A stretch of 64,000 bases of DNA, from assembly GCA_900088475.1 (NCBI GenBank), contig FLMG01003675.1:1-64000 (forward strand), given 5' to 3'. This DNA comes from Hyphochytrium catenoides. Its lineage: Eukaryota; Protista; Hyphochytriomycota. Below, in pieces: positions 1 through 64,000 of this stretch. Every line of letters starts with the position of its first letter. Positions within the stretch are counted from its first letter, which is position 1. Under the pieces are notes generated by a model, which was not told where the DNA came from, made no database searches, and saw only the letters and a program-made list of their open reading frames with translations. Position numbers and translations under genes: made by a program.

Positions 1-1429
1 TAAGCTGACGTTATGTGTATTGCCCCCTATGTCCTCATAACATGCTATGTTAGCTAAACCTTATGGTTGATAAATGGCTTTGACTAAGGATCCCTTTCTA
101 GCTCTGATTTACCTTTACTATTACCTATTTTTGCCGCTCAGGTCTAACATCTTGATCTCTAGGACTCAATATATCTCTGGAAGCGGCTGATTTGGGTAAC
201 ATCGTGTCCACTCTCAACGCCTTCCGTAAGGTGAGGAACGAAATCGTCTCGCCTCGCCACTAAAAGAGGTTAACCAAGGGCTGGGAATGTGCAACCTTCC
301 AGGCGGTTAACGACACGACGGGAGGAGACTCGGCGCACAGGTGAGATCAAATGGTAGATTTGAAAAGGGGATAATAGAGGCTGGATGGGAGAAGAAAGGT
401 TGCGAGGTCTGTTAGAAACCTTGGTCTAAGGAAGTTTGGGCGTTCTTCGTTGGTGCAGCAAACCTTCAATCAGTTCCGGGCAGCTGCAGCCTGAAAGCCA
501 AACATCACTTCTCGCTCTGAAAATTGTCGCCAGTTACGATGTATGTATTTTTCCATCCCTTGGCCTCATTCTGTTGCAGCACGGTGGTACACTCTTCTCT
601 ACCCCATCATACCTCTCCCTTTCTACTATGTGCCTTCGCCAAAGTTCGATATGTTGTCGCGTCTCTTAGACTCCACCTTTGGGCGTCTCTCCTACCTATT
701 TTGCGGTACAATCACCTGCCACTCAGCATGTGACTTACGTTTTTCTCCAGGTCCATAGTTTCAGGCTATCAACGGGTTGCGACGTAAGAATTCGTCTCCC
801 TCAAGAAGATGGGCAAGGCATCTATTGCCTTCATCTAAGCTGTCCGAGTGTTATCATAAAGAATGCTACCAAGCAGGATGGTCTGCAGGAACTCTCGGCT
901 GAGTGCCAAAGCGTCACGGTTCAGCTAAATGAGACACGGTTCCCGGTCAATAGACCCCACGTATTGGGAGAGGGAGATGGGGGCAGTAACCACGCTGATG
1001 GTACATCAGCTATGGGAAGAGAGCTTCATGACGTTACTGTCTGGCCTGTTGTTGAGTTCCGGCCTGATAAGGAACAACCGGGGCTCCAAATGAGTGTTCT
1101 CTATCTTTACAATGGAAAGGAAGGGGATCGACGAGGATTATCTGCCCCAAGAACAGTTCCCAAACCTATCTTCCGCTGCATTGCCCAACGGGTGAACTTG
1201 GCTGCTTCCTCCACTTGCGATATATTTTTCGAGTCTTTGGCGGGCGAAGTGATTCAGGTCCACAGCTCTCCTAACTATTAGCCCAGTCTCAAGCCTTACC
1301 ATCTCCTTTTCCTTTTTTCCATGATCTGGGCATAGGCATTGCTGCCGCCTATCTCACTAAGACAAGTCTACTTAGAACTCCGATTTAGTTCTTACCTGCT
1401 TCTACCTTGATTCATTTGTGTTCTATCTC

Positions 1430-4400
1430 TGTAGGAAGCGAACATCCACATGATGAAGTGCGCTCTGTGCTATGCTATGGTAGAGATTGACGAGTTGGAA
1501 CTGCATCGGTGCAACAGTAGGCGGCTCCAGACTCAAGACTTCGGATTGTGGGAGGTATTTGATGCCATCATCTCCTGCCAGTGCTTCACCATAGTCTCCT
1601 CCGTGGACTATCTCCACACGCACCTCTCTGAGAGACGCGCGAAACGACGGGGTTGCGAAGAGCACAATGGGAAGACGAGTACCACCAATATGGAAGATAG
1701 ATTTGCGATCAAGACAGAGTTTCGGGGTATCGAAATCAGGAACACCAGGCGTGAGAGTAATGAGCATACTGCCGGTGGGTCAACATCGAAATGCCGGCTC
1801 CATTTTGCTGTCAGCTCTAAAAGGGTTGCACCTCTCTGCACTATTAAGGGAATGAGATCTACCACCGTATATCCTAACGACGGCCAGGCTGTTGCAAAAC
1901 GATTGTCATTCCGCTTCTATGACTCTGTATTCTGCGTCCATAGTTGGTAGTTCTGCTTCTCGACCTTGACCAGCAGTGCCAAGCGTTATAGAGACCCGCT
2001 TTCTTTTTATCATCGTGTCGTACTGGGGCCTAGTTGCTTCGTTTCGAGCTAACCTTTTCCGTCATTTCACAGTTGTTCCACTGTTTCCAGTTGCCCTAGC
2101 TTTGCTTGCCAATCGTTCTCGGAAGTATCGATTGCGGTAAGGTCTTCAACACGTTTATGTGAGGCAGTGATTGGCTCACTTCCATATCATCTGCTTCGTC
2201 TTGGCCATAAACCTTAGTAACATTGAATGCGTCTCTACATGGCGCTAAAACAGGGATATAGTGTGGCCTTTACAGTGGACCATCTCCATCCAACAATGTA
2301 TTTCCTCCATAGACCGGTCAGACGACTCAAAACGGTAGGAGTAATGAGAGTCTCTCTATCAATTCACCGGTCTCCCCTACACAGAAAGTGAGATCATTTT
2401 TTCGCTGACTACCTTCTTTCTCCACACTCTCACATCTTATATAGAAACCCTTCAATCATGAGGTTAGGGAATATTCAAACAGTTCTAAGCATCCACGACG
2501 CTCGCCATCTACCGCGGTTTTGGCGGACACTACGACAGGTGGCTAATTCACCAGCAATTATTCTTACCGCTTGCGGCCCCAATTAGGGCTCTTAGCAGAT
2601 CAACAGCCTTCGGTTGAGCTCTATTGATGCTTGCACTTTTTTGGGGCATGTTATGTCTTCCAGCATGTTATTGTTTTGGAATCCACTCCGGCCTGCCTTC
2701 CCTTGAGTCTCTCTGTCTCTAATCTTTAACCATCCAGGTTACTAGCGCCTGTGACATAGCTTCCATCACTATCGAAGCAGGAGAAGACTTTTTTCCAATA
2801 TGCAGCCACCTTTTTGGCGCGGAAGTGAACGAAATGGATCTCCATCCTCTTAATGGAGAGATATCCGATAGCTTTGTTTATATGGAGGGCCTCAAGTTTC
2901 TTGTGTCAGTCAAAGCAAGAGAACTGCTCCTGCATCTGACGACATCCTCCACCCATTTGCACTTCCACACCCACACTGCGGAGCTGGTGGTAGACAATCA
3001 CTGTGGAAGCATTATGTATGCTCTGGACATGGCAGACAGCTCTCTGCTAGGAGGTAAAGTAGGGAGCAGACCGCTGCATCCCGAATATTATACCAGTAGG
3101 GAGCTCCTGGGTACAGCACCAAGTCCTAGTCTTCGCGGTGCGTGGAATGGAGGTTTCCCTGTCACCTTCAGTTAATTCCTTATTGTTGAGGCTAAGTAAA
3201 AGATCTTCCTCGTTACCGTAGCTTATTTGATACTAGATCTATGGATTGCGGCCTCTAACACTCTCATTCTCTCTATTCTTCTCCAGTTACTAGACGAGAG
3301 GGAAGACGGCCACTTCGATATGTGAGTTGAGTCAATTTAGAATATCGCATAGGCCCGCCCCTCATCACTAACGAGTCTATACTAACCTCTCTTTCCCGAC
3401 ACTATTCAGCACCCTCGTCTTCACTCCGACGAGGCTGAATCCGTTTGCTCCAAAGACGTAGAAGCTCTGTCGGTGCACGAGCTTCGAAGGGAAGTTTGTC
3501 GTCTCAGAGAAGCCGTGTCCAAGGTCTCGACAAGGTGAGAGGACCAGCTATCATCACAAGGTAATTAACAGTCTCCACCCGTCTGACGTTTGTAACTCCC
3601 AGACAACTCTTTCTTGCAGTGACAGTCCAGATCATGGGTGTCAGGCTGCTTATCTCCGCTCGCACGTCGTCTTCTGTGGACTGGCTGATCAAGGAGACAC
3701 GGAGACGGTGCGTTCGGCGCAGAGCAGGACTACCCCCGCTAAAATCCCTCATACTGCTTGCTTCTTAAAACCACAGCAGAATGGGTCCCTGGCTCTAAGC
3801 TAGTTCTCTTCTTCACTGCCATAATGTTGTCTTCAAGGTTTGAAGAGTTGAGGGCTGCACCGTCTGTAAGAGGGAACACTCTCCAGCTGTATACCGAAAG
3901 AGGGGAAATATTACACCCCGATGATAAGGTAGGACATTTTTGGAGCCCTTAGACAGCTTCTGGTTGATGGAAGCTATGCTGCGGCTGACAGACAGATGCT
4001 AAAGACATGATGAAGACGGCTTAGAGATAGAGACTCCATTCTAGCTCCATCATAATCATGTCCACAGGAAAAATCAAGTATATGTCGAGAACCATAGCTT
4101 GGCAACCTGACTCACCTCATACTTTCTATCATCCAGCTGGGCGTCGTTTGTTGGGATGGGCAGCTCTTGCTTGCGAAGTCTCGGGACGATGACAATGGAA
4201 ATGCAAGCATTCTCCTTACAGCTACAAATACCACACCCGCCATGGTACCGGTAGGTTGCGCCAATCCCGCATACTACCCTCCTTTTCCCTCCATGCGCGT
4301 GCGGATAGCTAACCGTAATTAACGTCTACTCGCGTTATCTGCCTTTTCATGAAGGGCTGTCCCTTGCTCTTTTGCCCTTAGTACGTTTTGACTCTTGTTT

Positions 4401-5330
4401 TGATGCAGGAGAGCCCGTCTTTAGAGTCGATGCATGGACACGGGCAATCTTCAGCTCTGCCATTTGCAGTTCCCCTCCCTCTTGTCTTCGCTGCTTTTCC
4501 GAATATCCCTGGCACAGAGATATCGGGTCTGCAGACACTAGTTGCTAGCGTTAAGGCCACCGATTGGCCTCCTGTTGTGCTAGAGGTGCAAGGTTTTAGA
4601 CCTGTCGCCTCGCACATGACCGAGATACAGCTTCTTCCTGCTCTTCGTCTCCTTTCCATTGATGTGCTGGTCATGCTTTCCAAAGTCTTTGGAGTCTCGG
4701 ACCCCTCTCTTCGCGCTCTGTCGCACCAAAGCAGCTCTCTCTTAGCCGCGGTCCTGGCAGAGAGGTTACAGTTGTCTCATGGACAGAGGTCAGAGCTCAT
4801 TGACCTTGGTGGGAGTGATACCGAGCACGATGTTAATCAGGTGTGGCAAAACTGTTAACACACCCTTGACCGCTCCCAGCGATTGTTTGAAGGAAAATAA
4901 TTCCTGTTTCTTTCTATCAACCAATTGGCACGATGGTTCTTCTTGCTCCAACTTGCTTTGTTCTTCATCTCTCCCTTACCTCTTTAACCCTTATTCTTCT
5001 TTTATCTACATGCGTGCTTCTGACTTGTCGGCACGTGGCATATACACTCTTCTCACGCATATCAGAATTCTATATCCGTCCTCGCTTTGTTCTTCATCCC
5101 TCCCTTACCTCTTTAACCCTTATCCTTCTCTTATCTTGTACTAGCTTCTGGAGACTTTCGCAAGCAACCAGTGCGAGGATGACTTCTTTCCTGAGTCCAT
5201 GGCCGCCTATGGATTGCCAGGAACCCCAATAGGGTCAGACGAGCTGGCTGGTGCTCCGACGGCAAGATCTGAGGGGACATCCGACCATGGCTCAGAGCCC
5301 CTGCTAGAGATAACGTTAGAAGGTAGCTAA
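1430..5330 (+). CDS. Multi-exon protein with a TONSL/Par3-N-type ubiquitin-like domain and a possible C2HC zinc finger; 5' end unresolved, probably upstream of 1430 or outside the window
   Basis: In-frame exon chain with GT-AG borders at about 2738-3053, 3288-3322, 3410-3534, 3603-3707, 3838-3928, 4137-4250, 4409-4840 and 5145-5330 (TAA). Spliced segment VTVQIMGVRLLISARTSSSVDWLIKETRRRFEELRAAPSVRGNTLQLYTERGEILHPDDKLGVV has the V.WL..E...R ... G.IL.PDD pattern of beta-grasp UBL domains. Putative exon about 1434-1553 encodes CALCYAMVEIDELELHRC; its linkage to the rest is not certain. Confidence 0.55.
4955..5130. repeat. About 45-bp imperfect direct repeat (2 copies) inside an intron
   Basis: gctttgttcttcatc(t/c)ctcccttacctctttaaccctta occurs at about 4955 and about 5084. 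Confidence 0.85.
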
Positions 5331-5919
5331 CTCAGCTGTCCAATGTCGGAGTCTTCGTGGCTTCTATTGCTATCCTATGACCCCCCAACCGTACATCCAC
5401 AAACCGAAACCACGGTGTCCCCCTTATGATACTTTATCTGCATCAACTTCAGGATCCACTGGAGTGCAAGACTAGGCATAGGTTCACATCGCTCAAGAGG
5501 ATCCACTTGTAACTTACTAAAATCTCAAAGTTCACTAGTTCTCATAGCTCAGAAGTATAAGTTGTGTACATGGCTTACACTCTTGGGTCTTTAGCATCAG
5601 AGAATAACGGTGCAGACGACATTGTCTCTCCAATTACTTTTGATAACGAGCGCCTCTGTGCCTAACCTCTAATCTACCAAAACAAAGCGCACACTTTAAA
5701 ACTAGACTCGCTCCTCCCATTCCTTTCTCTCTCATAACCTAAAACTATTCGGGTTGCTCTTCTCCTGGCTGTCGAGCTCAAGAGAGGTCGCAATGGGAAG
5801 CGGCGTATGTACAACTAGGCTAACCAGACAACAACACGTCGGCAGGCCCTCCGATGACATGACTTACTCGTGGGCCTGCCTCGTCCGTACAGCAGCTGCC
5901 TCGCCTACTTCCAACGTGG

Positions 5920-8329
5920 CTAGAAAGTGTCCTCTCGCGGGGCAGTAGGCTGCGTTACTCTACTTTGAGCCTCCACATTTTGATTCGCTATGAAGTCCAG
6001 ATCATCACGCAGACTACTCTGGCCGCTAGTTGCGGTTGCATTCTGAAATGCTGCTCTGACGGATTCTCTAAGTGCAGCCGAGTCGCGGGGCATTGTTGGG
6101 GCAGGAGGCGGTCTGGAGCGGTTATCGAGGGTAGTATAGGCCATCATTTGTGTGGCTTCAGCCATTTCCATTGAGAGGTCGTTGTTAGCACTGTCCCTCA
6201 GGCCCTTGGCACCTGGATGTGGGGGAGATGGGCTCCCTTGCGAAGGAACATCGTCCATTGACCCGAGGTGAAGAGAGTTGCCCCCTGATCCTACAGAGTA
6301 CACCTCGTCCTGTCCTGGAGACTTGGAACGAAGAGCTGCCAACTGCCCTGCGGCTCTTTCTTCCCGCACTAACGGATCCATGCTCTCAGGAGGTTCTTCG
6401 GGGAACGAGTCGAAGTATGGGTTGTTATACCGCTGGTCGTTGAATATCATAGACTGATAGTCGTCATCAATCACAGTCTCTGTGTCTGATCCGTACTCGA
6501 AAACGGTGTCTTTGTCTGAGTCATTAGCCTTGAAGCGCAGAAGACAAGGCTTTTCCACCGTCTTCAAGAACTCCATCGTGTTTGCAAACCCTAGGTCTGC
6601 TGTATGCTTATCGTTCACAGACAGCAGCATATCCTGCGGTGACATCTTGGTGATATCAGGGTATGTCCCTTTCCCGGTAAGGCGGGCGATCACTGGACAG
6701 CGAGACATCCTATCTTCCTTCATTGTGAAGCCCAACGGCCCATATTCCCATACAACACGATAGACACCGGGAGGATCTGCAGATTGCGGGATGGGTTCAA
6801 TAAGCTTCAGTTTGGCTTTCGCCTTGAACCGGAGAACTGCAGGCTTCTGCACGGTGGCAAGAAACTGCAGTGCTCTTTTGAAGCCCATCTGCAAGGTGGG
6901 CTTGTCGTTCACATAGAGCAGCTCATCTCCCACTTTACAGTCCTTTACAAAAGCCATGTCGGGTGTGGCAGTTATCTTCGCGATAATAGGGATGTTCTTG
7001 TCGGGGTGACGCCTCATCGAAAGGCCCAACCGACCCTTTTCCCAAAGTATATCGTACTCACCCTGTCCCAGCGGAGGGACAAACACATTCTCACTAGATA
7101 CAGGGGTAGGAGGAGCCATCTGCATTGGCCCCATGCCTGCGAATGAGGAGTTCCCGCCGATTATAAAAGATGGACCTCCTGCCACAAAGGAGTTGCTCGT
7201 CACCACAAAGGAGTTTCCAGTCCCGCTCGGACTGCCGTGACCACCGTAGCTTGGAGAAGGAGAACCAGCAAGCCTTGCCCGTTTAAAACGCAGCACTACG
7301 GGCCTAGGAACAGTGCTTAGAATCTCTAGTACTTGAGTGAATTGGTAGGAAGTGGTCATCTTCTCGTTGATGCACACAAGGTAGTCTCCAGACACAACTT
7401 TGTCTAAATCGGGAGAAGTTCCCTTTCCTGTTTTCCTAGCAACAATTGGCATCCCGCTAGGGTGCGCTTTGATGGAGATGCCCAATGGCCCATGCTCCCA
7501 AAGGATCTGACACCACCAATAGTGGTTAGAATGAAGAACATTGATTAGAGCAAATCTCCGACAAAATTAGGGTGAAGAGTTCTCTTACCTCATATTCTCC
7601 GTTTTTCAGAGGCGGCAGGATCACCTTTGCTGGGGCTGGTCTCGCTAATGTTGGTGCTGGCGGGAGCCCAATGAGAGAACCTTGAGGCGATGAATTATTT
7701 GACGTTCCCATCGTCGGAGACGAACCACTAAAACTGGGCGCAGACATGGAAGGGGTTGAGATAGGAGAAGGCATTGCAGTCGATCCATCACGACGGAACT
7801 TCAACACGCAGGGCTTTTGACAGGTCCTAAGGATCTGCATCACCTCCTCAAACGTATGGTCTCGCGTAGGAATATTCTGCACAGAGAGGAGTATGTCTCC
7901 AGACGAACATTTCTGTATGTCAGGGGACGTCCCCTTCCCTGTGAAGCCTGTAATCATGGGAACCCCGTTGGGACTTCTTCTAAGAGTTATTCCCACTGGT
8001 CCTCCTAGTGGCATAGATGACGTGATAACATTGGGTTAAAAGAACAACCGCTGGCAGGGACATAGAGAACGGAGCAACAAGTCCCAGAGATCTAGCGCAT
8101 GTGGCGAGGAAAAAGAGCGGCTATCTTCTTAGGCAACCAAAATCAGGTAGTGCAAGCCAAAGTTGAAAGCTACGAAACCTTAGCTCATACCTGGCCATAG
8201 AAAATCGTATTCTTCGCTGTTTCTCTGGCCGAAACCCCCGTCCCCTAACATCGGGCGACCAGGCGCGTAAGCCCTAGGCAGGTCCGTCAGGGAGCTGCCT
8301 GAGGAACTAGACTGATGTGATATTCTCAT
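5920..8329 (-). CDS. Four-PDZ-domain scaffold protein (3 exons: 8329-8191, 8004-7589, 7506-5920)
   Basis: Four repeats of Y.(I/V).W..G(P/R)(L/V)G ... (G/Q)D.L(L/V).(V/I)(N/Q) ... (K/R)P.(V/L)L(R/K)F, the PDZ carboxylate-binding loop and core. Splice phases join correctly. Low-complexity C-terminal tail. Confidence 0.85.
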
Positions 8330-8551
8330 GATAAATAGGGTAGCGATAAAATCAGATCGGCTTAGAGCTTCTTCTTCTTCCCAAATGTGGAACAGAGAGT
8401 CTCTCACTGCAGCAGGGCAGCTTTGAAAAGAAGACAGCGGACACGGGCCCTATGCGACGCCTGCCCGTCTCAGGAAGTGGAACCTTAAATGACAGCCGAT
8501 AAGGCTCGTAGGTGCCATTGCTGCCAGGTCACCATGTTCAGTTAGCACTAA

Positions 8552-10130
8552 TCACTGTTTGAAGACCCAGTCAGGGTGAGAGGACTCTGTATATCCTAAT
8601 TTTTGAGTTATGTCGTGCGCTATCGTCCTTCCATCCCTTCCGTAGGCAGTAAAGATCTCAGGCTTCCGCTTAGACGTCACAGCCTCTGGTCGGTTATAGG
8701 CCTCAATCAAAGAGTAATGACGGCTTATTACGGGCCCAATGTTCAGGATGAAGCCGTACCAAAACTTACTAGTAGAGTATGAGAGGCAGGCAGGGTATAG
8801 CGAGAGTTGAACCGCACTCACTCGCACTCAATAATAATGGCCTATCCGCAGTCATAGCGCCCGCCACTCTCCGCCGCGCTCCCTTCCTTATGAGTTCCTC
8901 CCGTAGGTTGGGCCCTCGTCTCTCTCGCTTATTTCTTGGCGCGCTCTGTCTCTCGGATTTGCAGCAGGCTAAGCTATCTCGCACATTCTCTGTCTGACGA
9001 CAGTGTATGGTAATATACTTATTTGGTCTGTATATACTTTCCTTTCTGTTTCGTTTGGTCCCTGTCTCTCCGCAAATGGTCTCTTTTTGTCGCCTCCTGA
9101 AGGCAGTTTGTGTGGGCTGATAAGAGTGCGGCTTATATATTATGTTAGCACTTACAGAAGGAGCTCTTTGGGTCACCGAGGCTACCTAATCCTTCGCCGC
9201 CGCTCGGGTGCGTCAAAGTCAGAAGCAATACAAGCAATACCCTCAGCCTCCTAATCCTAAACCTTGGTAGCTGAGCCCAGCGTCTTGGGCAATTCTTGTT
9301 AACCCACGGGGGCAAATATAATAATACGTCACACCATGCCAATATAACCATGTACCTCAATAGCTGATCCCAGTAGTAATACTGCTGGCCTGTGGATTCA
9401 TCCTATACGCCAAAAGGGACGGCAAGACAGAAAATTGCTGGTACGACCAAACTCCTCGCTCCATAGACTGTGGGTTTGATCTTCTCCCTTATGTCGCTAT
9501 TGTCCCAGTCAAACTCAAGTCTCTTCACAAGGAGAAACAGGTTATCCTCTCTTACCTTTCCACAAGGCGGATGATGGGTGGGGGAGCCTCTCTCTGGCTC
9601 CCTACCCGCAACATTAGCTTGTTTGCTATTCTTGTGTAACTCCTCTTCGGTGTGTCGTGGAGACAGTTTGTGAAGAGACAGGAGATATTAGTGCGCTAGA
9701 CTGACCAAGAACGAGACAGAGTGAGATAGATAGGCCCAAAAAGGTGCGACTGCATCTGCACGTTTTGCAGTGCTATGGATTCGATCTTCATGAAGCCTTG
9801 CGTCCCCTAATTCACTACGAGCAGATAAAGACCTCCAACGTGTCGCCTTATCTAAGGATATCTTTGCTATCAACACGCTCTTACGTCCTCAGACCATCAC
9901 GTAAACTTTTTCCATAGTTGCTGAGAAGTGATTGTTTGTTCATATCACGTCTTCCTTCTGTTGGTCCCCGCTTTTCTTGAGGAAGACTCGGGTTCACTGA
10001 GAGATGCTCGTTTGTGTAACAGACAGATGGGAGAGACGATCATCTCATGGCAATTATGGAGCGCCTTTAACTTCTATCGCTGGACCAGTCGTTCTAAGAG
10101 GAGAAGGCATCATTTTATTATTGATTGATA
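8552..10130 (-). CDS. Possible small multi-exon gene of unknown function
   Basis: Several short segments with splice-like borders; the last would read KFWYGFILNIGPVISRHYSL...HPDWVFKQ*. I could not build a consistent phase chain. Confidence 0.25.
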
Positions 10131-10359
10131 TCTGCTGCCTCCATGCTACAATCACCTATTATATGGTGAGCTCACATCACCTTGTGTGTGCCGTCATCCC
10201 TATCTTTCTGGCTACTCTTGATTCTCTCTTGCATACACTGTGATGGCAAGAGGAGGCAACTGGAATAAAAATTAGACCTTTATGATGATGTACCTTACAC
10301 GTAGGTTTAGCTGCTGTTTGACACTAGGAGGAATTCTTCACCTGCTCAATCAACTGTCT

Positions 10360-12628
10360 TTAGACTTTGAAGCCTCCCACAGGCATGAGGTCTTTAGGCT
10401 TTGTAGTCCGTGCCTTTAACAATGGGCCCATTCTCTTTACTCCTCGCTGTATGGCCTTTTCTAACTCTAGGTCAGCAGCATCCTCCAGAAGCTTCTTCTC
10501 ATGAGCCATGGTCTTCATCATGTCCTCATGAGTTTTCAGATTGTCTGCTCTCTCAATCTGTTGTCGTTGATCCCGACAGTAATAGAGTGTCGAGGTCCGT
10601 CATGAATCAACACAAATGCCATTAGATAAGTTCATCTCCAGCTAGACAAAGGCTAAAGGCCATGAGGATCTCCTACCTCCTTGGCAACCTTTCTCTGGCG
10701 GGCTTGCATTAGCCGGAATGCCTCCAGCTCCTGCGCTTCCAGGCGCTTTTCCTGCTCCTCTAAAACTTCATCTACAGCGGCCTCTTGCAAGAACACGTTC
10801 CATTGCCGAGCGTTCTCCTCTGCTTCTTTCACGTCCTATGGTCCCATCAAGATGCATTAGGAAATTGTTTAGGTGGATTGTTGAAGGCTGTCCCCAACAG
10901 CGTTCTTCTTTGGGTACAATAACATGTCCTTTTACAATCCCTAACCTGATCCTTTTTCCGTTTCTTCATATCAATCTGCAGTCTTCTGCTCCTATCAATG
11001 GCTTTTTCCAGGTTCTTTCGCCTTTCCTCGCTGTTGATGTATGAGGTGCAGAGGCCGGTACAGAGACAGTAGCGTCAATGAGATGAACCGTTCAGTGCTT
11101 GAAAGGATAAAGGTAGTGTTACCGCATCTGCATCTCCCTGTCTTCTTTCGCTTTAGTCTCTTGTACTTGGTTCTCGAGGATCTCCTCGTTCTGCTTCTTA
11201 ATCTTAAGTAAGTTCTCCGTGGCCTACAAGCGCAAAACAACCGTCACACCAAGTTAGAGTACAAAGTTTCGCAGCATAGTAGTCTTGATGAAGGCTGCAA
11301 GAAGCGTAAGTATTCACCGCGTCTATCAGCTTCTGTTTCCTCATTAGCTGGGCATCGAAGCGCTCTTTGGCTTTGGCCTTCTTCCGCTGTTCCATCAGCT
11401 CCTTCTGCTCCGCGATCAGCTTTCTCCTTTCCTCCTCTTCCTCCTCTTTCCGCGCCTCCAATTGCTTGAGCTTCTGGAGTTCCGAGTTCGCTTGTCTTGT
11501 TGCTTTATGACAAAGTAACCAGCGCGGTTGAAGTATAACACACAAAAATAGAATGAATAATGCGCTGAGGTCAAAGTCTACTATCGATGGCACGAGTTTT
11601 TGGATGAGAGACTACCTTCGCTCGCCATCCGATATTGCCTTCGCCGCTCCTCTTCAGCTTCGCGGTCTTCTCTTTGCTCTTCAAGGCTCTTCTGCACTAC
11701 ATGCTCACCCTGCCTCTTCTCCTGCAGCAACCATTCCGCTTTAGCAACCGCAACCAACATCCATACGGTGACCCCATTTGTCTTGTCGTCGTACCTCTTG
11801 CAGTCTCTGTATCTGCCTCTGCTTGAACTCTTCCTGTTGAACGTCCAAACTTGCTTTCACCTCGTTAACGCCCTGCTTCCGGATCAACTCTTTCTTTTTC
11901 TCATTCCTGTCATACTCTTCTATCGACTTCTTTACTTGTTCTTCCCATTGCTGCTCTCTCCTCTTCTGCCACTCCACCTTCAGCTCCCGCTCCTCTATTT
12001 GCTGCTCGCGGTCCTGAAAAAAGGACAAAGAAGAGAGTGAGTCTGGCAAAATATTGTCCATGAACGTGTTACCTCAACGCTGTTCTTTGTGGGCTCATCC
12101 GATTTCGTTGAGCTAAGAGTGGATTTCCGACATCTTTGCGCCTGGCTCCTACCTGAAGAACGTCTACTAGTAGCTGCTGCGTACGTAGGTTTTTAATGAG
12201 GTCCGTCTGCTCAATAACTTTTCGCTTGGCAGCCTCAATCACAACACTTCTCTCTTCCTCCTGCCGCTGTAGTTCTAGCTGATCCATTCTTTGCCGCTCC
12301 TGTTCCAGCTTTTCTTCCATCTCCTTCTTCCAGTTTTCCTACGTGAGCCAAATAGGGACGAAGAGAAGAGAAGAAATACAATTTACTGACGGCAGCTGAA
12401 GTAAGAACCTTTGATGTACCATACCCTTCGCTTGCGGATCGCTTCCACCGTGTCCGGCCATGCTGCGGTTCGGTCCTCCGACTTTTTCTTCAACGACAAT
12501 CTCCGGCTCTCCGTGTCCTTAAGGCTGGGGGCAACTACACTGCTCTTGATGCGATCTAACTCTTGCTTTGAGATCACCCCTACACGCTTGTTGTGTGTCC
12601 CTCGCGTTGGGGTTGAGGGTAACTCCAT
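10360..12628 (-). CDS. CFAP210: CFAP210/CCDC173-like ciliary coiled-coil protein (trichohyalin-plectin-homology type), multi-exon
   Basis: N-terminus ...ISKQELDRIK...LKKKSEDRTAAWPDTVEAIRKR matches the family W.(N/D)T...R..K motif. Long E/K/R/Q coiled-coil exons follow, with last exon ...MGPLLKARTTKPKDLMPVGGFKV* (TAA 10362-10360). Start could be slightly upstream. Confidence 0.65.
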
Positions 12629-13776
12629 TCTTCCAAACTTATTCTTCGCCTCACTGCCTAGTTTGGATGTAGAAGCTCCTTTGCACAGAGCCTCAAAATC
12701 CAGCAGATGGTCCAATGGCGGGCACTGAAGACGGCTTCGGATGTCCTTCTTTAGAGTTCTGTTACCACTGTTTGGAGTTTGTAAACCGCAGCGATAGCAA
12801 TGGGCCTGATGATGGTCCGTGGGCTGATAATACGACGGTGCTGCGTTTTACTTACGACGTTCTCCTCCTCAGGCATCGGCTTCCACTGTTAGGCTTTTTC
12901 CGAAAAGATAAAACCTTCACACTCCAGCTCCCGGCACGAATTAACACTCTGCTTTCTTTTGCTGCTTCCTCTGTCTTCTTGGCAGCGTAGCATTGAGCAG
13001 CATAATAGGAGGAGAGGAGCGGTGAAGCCTAGCAATAACAATGAAACTCTGACTCATTCCAGTGGTTAAACCATTAGGTAGAACCTTGATGACTTCAGCC
13101 GTCGCACCATGAACAAGCCCAATAATTAAGGGTGCTATCTTAATCTCAATCTCTCGGCGGGAGCAAGAGCATCTTCTCTTTCGCTTTCCTCCTCCCTCAT
13201 CTTCCCCCCTTCACTCTTCATCATCAGTCCCGGCCTCTGCTTCCTCGTCACCCTATCGCCCTCCTCCTACAAAGTACTGGGCACTGACTGCCTTCCCAGC
13301 CATCATCACCCGACCACTCTCTTTCTCTCCTTCTCACTCTTCCCACTCAGGTTCCCACCTACGCTCTTCCTACAGAAATATCCGTAACGGACGCCTGTCT
13401 CTCTTCATGGGTGCCCATACAATATGGACCGCTAACGTCTACTCAGAGCCAACACCCTGAGAACGCCAGTAACGGCTAGCTAAGCCGGCACGTCTCTTCG
13501 TTTAGTTGCATCTCGCTCTGGTTGTTGGGGACCAGAACTTGTCGTCCACCTCGAAGTCGAGGCGACTGATAGAGCTGCTGCAGCTCGGACTCCCTTCTAC
13601 AATTGATCTCTATTGCTACCGCACGTTTCTGAAGATCACAGAAGGTCAAGCAACAGGAGTGCGTGATAGTGTTTCTGCTCCCCCAAGCCTTGTTTGGGGT
13701 GTCCGTGCTGTTCCGTGGTTATCATTAGTCTCTAGGGTGGCTCTCCTACTAGGAGTGGACCCATCTGGCAATTACA

Positions 13777-16662
13777 ATGAATCCTCCAGGGACGGCTTCG
13801 CGCCCTGGAACTAATAGGGGCCTCAGGCAAGTAGCCATAGCGCAGGCTTTGGTCTTACTTTATTTGGCGTTAACTGTGGATTGCCGCATGTAACAGGCCA
13901 GGAACAGCCAGTCGTGGCCTTCTACAAACATCTGCCGGGCGTCCGACGACTGGTAGAATGCAGACTGGCGTCGCTCCAACAAGTGCCGGTGCAGTCTCTA
14001 TGGCAGGCTACGGAGTTGCGTTAGCTACGGACGTAAAGGTTGCAGAGCGACCGGTAGGCAGCACTGGAAGGAACAGGATTAGTATGATGGGGAACTGACG
14101 GTTCAACATTCGAATGCGCAGGTCACCCAGCAGGGTCTAGGCGGTATGAGAATAGGCACAGCCGGGCCTGGCAGGCAAGTCCAGGACAACTCATACTTCC
14201 ATTCTGTGCTGCACAAAAGGATTGCAGATATCACGAATGAGATCAGAAAATATCAGCAGGAGTTTGAGCAGGTTTGAGACAGAGAGAGATTTTGACTGAA
14301 ATATGTGATGCCCACGTTCTATCAATAGTTTCAAAAGGAATCGAAACAGAAAGAAGCACTGGAAAAGAAGCGTGTCATTCTTCACGGTGAAGTGCTCGAG
14401 CTACAGGTGAGGGGTCGAAAGAGCGATAATCCAGAATCTAGCTTTTAACCTACATGGTATCCCACGGCTGCTCGCTACTAGGGTGTCTTGGCTGACCATA
14501 ACATGGCCGCTGCCAAAGCCAGAGATCACACAGACCCTGAGGACATCATGAGGCATATGTTGGCGCTGAAGGAGCATAACAAGCGGTAAGAGGCGTGAAT
14601 AGACTATTGTTGCTCACAAGCTTACTACCTCATCTATAACAGAGAATCAGAGAACATCGATCAAATATTCATTCAACGACAACAAGTGGATCAGATGGCT
14701 GAGAATGTTGAACGTGAGATTCACGAAGTTTACAGGGCCACTGAGAGTAAGATGATGGCTTTGGGACCTCAACGGGCAGAACTGTACAGAGTAAGACCGC
14801 CCTCAGGCTCCCTGCCGTCTTCTACCATCCTCTAACAACAAACACTCTCATCAGAATCTACTTGAGGAAAACGAGCAGATCATAAGAGAGTTGATGGAGG
14901 CACAGGGCACTATACAGCGACTGAACCAGGTAAGGAGTCGCTCTAAATGATGACGTATCATCCATGTTCACTCAGCCTGACTCGGACCTCGATCTCCCAG
15001 ATTATCAACGATCGCGAGGAAGAGCTCTCTCGCGATCACATTCGAGGAGAATATGCCAATCTAGAAAAGCGCCTTACCAGGCTTCGGAAGGAACAAGAGC
15101 AGGTTAGAAAGCATGTCTTAGATCTACAGAGATCACCACAGAGGAGGTCAACCAACCTGTCCTTGTTTTTGCTTGGCTCTCCCTTGTTATCATAAGCTCG
15201 AGGAAGAGGCCAAGAACGCCAGCTTAGATCCAAACGAAGCACGTGCAAGAATGTTGGCGAAGGTGCGGTGAACCTCCACTGAGGCGCATTCGAAAGGCTT
15301 ATGGATCTCTACGTTTGTCCCTGTTAGGTCAAGGAGGACCAGGCCAAGATTCAAGATGTGGAGCAACGTATCACAGAGCTTAACGAAAAGATAGGCTCAT
15401 CCCAGAAGGCGCTGGAGGAACTTGAACAGGATTTGAAGGTGCAGAGCCGCTCATTCGTTGGTCATTCGTCGAGGTATTTGTTACCCCTAACGCAATTCTT
15501 ACCCTAGGAAAAGAGTTCTGGCGGCCAGAACAGCAACGCTGAGAAGTATGAGCAGTTGAGACAAAGGGACATCGAAATGTCAACTTTCATTGAAGGGTTT
15601 GAACAGAGCAAAAAGAAGGTACTCCAGTCCTATTCCTTGCCTTTGTTAATAGATAAGTCTAACCATATCACACACTCAGGCTCTTGCAGATCAAAAGAAG
15701 GAGCAGGATACAATCGTGGCCCTTTTGGAGCATATCAGCGAGGGCATGAACCGAGAGGGGAGCATGCCTACCCAGGTGAGTCAGGACGCAGTATTCCTCC
15801 TCCGTAGCATTCTCCGGTGCGTAAGAGACCACCAATTCATCTCACGTGCCGTCGTGGTCGCGCTTGGCTTCCTTTCTAGCAACGTGTTCAAGAAATGAAG
15901 GAAGATCTGACCTTCAAGCAGCGGCAGCTAGAATCTGCTGAGACCACAAAGATCAGACTTCAGCAAGAGCTACGAAAGCGGCAAGTAGACTTGGAGAAGC
16001 TTGTCAATCTAGATGAAAAGATTGAAATAGAGCTTCGATCTCTGCGAGAGAAGATGGACCAAATGACCAGTGAGATCCCAGGTAGGGATGAGCAGTTAAC
16101 CTTCTGTACTCTACATTAGAAATAGGCAGTGGCCTCATTGAGCTTCTGTGTGTAGTGCTAGAGAACCTGGACAGCCTGAAAGATAACGCGGCTCGCGTGC
16201 AAAAAGAGCTTCTGAAGGTGAAGCAGCGATACATCAAAAGAAAAGACTCCTTAAAACCACAGGTACAGGGTCTACCGCCGCACAAAAGGAAAATCTGCCA
16301 TTGACACACATCGACTGCTGCTGCGCTGCTCATAGGTCCAAATAGTAGTAGGCAAGCATGAGCAAAAGAAGTCAGAGCTATCCTCTATGCAGACGATGAA
16401 GGAGCTTGACTCGCTTGAGAAGAAGCTGCAACATTATGAGCAGAGCATTTTCCAGCTGAATGAATGTAGGAAGATGCGCTTTGACTGCTTGGACACCGGG
16501 CTTCGAGATTCATTACCTCACCAACCTCATGTCACAGATATAACTGTCAAGTCAAAGGAGACGAACTACAAGGGCATCAGAGACGAGTGTATGCGGCTCG
16601 TCTATGACATCAATGAGAGGATCAAAGAGCGAGTGCAGCAGACTGGACCTGCAGGCGTTTAA
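13777..16662 (+). CDS. IFT74: Intraflagellar transport protein 74, multi-exon
   Basis: N-terminal RP.T repeats followed by [35 protein letters not shown] (family hallmark RPVTQQGL.G), then long coiled coils and C-terminal LEKKLQHYEQSIFQLNE..ITVKSKETNYKGIRDEC. Confidence 0.92.
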
Positions 16663-17264
16663 ACCCCGTCCCCAGCGTCTTCCTAGGAGGAATATTAGAT
16701 GTCTCCTTTCACTTTGACGATATGACTGCCATTAGCATCCGCGTATTTACCTTAACACAATGCCCCCTTGTGATATGGCATGGCTCAGATCGTAGACCCA
16801 TCAGGCTCTGAGTTGTGCAAAGAGGAGTGAATGGCGACACCCTGCACTGCCTGTTGTTGAGAAGTTGCGATAGGAGATAAAACAGATAGAGTGTAGAAAT
16901 AGCCCTTTCCCGCAAGGACTAGCTAGAATGGTATAGAGCTCTCAAGTGCAGATGCATCACCTTCGAGGCACCTACCCCAGCAAAGTGTAGAGGCCGTGAC
17001 AACTTCAGTCAGGCCCCGGAGATGGGATTATTGTGCAAGTCAAACAAAGATACAATTTGGCGGGGATCTTAGTTGTAGCAGGAGCAGCATGCATCAGGTG
17101 AAATGGTGGCCATTTTATTGAGACGATGTATATAGACTATGTTGGTTCTAAACCTTTCATGCATGTGAAATGCATGTGAAGAAAGATGACCTTCGCTTAA
17201 ACAGACAGTCTCTCGAATGCGCGAGATGAGATGATTGGGTAAGACTTTTTCTTCGGGGCTTGGT

Positions 17265-17353
17265 GGTGTTTACAAACACCAGTAGAGATAGAGATAATAG
17301 TCCTTATAGGACTGCTTTTCGTGTACTGTTGCCTCTGAGGGCAGCAGTGACAC
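17265..17353 (-). other. Three stem-loops in the H4 3' flank
   Basis: On the transcript strand: gtgt(c)actg-c-tgcc-ctcaga-ggca-a-cagt-acac (17353-17321), agtcct-ata-aggact (17313-17299) and ggtgttt-gt-aaacacc (17280-17265). Confidence 0.6.
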
Positions 17354-17369
17354 TATTTGGTTGAACAGC

Positions 17370-17711
<342 letters not shown>

Positions 17712-18159
17712 TTATCGATGTGGAGATGTGGAGAGTCGAGAGAAATTTTTCGAATGAAGAGATGTACGAGTACCCTGAGTCCAGTTAGCGCTCGTCAAAA
17801 TCAGAACTATGGTGGTTTTCCTTAGGCTTTTCTATTATTACTTGTTGGCTGACACCATCACCAACCCTCTCCTCTCTCCTCTGTCTGTCTTGAAAGTTGA
17901 TCTCTCATGTCTCATGTGTCATCTATGGTCTGTCTTCCTTTTTATAAATCTCCCATTGGGTTCATCAGCCTTCTAACTTTGTATAGTAGTGGAACTCGCC
18001 TTTGTATCTCTACACCCCTCTGTCTAGGTTCCGAATGATTGTTCCAGATGTCGTTGCTGTATAAGACAGCACTCTGAAGGAAATAGGAAGGCTGTATAAA
18101 TGACTGTACTTTCTGAGGTCCACCACAAGTCTGTGCAGCAAAAGCAAAAAGGGTTCAGC

Positions 18160-18262
18160 CTCGTATCCTGAGCTCTGATTGGCGGGATTTTGGTGAGAGA
18201 GAGGACTGAAACAGTGCTCCAAGGTGTGCAGGAATCCCTCCAATCATAGGCCTGCAATCGAG
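18160..18262. promoter_or_regulatory. Bidirectional H4/H3 promoter with two oppositely oriented CCAAT elements
   Basis: Minus-strand caccaaaatcccgCCAATcagagctc (18195-18170) faces H4 and plus-strand cctCCAATcataggcctgcaatcga (18237-18261) faces H3. The same extended motif recurs upstream of the other two H3 copies. Confidence 0.65.
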
Positions 18263-18511
18263 TCTGGAAGATTTTGGTTGAAGAGGGACAGAATGTAGCT
18301 CTTGCTCAGACATCCCCTCAGAGTCATTATGTTACACCAAGAACTCCCTGAAGGGACAAACAACAAACTCCACCTTGAACTCCACTCAGAATCAATTGTA
18401 TTTCTTTGATGGCATCATCAGAACGCAACCCGAACATCTTTCTTGCTGACAACTTGGAACCCACTTCCATTATCGCACTTTCTCTTCTATGTTCAAGCCG
18501 TTGGACGTTAG

Positions 18512-18955
<444 letters not shown>

Positions 18956-19339
18956 GCGAAGTTGTCAAGTGCCTCGCTACCATCAACCAGTAGTGAGTAC
19001 CCCTTTCCCTTTGCTTCCCATGTATGGTGTTCTAGCAACAACACTCGACGCGGAAGAACCTTTCTGCAAAACTATCCTTATTTAGCCTGTGAATAGTATT
19101 ACCGTCACAAACCATCTTTACCGACGATGTATATTACAGTCAGCAAAATTTTTCTTTACATAACATTATCGGGCTTTTTACTTGGCGAGAGATGGACCAA
19201 ATGAAGCTGTTGACTTGCTGATGAACTTGAAGCTCCTAACCAATCAATACAGAACATAACTAATTATTATTGGTAACCTTTCATTGCTACCAAAATTCTT
19301 GTGTTGCCATTTCTCACTGATCTCCCCAAGAACTGTTGG

Positions 19340-19615
19340 GACCTCTCACCTGCATGAGCTTCACATTCCTTACCCGTTCCCTAGCACAATGTTCTAGTGT
19401 AGCAAGCTCTTCCTTGCGACGTACTACACAACAGTCTTCCTTTAAATGAGCCATATCCGTCTTTCAGGCTGAGGAGGTCATACTAGGTTAGGACCAGGAG
19501 ACTGCTGGTTGCGCAAACACCGTTAAAGCTGAAGACATCCAACAGCTTCGCTTCATAGTATTCCTTTCTTAGTTTCTTTGCTTCTGGCGATGACGCCTTC
19601 ATTGGAGCGCGGGCA
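19340..19615 (-). pseudogene. Heavily decayed relic of the H1-like gene (cassette copy 1)
   Basis: Blocks ctctcacctgcatgagcttcacattccttac, gagccatatccgtctttcag, gaggtcata, ctgctggttgcgca and ttctggcgatgacgcctt are colinear with the intact H1 gene (22720-22990), with deletions and stops. Confidence 0.75.
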
Positions 19616-19920
19616 CATTGTCTTACTTCTTGACGCGTCTCTATGACTTAGGTAGAACAGAATCCTCTCGCTGTCAGATCCATGATCCCTCTTCTTCCTT
19701 CTTATCCGCAAAGAGTCAAGGGGCTATCTCTTATTGCACTGTTGGCCTCCTTATATATATACCTGTGACCCGCTCTGTCTCGCGATGCCGAATGCAAGTA
19801 CGGCTATACAGTGAATGTCAGTTGGGATCCCTCTCATCAAGGGCTAACAAGAAAGAAGGGTCAGACTGGCTGAACAGATGCTGATGCTGATACATCATAA
19901 CACTGCCAAACTCGATTTTA

Positions 19921-19960
19921 CCGCCAAAAATCCTCCAATCAGGGGCCTCGAATTGATTTA
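19921..19960 (+). promoter_or_regulatory. Conserved CCAAT element upstream of the H3 variant
   Basis: cgccaaaaatcctCCAATcaggggcctcgaattga, about 230 nt before the ATG at 20166. Confidence 0.6.
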
Positions 19961-20165
19961 AGGCAGCACTACAGGAAGATGGATGAGATGGACAAGAACC
20001 ACGCAGCTGCCGCGCCTCAGCCCTCCTTCTCTGGACTCATTGGCAGAAGAAGGTAGCACAATCCGCTCCTCCTCCTCCTCACATATTCATTATTGTACTT
20101 TCTCCCTTCAGCGCAAACCCTTGGAAGCATCAGCCATCAGCAATTAATAACAACACCGAGTAGTG

Positions 20166-20585
20166 ATGGCCCGCATCAAGCAAACTCCTCAAAAAAAGTC
20201 CACTGGAGGCAAGGCTCCTCGTAAGCAACTCGCTACCAAGGCTGCTCGCAAGAGCGCACCTGCCACCACCGGCAGTGTACAGAAGCCTCACCGCTACCGC
20301 CCAGGGACCGTCGCTCTTCGTGAGATTCGAAGATACCAAAAATCGACGGAGCTGCTCATCCGCAAATTGCCTTTCGAGCGCCTAGTACGCGAAATCGCTC
20401 AGAAGTACAACCCACATATCACACATTTCCAGGAATCCGCCATTCTCGCTCTTCAAGAGGCCGCGGAGGCCTACCTTGTTGGGATCTTTGAAGATACCAA
20501 CATGTGTGCTATCCACGCCAAGCGAGTTACAATCAAGCGGAAGGACATGCAGCTGGCGCGCCGTATCCGCGGCGAGAGGGCGTAA
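20166..20585 (+). CDS. Divergent histone H3 variant (intact, 139 aa)
   Basis: Complete histone fold with no stops or frameshifts: [16 protein letters not shown]...[13 protein letters not shown]...[27 protein letters not shown]...[22 protein letters not shown] is at 20166; the track's 20163 start is a GTG. Confidence 0.92.
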
Positions 20586-20724
20586 ATAGATGCAATTGTC
20601 ATGCCTTACTATTATCTTGTCAGTGGTAGGAAAGCTGCAAGAGTTCTTCCTTCTTTAGTGTTAGTATACCTGTAGTTGATATTTTAGAACTATACTCCGT
20701 GTGTTTGTGTAAATGAAGGGCCTT

Positions 20725-21200
20725 TCAAAGGGGGCCTCGCCGCTCGGCGGGGACCGACGGCGACGATGAAGCACTTGAAGGTGATGACTTTGCTGATGAT
20801 GGTAATGAGGAGTTTGAAGCCCCTGGCGTAGACTTTGATGGCCGCCGAAAGTGCGTTTTCTAGCATTCGCTCTGCTGGTGTTTTTCTCTCCTTGGGAAAA
20901 AAAAAAGGCTTGGAATCCCTCTCACCTGAACGGGCTCCCGATGCATTGATCTAGTGCGGCATTGGTAGGGTGATGCATTCAACAACAAAACCCTTACTTC
21001 CTTTCTCTCTGCGACATTCTCCTACACATTTATGTCTTCCTTTTCTCGAGCCATGTCTGCTGTTCAGGCAGAGGAGGATAGAAGTTAGGGTCAGGAGGGC
21101 TTGTTGCTGGTTGCGCAGAAGAAGATGAAGTATCAGACATCTCAACCTCTTCTTCCTGGTCTTTCTTCGTCGAGTCTGTTTCTACTGGCGGTGGGGCCGT
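20725..21200 (-). pseudogene. Frameshifted H1-like pseudogene (cassette copy 2)
   Basis: Colinear with the intact H1 (cgccgagcggcgaggccc, accagcagagcgaatgc, ttcaggtga, agacatggctc, gcaaccagca), with indels, a homopolymer run near 20897 and in-frame stops. Confidence 0.85.
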
Positions 21201-21592
21201 GAATGAAACCTTCTCGATTCGCTGACTTGGTTGGCGAGACTGTAGGGATGTTTCATGAATTGAAGCAGCGCCATCCTGTACTTCCTTCTGTCACCTACAT
21301 TCACCTTTCAATATCGTCGCTCCTCTTCTTTCCTTCTTATTCCCAAAAGGTGTTCCACACAATCTGTGTGCGTTACTACAAGTAATAATAAGTGTACATA
21401 TGAAGTAGTTCTATGTAGTTCTATGGTAGTTCTATCAAGTATCCTCATCCGATTTACAGTACTAAAATAACAGTAAGACGTCTCCTAGTTCCTAGACTAC
21501 GGTAGGAACTAAGGCGATACGATGATAGAACTACAGTACGAAGGCTTATTACTCCCTCGGACATCAAACATCAACCTGGCAACAACGGGTTA

Positions 21593-21630
21593 GCGCCAAA
21601 ATTTCTCCAATCAGAAGCCTGGAATCGATC
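21593..21630 (+). promoter_or_regulatory. Conserved CCAAT element upstream of the H3 pseudogene
   Basis: gcgccaaaatttctCCAATcagaagcctggaatcga. Confidence 0.55.
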
Positions 21631-21887
21631 TAGGAGTGCTTGGAACGTAGACGACAGCAACTTTGCTTTTGTAAAGACAGAGAAGAGAGCCACCTGCTAT
21701 AGTTCGTCTCTCCCTGGAGTCACCGGTAGGAGGAGTGAACTGTAAAAAGATAAGCAGAGTACGATTCGAGCTCCTGATCGAGAGAACAGCGGCATTGATT
21801 AGGATGAACAGTCTTCACTATTTATTGTTACACTTTCTCGCTTCAGCGCAACCCGTTGAAAGCTTCAGCCATCTACAAGACCGAGTA

Positions 21888-22318
21888 ATGGCGGGTACCA
21901 AGCAAACTCCCCACAAAAAGTCCTCCACCAGAGGCAAGGCTCCTCATCCGAAGCAGCTTGCCACCAAGGCTGCTCGCAAGAGCGCACCAACCACCGGTGT
22001 CGCAAAGAAGCCTCACAGAAGATACCGCCCAGGAGCCAACGCGTCGCGGGAAGTAAGACGATACCAAACGTCCTCCGACCTTGTCATCCAGAAGTTGCCT
22101 TTCTGACGACTAGTCTATGCCATCGTTCAGGAGAATTTAGGGTTGGAGTCTCTTTCCAGGGATCGGCCATGCTGGCCCTGCAAGAGGCCACCGAAGCCTA
22201 CCTTGTGGGGCTCTTTGAGGAGACCAACCCCTGCGCTATCCACGCCAAGCGCGTCACTATGATGCCTGAGGACATCCACCTGGCTCGCCGTATTCGCCGA
22301 GAGAGGTTTTTGACATGA
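21888..22318 (+). pseudogene. Histone H3 pseudogene (cassette copy 3)
   Basis: [34 protein letters not shown]...QKLPF, then TGA (22104-22106) at the Q68 position and a frameshift in loop 1, then [50 protein letters not shown] in another frame. Confidence 0.93.
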
Positions 22319-22549
22319 AATATGGCATATGCCTTCCCACCATCACCTCAGTGGTAGGAAGGCTGCACTACTTTCCCCACTGTTGCTACATCACACCACC
22401 TATCGCCAAGGACTTACTCTTACGAGAAACCAGCCTTGTTTGGTCTGTAAATAGTAATACATTGGCCGCAAATGTGCCCTTTAGTATATAAAAGTACTTC
22501 CAAACAAATCATAAAAACAAAGAGTATATAGTACACAAGGAAGGACCTG

Positions 22550-23100
22550 TCAAGCGGGCCTCGCTGCTCGGCGTGACGATGAAGCACCTGACGTTGATGA
22601 CCTTGCTGATGGTTTTGAAGAGCTTGAACCTCTAGGGGTAGCCTTTGATTGCCGCCGAGGGTGTTTTGCTGGCATTCGCTCTGCTGGTTTCCTCTCCTCC
22701 GGAGAGAGCTTGAAAGCTCCTTTCACCTGAATGAGCTTTCCATTTTTTACCGCATTCCGTAGGGCATTGTTAAGGTAATGTACAGCAAACCCTTCCTTTC
22801 TCTCCGCAACGTACTTCGCTATTTCTTCTTTTGTTGAGCCATGTCTGTCTTTCAGAGCGATAATGGCTTCCTTGACGAGGTCATAATAGGTGGGGCCAGG
22901 AGGGGCTGCTGGTTGTGCAGATGATGAAGCTGCTGCAGATGTCCGAGTTCGCTTTGTACTCGTATGCCTTCTTTCTGGCGATGGCGCCTTTCGCTTTTGA
23001 CTTGGCGGCGCCGGAGTCCTGTCGACGTAAGTAGGTTAGCTGGTGCTGCCGGCAGAGATACCTAATGTGCTCGAAATTATGGAGCTTACCGTTCTGCCAT
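22550..23100 (-). CDS. Linker histone H1/H5-domain protein with a short Arg/Ser-rich tail (2 exons: 23100-23090, 23018-22550; 159 aa); absent from the ORF track
   Basis: ATGGCAGAACG|gtaag...gctaac...cag|GACTCCG (71-nt intron) gives MAERTPAPPSQKRKAPSPERR...PTYYDLVKEAIIALKDRHGSTKEEIAKYVAERKEGFAVHYLNNALRNAVKNGKLIQVKGAFKL...SRRAARPA*. The P.Y..LV.EAI.ALKDR.GS...I.KY and G.L.QVKG.FKL motifs define the H1 winged-helix globular domain. Confidence 0.9.
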
Positions 23101-24117
23101 ACTTGACAAAGTCACACTCTGTAGTTGGACCTGCTCGTTTTCTCGATGGATATCGGAACCCAGAATAGCCTACATGCCGCTTCGAGGACAGTTGCAACTC
23201 CACTCTCGTTAAGCTTAAAGCCTAGAGAATCTTGTTGAGGATGTAAGAACTGCACAGCGTACGCTTGTCCTGATGATGGCTACTCTTCTTGGGGTTGATG
23301 CTGCTCGAACTTGAGCGAAGGAAACCCCAGAAAGAGGTCGATATCTGGTCGAGGCTACCAACCGCTTTGCAACAAGGGAGGTTGATAGAGAAACTTATCA
23401 ACAGACCAGAAGAAGCTACAGCGGCAGGGCAGCAGCAACAACTCTGATGTCTTCAAGATGAAGAGATTGCTGCCACGCGTGGGATTCCTTTGCCTGCACA
23501 GCGAAGAGCTCACACTACAGAGAAGATGAAGCTTCTGAAGTGCGAGTGCACGACCAAGCGACTCAGACATCATGTGGATGTATTGATTGGGCAAGTCCTA
23601 GGTCCAACCAGAAGAGACACTGGTCTTCATTCCCCTCATCAGATGCAGAGAAGGCCGTCCTTTGCCCACCAAAGCGCTGCAATAGAACAGGAGCGACATC
23701 AGAAGGGCCGACATAAAGAAGCAGCCAAAATAACGATTCTCAGATGAGAAGCAACTGGTCATGCTAGTTCTTGATAGTCTTGACGAGAACACCGTCTATT
23801 CCCTATTTTGTCATTCCACGTCGGAATGGAAGAGTGTATATACAGCACAGAACGACCCCCCAAGGTTTACTTGAACAAAGAGAATGGTTTACAATCTCAG
23901 AGAACTGTAATAGAGGTTATCTCAGCCCCAGTAACCAGATCAGACCTTCAGTCTAAAGATTTAGCAAGGGTGTCATGGAATTGCAGCATCTTCGACAAGT
24001 AGAGTTCTTATCGCTTTGGTGGAGGATGGAGGAGCTGCTGGTGATGGTGATTGATCGCGCTCTTCATATTAGAACTGCCCACTACCCATGATAAGTCGCC
24101 GATGAGTTGTCTGTTTC

Positions 24118-24219
24118 TATAGTTCAGTGAAGACTGGGAATAAAATGAGAGTTTCAGAGGCTGCGGTTTATAGTTCTGTGACGACTGGGAACAAAAGGAG
24201 AGTCTCAGCGGCTGTGGTT
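24118..24219. repeat. 51-bp imperfect tandem duplication (2 copies)
   Basis: tatagttcagtgaagactgggaataaaatgagagtttcagaggctgcggtt / tatagttctgtgacgactgggaacaaaaggagagtctcagcggctgtggtt. Confidence 0.85.
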
Positions 24220-24544
24220 TGGGATGCATCTTAGAACAGATTGCTTTCCTTGCCTCTCACCAGAAAGCGAGTGAGTTTCAAGAACTTCAAGGCCATCAAC
24301 ACTAGTTGGGGTTTAGTTCCTAATCTGACCATGAGTCCCGGTGTGGTCCAAGACTAACTTAGATGAACAGCTTAGCAAATCACCTAAAAGGTGATCATAA
24401 TTGCCCTGTGCACATTGCAGGGGCCACCTTAGCAATGTCCGCAATCAGCACTATGCCCAAGCTGTTGTGACGGATAATGACCTTTATTTAGAGCCTACGC
24501 AGCTCCGCCGAGGCTTTATAGAAGACGTTGACAGACACTGTGCA

Positions 24545-25413
24545 TTAAGTCCACAGCCAGGCAAATAGTAGAAGCATATAAAGAATGACTGACGGTGCCC
24601 AGGTGTAGATGAAGCGACCGATGCTGACGTTGGAGCCGCAGAAAAATATCCAAAAAGCGAGAATCACCATGTTCCACTTGGCCCAACCTCCATACTTCAT
24701 AAAGTCGAGGCTTGTTGCGACGTGCGAATGGCAGTTATCACAGCTGACAGCATCAGTTAATTGAAGGCCGTGAACGTCAACTAGGCAACAGCTTTCGAGA
24801 TCAATAATGGGCCAATCAAACAAGGAGTTGGGAGAGACTTTGGCGAATCACGGACAGACTAACCCACCGCCTCACTTCGGTGAACATTGGACGAAGAGTG
24901 ATCCAACGGAGTATTTAAATTCAAAATGTCACTTACCAAATATTGTGCATTCTCCCACAATAGATCTCTGAAGCCCGTCGCACTGCCTCATCCCAGGAAT
25001 CTCCCTTCACCTTTGATGGATCGAGCTTGAGGTACCTGGACATAGAAGGTTGGTGCAGCAATTGCTAAGATAGGGCCTTAGCTCCGCTGGTACCTAGCCC
25101 ACAAACCTCGTAGGTTTCCCAAACGCCATGTCATCTTCTCCCACGATGTAAGGGCCAGCAAAGTCATAAATAATCCTTGAAGGATAGGTAGATTCGTGAG
25201 TCATCAAAATCCAGCGGATAGAGACACCCCGGTCCCTACTTACCCGCGACTATCAGCAATACCCATATGCCCTATAAAAGGTAACAGCCACGTAAGAGGT
25301 GGCAATGGCGTCCAAACAATGCAATACGGGAACCTGCTCTGAGGAACATCGATGGCCCTGGGCGCATCCAAACAATCGGCAGATGGTGGTTGAGATGCTG
25401 CAACGTCCTCCAT
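24545..25413 (-). CDS. TMEM222: TMEM222 / RTE1-like membrane protein (4 exons)
   Basis: RFPYCIVWTPLPPLTWLLPFIGHMGIADSRG | IIYDFAGPYIVGEDDMAFGKPTR | YLKLDP...SWDEAVRRASEIYCGRMHNI | CDNCHSHVA...WNMVILAFWIFFCG; all are family-conserved blocks. Confidence 0.93.
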
Positions 25414-26344
25414 GGGATCGTTCTGTACCATCAATTCCAGCATACAGCATAGAATCTGGGTCAGACACAATCGCTGGCCGTGATTATTGCAGCTCGCGCT
25501 GTACCTTGAGACAAGTTAGCTCCCACGCGCCTGATGTCTCTGTGCGACGAGCCTCCATATCTGGGGCCGGTTAGATGATCACTGAGCCATTCTGGTATAC
25601 CAATAGCCTACATCAAGCTTCGATATTCCCATTTCACAGCAGGCAAATCGCCCAATGACTCCACGCTAGGGCCACGAAAGCGCCCTCAACAACCGAATGA
25701 GGGCCTGTCTGGATAGAGTTTCACTCCTCCTCAGACGATATGCTTATTAGATCATTCCTTGCCCACTCCTTCCACCACCAAGAAGGTCAGCGTCAGAGGA
25801 AGCGTTCAAATCAGTTCCGATGCCAATGCCCTCCACTTTCTCTTCTTCCATCGAAGAACCGTCGTAATGTCTCGTTGTCAAAACGTATGTCTGAGTTTCT
25901 TATAAGGCGAGTGACAGCAAAATCTCACCTTTTTGAGCTAACTTCTTTCTTCAGTTTCCAGGCGAGCGCTGAGTACGAGAGTACGAGTCTGCTGAGGAGT
26001 ACGTACGACTACCTCCAATGTGTACAGCGTCAATTTCGGGTGTTTATATAGCCGTTAGCAGTCTTGGGAGATCAGAGTCACAGTGCAATGAATCGGCAGA
26101 TCTCTGTCGAAATCTTTCTCCTTCATCACACAGGTTGTCAAGGAGCTGCTCCTGCTATGCTGCTCCGCTATCACTCTTTGGAGCACGTGAATAGGCTGAC
26201 AGGTTGTGAGCTTTGAAGCTTCAGAAGACAGACTTGGCCATAGTGCAAATTAGCGCGGACGTGTTGTTACGTCAAGCCAGTCGTCAGAGTGTACCTCGAT
26301 CCTTTCTTACTCGAGCGCCAAGTCTCTACGTATCAAAAGGCACC

Positions 26345-28792
26345 ATGGTGCAGGTCAAAGTGAAGTGGACCAAGAACACCTACGATGTTGAGGTTGATCC
26401 TTCTGAATCAGTAAATACCTTCAAGGCCCAGCTGTTTGCGCTCACTGGTAAAGCGCAACGTGCTCTGGTGGCTTAGATCGTCCTCGCGTTATCTGACAAA
26501 TCTACGTCACTTATTCATCTTGCAGGGGTTCCTGTAGACCGTCAAAAGCTGATGTCGAAACATTGGAAGGGCATGCTGAAAGATGATGCAAATATGGGTT
26601 CATTAGGCCTAAAGGATGGCTCTCAGATAATGCTGATGGGCTCCGCAGAAGTGGTTGTTGCCCCTGAAAAGAAAGCAGTAAGTCAAAAGGAGGATTACTT
26701 TTGTCTGTAAAGCTTTCCCAAAGTCTTAACCGCTCGTGTGCCAGGTCTTCGTCGAGGACCTTCCTCAGGCGGAGATTGCCAAGTCAGGCCACGAGCTTCC
26801 TGCAGGACTGAATAACCTTGGGAATACTTGCTACATGAATGCGACCTTGGAGGTCTGTCTGCCTGCGAGTGTTCGCCCCCTTCTCCGCATTTCTGAACTG
26901 ATCGCTCTTGTAGTGTCTACGTAATATCCCCGAGCTGCGCACGGGCCTTGCCAGTTTGAAGAGTTCCTATACCTCTGACACTGACAACAACCTTACGATT
27001 GCGCTGCGCGACACGATGAAACAACTAGACTCAAGCATTGATAGCGTCTCTCCAGTTATGTTCCTAGAGGTAACAACCAAGACTAGTGCCTTTAATCTCG
27101 CTTCTTCTGAGAACGCCTTATCGCACCCTCCGCGAAGACCTTGCGGCAGGCATATCCGCAGTTTGCACAAACGGGACGCGGTGGATACATGCAGCAGGTA
27201 ATGCAATCAACCCATGAAACGTAGATACGATGCCTTTCCCTCAAGTATTTTTGCCACAGGACAGTGATGAGTTTCTCCAGGTGTTGTTGACTACATTGTC
27301 AAGGAAACTCGTACAGCCCGTGGGTATGGAAGACCTGCAAAATGCTTCCAGCTTAGTAGATGCGCTTTTTGGCATGGAGCTGAAGGAGACGTAAGCTCGT
27401 CAAGTTTGACGCTCCAATTGCTTTGAGACGCTCACTGTTACCCAATCCACGAATAGGTACAAGTGCACGGAAACAGACGCCGAGCCCGTTGTTGCTCGGC
27501 CTGCTCACACTTTTAAGCTCGTCTGCAATATTAGCAACGAGACCAATCATTTGTCCGAAGGTATTATAGCTGTGGGGTCCTTCTTGAGCAAGCCTACTGA
27601 CATCCTCCGCAAGGTATTCGACTGAATCTTGTGGGGACTGTTGAGAAGAGGTCAGATGTTCTTGGCAGAGATGCTGTGTGGGAGAAGACATCTCGCATCA
27701 ACAGGTAAAGCTAGGGAATTGACGAAACCGTTAATTTAATCTCTAACCAGGCGGGTTCCACGCGTCTATAGGTTGCCGCGGTACATCTGTGTGCAGTTCC
27801 TTCGTTTCTTCTGGAAGCCCACCCCAGATTCTAGAGACCATGCTGGCGTCAAATGCAAAATGCTTCGGGTAAGGGCTCATTAGGTGGCTATTCCGCTTTA
27901 TCCATGGGTCTCACGGTTTTCTTCAGCCCATTACCTTCCCTCTCGTCCTCGACACTTTTGAGTTCTGCTCCGACGAGCTCCAGAGTGTCCTCAAAGTACC
28001 AAGAGACAAGTAGGTTATCGAATTTTTTGTAGATGGGAGGCGATAGATGCCAAGTGCTTACTCTGTCCTGTCAGACACGCTCAGGATATGCTAAATGAGT
28101 TCAAGAACAAGGACGGCGTGGAGGAAACGAAGGTAAGGAGAAACTACGCATTCGTGCTTAAGAGCAAAAGAACGGACACATACATGTGAATGTACAGGGA
28201 GAGGACGAGACGATGGCTGACGTAGACTCAGAAGAAAAGGCGGCTTTAGAAGCAGCCAAAGCCCTATCAGTAACGGGTCGGACAGCGGGGCCAGGTCTGC
28301 CAGCTGATTTTAAGGTAAAACATCCTTTGTAAGGCCAAAATTTAGCATTGGCCTGACTAATGGGTGTTTCCCTAACAGGGCTACTATGAGTTGTTTTCTC
28401 TCGTAACCCATAAAGGCAGATCTGCAGATTCCGGACACTACATGGGCTGGGTTAGACAGAAAGGAGGTCAGGAATCGTTCTCTTCAATCTAGCTTAAACT
28501 GGATTATTGCACTAACGGTTCAGTGCCTCTACTGTCAATGCAGACGACTGGCTTTGTTTTGACGATGATCAGGTCTCAGCGTGTAAGTCAGAGGACATCC
28601 TGAACCTGAAGGGCGGAGGTGAGAATGAACGATTATCCGACCATAGTGTCATTAATTACGGACTGACTCTTCCGCCTTTCGCTGCTCCTCTCTCCGACCG
28701 TGGCATACTTCCTCTACGTCCACTCATTGCCGCCTACTCTTTTAGGCGACTGGCACATGAGCTACCTAGCCTTCTACCGGTACAAGGATTAG
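26345..28792 (+). CDS. USP14: Proteasome-associated deubiquitinase USP14/Ubp6, many short exons
   Basis: N-terminal UBL (MVQVKVKW...FKAQLFALTGVPVDRQKLM), Cys box GLNNLGNTCYMNATLE, His box THKGRSADSGHYMGWV, WLCFDDD and C-terminal LKGGGDWHMSYLAFYR. Confidence 0.95.
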
Positions 28793-29781
28793 ACTGACAG
28801 CATCCCGTAATACGATTGTATTTCGTAAGGTTAATCGTAAGCCTATCATCATCTTGAGTATCTTGGGTTTCTTCATCTTCCCTTGGACTCTTCTTTCCTA
28901 ATCAAGGGCGTGGCCGCATTCCCCTTGTCGGTTGCACGGGGAGCACACGCTTCCACCCTTCCGCTTCGTCTACCAGATGACCCTCCCAGATCGATCTGTT
29001 GGTTCTTTGAGGGTAAAAGAAGTAGATGATCCTGAAGATCCGTTCGGCTTGATTACGAGGAGCGCAACGCGTTACTGCTGGCTGGTCCTTAGCTATGATC
29101 ACCTGCCTTGAAGCTCTTGACACGATACAATGAAGACGGAGGAAATCTAGATGTCTGATCATCCCTTATGACAGCACGGATACGTTTAGGATAGAATGAT
29201 TGCGGGGCAAGCTTCAGAAAGCCATCTTCATTACACCTGCAGTCCTACCTTTGTCTCTGACGGCGTATTGTGGCGGACAGAACAGTCTTTACTGGGACAT
29301 TGCAAGCAATACCAAAAGCCCTGTATCACTAGACTTGCATCCCAACATAGTCTGTTTTGGTACCAGCTCCAGATTTTGTCGCTTTAAACCCCTTATGAAA
29401 CATTTGGGTATAAATAGAGAGAGGAGGGAAGTGGAGATGGGAGAAGGAGAGAACAGACAGAGGGAGAGCGATATAGTGCAGAACACCCGTCATAGAAGAG
29501 CGGCGAGATATGGTGATAAGAAGGCGGCGGGAGAGAAAGAGCCATCGCTTTTCAGTGGGTCGCTTCTGACACTCTTCACTCATATCTCTTACACTCTCTA
29601 TTTCATTCAAGATTTGGAAAATTGGTTATTCTTTAGAATCTCCTCCATAATCTGTCTGGAGGCCGCCCTTGCCGTCCTTGCTATATGCACTTCTGAGCGT
29701 GAGCCGTGTTATCGTGCTCTGTCATGCGTGCTGACAAGCAGAAAAAGCGTTGACGACACAGCAGCAGTGGATAGAGGGTAG

Positions 29782-32069
29782 CTCAGTGAAGAGGAAGTAC
29801 CACGCGGTGAATGGCTGCCGAGGAGAGGAAGGCAGAATCCTCGGGACGTTGTACCTGAAGTTGACAAGGAAAAGGTTGGCTTTGTTGCTAGAAGCAGAGG
29901 GGAGGGTCGGCCCAGTGCGAGGATGGAGTCCAGAAGCAATTCAGCAGAGACTGGCCTTGGGTCCGTGAAGCCGGCCGCGGAAGAGGAGTATATGCCCATG
30001 ACCCCCGCCTCCAGTGAGTCTTCTGCTAGCACCTCTTCTGACGCGATGACGCAGCTTCTCGCTTCAGGGTACTCCTCAGACCGCCTCCTCCCAAATGTCC
30101 CACGTCTGATGTTTGGTACTCTTCTTGGCTCCTTGCCCTCATACGTCAAATGACACTAGTTTTTCCTTTCCGTGACTGAGGTCACTTTGACCGTCTTCAA
30201 GTTCGTTCTGCCTCTGCACGCGCCTAAATCAGCGAACCTGACCCTTACTTAATGAAGCCAAAGGCCCGGGTCTTTACACCCCCTCTTATGAGGAAGATCT
30301 AGAGGTGAAGGAAGGGGATGAAGCGCTTATGAAGAAGGCCAAGTCGGCTCCTAGGACAGCTGTGCCTACTGAGTCGGCTCCGAGGACAGCTGTGCCTACT
30401 GAGTCGGCTCCAGCTATCCCCGAAGTTACGACAAATCCTGGAGTGGTAAGGAGTGAGGAGAATTGACGAGACAGCGGAGCCAAAGCTCACAAATGTTTGG
30501 ACAGCATGCCTTCAAGGGACCGGATCGCTCCGGGAAGGTTCAAGTACTTCACAGCATACGAAGCATTGACTCCGCCAGTAGAAAGCCCAGGTCAGGCGAC
30601 TCCTTAGCTCTCCCTTTCTAGCTTCTCCTCTGATTCTCATAGAAGCCCCTACTCCCTTGCTGCTATAAAATCTGGACGTTTTGGATGATTCTATATGGCC
30701 TACCCGGCACTTGCTCACGATCCCTGTGAAGGTTTCATTCAACACCAATGGAACAGCCGCCGGATAGGAAGTCTTCACGATCAGGAGAAGGCAGGGAGTC
30801 TCCCAGGTCGAGTGCCTCGCTTGTTACCGGACGCATGTTTTCTGCGGGAAAGTTCCTCGGCACTAAGGTGAGCGGGGGCCCAGGGTTTGCCGTCACGCTG
30901 TACAATGAATAATGCGGACTTGCCTCGAAGTCCAAAGCATGGTTTTATCCTTTTGACTCCCTTAGTGTCAGGGGTGGCAGCCCATTGCTTCTAGAAGCCT
31001 CATCAGAATATGATGTCTCCAACTATCGTCAACCATGTATTTTCTCCGAGTGGACGGCGCCGTATTCTGACCGGTCTTAGTTTGCCTACTTCTTTCTCTA
31101 GTCTCTACTTCTTTTCTTTCTCTGGTCTCTGCGATCTGTTCTCATGACTAACAGTTTATTTTCACTGTATGTCTCCTCACATTGCTCAGCTCTTCAACGT
31201 GACGTCGGCTGCAGCTCACAGCCTAGGGTTGACAGAAGAGAAGGTTAATGAAGGGACCTTCTGCGATGGCTGCGGGATGATGCCCATTCTGGGAAGTGTT
31301 TGGGAATGTACACGCTGCGAAAAGTTCTTTCTCTGCAACAACTGTTATGAAAGAGGAAGGCATGGCTTTGAGAATGACAAAGAGATGATGGAAAAGCAAC
31401 GTCACTATGCCATGGAGGAGCTGAAGTACAAGTATAGGGCTCTGCCACAACGGCTTATAGAGATACTGATGATAGATGTCTGCAAGGACAGTCCAGACAA
31501 ATTCCAATACTTGGTAAGAAAGCAAGTCACATCGAAATGTCTGAAATGATTGCAAAGCGCGTAAGAGAGGGTTAGCCCTGTACACCATACCTTGGCAGCG
31601 AAGACCCTAACATCTGCGGCTGCGGCTGTAGGGCAATTGGGTTGGCTCTCTCGTGTCAGGGAGGCCGGTAAAGACCTTGCAAGTCCGGGGAGTGGAGATT
31701 CCTCGGTTGTCGCCAGACATTAGACAAGAGATGGTCCAGCTGCTAATGCCGATAGTAACAGTTAGAGAGGATATTGAAGTCTTTTTCGAGTGGCAGACCG
31801 AGGTAAGGGGAAGGAGGAAGCACTTGTCTCTTTCTTTCGCTCTAATTCCTGTCCACTCGGACTTTGCCATGGCCTTTGCCGCCACTGACTCTATTACGGA
31901 GCTTATGAAACTCCTCCATCTTCAATTGACCTACTCACAGTCAAATCTATCGCCGACGTAGGAAGAGAATCAGACGGACTTGTTGCGCATTTGGGTCTCA
32001 GATAGAAAGACCAAAACCAGCTCGCCTTTCGATCCCATGAGACCATCGGTTCTCCCCAAAAAGAGCTGA
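29782..32069 (+). CDS. ZZ-type zinc-finger protein, multi-exon; 5' structure uncertain
   Basis: Exon about 31190-31513 encodes GTFCDGCGMMPILGSVWECTRCEKFFLCNNCYERGRHG (ZZ finger). Downstream exons about 31632-31802 and 31962-32069 (TGA). Low-complexity upstream exons near 29782-30070 and 30303-30445 are tentative. Confidence 0.7.
30342..30412. repeat. 30-bp tandem repeat (about 2.3 copies), probably coding SAPRTAVPTE
   Basis: agtcggctcc(t/g)aggacagctgtgcctactg twice, plus a partial third copy. Confidence 0.9.
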
Positions 32070-32271
32070 GGATCTCTTATTAACTCCCGCTCCATTTCTG
32101 TATATAAAGCCCGGGTATCCAGGGCCACCAAGGTGGCCCCTAATAACAACTGAAGAGATCCAGCTGCATAGAGCTAGTGTGTGGACGTACAAAGGGCCTC
32201 GATCATTTGCAAATCAGCATTACATATTTAAGTTAAATAATAGGCGCCGGCGGCGCCACAGCAGTCTCTAC

Positions 32272-34181
32272 TTAGAGTGCTGCCGCTGTGTCCTCTGATG
32301 GGCAGGCCGCTAGTGTCCTGCGTAGAGCTATGCCGAAGTCTTGAATATCTTCCTTTGTATTGTGAGCATGGATTATAATGCGAAGCCTCTCCTCGCCTTT
32401 GGGCACCGTGGGACTCCTTATGGCCTTAACTAGAAACCCTTCCTTTTGTAGCATCGATGCTACGGCTATAACGCGGTGGTTGCCTGGTACAACAAGCCCC
32501 TGAATGGGTGAGTCGCTATCCAATAAGCGCACACTGCCCTGGAGAAGATTCTTGCATTCTTCTTTGACGATTGAGCGAAAGAAACGAGTCATCGCCGTTA
32601 GGTGCTCTCTGGCGTCTATTGCCTCTTGCTCTTGACAGGCAATGTGCAACATCTTAATGGTCCCAATCATATCTAGTGGCAGAGCTGTTGTGTAGATGAA
32701 AGGCCTAGCATAGTTTATCAGGTACTGCTTCAAGGTATTGCTACAGCAAACAACCGCTCCGTGATACCCCATCGCCTTGCCGAAGGTGTAGACGGTGCAA
32801 AGAATTCTGTCTTGCAGCCGAAGTGCGTATGTTAGTCCTCTTCCTCCAGGGTATGAGCCTTGCAAGCGAAGACAGAGAAGGAGTAGTCAGCAGATTTCAA
32901 AGCAACATGGGTGGCCCTTCCTGGCACATGCCAGCGCCTGAAATACAATGGTTGTTACCGGTAGTGTGCGCCTCATCGACGATAAGGTTTGCCCCGTATC
33001 GTTCACAAAGATTGGTTAGGTCTTCCAAAGGCGCGTAATCGCCGTCCATGGAGTAGAGAGACTCCACGGCGACAATGATATTCCTAGGATTGCCACTGGA
33101 AGTTGAGATGTGCTCCTTGAACTTCTGCTCTAGATCCTAAAGACTCCGGCTTCATGTTAGCTGCAGCCACAAAAGATGCTTTGTCTCATTGGGGCGTTTG
33201 GAGTGCTGAAGCTGAAGGGAATTATGGAGGCTGGCGGAAGAAGGGAAGACAATGCCAGAGGCAAGTAGAGAGAGATCAAAGAGAGCGGATGTGATATTAT
33301 GACATAGAGATGCGGATCGAGACAAGAGAAACCAGAGAGAGAGAGAGAATAAGAGAGTGCGACGGGAGAGAGAAAGATAGAGTGAGAGGTTACCTCCAGG
33401 TCATTGTGTATGAACTCTATGCACTTAGCTCTCGTTATTTTCATCCCTTCCCGAAGGGAATTGTGGTCCAGACTGTCATAGAACAAAATGTCTCCTTTCT
33501 GCGGCACATAAGCTACGAGGCTAAGGTTCAGCAGGTAGCCAGAACCAAAGAGCAGGGCCGCCTCGCTAAAAGGTTGGAACAGACATCAGGTCGTGGCGTA
33601 GGGCTAAGGGAGACGGAAGGTACTTAGTACCAAGCTATGATAAAGTCATACCTTCCGTAGTATTCGGCTAAATAGTGCTCCACCTCTTCAGCATATGCGC
33701 TGTTACCTGTGAGCACCCGCGACCCTGTAGCTCCCAAAGATTGCGTCTCTGGAGCCCTCAGTAGGCGCTCTCTCTCGTCTCTAACCTAAACCACAGACAA
33801 TCAGTGACAAATCGGTTACTTGACGAAGAGAGAGTTACTTGGCTAAGATAGAAGGGCATTTTGGAACACGGAAATCGGCGAGGCAAGAGACGCACAAGTT
33901 TTCCATACCACGCGAGATGAGGATGTCTCACCTTCTTGTGGACAACAGGGCTCCTTGCGAACCCAAGGTAGTCATTGCTACGGATATCAAGACAGACGTC
34001 AACATTGGGGATGATGCGAAGCTTTGACAGCGTATGAGTCGAACGATGTGGCGCTGGCACTATACCTGCAGAAGTCGATTACATTCTTATCAGCCAGGGC
34101 GCTGGGAAGCACTCTGAGTCCGCCTGAGTCTTCTCTTCGCTTTAGACACTCCTCAAGGTCTGAGAGAAGAGAAGACCTCAT
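32272..34181 (-). CDS. bioF: 8-amino-7-oxononanoate (KAPA) synthase, PLP-dependent, multi-exon
   Basis: DFCSNDYLG, GATGSRVLTGN, YDSLDHNSLREG, VAVESLYSMDGDYAPL, IVDEAH, TFGKAMG (PLP lysine), YLINYARPFIYTTA and AIRSPTVPKGEERLRI. Confidence 0.93.
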
Positions 34182-37100
34182 CTGTCTGCTCTTTCAGTGC
34201 CTGGGGACAGTGGTGCTGCCCATGAAAGATTAAAAAAGCTCCTACGCGCTTCTCTCCTTGCTTCCTTTTCTCAGGATTCACTGTCTTCAGCAGAAAGAGG
34301 CAGCGTTCGTACAGCTTGGTGCGGCGTAGGGGACGCTAGAGGGTCTATAATCAGGAGCAACAAGCTAAGCTCACTTCATTGCTTCGTTCAGCAATGGAGA
34401 ACTGCTCTGGCATGAGTCATGAAGCTTGCTGTGGAGCCCGTCAATGCTGAAGTGACAGAGGTAGGTGCGCACCTTGTAGCGCTTCTTGATGCTCTAAATA
34501 GATCATTACTAAGCGGGCTATAGAGCCTAATAAACCTTAGCGAGACAGTAGTACTACTATGACTAGCGTCAGAACAGCCCACATTTCAAGGACGTACAAC
34601 CCTGTCAAGTTATGATGATTTCTTCTTACACCAAGGTGGTGCATTCCTAGTTTTCTATGACAGCCTGTGGATATATATATTATATATACTGGTCGGATGC
34701 CGTCACGTTAGCTGTTACCCAGCAGCAGGTAATAACCCCAGTCAGGCGGAAGATGTGAGACGAAGCTTGTCGGCCCAAAGGAAGGAGCGAGCTTGGGCGC
34801 ACATGCATGACTGTCACTGCTTGCACCACAGCAATATAGGCACGTTATCTCATCAGCTTTGAGAACGTATTTTGAAGTGATGTTCTGGATCACAGAGCAG
34901 ACTTCTTTATAATAACATCACAGCAACTCAACAAAAATGGCAACTGGAACCGGCCTTCTGACGGCAAGAGAGGGCTAACAGGAGTTTGTGGAACTAACGA
35001 CGCAGACACCTGTATCCACTCCAATCTACTGAGCTGAGCTGCTGGGCTTAACGTCTACTCCAGAGCCTAACAGATACCCTAGCTTGTCTGGCATGTCATC
35101 TAAATCCGGGGGGAATAATCTTAACGGTGGCAGCGGAGGAAGAACTTAGAATTTCACGCCGCTGCTGCCAGTGCAAAACCCAATTCGTCCTTGAGCACCA
35201 CCGGAGAAATCTCCATCAAGATTGAGTTGAAGAAAAAAGGTAGGGAGTAGGAAGGACTTTGGCTAGGCTTCATTTGTTTAGTCGGGCAGGCATTCTCTGA
35301 TAACAACAAGGTCCTTCACAAGGGAAGTAATTCCGTGTCTTTTCACCCTTCACTCGTCATGGCACCCCTCTCAATTACAAGGTCGAAATGAGTGATGGGT
35401 ATCCTCTACTAGTCTTTACTGACTTATTGGCGCTGGGCCGCCGCATGGCGCCTGAGAAACCTAATCCTTGCCATCTCTGCAATGACAAGCATGTTGATAG
35501 TCGGGTACTGATAGCCTCGCGCGGCCACAGAGCCAGCACTGATGACAGAAAGCCATGGATAACTTATTCAACAAAAGAGAGTTTATCCAGCACAACCAAT
35601 AACATAGGAGTGCTTTCATGTTCGGAAAAAGAGAAGCCGCTTTTGCAGGCCAGACGCCTCACTATCACTCAACCCGTAGCAGCATTGGGCCTAGAAGGTC
35701 AACCATGCACAAAGGGCCAGGAGGAAAGGCTCGACTTCAATCGAAGTTGACGACCAAGCTATTAGAAGCTATCTCATCCCAAGCCGATTATAAGTAAAAC
35801 ATCGTCAATGATCGCAGAAGCCGCGGTTTTAGTGTGCAAGAAGTTATAACTGCCCGCTGCTGCAACTTGAAGAATTCAGGAGCAATGATAGGACCAACAG
35901 CAGTCGCAAGGAACCGACTCTGAGCAATCTTTGTCCCAAGGCCGGACTACAACCTGAGCTTGAGGCTTGGCGGGTAGCACAAACATTTGTAGACAGCTGA
36001 TGTCGCCAGGATAGACTGTGCTACCGTGCACGAAGACGTGTATTGGATTCGAACCAAGTGGATGCTCGGCACGCAAATTGAGCTTTCTTCCGTTCAACGC
36101 ACATCATCACTCAAGTTCAGCTGAAGCAAGTTCGGCGGAACTAGGGTTAATGAGTGACACAAGGAGCTGTGGTGGGTGGACAAGAGGCACATAGAGAGCC
36201 ACAACCGATGGGAAGACAACGATAAAGAGGCATTCACAAAGAAGGAAGAGACAGGGACTCAAAACAGCAATAGAGGAACACGGCCAAACTGGGTCTAAGA
36301 AACTTGCGACTGTGTGGAAAACACCCATACTTTGATAATTGCCAAGAATAACTTTCTTGACAGTTTGGACGCCCATGGGACTTAAGTTCTATTTGACAAT
36401 TGTGAATTATTCTTCCAGAGGGACAGATGACTCCTGCTATTTTGGTAAATTTACATGCTGGTCAGGAATCAAGATTCAAATTCTGTTAACTCGCGGGAGA
36501 TCTTTTGTGTCAAGCCGTCGCAGTAGTAATAAGATGATCCACCACTGCCTAGAGCTATCTAACTCTAGTAATAGACGCAGATTTATTCTGCGGATAAGAT
36601 CGTGATGGAGCTGTCCGGCGCTGCATGGAGAGGATCATCTCTGGGACACTGCTTTTACGGGCATTTCAGCACTAAGAAGACTCAAAAAAGATTCGTCCAA
36701 ATGCTTGGCATTTGAAGGCAAACAGAGAGACAGAGATAGAATGACTAGTCATAGCGGGCTGATCGGATGATGGGATGATGGCTTTTCGGACTGGTAGAGA
36801 TGCAGGAAAGGCTCTTCTTCTATGCCTTGCAAAAAAGAATGATGGAAGTCTTCTTTGGTTGTCGACCAAGGTAGAGGAAACTTGCTGAAAGGGCTCGTCG
36901 CAGTGCTTGTCTGTGTCTGGGTTAGCTACTGATGACAGCAGGACGTCTCTCTAGAGAGCATGACAACCTTTGATGAAAAATGGACAAGCTCAACAGTCAA
37001 TGACAGAGGAAAGAGGGGAGCGCCATGAGAGACCATCATACTAGCTACGTAGTGGAACATTGGTCGAAAAAGAGGTTGGGAGGTATGGGTAGACTTTGGC

Positions 37101-37519
37101 TCTTGTATCGGTGTTGCCTCTATTTGCTCATCCTTCCTTGGCCCCGTTTGGCCCGCCATAAGGGAAGTGAGGGTAACAAAGACATCGCCTACGAGTACGT
37201 GAGCTAGGGAGGGAATCTTCAAACGTTCGTTTCTGCATCTTCTCTCCGAAGGCCGTTGCTCATCATCTAGAGTAAATCTTGGCAGCTGGCCTTCTGTAGG
37301 ACCAAACTGCTTGGCTCCAGCGTACTGCCGAACAGCCAGTCTAAGTACCATGCATCGCTCAGTAGATAGACTGCACATACTCATTTTCAATTCTCCTTCC
37401 TAGAAGGCAAGCCCCCCACTAGGAAGTGGAATTTGACGACGAAGAGGACACTTCAGAGACTAATCGCAACTAGACAAGAAAAAACATCAGTAGTACCTTC
37501 TCCACCAGATTTGGGCTTA

Positions 37520-38281
37520 ATGAAGACCTTCACAGTAGCAATCGTCCTTGCTGCATTAAGTAGCCTCTCTGGCCCCTTCACTTCATGTAGGGCTGAGCAG
37601 ATACAGACGTCAAACTCCACATTCCTCCGAGGACCATCGTCTTCAGAACTAGAACCCAAGGCGTCAGGAAAGGCCGCATTTCAACTATACCTTTTCGCCC
37701 AGACCTGGCTCCCGAGGTTCTGCCTTGGCACCTCATATCCTGGCTGTCAGGAGCCGTTGCCCGTCTGGAACCAAGCCGCCACCATTCATGGTCTGTGGCC
37801 CGAATACGACGACGAAAGTGGTTCCGCTTCCAACCCTGGACCATTTAACTGTGCTCAGAACTATGATTCCTCGCTCGTTGATAACGAAGATCTTATTGAG
37901 GCGTGGCCCAACGTAAAGTCCGGTGCAGACCCACTCTCAGAGGAATATCATGATTTCTGGGAGTATCAGTGGAACAAGCATGGCTCCTGCTCCGGATTGC
38001 GGCAGGCAGATTACTTTCGGCAAGTCATCGCCTTGTTTAACTCTTTCCCTACTCCAGCAGTGCTGCGGGAGAACGTGGGAGATAGTGTCCCATTAACCAC
38101 GCTTGTTAACGCATACGGTGGCAAGGGTTATGTCGCTTTTCGATGTTCAGGCAAGCAATTGCAGGAGATCAGAACTTGTTGGGAAAAGAAGCCCGATAAT
38201 AGCGTCGGGAAGCAGGTTATGTGTCCGGCCTTTGTCCAGAGCTCGTGCACCAGCTCGTTGGTTGTCATAAGCTCCTTTTAG
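37520..38281 (+). CDS. Secreted ribonuclease T2 family protein (intronless)
   Basis: Hydrophobic signal MKTFTVAIVLAALSSLSG; CAS I ATIHGLWP; CAS II FWEYQWNKHGSC; conserved cysteines. Confidence 0.95.
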   Translation: MKTFTVAIVLAALSSLSGPFTSCRAEQIQTSNSTFLRGPSSSELEPKASGKAAFQLYLFAQTWLPRFCLGTSYPGCQEPLPVWNQAATIHGLWPEYDDESGSASNPGPFNCAQNYDSSLVDNEDLIEAWPNVKSGADPLSEEYHDFWEYQWNKHGSCSGLRQADYFRQVIALFNSFPTPAVLRENVGDSVPLTTLVNAYGGKGYVAFRCSGKQLQEIRTCWEKKPDNSVGKQVMCPAFVQSSCTSSLVVISSF

Positions 38282-38729
38282 TGATTTTGATGTGTAGCAG
38301 TCTTATCTGTCCGTGCATTTGCACCTCCTTGGGCACTGGCCGTTCCCATTGATTTTGAGAGTTAGTGCCTAGTGGGACATAAGCCTGAAGCCTCACTGAA
38401 AAGCTAGGCTAGATCGTCCAGGCAATAGATTGTCCAGATTTCTATGTTCAACATAAGATCATAAAGCTTTCGTTCGAACCGTAGTGTTCGGCTCACCACT
38501 TGTTGGCTTGTGCAGAATAAGAAAGAGGTCGGACGTCAACAGTCAATGGGAAAAGTTGGCACTATAACCTGTTTCTAAGCAACCCGCACGTCGACGGTTC
38601 CGTTCTTGAGCTAGCGGCGGGCAAAGGTTATAATTTAGAAGCGCGGGAAGCACACGATAAATTCTAACTGTCAAGAACTGAACTTTATTGTTGTCGGATC
38701 CTATGGCAGCATAAGAAGAAGAGAGAGGT

Positions 38730-39710
38730 CTACGAAGCCGGTGTCGTCGAGGGGGTAAGGATGCCCCAGTAGGAGTCTATGGTTGAATGCCCACAGCTGG
38801 TCCGACCAAGGTAATGAAGCTTCCTTCGTAAGGGGACAAAAAGTAGTGCGAACACCATGTGGAATAGAACGAAGCCGATGAAGGCTAGTAACGCCACGAT
38901 CGCACTCTTAGCATCCGCCATCGAGAGAACCTTGTAGCAAGCGTCATGTCCCGTATGGACCCAAAGCGCTTGAGATATTATCCATGCCGCTGGATAGATA
39001 ACGGTGATAGCTACATGCCTAGCCATCACGGGCAACCCTGCAATCCAGAACTCAACGAACAGCGCAACGAAGGCGAGCGCGTGAACAGCAATGCAACCGA
39101 AGCCACAGGAACCGTCGTACACTAAAGCCCAGTACAAGCCAGTAATAGCAAGTTCAAGAATGAGGGCCGTCTCAAAGACAATCATCTGAACGTAGGAAAG
39201 AGCGGACCACGCTTCCGGCCTTCTCTCCTCACGCTGCGTTGCAAACACGAAGCGGAGAGAGTTGGCAGCCCCGATCACAAAGTAAGTAGTAGTAATTGCG
39301 GCTCCCCAATGGGTTAGGTAAACAGGCGCTGGGATGTAAGACCAGTCAGTCTCACTCCATTGCCAGCAGATGCCCACTGAGAAAAAGAATATGGCACAAA
39401 GAACTCTCCATATCAAGGTTGGTACCACTCCTAGAATCGTAGTTCTCAGCAACACGCTGTTGCCCTCAAACGTCTCTGGTTTGCCAATAAAGCTAAGGCA
39501 AGCATGGGGCTTCTTGTCAAGACCAGTTTCGACCGGGACCTCAGGCTGACCCGAAATCTCTACTGCTGGCTCAGCTTCATATTCTGCCTTGTTCTTGTCG
39601 ATGTGAGCTGGAAATGGCTCCACGTTGATTCTGATCTCTTGGTCTAGGCGGCCTAACTGTGAGGTAGAGCGTTGTCCAGCGCCATCCGGCGCTGAGTCTG
39701 CAGAAGCCAT
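38730..39710 (-). CDS. Multi-pass membrane protein, rolling-stone / FAR-17a-AIG1-like (intronless)
   Basis: About 6 hydrophobic helices with YLTHW, ITGLYWAL, VHAL..V.L.VE and a Y..L motif typical of this superfamily. Confidence 0.65.
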   Translation of the reverse strand: MASADSAPDGAGQRSTSQLGRLDQEIRINVEPFPAHIDKNKAEYEAEPAVEISGQPEVPVETGLDKKPHACLSFIGKPETFEGNSVLLRTTILGVVPTLIWRVLCAIFFFSVGICWQWSETDWSYIPAPVYLTHWGAAITTTYFVIGAANSLRFVFATQREERRPEAWSALSYVQMIVFETALILELAITGLYWALVYDGSCGFGCIAVHALAFVALFVEFWIAGLPVMARHVAITVIYPAAWIISQALWVHTGHDACYKVLSMADAKSAIVALLAFIGFVLFHMVFALLFVPLRRKLHYLGRTSCGHSTIDSYWGILTPSTTPAS

Positions 39711-41063
39711 GCTGCGCCTGACGAGAACGATCACTAGCTTGTTTGTCGGCCGTCTTCTTTGTCCCAGACGAGCTGTAGAAGACTACTTCCCTTCTCAAGA
39801 AATGATCAACTAATCAAATAACGAGCCTTCGCAAGGTCAAGACTCCTCCATCGCCAGATGCATTCTTTATAAACAGTAAGAAGCAGAAGATGGCTGGTAG
39901 GAGCAGTCCTGCTCCCATACTATCAGAAGCTGAAGGGTGAGGGCGACCCACGAACAAGAAGCAGGAATGAACATACACACAGGAGACAAGAGTGCGCATC
40001 AATAATACCGCGGAAACTAGGCGACACTGACAGGGATGGAAGGGCAGCAAAGAGCGATAAAGAGCACGCATGGGGAGGGAAAACGGATGCGCGCATCCAG
40101 TAGTACATATACCAAGGGCAAGTATGGATGGCACCTGCACGCACCCAGCAGCAGAGAGAAGAAAGAAGATGAAGAGAGACAGAGGAGTGAGGGCAAGAGA
40201 GACAGATCCAGAGACAGCGCACGATGGGACCAAAAGAGGGAGAAAGGAACATGGGAAAGGAGGAACATTGATTATTATTATTAGAAGTTTCTATAGGGAA
40301 AGGCACCCACAATCCTAAAACACAGTAACCGACCAAACATGAAAGAATGGAAATAATTGGTTCCTTCGAAAGCTTGAAATATCACATTATTATCATGAAA
40401 CTTTATGAGGATTTCATGGTTCCAGTCCTATAACTTTCCATAGATGTAACCAAGCCTCTCGAAGGAAGACCACCACCCGAAGGCCAGGCTGCACTACTAG
40501 GAACTAAAGGACTGTCAATCTTAATTTTACAACGAAGACCAGAGCTGATGGTGGGCAAGATAGAAGATGCAGACGAGGTTCCCACGTCCAGACCTTTCCC
40601 TTCAGACCTTCCCTTCACTGATCGGTGATGCGCATCACACTGCCATTCTCCTGCACCAGACATTCTCTCCTTTGCCAGCCCTTGGATGTTGTCTCATGAT
40701 TTGACACAGAAGAGTTTAAACCTCTAAGCAATCTAGGGGGCCATTTAGTTCACAGTGTTCTCGGCCTGGGTAAGCTGGAGATTGTGATGTGAGCCAAAAC
40801 TCAAAAGCAAGGTGATACGTGGTGCTCCTTAACAGACCAAGCTCCAGGACATCTCTACTGATGAAGGGCTGCCAACACAAATAAAGGGAGTAGTAATACG
40901 TTACTTAGCCTATGAGCTGTCATCATTTTTTCTTCTTTGTTGTCTCGAGAGGGTGATGATATCTCTAGGTGGAGACATTTAGACGCGAACGCAAGAGTGC
41001 TACATTGTGTCTAGAGATGAGACGTAAGGATTTTATGCACTTGAAGAGAACGCAGAAAGAAGA

Positions 41064-42430
41064 TTATAAGGGTGTCTTTAAGCCTACGACGAGATGCACG
41101 CGATAGGTAGAAGAGTGCCGCGGGGGCTGCAAAGTAGGAAGATGTGAGTACATCATGTAGAACCCTGCTGAGCTTAATTTGAGGAGATCTCCCGCGTTCG
41201 TGGTTGGAGGCAAGAACCCAGACGGCTGCGTAGTCAATATCCTGCGTATCACCCTACAATACACTACGATGTCACTACAAGCTTTATCGCAGCCACCCAC
41301 TGTTCTGCTTTCATTCCGCTTATATCGTTTGCAGTCATTGGAAAGTGATGGCAGCACAGCAGTAGCTAGCGGTACCCTTGCAATGGGGACCCCTTGCAAG
41401 CGCACACTTAAATCTAGTCTTGCCTCGCTGAAGGACAGATCACACCTGGCATCCTTTTGCTGTTGTTGACATATGGCGCGCACCGCGGCAGGCAGCGGTA
41501 GTAGCTTGTGGTAGTAGCTCAACTACAGGATCAAATCGCGCGACAGTAGAAGATAAGAATGAGCTGCAGAGCAAGGGCTTTCTAAGGCGAGACTACAATG
41601 GCTGACATCGGCACTTGGTTTGCAATGAGAGGGTCCAGCTAAGGAAGAAGGTGGAGGAAGGCCCGTGCTTTTTGGAGAATAATAAAGGTCGGCGAGCATC
41701 AGCAGCTCGTCCAACACTTGTTACACTTCCACTGAAGTGTACCCACAGCAGGTATCTTCGTAGGCTTCCAGTCTCCTTCCTCTGCATGACGGACGGTAGT
41801 ATCTTCCTATCTAACCTTTGACAGCATAGGAAGTTGGCGACGGAAAAAAGTAATAAGGCAAGGAAGAAGAAGGAAGGAGTTTGATACATGTCGGTGCTAG
41901 TGGTGGTGATGATGGAGCTAGTAGATAGGTAGAGAGGAGGAGGGAGGAGGATGTGCTCTTGGCTCTTGAGGAGTCTGTCTCCTGTTCGTTCGACCGCGGC
42001 AATATTTCGGCCCATCCAGCCTCGCACCGGTCTCGGGATAGTCCCGGACCTTAATAACCTAATCCATATATTATACAGTTGCTCTATACCCGGGCCCTAC
42101 ACCTACTCGAGTCACCTTCTGCTTTCTCAGCTTGGTTCTCAGTCTTCTTTGGCGTTGATGTCTGGATTGCGCAAAGAGAGAAGCGTGTGATGCACAGGCT
42201 TGCGAGAGGTTGTTTACCCGTTCCTTCCAGCAAGCTCGTTTGCTGTCCTGTCTCCGCCCACAGCCAGCAGGGCTGTTAACGGGCGTCAGCCCAGCATCTG
42301 TTTCTTGCTTCAGCTTGCGAAGCTCCTTTTTGGCTGATCCGTCGTCAAGCTTCTCGTTCGTTGGTAGCTTCACGCCGGCGTGGGCATGGAGGCCGACCCT
42401 GATCTTCTTTGAACCTGTTGTTGCTGACAT
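41064..42430 (-). CDS. Possible multi-exon gene of unknown function
   Basis: Protein-like ORF MSATTGSKKIRVGLHAHAGVKLP... followed by several splice-bordered segments; no recognisable domain and no verified phase chain. Confidence 0.3.
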
Positions 42431-42647
42431 GCCTTTCTCCCTTGACTCTCGTGTGATCGTCGTCGCGTACCGCTGAAAGATCTCTGCGTTCGCTCGCTGC
42501 GGTGGTCTTTCCTTAACTTAGTACGGCATCGATTCTTGAAGCCGCGCTGGACGACCACTAGCTAGCATCCGGCTACCTCTTGCAAAGCAATTAGTCCAGC
42601 TCGAACATATCACTCATTGGGAACCTCGAACGAGAGGGAAACGTCCT

Positions 42648-43607
42648 ATGGCGGAGGAACAAGCTCTAGCAAAGACGGGTTCTCAACAGGGCCCGGAAAT
42701 GTCTCCTAAAGGAGAGCAGAGCCAGGATACGCAGAACGTGAAAGCGCCCCTCAAAGACAGGAGTACTTCTGCGGTGCTACCGCGGCGCACGACACTGGGT
42801 GCTACAGCTGCAACGAAGCTTCCAGAGTTTGATATGCCTCCTGATGTCGCAGCTAAGTACGATGCAGTCATAGCTGATGCAGTGAAGGTAGTCGGGCGCT
42901 TCATCTCTCCAAGGCTACTGAAGGACCAATCCATTCCGAGAGAGCTTCTTTTTGAAGCCAGTGGGTTGCTCTTTCTGACCGTTTACAAGCTGGGCTTTCT
43001 AGTTTCGGGCAAGGTGGGCAAGGGATTTGTTATAGCAAAGACTGCTGATGGCTGGTCACCTCCATCCTTTGTCGGTACCGCAGGGCTCGGTTTTGGTATG
43101 ATGGCAGGTGCCGAACGTGTAGATTACATGGTGATCCTGGGTTCTAGACAAGCTGTGAACGTCTTCACGCGTGATGGCCAGATCCAGTTGGGCTCTGAAC
43201 TTGATATTGCAGTCGGTCCGGTGGGCAGAGCAGCGTCAGCCAGTATCAATATCGGCTCCGGTGGAGTCGCTCCGAATTACTCTTACAGCCACTGCGTGGG
43301 ACTGTACGGCGGCATTGGACTCAGCGGCGCAGGAGTTATCACCCGGAAGGCGGTCAATCGACGATTTTACGGCCCATTCAGTTCGCAGACTCACATCCTT
43401 TCAGGTGCAGTCTCTGCCCCGCGCGTGAAACCACTTATTGACGCCTTGGACAACGCGATGGGGATCACACGAAATCCAGCGGCTGCTCCTGCAGGTAGCG
43501 CCTCGTCGGATCCTCTTTCTGTATACACTGTGACCGCATCTTCGGGGGCTGTGCGGTCGGGAGAGCTTGTTCTTGCTGAAGGTATGAGTTTTCACAGCTC
43601 GACATAG
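42648..43607 (+). CDS. SYLF / Ysc84 actin- and lipid-binding domain protein (SH3YL1-like, no SH3; intronless)
   Basis: SIPRELLFEASGLLFLTVYKLGFLVSGKVGKGFVIAK...WSPPS...GFGMMAGAE..DYMVIL...IAVGPVGR...YSYSHCVGLYGGIGLSG...NRRFYG. Confidence 0.92.
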   Translation: MAEEQALAKTGSQQGPEMSPKGEQSQDTQNVKAPLKDRSTSAVLPRRTTLGATAATKLPEFDMPPDVAAKYDAVIADAVKVVGRFISPRLLKDQSIPRELLFEASGLLFLTVYKLGFLVSGKVGKGFVIAKTADGWSPPSFVGTAGLGFGMMAGAERVDYMVILGSRQAVNVFTRDGQIQLGSELDIAVGPVGRAASASINIGSGGVAPNYSYSHCVGLYGGIGLSGAGVITRKAVNRRFYGPFSSQTHILSGAVSAPRVKPLIDALDNAMGITRNPAAAPAGSASSDPLSVYTVTASSGAVRSGELVLAEGMSFHSST

Positions 43608-43990
43608 CTTAACTTGTTTTATAAGATATAATGAATATGTTAATGCTATCTCTTTGAGTCTGAACCTGCGAACAACAAGCCCGTCAAGCTGCTGTTGACC
43701 CAAACGGGCGGGGTCCAAGTACCCGCATTGGTCCTCGGACGTTGTCTATCCTGTCCCCTTATCGACTTAATATAGCCAGCAGCCACAGAGGCAGGAAGTA
43801 TCCAGCTGCGTTCCTTGCCTCCCACAAGCTGTATTCGTTGTCAGCGAGCGTACTTCGCCTCTCACTTGGCGGTCCGCCCTCCTGTCGCTATCCCAATTGC
43901 GTTATCCTTGGAGCTCTAGACTATCCTTCTCCATACGCCAGCGCACCCTAATCAAAAACTGCATTGGCCAGATCCCCATTACGGTCCACT

Positions 43991-45482
43991 TCAGCCTCTG
44001 TCTCGATGGCCTCTATCTTGCGACCGTCTACGGCGAGAACGATCTCGACCTCGAGGGGATCGAGATGAACCTCGCCTCCTAGAATCTTCCGGTCTCTTAG
44101 GAGAGGGCGATCTGTGACGGCTCAAGCTCCTACTTCTCTCGGACCTTCGACCGCGCCTCCTGACAGGCGATCTGCTGCGTGATCTGCTCCGTGATCTCCT
44201 TCCGCCTACTCTCGGGTTGTCTGAGCTCCGGCTTCTGCTATCATGCCTTCTACGGTCAGGACTGCGGCTACTGCCGCGATCTCTGGCTTTCTTCTTGTCC
44301 TTCTTGGAGCTCGACTTCTTCTTCTTTTTCTTCTTGTCCGATTTCTTTCTTTTAGTCTCCTTCTCGTCATTATCAGCTTCGGAGTGCGAGAGGGCTCGAA
44401 CACGAGCCCCACTCTTCAGCATGGCAGCTTGTGGAAAGGAGCTGACTAATTGCGCGTCATCTTCCTTCTCCTTGTCAAAGGGATTCTCTCCGCGTGCTAA
44501 AGCTTCTCTAGCTTCCTCTACCTTCGACTTTCTTGGGATGTGCTCAGCCAGCTTTGGCGCGCTGTCGGAATAAGGTGTAAGGACGGTACGAAAGGAAGAG
44601 AGGCAACAAACCCACTGATTCCTATCAACTGACGGCCAAGTAGAGACGAGATAGACAGATAGGCCGGAAATTCTTTCCTAAACAATAGAGCTACCAACGA
44701 GGTCACTTACGGTGCAGCACCAAGTCCTTCTACTCTTTCCACATCCATCCGGTCCCTCTCAGTGGCACCTCGCTTGAGCAGCTCCTTCACCTCCGCAGGC
44801 TCGAGGGTGTTCTCCGCAGGCCGGTGCCTGCGAGGGCCCAGGTGCCTACGGCCATTGAACACCGCGTCAGGAGCACTAGGGAAAGAGCCGAACGGGAGAA
44901 GAGGCAAGGATGAAAGACTCACAGAGCTTCGTTGATAAGATCTTCCTCAGCTTTCTTGATGGCTTCAAGTTCAGCACTGATATTGGGCTTAGATAGTCCG
45001 GCTCCTCCTGCCTTTTCGTTCCCCTTTTTGGTGTACCAAAGCAAATCTTTTCCTAAAGAAAAGGGGGCCGGTGAGACGTGAGAGGCTCTCAGCAAGGCAA
45101 CAGGCGAAGAGATCCACGCTTACCTTTTTGCCATCGCCCGACCGGAGCTGCCTGCAAGGAGCCACGGTATAGAAATAAGAGCGAGATCAAACAGCTAGAA
45201 AAGAAGTCCGACAGAAGGAGCTTGAAAAAATTTTTAGAGACAATGCAAGAGATTCTCAGTTGTCGAATAGCGTAAATTTGGACCAAGACGCGATGGGGCT
45301 GACCATGGAATGGCCCAAGTAGTTCTCTCGGTACTTGTCCGCCTTGACATCCTCCCAGCTGAAGCCTAAGCAAGAGAGGTTTTAAGGAACCGCCAAGCCA
45401 CTAATAAGCTTCCTATGATGTACTTACGGTCTGCGCCACCGCGAGTCCCGCCGGAGCGGTACCCTGTGGGGCCGAAACTCAT
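43991..45482 (-). CDS. MMTAG2: MMTAG2/C1orf35-like protein with a K-rich and RS-rich C-terminus, multi-exon
   Basis: GTRGGADR|[20 protein letters not shown]|APVGRWQKG|KDLLWYTK is the MMTAG2 N-terminal signature. Confidence 0.88.
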
Positions 45483-46019
45483 GCCTCGTAGAAAAGGCGC
45501 AGCGATAAGCCGGTGGGGAAGTCTTCACTTGTAGCTGAGATTGACGAGACAACCCGAGCCCAATGAAGAGTTTGAGAAGGAGGCAGGTGCTGCTAGGTCT
45601 ATAACGGACCTGCTCACTGCTGAGCTCTCCTTACATTGTTGACCGATGACAGAGCCAATGATGGATGAAGTTGGAAGATCAGCAGCATCAATTTCAAGAA
45701 CCTTCAGCTGGCACCGTGACAGAGCAACCAGGCTATTCCCAATAATGTTTCCTATAAGGCCCTTAGTTCTTGATACAGTGCACAAGGACAAGCTATATTA
45801 CGGATGTTGTCGCGAATGGTGGCTGGAAGAGTTGTTGGGGATCTCAACCTGTGAAGCCGCTTCCTTTCACCTCTCACTCAGCCATCAGAGACTCATGATG
45901 CGACTCGCCTATCTTCCTCCAGGGCGGCTCACTGAAGAAGCCTTCAAGAGGCAATGACACATAAGTATTGGAGCTTATAGCTACGGCAGAGCTATAGCGG
46001 CTCATTAACCTGAGGAAGA

Positions 46020-49000
46020 ATGGCGGTGGATCTTCCAGACTGGTCAGTGAAGCTCTCACCGGAGTACGTGAATGTTGGGCTGGCGGTGGTGAAGGACAAT
46101 CAGAAAGTGGACTCTTTCTCTCTGTATGGGAAGCAAGTCTTTGTCTTTGGCAGGAATCCAGGTAAGACTTTGTACTCGAGCTACAGGGTTTAGGCAAATG
46201 AGGTTAATGTAGTTGCTCGTCAGCTGCGACGGACTTCACGCTTGAGCATCCGACCGTCTCAAGGTAAGTTAAGTAGGAGCAGAACCTCAAAAACTGCCTT
46301 CCCTAATGAAAAGCAATGCGACGTAAACGCCAGTGATGTTCCGTCGCCTTTGTATATCTCTAATCTCCCGGCTCTCTGACTCTTGTTGGGATCCGCGCCC
46401 CCGCGCCCGTCCCTACCACCCTACCTTCCTAACTAACCGTACCTCCCAACTCTGGTACCTCACAGGCTGCATGCGGCCATAACGTTCAACTCCGAGGGAG
46501 AGGTATTTATCTGTGACTTAAAGAGTGGCCATGGGACCTACATCAACGATAAAGAGGTAAACGCCTCATCCTCTGCTTCTGCTCGACGCTATATCGCCTC
46601 TATTCCCAATCTTCATTAATTCGTTTTGGGTTACCGCCCAGGTTAAGCCCAAGGAGTGGATAAAGATCGGTCCCAGAGACGTTATCCGCTTTGGACAGAG
46701 CACGCGCCGTTACTCTCTTCAGAACTACCAAGGACGTGGTCAATCAATGAAAGAAGGAATTCCTGACGGGAAGAACAGTGGCGACGACTACCTTGAGGAC
46801 CCAATCGGAGTCGAGCTAGAGGAACTTCACCTCCCTCTTTCCTTTGGAAAAGCAGCCAACAAAGCGGCAAGGAAGCAGACAGATATTCTCAAGGAACATC
46901 AAAGGAGCTCTACCGCTGCATCTCTCGAGCGTCAAGCAAGGGAGGCGGAGATTGCCAAAATGACAGCTTCAATGATGGGGCCTCCTCCTTCTAGACCACA
47001 GAAGGAAGAGAAACCAGTGGATAAGGTGGTAGCCAGTCGTGCCTACTCTTCCGTCGCATGGTGTCGCTCCTTATGATCACTCTTCCTTGACCGACCCGAG
47101 CAACATATGGCCTGTAACTCTTCAATTCGGACTGATCGGGTCAACCTGATTGATTGTATATCCGTTTCTTATATCTTCTCTTGCATTCGCAATTTCTTGG
47201 CACCAATGCCTCCGTTTGCCGCTCGTTTGCTATGTCACTAATGCAGCTTTGTTGAAGGCAGAAGACCAAGGGAAAGATAACGATGACGAGAGCGAGAGTG
47301 AAGAGGAAGACGGACCTGATGTGGGACCAGATCCAGCGGAAGCTACACCAGAGAGTGAAGCTAGAGAGGTGGGAGGTTCACCCCTTCGTCTTCTTCTGCT
47401 CAATCATCATTCATCCAGGCCTAAATGATTGTTGGTTACCCTTATCTACCTACTAGGGCATCATTCTCCCATCACTCTCCCGCAAGTAGAGATCGCCTTG
47501 CGTTATATTTTCGCTAGAAATCTGACCTCACCCCTCCTGTCCTCACTAGCTGGGTATACCAGTGTCGCATGAGTTGAAGCTCTCGGGACATAGGAAGGCA
47601 GTATCTACCATCGCTGTAGACCCAGCTGGCGCGCGAGTCTGCACAGGGTCACTTGACTACACCTTCAAGCTATGGGACTTTGCTGGGATGGATCGGTAAG
47701 TTTACTTAGCTAAGTGATGGAAAGACGGAGCTTCTTTGGTTCTTGAGGGGTACAATTGCCGGTGAATGAGGCATGTGCTGAGAGCCCATAATGTACTAGA
47801 TAATTTAAGACGTCTGCTGTCAATAGAGGTCCAAGGTCTTTTCGAGAAGGTGAAGTTGAAGAAGGACACGTTGTAGTATCATTGGACTACAGCCCCACAG
47901 GAGACCGGTAAGCCTTTCAAGAGGCACTGCGCCTCTCTGTAGACATTTTGAGCGATTGCTCTGCTCTGCAGTGGTCCCATCGCATCGGTTTCGCTCAGTC
48001 TAGTACTGTCGCTCTCCGTTCATCCCCATATCTAGGGCTGCCTCGTCACGCCTGAATGTTCGTCCGTATTAGGTTTATCGCCGCCACTGCCTCTTCACAA
48101 CCGAAGATTTTTGACCGGGAAGGAGCTTCGTTGCTTCAGTTTATCCGGGGAGATATTTATAAGGTGCGCGGAGAGAACTTGGACCTAATTCTTACCCTCA
48201 CTTCAATGCAGCGTGCTTTCTTCTTTCGTCCAATGTTTTTAACCGGCATTTTCTCTAATAAAATCTTATCAGATGGATATGGCAAACACGTCAGGACACA
48301 CAAAGAAGGTGACAGGTGCCTGCTGGCACCCTCACGAGAAGAACTTCACACTTACGTGCTCCGAAGATGGCAGTCTTCGAATCTGGGATTTGAATGGCAA
48401 ATGCTCGTTCTCAAAACTTATCAATAGACAGGTAGGGCTCCATATAACGGCAACGGAGTGAGGAAACGTAGTCGTCGACATTGCTATGCTATGAGCGGTT
48501 TGGGCTGGATATCCAGAATGATCTGGAAGCGGACGGACAATGTTCTTCACATAAATAGTGCGAAGGAAAGAGCCCACTTCTAAGTTCTGCACTCTTGTGT
48601 AGGTTATTAAGGCTCGGAGTAAACGTGGGACCCGAGTTGGCGTTACGAGCTGTAGTCTGACTAAGGATGGTCGCAGTATTGCTGGTATGGTACATTTCAT
48701 TCACCCCCCACCGTTGAGCTCTTAGCGATTGGGAGCAAGTAGGAGATGTGATTGCTAGGACTTGAGACAGAGGATGGATGGTCTTCTTAGTCTTAACAGC
48801 AAGATGGCTAAGTTTGCAATTATAGGCACCACTGCCGACGGACAGGTACAGGTGTGGGACATACGGGCGTCATACAGCCGACCCGGCCGCACCATTCCTG
48901 ACGCGCATGATGAGGGCAGCCACATCTCCTGCATAGTGTTCTCCCCAGATGGCTCCACTTTCGCTACTAGAGCAGGTGTGTGGCACTTACCTCTGATAGG

Positions 49001-50738
49001 TTCCCCACGCACCTGCCTTGTGTTGTTCTATTCCCTTGTCGTTACCTGCCATTTATCCGCTGGTAACATTGCGCTTCCCCTACGTCTATTGACAGATGAT
49101 GATATGTTGAAGCTGTGGGATATGCGAAATATGAAAAACTCTCTTAAAGTCCTCCCGGACGTCGCTTCGGTGCACGAGACGTCGAACTGTGCCTTTAGTC
49201 CAGATGGGACAGTCCTTGTGGCTGGCACTGCGGCGAAGAAGTAAGCCAAAGAGCACTTAATTACAGAGGACTTATGGCTCTGCTCTTAAGGGGGCAAATT
49301 TTTTTCCTCCACAAAGCTCTATACTTTGACGCCTGACTCCTGACACCATCTTATTCTTTCGCCAGAGGCCTCATCTACTCAATTTGCGCCTGCCCACTGC
49401 TCTAAGCCTTATTCTAACTTCCCACCGTGGTTGTTCCCTTTTATGCTCTTGTGTGGTGCAGAGGAAGTGGGCAATTTGGGATGCTCAAGTTTCACGACGT
49501 CTTGTCAGCTGAGACCTCCTCCCTCTACCACTTTGGCGTGACTCAAGAACAAAGCGTCATTAGTGTCTATTGGCACTCTAAGATCAAGCAGATCCTTGCC
49601 GGTGAGTTCCAGAAGATGGCGGGCAAGCACCCCACAGAAGAGAGGGAAAGGTGACAATGGGCAGAGAGTTGGACAGACAACAGAGTTCAACTTGATATAA
49701 GGAAAACAAAGAACTTTTGAAACCTTCTTAGAGGGAGATAGCTGAACTATATGGTGTTTGAGAAGCAACTAATCATCTACTGCACACAGGAACTTCGGGA
49801 GGGGTGACACACTGCTTCTATGACCCCCTAATCAGCAACAAGGGTGCGATGCTTAGTGCAGGAAGAATAAGCAGGCCCAAGACCGTCATGGACTGGGTAC
49901 CTGACATGCCGGGAAAGATTGTCAACCCCCATTCCTTGCCAATGTTCCGCGAGGGTCCAACAGGTACGACACGGACCTTGCTCTACTTTTGAAGATAAAG
50001 GAACTACAGCAATGGGATTTAAACTATCGTGGAGAAATGCTCGAAGTGAAGAAAGAATCAAAGTCCAAGAATAATGCGCGACGTTTGAGGAGCGAGGGCG
50101 TGAACGCGAGTAGCCTTCCATTACTGGCGGTTCCTGGCCATGCCATCTGAGAAGCAGATCACTGCACATCAGTTCAAACCCTTGACTTTTCTCTTATAGG
50201 TAAACGAAAGCGTGACAGTGAGCGTAAGGATCCAATTAAATCTCGGAAGCCAATGATGCCACCGACCGGGCCAGACGTGAGCGGTGGCAACTACACATTC
50301 ACATCTCAGTTCGCAGCAACGAAGCGGCGAAGCACGATTAGGTAGCCTCTCATCTCATGCAGTCTCAGCCTCTCTTTCTTTTTTGACATTGAAGATGCTC
50401 TATTCACCTGCGGGTGCTGAAACCCCAGGCTATAGTTATCAGATGTGCATCACATTTTACTGCTCTTCTGCTACCCCCACTCTTCATGATGTTCGTGTGG
50501 CACCCTTCAATGGCGAAAACCCAACTAATGGTTCTTCACGACCTGCAGAGAGGAAGATCCAAGAGAAGCGCTCCTGCGTCAAGCAGATAAAGCAGCGAAA
50601 GCCCCAGAATTTGTGGGGGTCGCGTACGCCGCATCAGCCCCACAAGGCAAAGTATCGAAGGCATACGCCATGCGGGAAATGACTCTAGAGCAGGAAGAAG
50701 AGGAGCTCAAGAAACATCAGGAAGAGTTATTAAAATAA
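46020..50738 (+). CDS. WDR70: FHA domain fused to a WDR70 (Gad1)-like WD40 protein, multi-exon
   Basis: FHA: VFVFGRNP|..TDFTLEHPTVSR|LHAAI..ICDLKSGHGTYIN|..GPRDVIRFGQSTRRY. This continues in the same exon into LPLSFGK and then WDR70 blocks: IPVSHELKLSGHRKAVSTIAVDPAGARVCTGSLDYTFKLWDFAGMD, FIRGDIY..DMANTSGH, IVNPHSLPMFRE, RKDPIKSRKP, EDPREALLR. Confidence 0.88.
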
Positions 50739-50845
50739 ATAAGAGTTCCTTGTAACTACCCCTGTCTCCTAGAATGAAAGGAAGCCCATCTCAGTTGTTC
50801 CCTGTCGTCTATGCCTGTCCCTCCGACTCTCCCCAGACGATGTCC

Positions 50846-52810
50846 TTAGCGACCTTTCTTTTTGTCTAGAGCTTGTAACAGTTCGCCAGCCACTTCGCTC
50901 TCTGCAGAGGCTCTGGCATACCATAGGCGAGCCTTATCTTCATCTTTGGAGACCCCTAAGCCATTGACATACATGTTCCCTAGTGAAATAGATGGTAAAT
51001 TTGTCGGCAAGAGATAGACTGCATGCACCAGAAATCGGGGAAGTCATTGTCAAACGCCAAGCGGCAAGGTAGAGCTATATTGAAAGGCCATCCAGACAGA
51101 GAGAGAGCGTAGGAGATCAACGTACCCAGGTTTATCATGGCCTCTGGTAGTCCCTGGTCGGCTGCTAGTTCAAAGAAAGCGGCTGCCTTGGAGAGGTCTT
51201 GCGCCACACCCATGCCCACGAAGTAATGGTTGCCTGACGAGTAATAGGTTAGGCTGGACAGTTTGCAACACCTGCAGTCAAGATCAACCCACTCTGCTTT
51301 TAATGAGGCAAGCAGGACTTACCAACATTAAACTGTGCTCTCATCATTCCTGCCTGTGCCGCTATCATGTGATGTTTAAAACCCTCTTCATAGTCAACCT
51401 CGACTCCTCGACCTTTGCAATAGCGCGTTCCTAGCCAAAGAAAGTGATTGGAAGTGAGCTTATATTAGAAAATCAACAACACCATGCGTTCTTGGTACAT
51501 AAGACATGTATGACGAGGTACAGCAAGGAAATGGACGTACCAAGTGTAAAATTCGCAAAGGGATCCCCGTTCTCCGCCGCCTTCAGATACCATGTGATAC
51601 CTTCTCGGTCATCCTACATTTCAGCGCAGAAGAGGTTGACACAGACGTGAGGNNNNNNNNNNNNNNNNNNNNNNNNNNNNNNNNNNNNNNNNNNNNNNNN
51701 NNNNNNNNNNNNNNNNNNNNNNNNNNNNNNCACTCCATTTCCATGGTAGTAGGAGTCCGCCAATGCGTACTGAGCCCAAGCGTGTCCTTGTTCTGCCAGC
51801 TAAAGAGAGGCAGGGGTAAGCCATCGCGGAAGCAAGAGTCACTTGAGATGCAACCAGTCGTCAGTAGGACTAACCTCTTTTAGAAGTCGTGCCGCCTCTT
51901 CAGGGTCCTTCTCCACACCTGTGAAGGAAAGAGGCCGTGTAAGGACCTTCAATCGCCCGCTCTCCCCAGTTTCATCTACTGTTCCTGAAGAATTCTTCTT
52001 TATATCTTTCTTAATTCGGGTTATCTCTTTGATCGGCCGTAAGGCTTCTGATCGTTCCTCCGACATCTCTCTCTCTCTCGCGCGCGCGCGCATTCTCGTT
52101 CGCTCTCTCTCCTTTCTCTTTCGCTCTCTCTTCCCAACCTCTATTTCTTTTCTCTTGCTTTCTTTATGAGTTCCTGCCCTCTTTACCCTCATGCTCTCTT
52201 TCGGCCGCTAACTATGTCAGGCACTTTCTATCTACATCAGCATCGTACCGTCTCCCGTCTTCAAGCAGACCGCGTAGCTGTATGTGCCATTCGGGTCGCC
52301 CTAGTCAAACTAGCTGAGTGGAGACCACGAGGAAGTAGCGACGCATTTGCCCCACCTTGTCGCTTGCTATTTTGAAGAGTCTGGCGCCTACTTTCCTATC
52401 CTGGCTATATCCTGGGTGCTGGCCTAGAGGATCAAGCTGCTTAGAAATATCATCGCAGTGAGAGAAGGTCTTGATTTACCTGTGAACACTAATGTCGCCA
52501 GTGTCAATACACTTCGAGCGCTTTCTCCCTGAATTAGAGCGCTGATCTTTTCCTCACAAAGACTGTTTCGCCCAGCAGAGGCGGGGGAAGGCCTTGAGGT
52601 TCTGGACAAGGTCCGCGAGTCTCTTGTGTGGTTACCTCGGGTCCTCTTGCTGCTATTGGTGTCTGACAATGGATTGCTACCTCTCTTGTCTTCTGTTGGC
52701 ACGTCAATCTTCCCTAGCATGGGAGCCGCAGAGCGAATAGCGGTCTCCTGTTGGGCTTTTGCCGGCCCACCACCCCACCGCTGAACCACCGACAGAACCC
52801 GCCGAATCAT
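50846..52810 (-). CDS. Sel1-like repeat protein, multi-exon, interrupted by an assembly gap
   Basis: Repeated A...LG..Y..G.GV..D...A..W(Y) units, e.g. GHAWAQYALADSYYHGNGV, GMGVAQDLSKAAAFFELAADQGLPEAMINLG|NMYVNGLGVSKDEDKARLWY. Confidence 0.85.
51653..51730. other. Assembly gap (78 N)
   Basis: Run of n characters. Confidence 1.
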
Positions 52811-53532
52811 TGTCCCTTGTAGGAGTGAGGCTCTCGATCAGTCCACCGTCGAAGACTTATGCGTATCGGTCCTGTGCATGAGCGCGCCTTCTTCCGGTAA
52901 GCCCAATCCTTACGCTTTCTTGATCGCCACGTAGCTACTGAGCTGCCGTCAGGTATCAGCAAGAGATCCAGGGCCGACTCCAATAGCAGCTGTTGACAAG
53001 ATGGCGTAAGTCCTTGACTGACTCCCCCTTTCCATGCTCCGAAAGCAACAGCGCCAAATATCAGAACCTTGGTAACTCCACTCTGCTGTTATAAGCGGGC
53101 ATTCGCCTGTGACCTGCGGTGCGTTACCGGTATTAAGGTTATGGATACTTACACTCTGTCTCATCACATTGACCAAAAGGAACTGGATTGGAAGAGGAGG
53201 ATGGCAAGGTTGCGATGAAGTGATGAGAACGAATGCAAAGGTCATGACTCATGACGATCAGTCGGCAGGATAAAGGCTTTAACCAGAGGGCTGCGGCGGT
53301 GGCAAAGCTCTTGGCAAGCAAAACATAGGACCATTGCGTTATGCTAATGGACTGATTCCGCTAAGAGTAAGCCTTTCAGTCAGAACCTGCGACTGACTCG
53401 ACCTGCTGCTGCTGTGGGTGCGGAAGGAGGTTACTGCTCAGTCATTCGCTAGCTCACTCGATCGTAGATCAGGGCTGGTTGCGACGCCCATCGTGGAAAA
53501 TGTCAGGGGCTCTAGAGGCATTTGGTGCCAAG

Positions 53533-54717
53533 ATGGCAATGCTGGGGATCGATCGGGATTGGACGATACATATCTTGGCTGCCCTCGGCTTCCTTGGCGT
53601 TGCACTTCTTATTTTTCTGCTTCGAGGTCGGTGATGGCATGAGTACGCAGTATTTATAACTGGCTCAACGCTGTCTTTATCGCAGGAGGTCTAGGATTGT
53701 CCACTGGAAGATTCCGTGGTGATACCGTTCTTCTTCTTGGGACAGTGGGAGCTGGGAAGACAGTCTTATTCTATCAGGTAAGGTCAGATGCACGTCTTTA
53801 TTAGAGGTAGCCGCGGGCGCCGTGCACACTCTCACTGCTCTTTTTTGAAAGCTGAAGCATGGGAAGTTCGTGGAGACCGTAACATCCATGAAGCAAGAAG
53901 AGGCAGTGGTTTCAGTGCAGTCTTCGGACTCCGATCAAGTCGTCCAAGCCAAAGTGCTTGACTTCCCAGGCCATGAAAGGCTGAGAATGTATGGGCTTTC
54001 ATAGACGTCGGGGCTTACTTCTTCAGCTAAGCTTACGGGTACTCGTAGGAGGTTGCACGGAATCTACCCCGCAGCGGCTGCCATTGTTTTCCTCATTGAT
54101 GCATCAGCGATGCCTGGCTCCGTCAGATCGGCGGCAGAGTAAGCTTATGATCGTTGTGCATTTCCTCTGCACAGCGCCTCATCTAATAGCCGTAGGTTCC
54201 TATTCGATATCTTCACCGATCCAACCATCTCTGATGCTGCGCCGAGGATGCTCCTTGCACTGAATAAGAACGACCTCGCCCCCGTAAAGTACTCACAGAA
54301 GATAAAGGAGAGCTTGGAAGAAGAACTGTTAGTCTGACCTATCACTTCTTTGAAGTTGTTGGAGGACCTTATTGGAACTTTCGTCTCGTCGTAGAACGCA
54401 GCTGAAGACCACGCGCACCTCTCTAGAGACAGAAGGCGAAGAGCTAGATAACTTCGTTCCCCTTGGTCGTGAGGGACAGGTAAGGTCAGGCGCAGTTGTT
54501 GGCGTGGACACAAACTAACTAAATATCGCATTTGTAGCCATTCAAGTTTGATATAGACTCGCCTTGCGAGGTGAGTGGCGCCAGGTGATGGTCATCGCTG
54601 GCAAAAGGCCCCTTGCCTAACACTTCACTTTCCTATCAGGTACAAGTGGGCATTTGTTCCGCCAAAACAGGCGATATTGAGGTTGTGACGGAGTTCATTT
54701 ACGAGGCGCTGACTTGA
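53533..54717 (+). CDS. SRPRB: Signal recognition particle receptor beta subunit, multi-exon
   Basis: N-terminal transmembrane helix, G1 GQWGAGKT, ETVTSM, G3 DFPGHERLR, G4 NKND, LKTTRTSL. Confidence 0.9.
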
Positions 54718-57376
54718 AGCTGATTGGCCGAGGTGTCTTAAGTCCTGCCTTCGTCAACCTACCCTCTAGTGCGTAGACGTGCTGGGCAGTTGCAAGTTCC
54801 TTACTTTCCCTGAGGGGAGGCGCTTGCAACCCAAAAGCGCCAGGACAGTTTGGGAATGAAAAGCCGCCACGAGTGTTCGGCCTGGCAGATCAATCCTTCT
54901 TGAGTAAGAATAAACATCACAGTTAGTCTTGTTACCCGTTTTGATGGAGTCGGAGCCGCACCATGGTGCCAACAATCTAAAGATCCTATGATGGGGCGTC
55001 CCGGCACAGCACAATGCCTAAGAGGAAGCGGAATGCGCTGTGGGGACGACTGTTTGTCATAAGGGAAGCGAATCTACCATTCAAGAGAGGGTACAAGCTT
55101 GGATGCCTCTAGCCCGAGCAACACCATCCTCGGCGAGACATTGGGCCTCGTGACCTCTACTTGTACCTTATGGCGCCGCTTGCTTTCTCCATTGCAAACG
55201 TTGGTTGATTGCTGTTGCTTGGGCGTAGGGAAGTCAAGGAGTGTGTGCTTGACAATGGTCGGAGGTTCTGATGCCGCTAAAAGAGATGTTCAAAGCTGCG
55301 TGAAAGGTCAAAGCCCAAGAACAAGTTTGATAGTGGATCAATAGCAGAAGATCATTACCGTCGATTATCAAATTACAAAAGGGTCCCACAAGCTGGCCAG
55401 GCGGGTTTTGGGCTCTTAACTGGAGGAATGCGAATGGCTACAATTGTCTTTGTGCTTGGGGCAATACGATAGTGTGTGAAGCATTAGCTGATGCATCGTG
55501 ATTGCTAGTTGAAAACTACTCCAAGTCCGTGTGGACGACCACAGGTCGGCCGCCAATTTCTGTTGCCCATCCGGGCTTTTCTCCCTCCTCCCTTCAACCA
55601 CCGCCCAATCTTTGTTCTTCTCTCCCTCATTATACAACTTCTATCATCATCTGTCTTCGCTCCCATCGGTCCAAGCTGAAGCGCAAATAAGGGCATATCA
55701 TGCGCACAGGCACGACCAAGTTGATTGCTGCTGTATGATTGAGCTATCGTCGCGCTGCTGGGAATAAATACGCAACATGTACGAAAGAAGAAGAACGAAG
55801 AATTTAGAGGACTAGTGATGAGTGGGCAGCCGGTGGTGCAACAACAAAAAAGAAAGTTACTGCTTGGCCGTGGCGGCCACATCGCTGTTCAAAGCGAACC
55901 AACAACGAACTAGTAGTAAAGAAACTGCCTCTGAGCGACCAAAAAGCCAATCTTGCGGTTTTGTTGGTACACTCATCAATCCATGAGAGTTTCTCTTCTT
56001 CTTCACAAGTACTACCACCACCACCTCATCATCATCACAGTTGTTGTGCTACCTTTTGAGAGTAGCAGTAGTAGGTAGAAATGGTGGTAGTACTAGTAGT
56101 CCCTTTCATAGACCTTTTCTCGGAACTTCCGAGTGTTTTGTCACTTCGTCATCAAAGGATGAGACTCCCCACCACAAGCTGTCTGAAAAAAAGAAGCCTT
56201 TTACTTACCCCATAATAAACTTATTAACTGCTTCCTTTTACTTCTTTGCCGCAGCATCAAATCAACCCACCTTTCTTACAGCGTTTTCTGCTCCCCTCCG
56301 TCTCTGTTTCCCCTGCAGTCCGGAGGAGGAGCCTTGTTGCCATCTCACATCACCACTAAGACTCGATGCCGCGCTACTGATAATAATATCCCTATTGATG
56401 GCTGTATGGGTGGTGAGGCCTCCAGTGAGGTTAAACTGACACCGCCCCCTTGGAAGCCTTGACCCCACTACTGGTAATAATAACAATATGTAGACCACCA
56501 AAAATCCACCACGCTTTCTCCCTCCGCCTTCTTCGAATTATAAGAAAAGAAGGTCACAAAGCAGATACTGACAACGGGGGAGCCTACTATGGACATTAGC
56601 TTAGTAAATCAATAGCAAAATTCTCTAGTTCCTACTCTTCTATCATCAAAAAAACTTTGCCCTCCTTCGTTTGTTGAGATCATCATCATCTTCTGTGTTG
56701 GGAGTCTGAGAGTGTATGTCCCAGTACTTTTGTTAAAGAATCAGTTACTGCTCGACGAGAGTGGGTGGGCCTACCGAGACATCACCACCTCGCAGAATCC
56801 TGATTACATTGCGATATCCCTTCTGTGTTTATCCTCCCATCCATCCGCTGATTCTTTCTCCCCAATTCTGATGACTGTGGAGGGTAAATGGACATGTCCC
56901 ACGATGATCCTCCTCCTCCTTTCTCGGCCGCTCTGTCTCACCTTCTCCCTCTCTTTTTGAGTTCTTTCTGTCCCATTCTTCGTCCCCGTTGCACAGTCTA
57001 GTCCCTAGTAAAGGGTTCTCTCTGTCTTTATACGTAGACCTCGTAGTTTCTTTTTGAGGAGGATCTCTCTTCGCTCTCTTATTATTCTTCGGGTCGCTAG
57101 GAACTCTGTCATCCTCAGTCATAGTCAACACCTGTTCTGTGTCTCCAAGTCTTCAACCTTCGCTCGCTGCAAGCTTCAGAGTGCTTTATTAGCCGTACTT
57201 CTAACTACCTGTCGCCAAGTGGTTGCGTCCGTGTTCATCGTCAGAGCTTCACCAGCGCTTAGTGCGCAGCCAACTAGTCTCTTGACACAAGGTTGCAGAT
57301 TGAGGATCAAACACCAACGCAGAAAGTCTAGTTAGCCTATTTTCCAAGCTCTTCCCTTCTTGTCACTTTGCGCAAG

Positions 57377-58453
57377 ATGGGTGGTGAAGCCTGCCATAAC
57401 TATCGTCTCGATATGACGGGGAGTACTTACGGGGTTTGCGTCTGTGGCCATGGCAGAGCGGAGCACATAGAAAGGAAAGATGTTGCCGGAAGCAGCTATC
57501 GAAATAACCTGCGGCATTCGTCTTCCTCGCTACCTTCATGGACGGGTCCGCAACGATCATCGTTCTCGGTTGGCAGTAGTGTGAGCAGGCCAAGAGAAGC
57601 TTTTAGTGGTGGAGGTGGAGCTTCGACTTCTTGGAATCAGCGAAGCAGTGTAGTTGGCCACACGGCGCCCGGAGACATCCATGAGAAGGAAACTCACAGC
57701 TGGAATGCAAGGATCTCAGAAGACAACGACCGCGAGACTCCTCCTTTTGCACGGCACTCAATGCCAGCCATACGCCCTGCAAACAGCTCAAGCTTCTCAG
57801 GATCCACGGAACACATTAGCTCCTACAGTAATAGAGATGACCACCATGCAGAGAGAGGGCGGAGGGAAGAAAGCCATATTTCCCATGAGATCGAGAATGG
57901 CTCAAACTCCAGCGCCGCTCTGGAGGAGTTCACAGCGCTCTTGACGAGCCGGTGCTACGATCCTGAGAATGTACAGTTCAAAGAGCTCCCACGAAAAGCC
58001 CAGGAAGGCATTCGGCTAATTTTTCAGGCTGCAGAAAGGGACAGCGCGGGCGCTATAACACCACCTCCACCTCCCGCTCATGTCCAGCAACAACCAAAGC
58101 ACTCTTTGCCTGCACGGCTCCCGACACCGCAGCATGCTTCATCCCCAACTTACCGTCCACAACCTGGCGCTGGCGTCCAGAAAGCGGTCTCAGCGGTGGG
58201 AGGGGGATACGCCTCTGTTGGCAGACCGGCCTCTGTTCCTAGACTTCCACAGCAGACTTCATGGTCAGACGAGGAGGAGGAGGATGAGAGCTGGAGCAGT
58301 AACCCTTACGGTGGTCGTGCCTCTGCTCCAGCTGCACCCAAAGGTAAATCTGGCCCCTGCGACCACTATGAGCTCGACATGCTTGGAGCGACATATGGAG
58401 TGTGCAAATGTGGCCACAGTCGCGCTGCGCACATGTTTGCAAGAGGCTTTTAA
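57377..58453 (+). CDS. Intronless protein with two terminal Cys/His (putative Zn-binding) motifs flanking a disordered Ser/Pro-rich core
   Basis: ACHNYRLDMTGSTYGVCVCGHGRAEH at the N-terminus and PCDHYELDMLGATYGVCKCGHSRAAH at the C-terminus of a 358-aa ORF. Confidence 0.85.
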   Translation: MGGEACHNYRLDMTGSTYGVCVCGHGRAEHIERKDVAGSSYRNNLRHSSSSLPSWTGPQRSSFSVGSSVSRPREAFSGGGGASTSWNQRSSVVGHTAPGDIHEKETHSWNARISEDNDRETPPFARHSMPAIRPANSSSFSGSTEHISSYSNRDDHHAERGRREESHISHEIENGSNSSAALEEFTALLTSRCYDPENVQFKELPRKAQEGIRLIFQAAERDSAGAITPPPPPAHVQQQPKHSLPARLPTPQHASSPTYRPQPGAGVQKAVSAVGGGYASVGRPASVPRLPQQTSWSDEEEEDESWSSNPYGGRASAPAAPKGKSGPCDHYELDMLGATYGVCKCGHSRAAHMFARGF

Positions 58454-58556
58454 TGTAGAGAGTTAATAAGACACCGCTGTAAAGAAGACGCTATTCTGAA
58501 ATAAATAGTTTGCTATTATAAACTTGCAAATGTTTGACCACATCCTCGGCTGGGTC

Positions 58557-60829
58557 TTATCGGCGGTCAGAGTCTAAAGGGTGTGCCCCGGTCTCCGTTG
58601 TGACAAACGTGTACAGCTCAATGGCTGCTTCCACCGCACTTCGGATATCAGTATAGACGACAATCCCTGCAATAAACGAGAAGACTTAGTGACGGTTCAC
58701 GGTGAAAAGACAGACCACGCAAACCAGAGGGGCGTACCATGTCGCTGTGCGATGTCCCTTAAATATGCGCGGACCCTGTTCAGGTCGGAGAGTTGATTGC
58801 CATAGATCGCTGTACCATCAATAATGGCTCCAGGCAAGATATCCTGAATTACTATCACTACATTCCTCCCTCTATAGTGATATAGAGTGTTCAGTGAGAA
58901 GTTAGCAAGCCAAAAGGCGAGTGTACAAATCGTCTCCTACCGGCAGATAAGCTCCGTCGCTTCACCCATTGAGACAGTCGCTCTGGTAGCATTATCTATG
59001 ACGAAGAGTAGTACCTAACAAATAGCGCTGTAAGAGGCAATGACAACATGCCAAGAAGAAGAAAAGGGAGGAACGGAGCCAAAGGGGCACTATAAAGAAC
59101 AATCCCCCCAAGACACTATGGAGGATAAACAAGACAAGAGCTATCGCAAGAGCTATCAAGGAAGGTGACTATCTCCATGATATTCGGTGGGGTCAGAACA
59201 AGGGAAATGTCCTTAAGAGGAACGAGTAAGTACCACTGCTTCTTCCTTCGCCTTCGCCTCTTTAGCTATCAGGTCACTCGTCCATGTAGCCACTTGGGGG
59301 TTGTAGTATGTGATGCCAGTAGGGTCTAGCAGAGGTACCGCCACATCCCTTCGCCATGTAGTCGGATTGCAGGATCCTCCTAAAAAAATGCCTACTGGCT
59401 CATCTGGGGGTGTCTCTGTCCTACTTAGCTGGCGCCTCGGCGGTGCCAGAAAGCTCTCCTTGGCAGAAGGTCGCAGACCCGAATTTGACCTACGGAATAG
59501 CCGAACGTCTGCTCGCGTATAATCCGCTATCAAGCTGTCTTTTGGGGCTTTAGGCCCGGCTCCTGGGACAGAAAAATTTCTCCCCTTCAGGTAGTCTTTC
59601 TGCTCGTGGGTCCGGCGCTGGGCACAGCGCAGGGAGACTCTACGACTAATGTTCATCTTTCGCTTAGGAGAAAGCGGAGTTGGATCTTCCCGATCCTGCA
59701 GCGGATCGTCAAAGTCTTTGCCGTTCTTTGAGCGGTTTGATCTCCGTGTTGGTTCCTTCAGGAGGCGCAATACTGCCTCCAAAGCCGACCCTACGTCACT
59801 TAGAACCTTGACACCGTGCCGTCCGGCACAGTCTCTTAGGTATGCTCTGGCTCTATTAAGGTCCTCCAACTCTCTGCCAGTTACAATGTCTCCAGCAACA
59901 TTTGTACCGTCTGATATGTCTTGAATAACAAGGACTACCCGCCGACCCCTATGTGTGCAGCGTCCCCGAAGATTAGAACCGTAATACACACCAGATGCCT
60001 CATGGTTACTCCTACCTGCAAATATACTCAATCACTTCACTCATTGAGGCCAGCGCTCGTGTTGAACCGTCAATGACGAAGAGAAGAACCTTCATGATAG
60101 AACCCAATCGTCAGTTGAAGTCATTGGTCCTTTCTCGGTCTCTCTAGAATATAACCTTACCTCTGCCAACTCCTTAGCTTGAGCCTCCACCTTAACCATT
60201 TCTGGAGTCCAATCGTCAACCTGAGGGTTGTAGTACGTTACCTCTTCCTCTTCTAAAACGGGGATGGCTATGTCCTTTCGCCAAGTAGAGTTGCCACAGG
60301 AGCCACCTAAGAAGACCTCTACTTCCTCTTCCTTGTTTTCACCTGAATCGGGGCTTAGAAGATCTACTTCCAAGCTTGATTTGAATATCGCAAGTGCTTC
60401 TGAAAGTGTGATCGGCGATGAATCACTAGGCTCCATGCTCCACGACTCATCCTCCGGCGAGGATGGAAGGGAGCTGTGCAAGGATGGGTACCGTGATCGC
60501 CGTGTACTGGTCCCTAAAGAGCGGTCAAGTCGGGCATCAGGTTTACGCCAATTCCTATGATTTACACTGCTAGTATTAAGTCCAGAAAAGGAGTGCCGCT
60601 GCCGCTCCAAGGGTATCCGCCGCCGGGGCTTCGACAGCGTCGGGGCAGTTTCTGGGATCCAGGGAAGTCCATCATCTGCCTCACTCCCCTCGTCCCCAGA
60701 GGCATCAAGTTCGGCTATTGAGATCTTCTTCTTGGACGAGAGCGCTTGAAACAGCTTTCTCGGGAAAGAAGTCTTCCTATCTATCTTAGTAGGCCCGGTT
60801 GCCACTACTTGCCGATCCATTGAGGGCAT
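58557..60829 (-). CDS. Raw-like protein with two nucleoside 2-deoxyribosyltransferase-like repeats, multi-exon
   Basis: Two copies of (V/I)FLGGSC..(S/T)TWR.D(I/V)A(I/V)P.L....(V/I)TYYNPQV..WT..(M/L)...EA.AKE.A.VLLFVID..TRA..SM.E..E ... (D/Q)LNR.RAYLRD.A.RHG, the duplicated domain of Drosophila Raw. Last exon ends ...DSDRR* (TAA 58559-58557). Confidence 0.85.
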
Positions 60830-61000
60830 GACGAGAACAATGAGTTTGTCACTTCTTCGTCGTTAGCTCTTTTCCGCTAAGCAAAAGGACCGCATCTTTG
60901 GGCCACATGCAACAGCGAAAGAGCCGAATAGACAACTCTAAAAAGAGTCCGACACACGACACAATAGAAAGAGTGATTTCAAGAGAGGCTACCGAGAATT

Positions 61001-61045
61001 CCCAGCAACCTCAAGCAAGTCTGCTAGACCCAGCAACCTCAAGCA
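61001..61045. repeat. 17-bp perfect direct repeat upstream of the Raw-like gene
   Basis: cccagcaacctcaagca at 61001 and 61029. Confidence 0.8.
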
Positions 61046-63140
61046 CCGGTGCTTGTCCCTGCCCTGATAGCTAACTTTCGGCATACAAGTTTGACCAGTT
61101 CCGGCGTATCAAGGCTTTGCAAGTGCTACACTCAGCGCAACACTGAAGCGAGGCTCTTCTAGGGCGGTGGCTGGGCCCCGTCCTGCTAGTGCTCGACCTT
61201 CTATTCTTTCGTCCCTGCCGCTTTTCTATTTGTACGCCTCCGGTCAGCTCCTTCTATTGTCCCTATTGCAGTCAAGAAGCACATAACCCTGTCTCCTCGC
61301 AGGTTATTATGACGCAGGTTATTATATGGGAAGCCTACAGGGCCGACAGAGCGAGCACCCTCATCACAATAAATAAGAGGGTCAAGTCTCTTCCGCTTTG
61401 TCCGATAAAAGTAGAGCCAATATTTGACAGAGCGCTGTGCATTCCTTACAAATATCTGTGAAACCTGGACCACTAGCTTGTCGCTAATATGACAAAATGT
61501 TACCAGGTTCATTGTTGTGAATAATATTATCTTCACATGGTGAGGATAAATTGTCGATTTACATCGAGTAAAAGACCCAGTTCGACGCCTTGTGAAAAGT
61601 GAAGGTTTGGTTGTCCTGAGAACAGACACAAGCACTCTTCCTTACACCTTTTTATTATCTCTTGCCTCACCTACTGCCCTCTGTGGACGGATGATCACCT
61701 GACAGTCAGTTGTCTCTCCTCTGCGTTCCCTCACATTATTCGATAGTGCCAGACCAGCAAGGATCTGGTCGGCACCCTCGGCGGGCGATGATGGCAGAGC
61801 TGCCGCGGCGCCTACCAACATTTTGGTGCTGCTGCTGCTGTGGCTTGGGCTTTGAAACCAAGGGTCATTTCTTCTTTTGCTGCGGCTGCCGTGTGTTTTG
61901 TCGTCTGGATGTTTGGTGGGTGCTGTAGAGCAAGTACTCTAGTATAGGAGGCTCATCTACTATTCCATGCGGAGTACTAGCTTTCTTTGGTTCTTCGTAT
62001 TATCCTTCTGCCTTACCACTAATGGCAGATTGGGTTGTCTCGCAATGCTTTCGCCAAGGAATAGCAGATTGTGAGGATTCTGGGATGATGTGATGCCTGG
62101 AAGGCAACCAAGGTGCTTTCGCTCGACGGGATGCTAGCCATACGTCTTCATATCTTGGCCCGTGAGAAGTTGCTGGCTTTGTTGCGTCCGCGTGCCTCTC
62201 ACTAGCACAATAATTAGGATAAGGAGAGGAGAGTACGATTCGAGTGCGTTGCATGACATTGAGAGCTTCAAACCTTGTTCCCAACGACAAGATCTTTTCG
62301 GCGGCGGTTTATCGCGCTTATCAGAGTAAAAGTCATAAGACGCTGCCTACTCTTTGCGCCTGCCTCTTCCTGCCGCCACTAGCTCACTGAGAGCTGGGGG
62401 CTTTCAGATAACTACCCGTCCCGTCCACTAGCGATCGCCCTAAGCCAGGCCTTAAGATGGATGTATCTGTCACAGGTATCAGTAGTAGTATGGGAAGCAG
62501 GGTCTTTGTAGTCGAAATCGCCATTGTAAGGTAGGGTTAGGGCTTTATGCCACAATGATAGGCATTGGTTACCGCTCGTGTCGCCTTTCTCCAAATCATT
62601 CTTCATGAACCCCTATCGCCAAGGAAGAAGATGAAGCCATACCGTAAGGGTTGCCGCCATCGGCTTTATTACTCAGTTGCCATAACCCATGAACAGCGGA
62701 AGGACGACGAGGCAGTTTATTTACTATCCAACTCACAACCATGAGCGAGCCGTGTCGTAGCATAACAGCTGCAATGGCCTGCGTGATACCTAAAACTACC
62801 AACAACCCAAGAATGGCGTTGAGAGAGTGAGTCGTCTACTATGACCGACAAACTCTGCCTCCGCAAGGACCGTCAGTGCTGCCGCTGCTGTCCCTCATCC
62901 CCAGATCCTATCATCTTTGTCTACTACATAGATTCTCTTGTAATGAATGTCGCCAGTGGCTGACCAAACCTGCAACCCTGTAAGGTTGTAACCTGTACCC
63001 TTAGGATTCCGAATGATTTCCCTCTTACTATTCCTTAGCTCGGATCAGTACACCCTCTGTTTAGAATAGATACGTTTGAGTTGAAGTTTCCCCAGAGAAC
63101 GAAAGGACAGGCGGCGAAGGCGAGAGGATGGGATCCTCTG

Positions 63141-64000
63141 ATGTTCCTGCCCACACAGAGTCCTAGCGCCTACTTCCATAACCACTTCCGCAAGTCAGAA
63201 GCGAGGACCGTAGCTGAGCTTGGGCCGGACAGTGCTCGACATCAGGTGGTGGGCTTAGGTATGGCCGCAGGCTCGTTATCAGCTACGTTACATTTGCCAG
63301 GGCTGCTGCTTTGTCCGCTGATCCTGGCCCTGGGAAGCAAGATGGTTCGGAGAGGAGAGAACAGCTGGATGCTCCCTGTTACTCTTCTCTTTCTTCCCAT
63401 CTTAGCTCTGGCAGACCTAAAGAATGGCGATCTTCTCAGCTCCCGCCACTTGCCCGTACTAGAGATGTCTGTGGAGGAAAGTCCCGCCCTCGGACTAGAT
63501 GCTACTGAACTCAGGTCCATCGGGGACCCACCATCATGGCTTTTCGAAGAAGAGAATACTACAGATCAGGGTGAACTGGCGCTGGATAGTGTTTGTCGCT
63601 ACATATTCAATCGCGATAACATCAGTCTCGAGATGTTGGACAACTATAAGAGCTTCTTTTACTTTACGCCCTTCAACCGGGAAGTTCACGATGTGGAGGT
63701 CGAGTTTCGCACAAAAATATGCGCGAGCTTGCAACTAGAGGCCCACAGCCCCAACTGCCATCATCTAACCTGGTATGTGGGCCAGAACTTTGAGCGCCTG
63801 AAGCTCACCGAACTGATGTGCAGGAGAGACGTCTCGGCTGCCACTCTCATGCGCCTCCCACCGGCACAGGCGATGGAAATCGAGAGCACACGGCACCAAG
63901 CCGCAGCAGCCTTAGAGACAGTGCAGCTGAACCTCGTACGTCTTCTGGGCATCAACGTTTCCACGTACCAAACTACGAAGGGGGCACTGCGCGAGTTTTC
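63141..64000 (+). CDS. Open frame running off the window end; unknown, possibly secreted protein (absent from the ORF track because it has no stop)
   Basis: No stop codon from the ATG at 63141 to 64000. In-frame ATG at 63369 starts MLPVTLLFLPILALA, which resembles a signal peptide, followed by a globular Cys-containing sequence. Confidence 0.65.
   Translation, partial: MFLPTQSPSAYFHNHFRKSEARTVAELGPDSARHQVVGLGMAAGSLSATLHLPGLLLCPLILALGSKMVRRGENSWMLPVTLLFLPILALADLKNGDLLSSRHLPVLEMSVEESPALGLDATELRSIGDPPSWLFEEENTTDQGELALDSVCRYIFNRDNISLEMLDNYKSFFYFTPFNREVHDVEVEFRTKICASLQLEAHSPNCHHLTWYVGQNFERLKLTELMCRRDVSAATLMRLPPAQAMEIESTRHQAAAALETVQLNLVRLLGINVSTYQTTKGALREF

Follow-up and report, generated by a model that had tools for sequence, protein, structure and literature searches.

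The histone cluster analysed here contains a second intact histone H3 reading frame that departs from its neighbour at K36, K79 and T3, and the question is what such a gene encodes: a working nucleosomal H3 peculiar to this lineage, a centromeric histone, or a protein already on its way to being lost. The window, namely the whole stretch of 64,000 nucleotides from Hyphochytrium catenoides that was analysed, also holds a canonical H3, an H4, a broken H3 and several linker-histone sequences, and these neighbours supply much of the evidence considered below.

An intact and divergent H3 gene beside canonical H3

The two complete H3 genes are as follows.

20166..20585 (+): divergent H3 paralogue, coding sequence (hereafter the variant); ATG at 20166, TAA at 20583-20585, 139 amino acids
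18545..18955 (+): canonical H3, 136 amino acids; the reference for all comparisons and the presumed conversion partner; head-to-head with H4

The variant lies 1.2 kb downstream of canonical H3. Its reading frame is intact, as the initial annotation had observed, with 139 codons on the forward strand followed by TAA and with neither stops nor frameshifts inside the coding sequence. It is intronless and sits within the histone cluster, and all three of its indels are in frame in the codon alignment. BLASTP aligned it to canonical H3 with 115 identities in 139 positions (83%) and 3 gaps (E 1e-80), and the Pfam Histone family PF00125 matched residues 8-135 (E 6.7e-40), so that the whole fold is covered. 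The closest PDB chains are H3.1, H3.2 and H3.3 (E about 3e-66), and no CENP-A or Cse4 chain appeared among the top 60 PDB matches. The N-terminal tail is of the H3 type, being alignable with the canonical tail over its full length, with seven columns changed or inserted. The variant is neither an allele nor an assembly duplicate.

Residues changed and residues retained

Three segments carry the most conspicuous changes, the first two located by BLASTP and codon alignment.

20172..20201 (+): variant tail changes at residues 3-9; T3I, and ARKS replaced by PQKKS
20265..20285 (+): variant tail changes near K36; an extra Thr, G34S and K36Q
20403..20426 (+): variant loop 1 codons, KYNPHITH; hypervariable and extended by one codon; K79N is present, and R83, the minor-groove arginine, is gone

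Every substitution that had been listed earlier from the letters was found in the codon alignment of the variant with canonical H3. At the start of the tail, A7P and R8Q are combined with one extra lysine before K9 (TA-RKS to TPQKKS), although the exact column assignment is ambiguous there, and the extra threonine of the second segment precedes G34. Loop 1 changes from EFKQDLRF to KYNPHITHF, which makes it one residue (Thr) longer and brings in K79N and R83H. The remaining listed changes are Q68E, G86E, V89I, M120K, P121R and I124M, to which the codon alignment adds three that the earlier list did not hold, L103I, L109M and S135A. The replacements in the helices (V89I, L103I, L109M and I124M) are conservative, whereas the dead sister copy described below has radical ones.

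The retained residues were also as first reported. K4, K9, K14 and K27 are all kept in the codon alignment, the last within its entire AARKSAP context, and BLASTP together with the codon alignment bore out the presence of F84 and T107 and the H3-like character of the tail. Moreover, K18, K23, K37, K56, K64, K115 and K122 are kept.

Locus architecture and duplication history

The remaining histone sequences of the cluster are listed here.

17370-17681 (-): H4 gene, head-to-head with canonical H3
19342-19515 (-): broken H1 copy behind canonical H3
20712..21067 (-): decayed H1 remnant of the variant cassette; 68% identical to 22537-22855, frames broken
21888..22318 (+): sister H3 pseudogene; broken by the stop TGA in place of the Q68 codon (22104-22106) and by 2 inserted nt (22134-22135)
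22553-23026 (-): linker histone H1, the sole intact copy, behind the pseudogene H3; PF00538 at E 1.2e-14

A linker-histone sequence thus stands tail to tail behind every H3 copy, and the triplicated H3-H1 cassette is a case of complementary decay. The variant and pseudogene cassettes are 72% identical over the coding sequence with about 90 nt upstream and 55 nt downstream, and 68% identical in their H1 part; A7P, the extra lysine and the flanks are common to both. From this flank identity and these common tail changes, the two cassettes are evidently sister copies that arose, in an old tandem triplication, from an ancestor already divergent. Since the pseudogene carries A7P and the extra lysine, the tail of the variant is older than the duplication that separated the two.

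No sign of a viral island was found at the locus in base composition or in the neighbouring ORFs: the former is uniform, and the latter resemble ordinary intron-containing host genes. Farther along the window, inspection by eye alone picked out HGLWP and KHGSC, motifs like those of RNase T2, in the ORF at 37433-38281 (+). The segment 42648-43607 (+) encodes a complete SYLF/Ysc84-domain protein of 319 amino acids, whose best named matches are from oomycetes at about 50% identity; at this identity, the source organism would be a stramenopile outside the sequenced oomycetes.

Gene conversion and selection

Divergence between the variant and canonical H3 was measured on their codon alignment as dN/dS by the Nei-Gojobori method (NG86), partitioned by region. 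The synonymous distances are those of a mosaic, with dS of 0.33 in the tail codons, 0.07 in the tract from K37 to Q76 and 0.92 in the 3' half, which makes this last part old.

20283..20402 (+): near-identical tract, codons K37 to Q76; 3 of 120 nt differ from canonical 18656-18775 (97.5% identical)

A mutational cold spot at 20283-20402 was considered and ruled out, since the pseudogene has dS >1 in the same tract. The same comparison indicates a gene-conversion patch between canonical H3 and the variant, that is, a partial re-homogenisation of the two. Q68E (20376) is the only amino-acid difference within the 120-nt tract, and the stop codon TGA of the pseudogene falls at the same codon.

The initial annotation had named dN/dS near 1 as one mark of an incipient pseudogene; that check was run, and the overall value for the variant is 0.21. 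Across alpha2-alpha3 (51 codons) omega is 0.105 at dS 0.82. The 8 codons of loop 1 behave quite differently: dN is about 0.47 in the variant and 0.47-0.61 over the variant and the pseudogene, with synonymous sites saturated, and the loop is essentially unconstrained in both alike. The dead sister copy has omega of 0.10 in alpha2-alpha3, as low as that of the variant, so a low omega records past constraint and not necessarily a present one. This value of about 0.10, together with several in-frame indels, also means that the pseudogene at 21888-22318 probably functioned, until not long ago, as another divergent H3 variant. For the variant itself, the codon comparison shows the signature of purifying selection outside loop 1 over a long past, which is compatible with a recent loss of function.

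Whether the variant could have been neutral throughout its history was addressed by a clock-like simulation of the 98 codons outside the converted tract, in which the canonical branch was allowed only synonymous changes and the variant branch evolved neutrally. Under neutrality 26-30 amino-acid differences are expected, compared with 19 observed (P 0.0005-0.005), and neutrality over the whole history of the variant is rejected at P<=0.005. In the same simulation a reading frame free of stops arises under neutrality with P about 0.3, and for that reason the integrity of the ORF was dropped as an argument for selection.

Promoter-like motifs and 3' structures

The flanks of the variant contain three elements that recur elsewhere in the cluster.

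20088..20104 (+): 17-nt motif CATTATNGNACTTTCTC, initiator-like, lying 78 nt before the ATG of the variant
19930..19948 (19921-19948) (+): CCAAT-box element upstream of the variant, read by eye and by blastn of 19918-19960 against 21590-21632
18975-19001, 20605-20630 and 22334-22364 (+): 3' UTR stem-loops of canonical H3, the variant and the pseudogene, respectively, about 20-45 nt after the stop

The 17-nt motif has two matches in the 64-kb window versus 0.25 expected; its second copy stands 77 nt upstream of the canonical ATG, and upstream of the pseudogene the motif is degraded. CCAAT elements related to that of the variant were found for canonical H3 (about 18232-18262 and 18176-18196) and for the pseudogene (21590-21632). 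Next to the CCAAT element stands an ATTTTGG-like motif, and the two recur together before every H3 copy, at a distance of 230-370 nt; they may form a module common to the promoters of histone genes in this organism. The promoter-like motifs of the variant resemble those of canonical H3, with nothing stage-specific about them.

Downstream, the stem comprises 8 pairs in all three H3 copies, of which 2 are compensatory, a weak signal with only three sequences. It is unlike the metazoan histone stem-loop, and the Rfam histone stem-loop model gave no match at any H3 copy. A more classical stem-loop belongs to H4 (17241-17285, minus strand), where RF00032 scores 19.5 bits, below threshold. Taken together, the retained promoter-like motifs and the 3' stem fit a gene that may be transcribed, and are no proof of it.

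Relatives in databases

The whole protein and its residues 66-130 served as queries in two word-indexed searches of 5.8 billion protein clusters. Both returned only ordinary H3s and no orthologue, and identity did not exceed 84% for the whole protein or 80% within residues 66-130. Among the best-match H3s that were aligned, none had E68, the loop insertion or KRK, while KDMQ was present in several ordinary environmental H3s. Metagenome contigs, whose DNA was scanned both exactly and with peptide-level degeneracy, gave 0 matches to the variant, and so did viral contigs in a degenerate scan. Exact copies of the variant and of canonical H3 are both absent from a 15-billion-protein collection and from the contig index, a result that is uninformative on expression. 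Three sequencing runs, from one organism and one study and only guessed to be DNA, contain 0.66 of the sampled words of 20100-20700. The variant thus appears so far to be unique to the genome of Hyphochytrium catenoides, hyphochytrids being barely sampled. The AlphaFold2 monomer model of the variant was unusable (pLDDT 45, pTM 0.23).

Competing explanations

Centromeric H3s have unalignable tails, a fold about 50-60% identical to H3, a diverged alpha2/CATD and usually neither F84 nor T107, and KDMQ occurs in yeast Cse4. The initial annotation had pointed to the loss of Q68, the longer loop 1 and KDMQ as CenH3-type traits and had suggested a nascent centromeric-like histone, which would mark centromeres or neocentromere-like domains. 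The traits themselves are real: Q68 has given way to another residue, loop 1 has gained one and evolves fast, as in CenH3/CENP-A, and I124M gives KDMQ; moreover, there is a change at T3, which Haspin uses as its site at centromeres. However, KDMQ is not specific to CenH3, since ordinary H3s have it. The tail is in register with H3 at K4, K9, K14, K18, K23 and K27, where CenH3 tails are unalignable; the fold departs from H3 in only 17 of its 99 columns (about 83% identity), compared with the low fold identity of CenH3; alpha2, the CATD core, is changed only at V89I, L103I and L109M, with G86E at its start; and among Q68, F84 and T107 only the first is replaced (by E). The gene is also a DNA-level derivative of the neighbouring H3, with flanks in common with the sister copy and the 97.5% identical tract, and not a CenH3 orthologue, and its best PDB matches are those of ordinary H3s, without CENP-A or Cse4 in the top 60. 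The centromeric reading is therefore unsupported by tail, fold identity, F84/T107, alpha2 and orthology, all of which are H3-like, and we consider it very improbable. In oomycetes (Phytophthora sojae), which are the closest relatives that have been studied, an orthodox CENP-A bearing the CATD is present (PMC7082073).

The main alternative is an incipient pseudogene, whose function or expression was lost recently, which has not yet acquired a disabling mutation, and whose appearance is flattered by conversion from its canonical neighbour. The sister copy, with an equally low omega in alpha2-alpha3, is already dead, and the H1 linked to the variant has decayed; the loss of the conserved Q68, K79, R83 and K36 is unusual for an H3; a neutral reading frame would escape stops with P about 0.3, and earlier damage may be hidden by the converted 120 nt; and the protein clusters and the metagenome and viral contigs yielded no orthologue. 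Against this stand the rejection by simulation of neutrality over the whole history, the in-frame nature of every indel and the conservative replacements in the helices. In addition, the promoter-like motifs and the 3' stem were kept while the flanks drifted to about 70% identity, and the time during which a gene can be dead but intact is short relative to a history of dS about 0.9. We regard recent loss as possible, with the balance of evidence tilting against it.

Two further readings concern what the protein would do. The variant might be a stage-specific packaging histone (for example of zoospores or resting spores) acting with the linker histone of the third cassette, in which loop 1 and the dyad region alter stability and not marks. 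The ancestral cassette did pair a variant-type H3 with H1, and the only intact H1 is in the sister cassette; R83H and the longer loop 1, as well as M120K/P121R, fall at DNA contacts (PMC11050016); and nucleosomes made unstable by a variant H3 are known from testis-specific H3.5 (PMC4714512). The promoter motifs, however, are like those of canonical H3 and not stage-specific, and this reading, which we find unlikely, is a sub-case of the preferred one and not an exclusive alternative to it. It is similarly doubtful that the variant and the linker histone of the sister cassette would constitute a dedicated chromatin type without K36/K79/T3 marks and with a fast-evolving loop 1, which would set apart a compartment (such as silent or integrated-virus DNA) or represent an early CenH3-like specialisation soon after duplication.

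We consider it probable that the variant is a lineage-specific, selectively maintained, non-centromeric nucleosomal H3 without the K36, K79 and T3 marks. The initial annotation had offered a lineage-specific variant unable to carry these marks as its other reading, and this is the one best supported by the old local duplication, omega of about 0.1, the promoter-like motifs and the lack of a database counterpart. Further caveats apply to it. The databases searched gave no orthologue in other organisms, and so no cross-species conservation to lean on; the locus is decaying, since the sister H3 is dead and, of the three linked H1 copies, only one is intact; and a repair of 120 nt by gene conversion would not have required selection.

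Expected properties of the variant nucleosome

The variant goes back to an H3-H1 cassette that was duplicated in tandem, long ago, in an oomycete-related stramenopile. As a selectively maintained nucleosomal H3 it would be transcribed from a promoter with CCAAT and initiator-like motifs of the canonical type, and its product would pair with H4 and then be incorporated into nucleosomes. We infer the pairing with H4 because the residues of alphaN, alpha1, alpha2, alpha3 and the four-helix bundle are unchanged or conservatively changed. In fact, R40-K56, R63-R72 (but with Q68E inside this span), C110, H113, K115-T118, D123 and L126-I130 are the same as in canonical H3. Residues of this kind make the contacts with H4 and the four-helix bundle of H3-H3', and DNA is bound by those in alphaN, alpha1 and L2. 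As these contacts are kept, the variant should form nucleosomes.

Set2 and Dot1 methylate K36 and K79, respectively, Haspin phosphorylates T3, and some K9 enzymes depend on R8. Nucleosomes containing the variant would accordingly be expected to have no Set2-type methylation at K36, no Dot1 methylation at K79 and no Haspin phosphorylation at T3. Writers and readers of K9 that need the A7-R8-K9 context would probably be evaded as well, with K4 and the ARKS context of K27 intact. The longer loop 1 without R83 would be predicted to loosen the DNA contact at SHL +/-2.5 and to alter the disc surface around K79, and M120K with P121R would add positive charge near the dyad. In yeast, H3 R83A is viable, and K79 lies at the centre of the LRS surface (PMC11050016). 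The net outcome may be nucleosomes that are blind to elongation-coupled marks, comparable to those of primate H3.Y and H3.5.

If expressed, the variant would be a natural experiment, offered by a little-studied lineage that is sister to the oomycetes: a single nucleosomal H3 in which the residues targeted by Set2, Dot1 and Haspin and the R8-K9 context are all missing at once. It would reveal which chromatin functions tolerate the loss of elongation marks, and it would illustrate the birth of an H3 variant from tandem duplicates through gene conversion, a relaxed loop 1 and complementary gene loss. Primates, plants, ciliates and Dictyostelium already provide examples of lineage-specific H3 variants, so that the value of this one at present is mainly that of a catalogue entry and a candidate for proteomics.

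Comparison with known H3 variants

Replacement H3 genes of the H3.3 type lie outside the histone clusters, often contain introns, are polyadenylated and are expressed outside S phase. The variant is intronless, is situated in a histone cluster and has promoter-like motifs in common with canonical H3.

A stramenopile comparison comes from Phytophthora, where PiH3-1 and PiH3-2 are two non-centromeric H3 forms with different modification patterns (bioRxiv 10.1101/2022.02.18.480484). A related stramenopile lineage thus has, like the organism studied here, more than one non-centromeric H3; the two Phytophthora forms, however, differ at about 10 positions and are not reported to have lost K36 or K79. 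Orthology of the PiH3 forms to the variant was not found in the protein-cluster searches or in the alignment of best matches.

The testis-specific human H3.5 is without K37 and has K79N, a change that leaves nucleosome formation undisturbed (PMC4714512). It is similar to the variant in having lost a tail lysine at or next to K36 (K37 in H3.5) and in the same K79N. However, H3.5 differs from H3.3 at 5 positions and owes its instability to L103, while the variant has 24 differences, a longer loop 1 and an altered L2.

Human H3.Y is not known to have an insertion in loop 1, and it keeps R83. H3.Y and H3.X, both initially mistaken for pseudogenes, nevertheless resemble the variant in being young, lineage-restricted and intronless H3 paralogues that lost modifiable residues, K79 included, and kept the fold; the difference is that H3.Y loses S10, K14 and S28 rather than T3, R8 and K36. 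H3.Y is naturally without S10, K14, S28 and K79; its gene, which the original annotation had classed as a pseudogene, is expressed, and the protein is incorporated into chromatin (PMC2935562). The likeness between H3.Y and the variant is one of convergence in unrelated lineages, not of homology.
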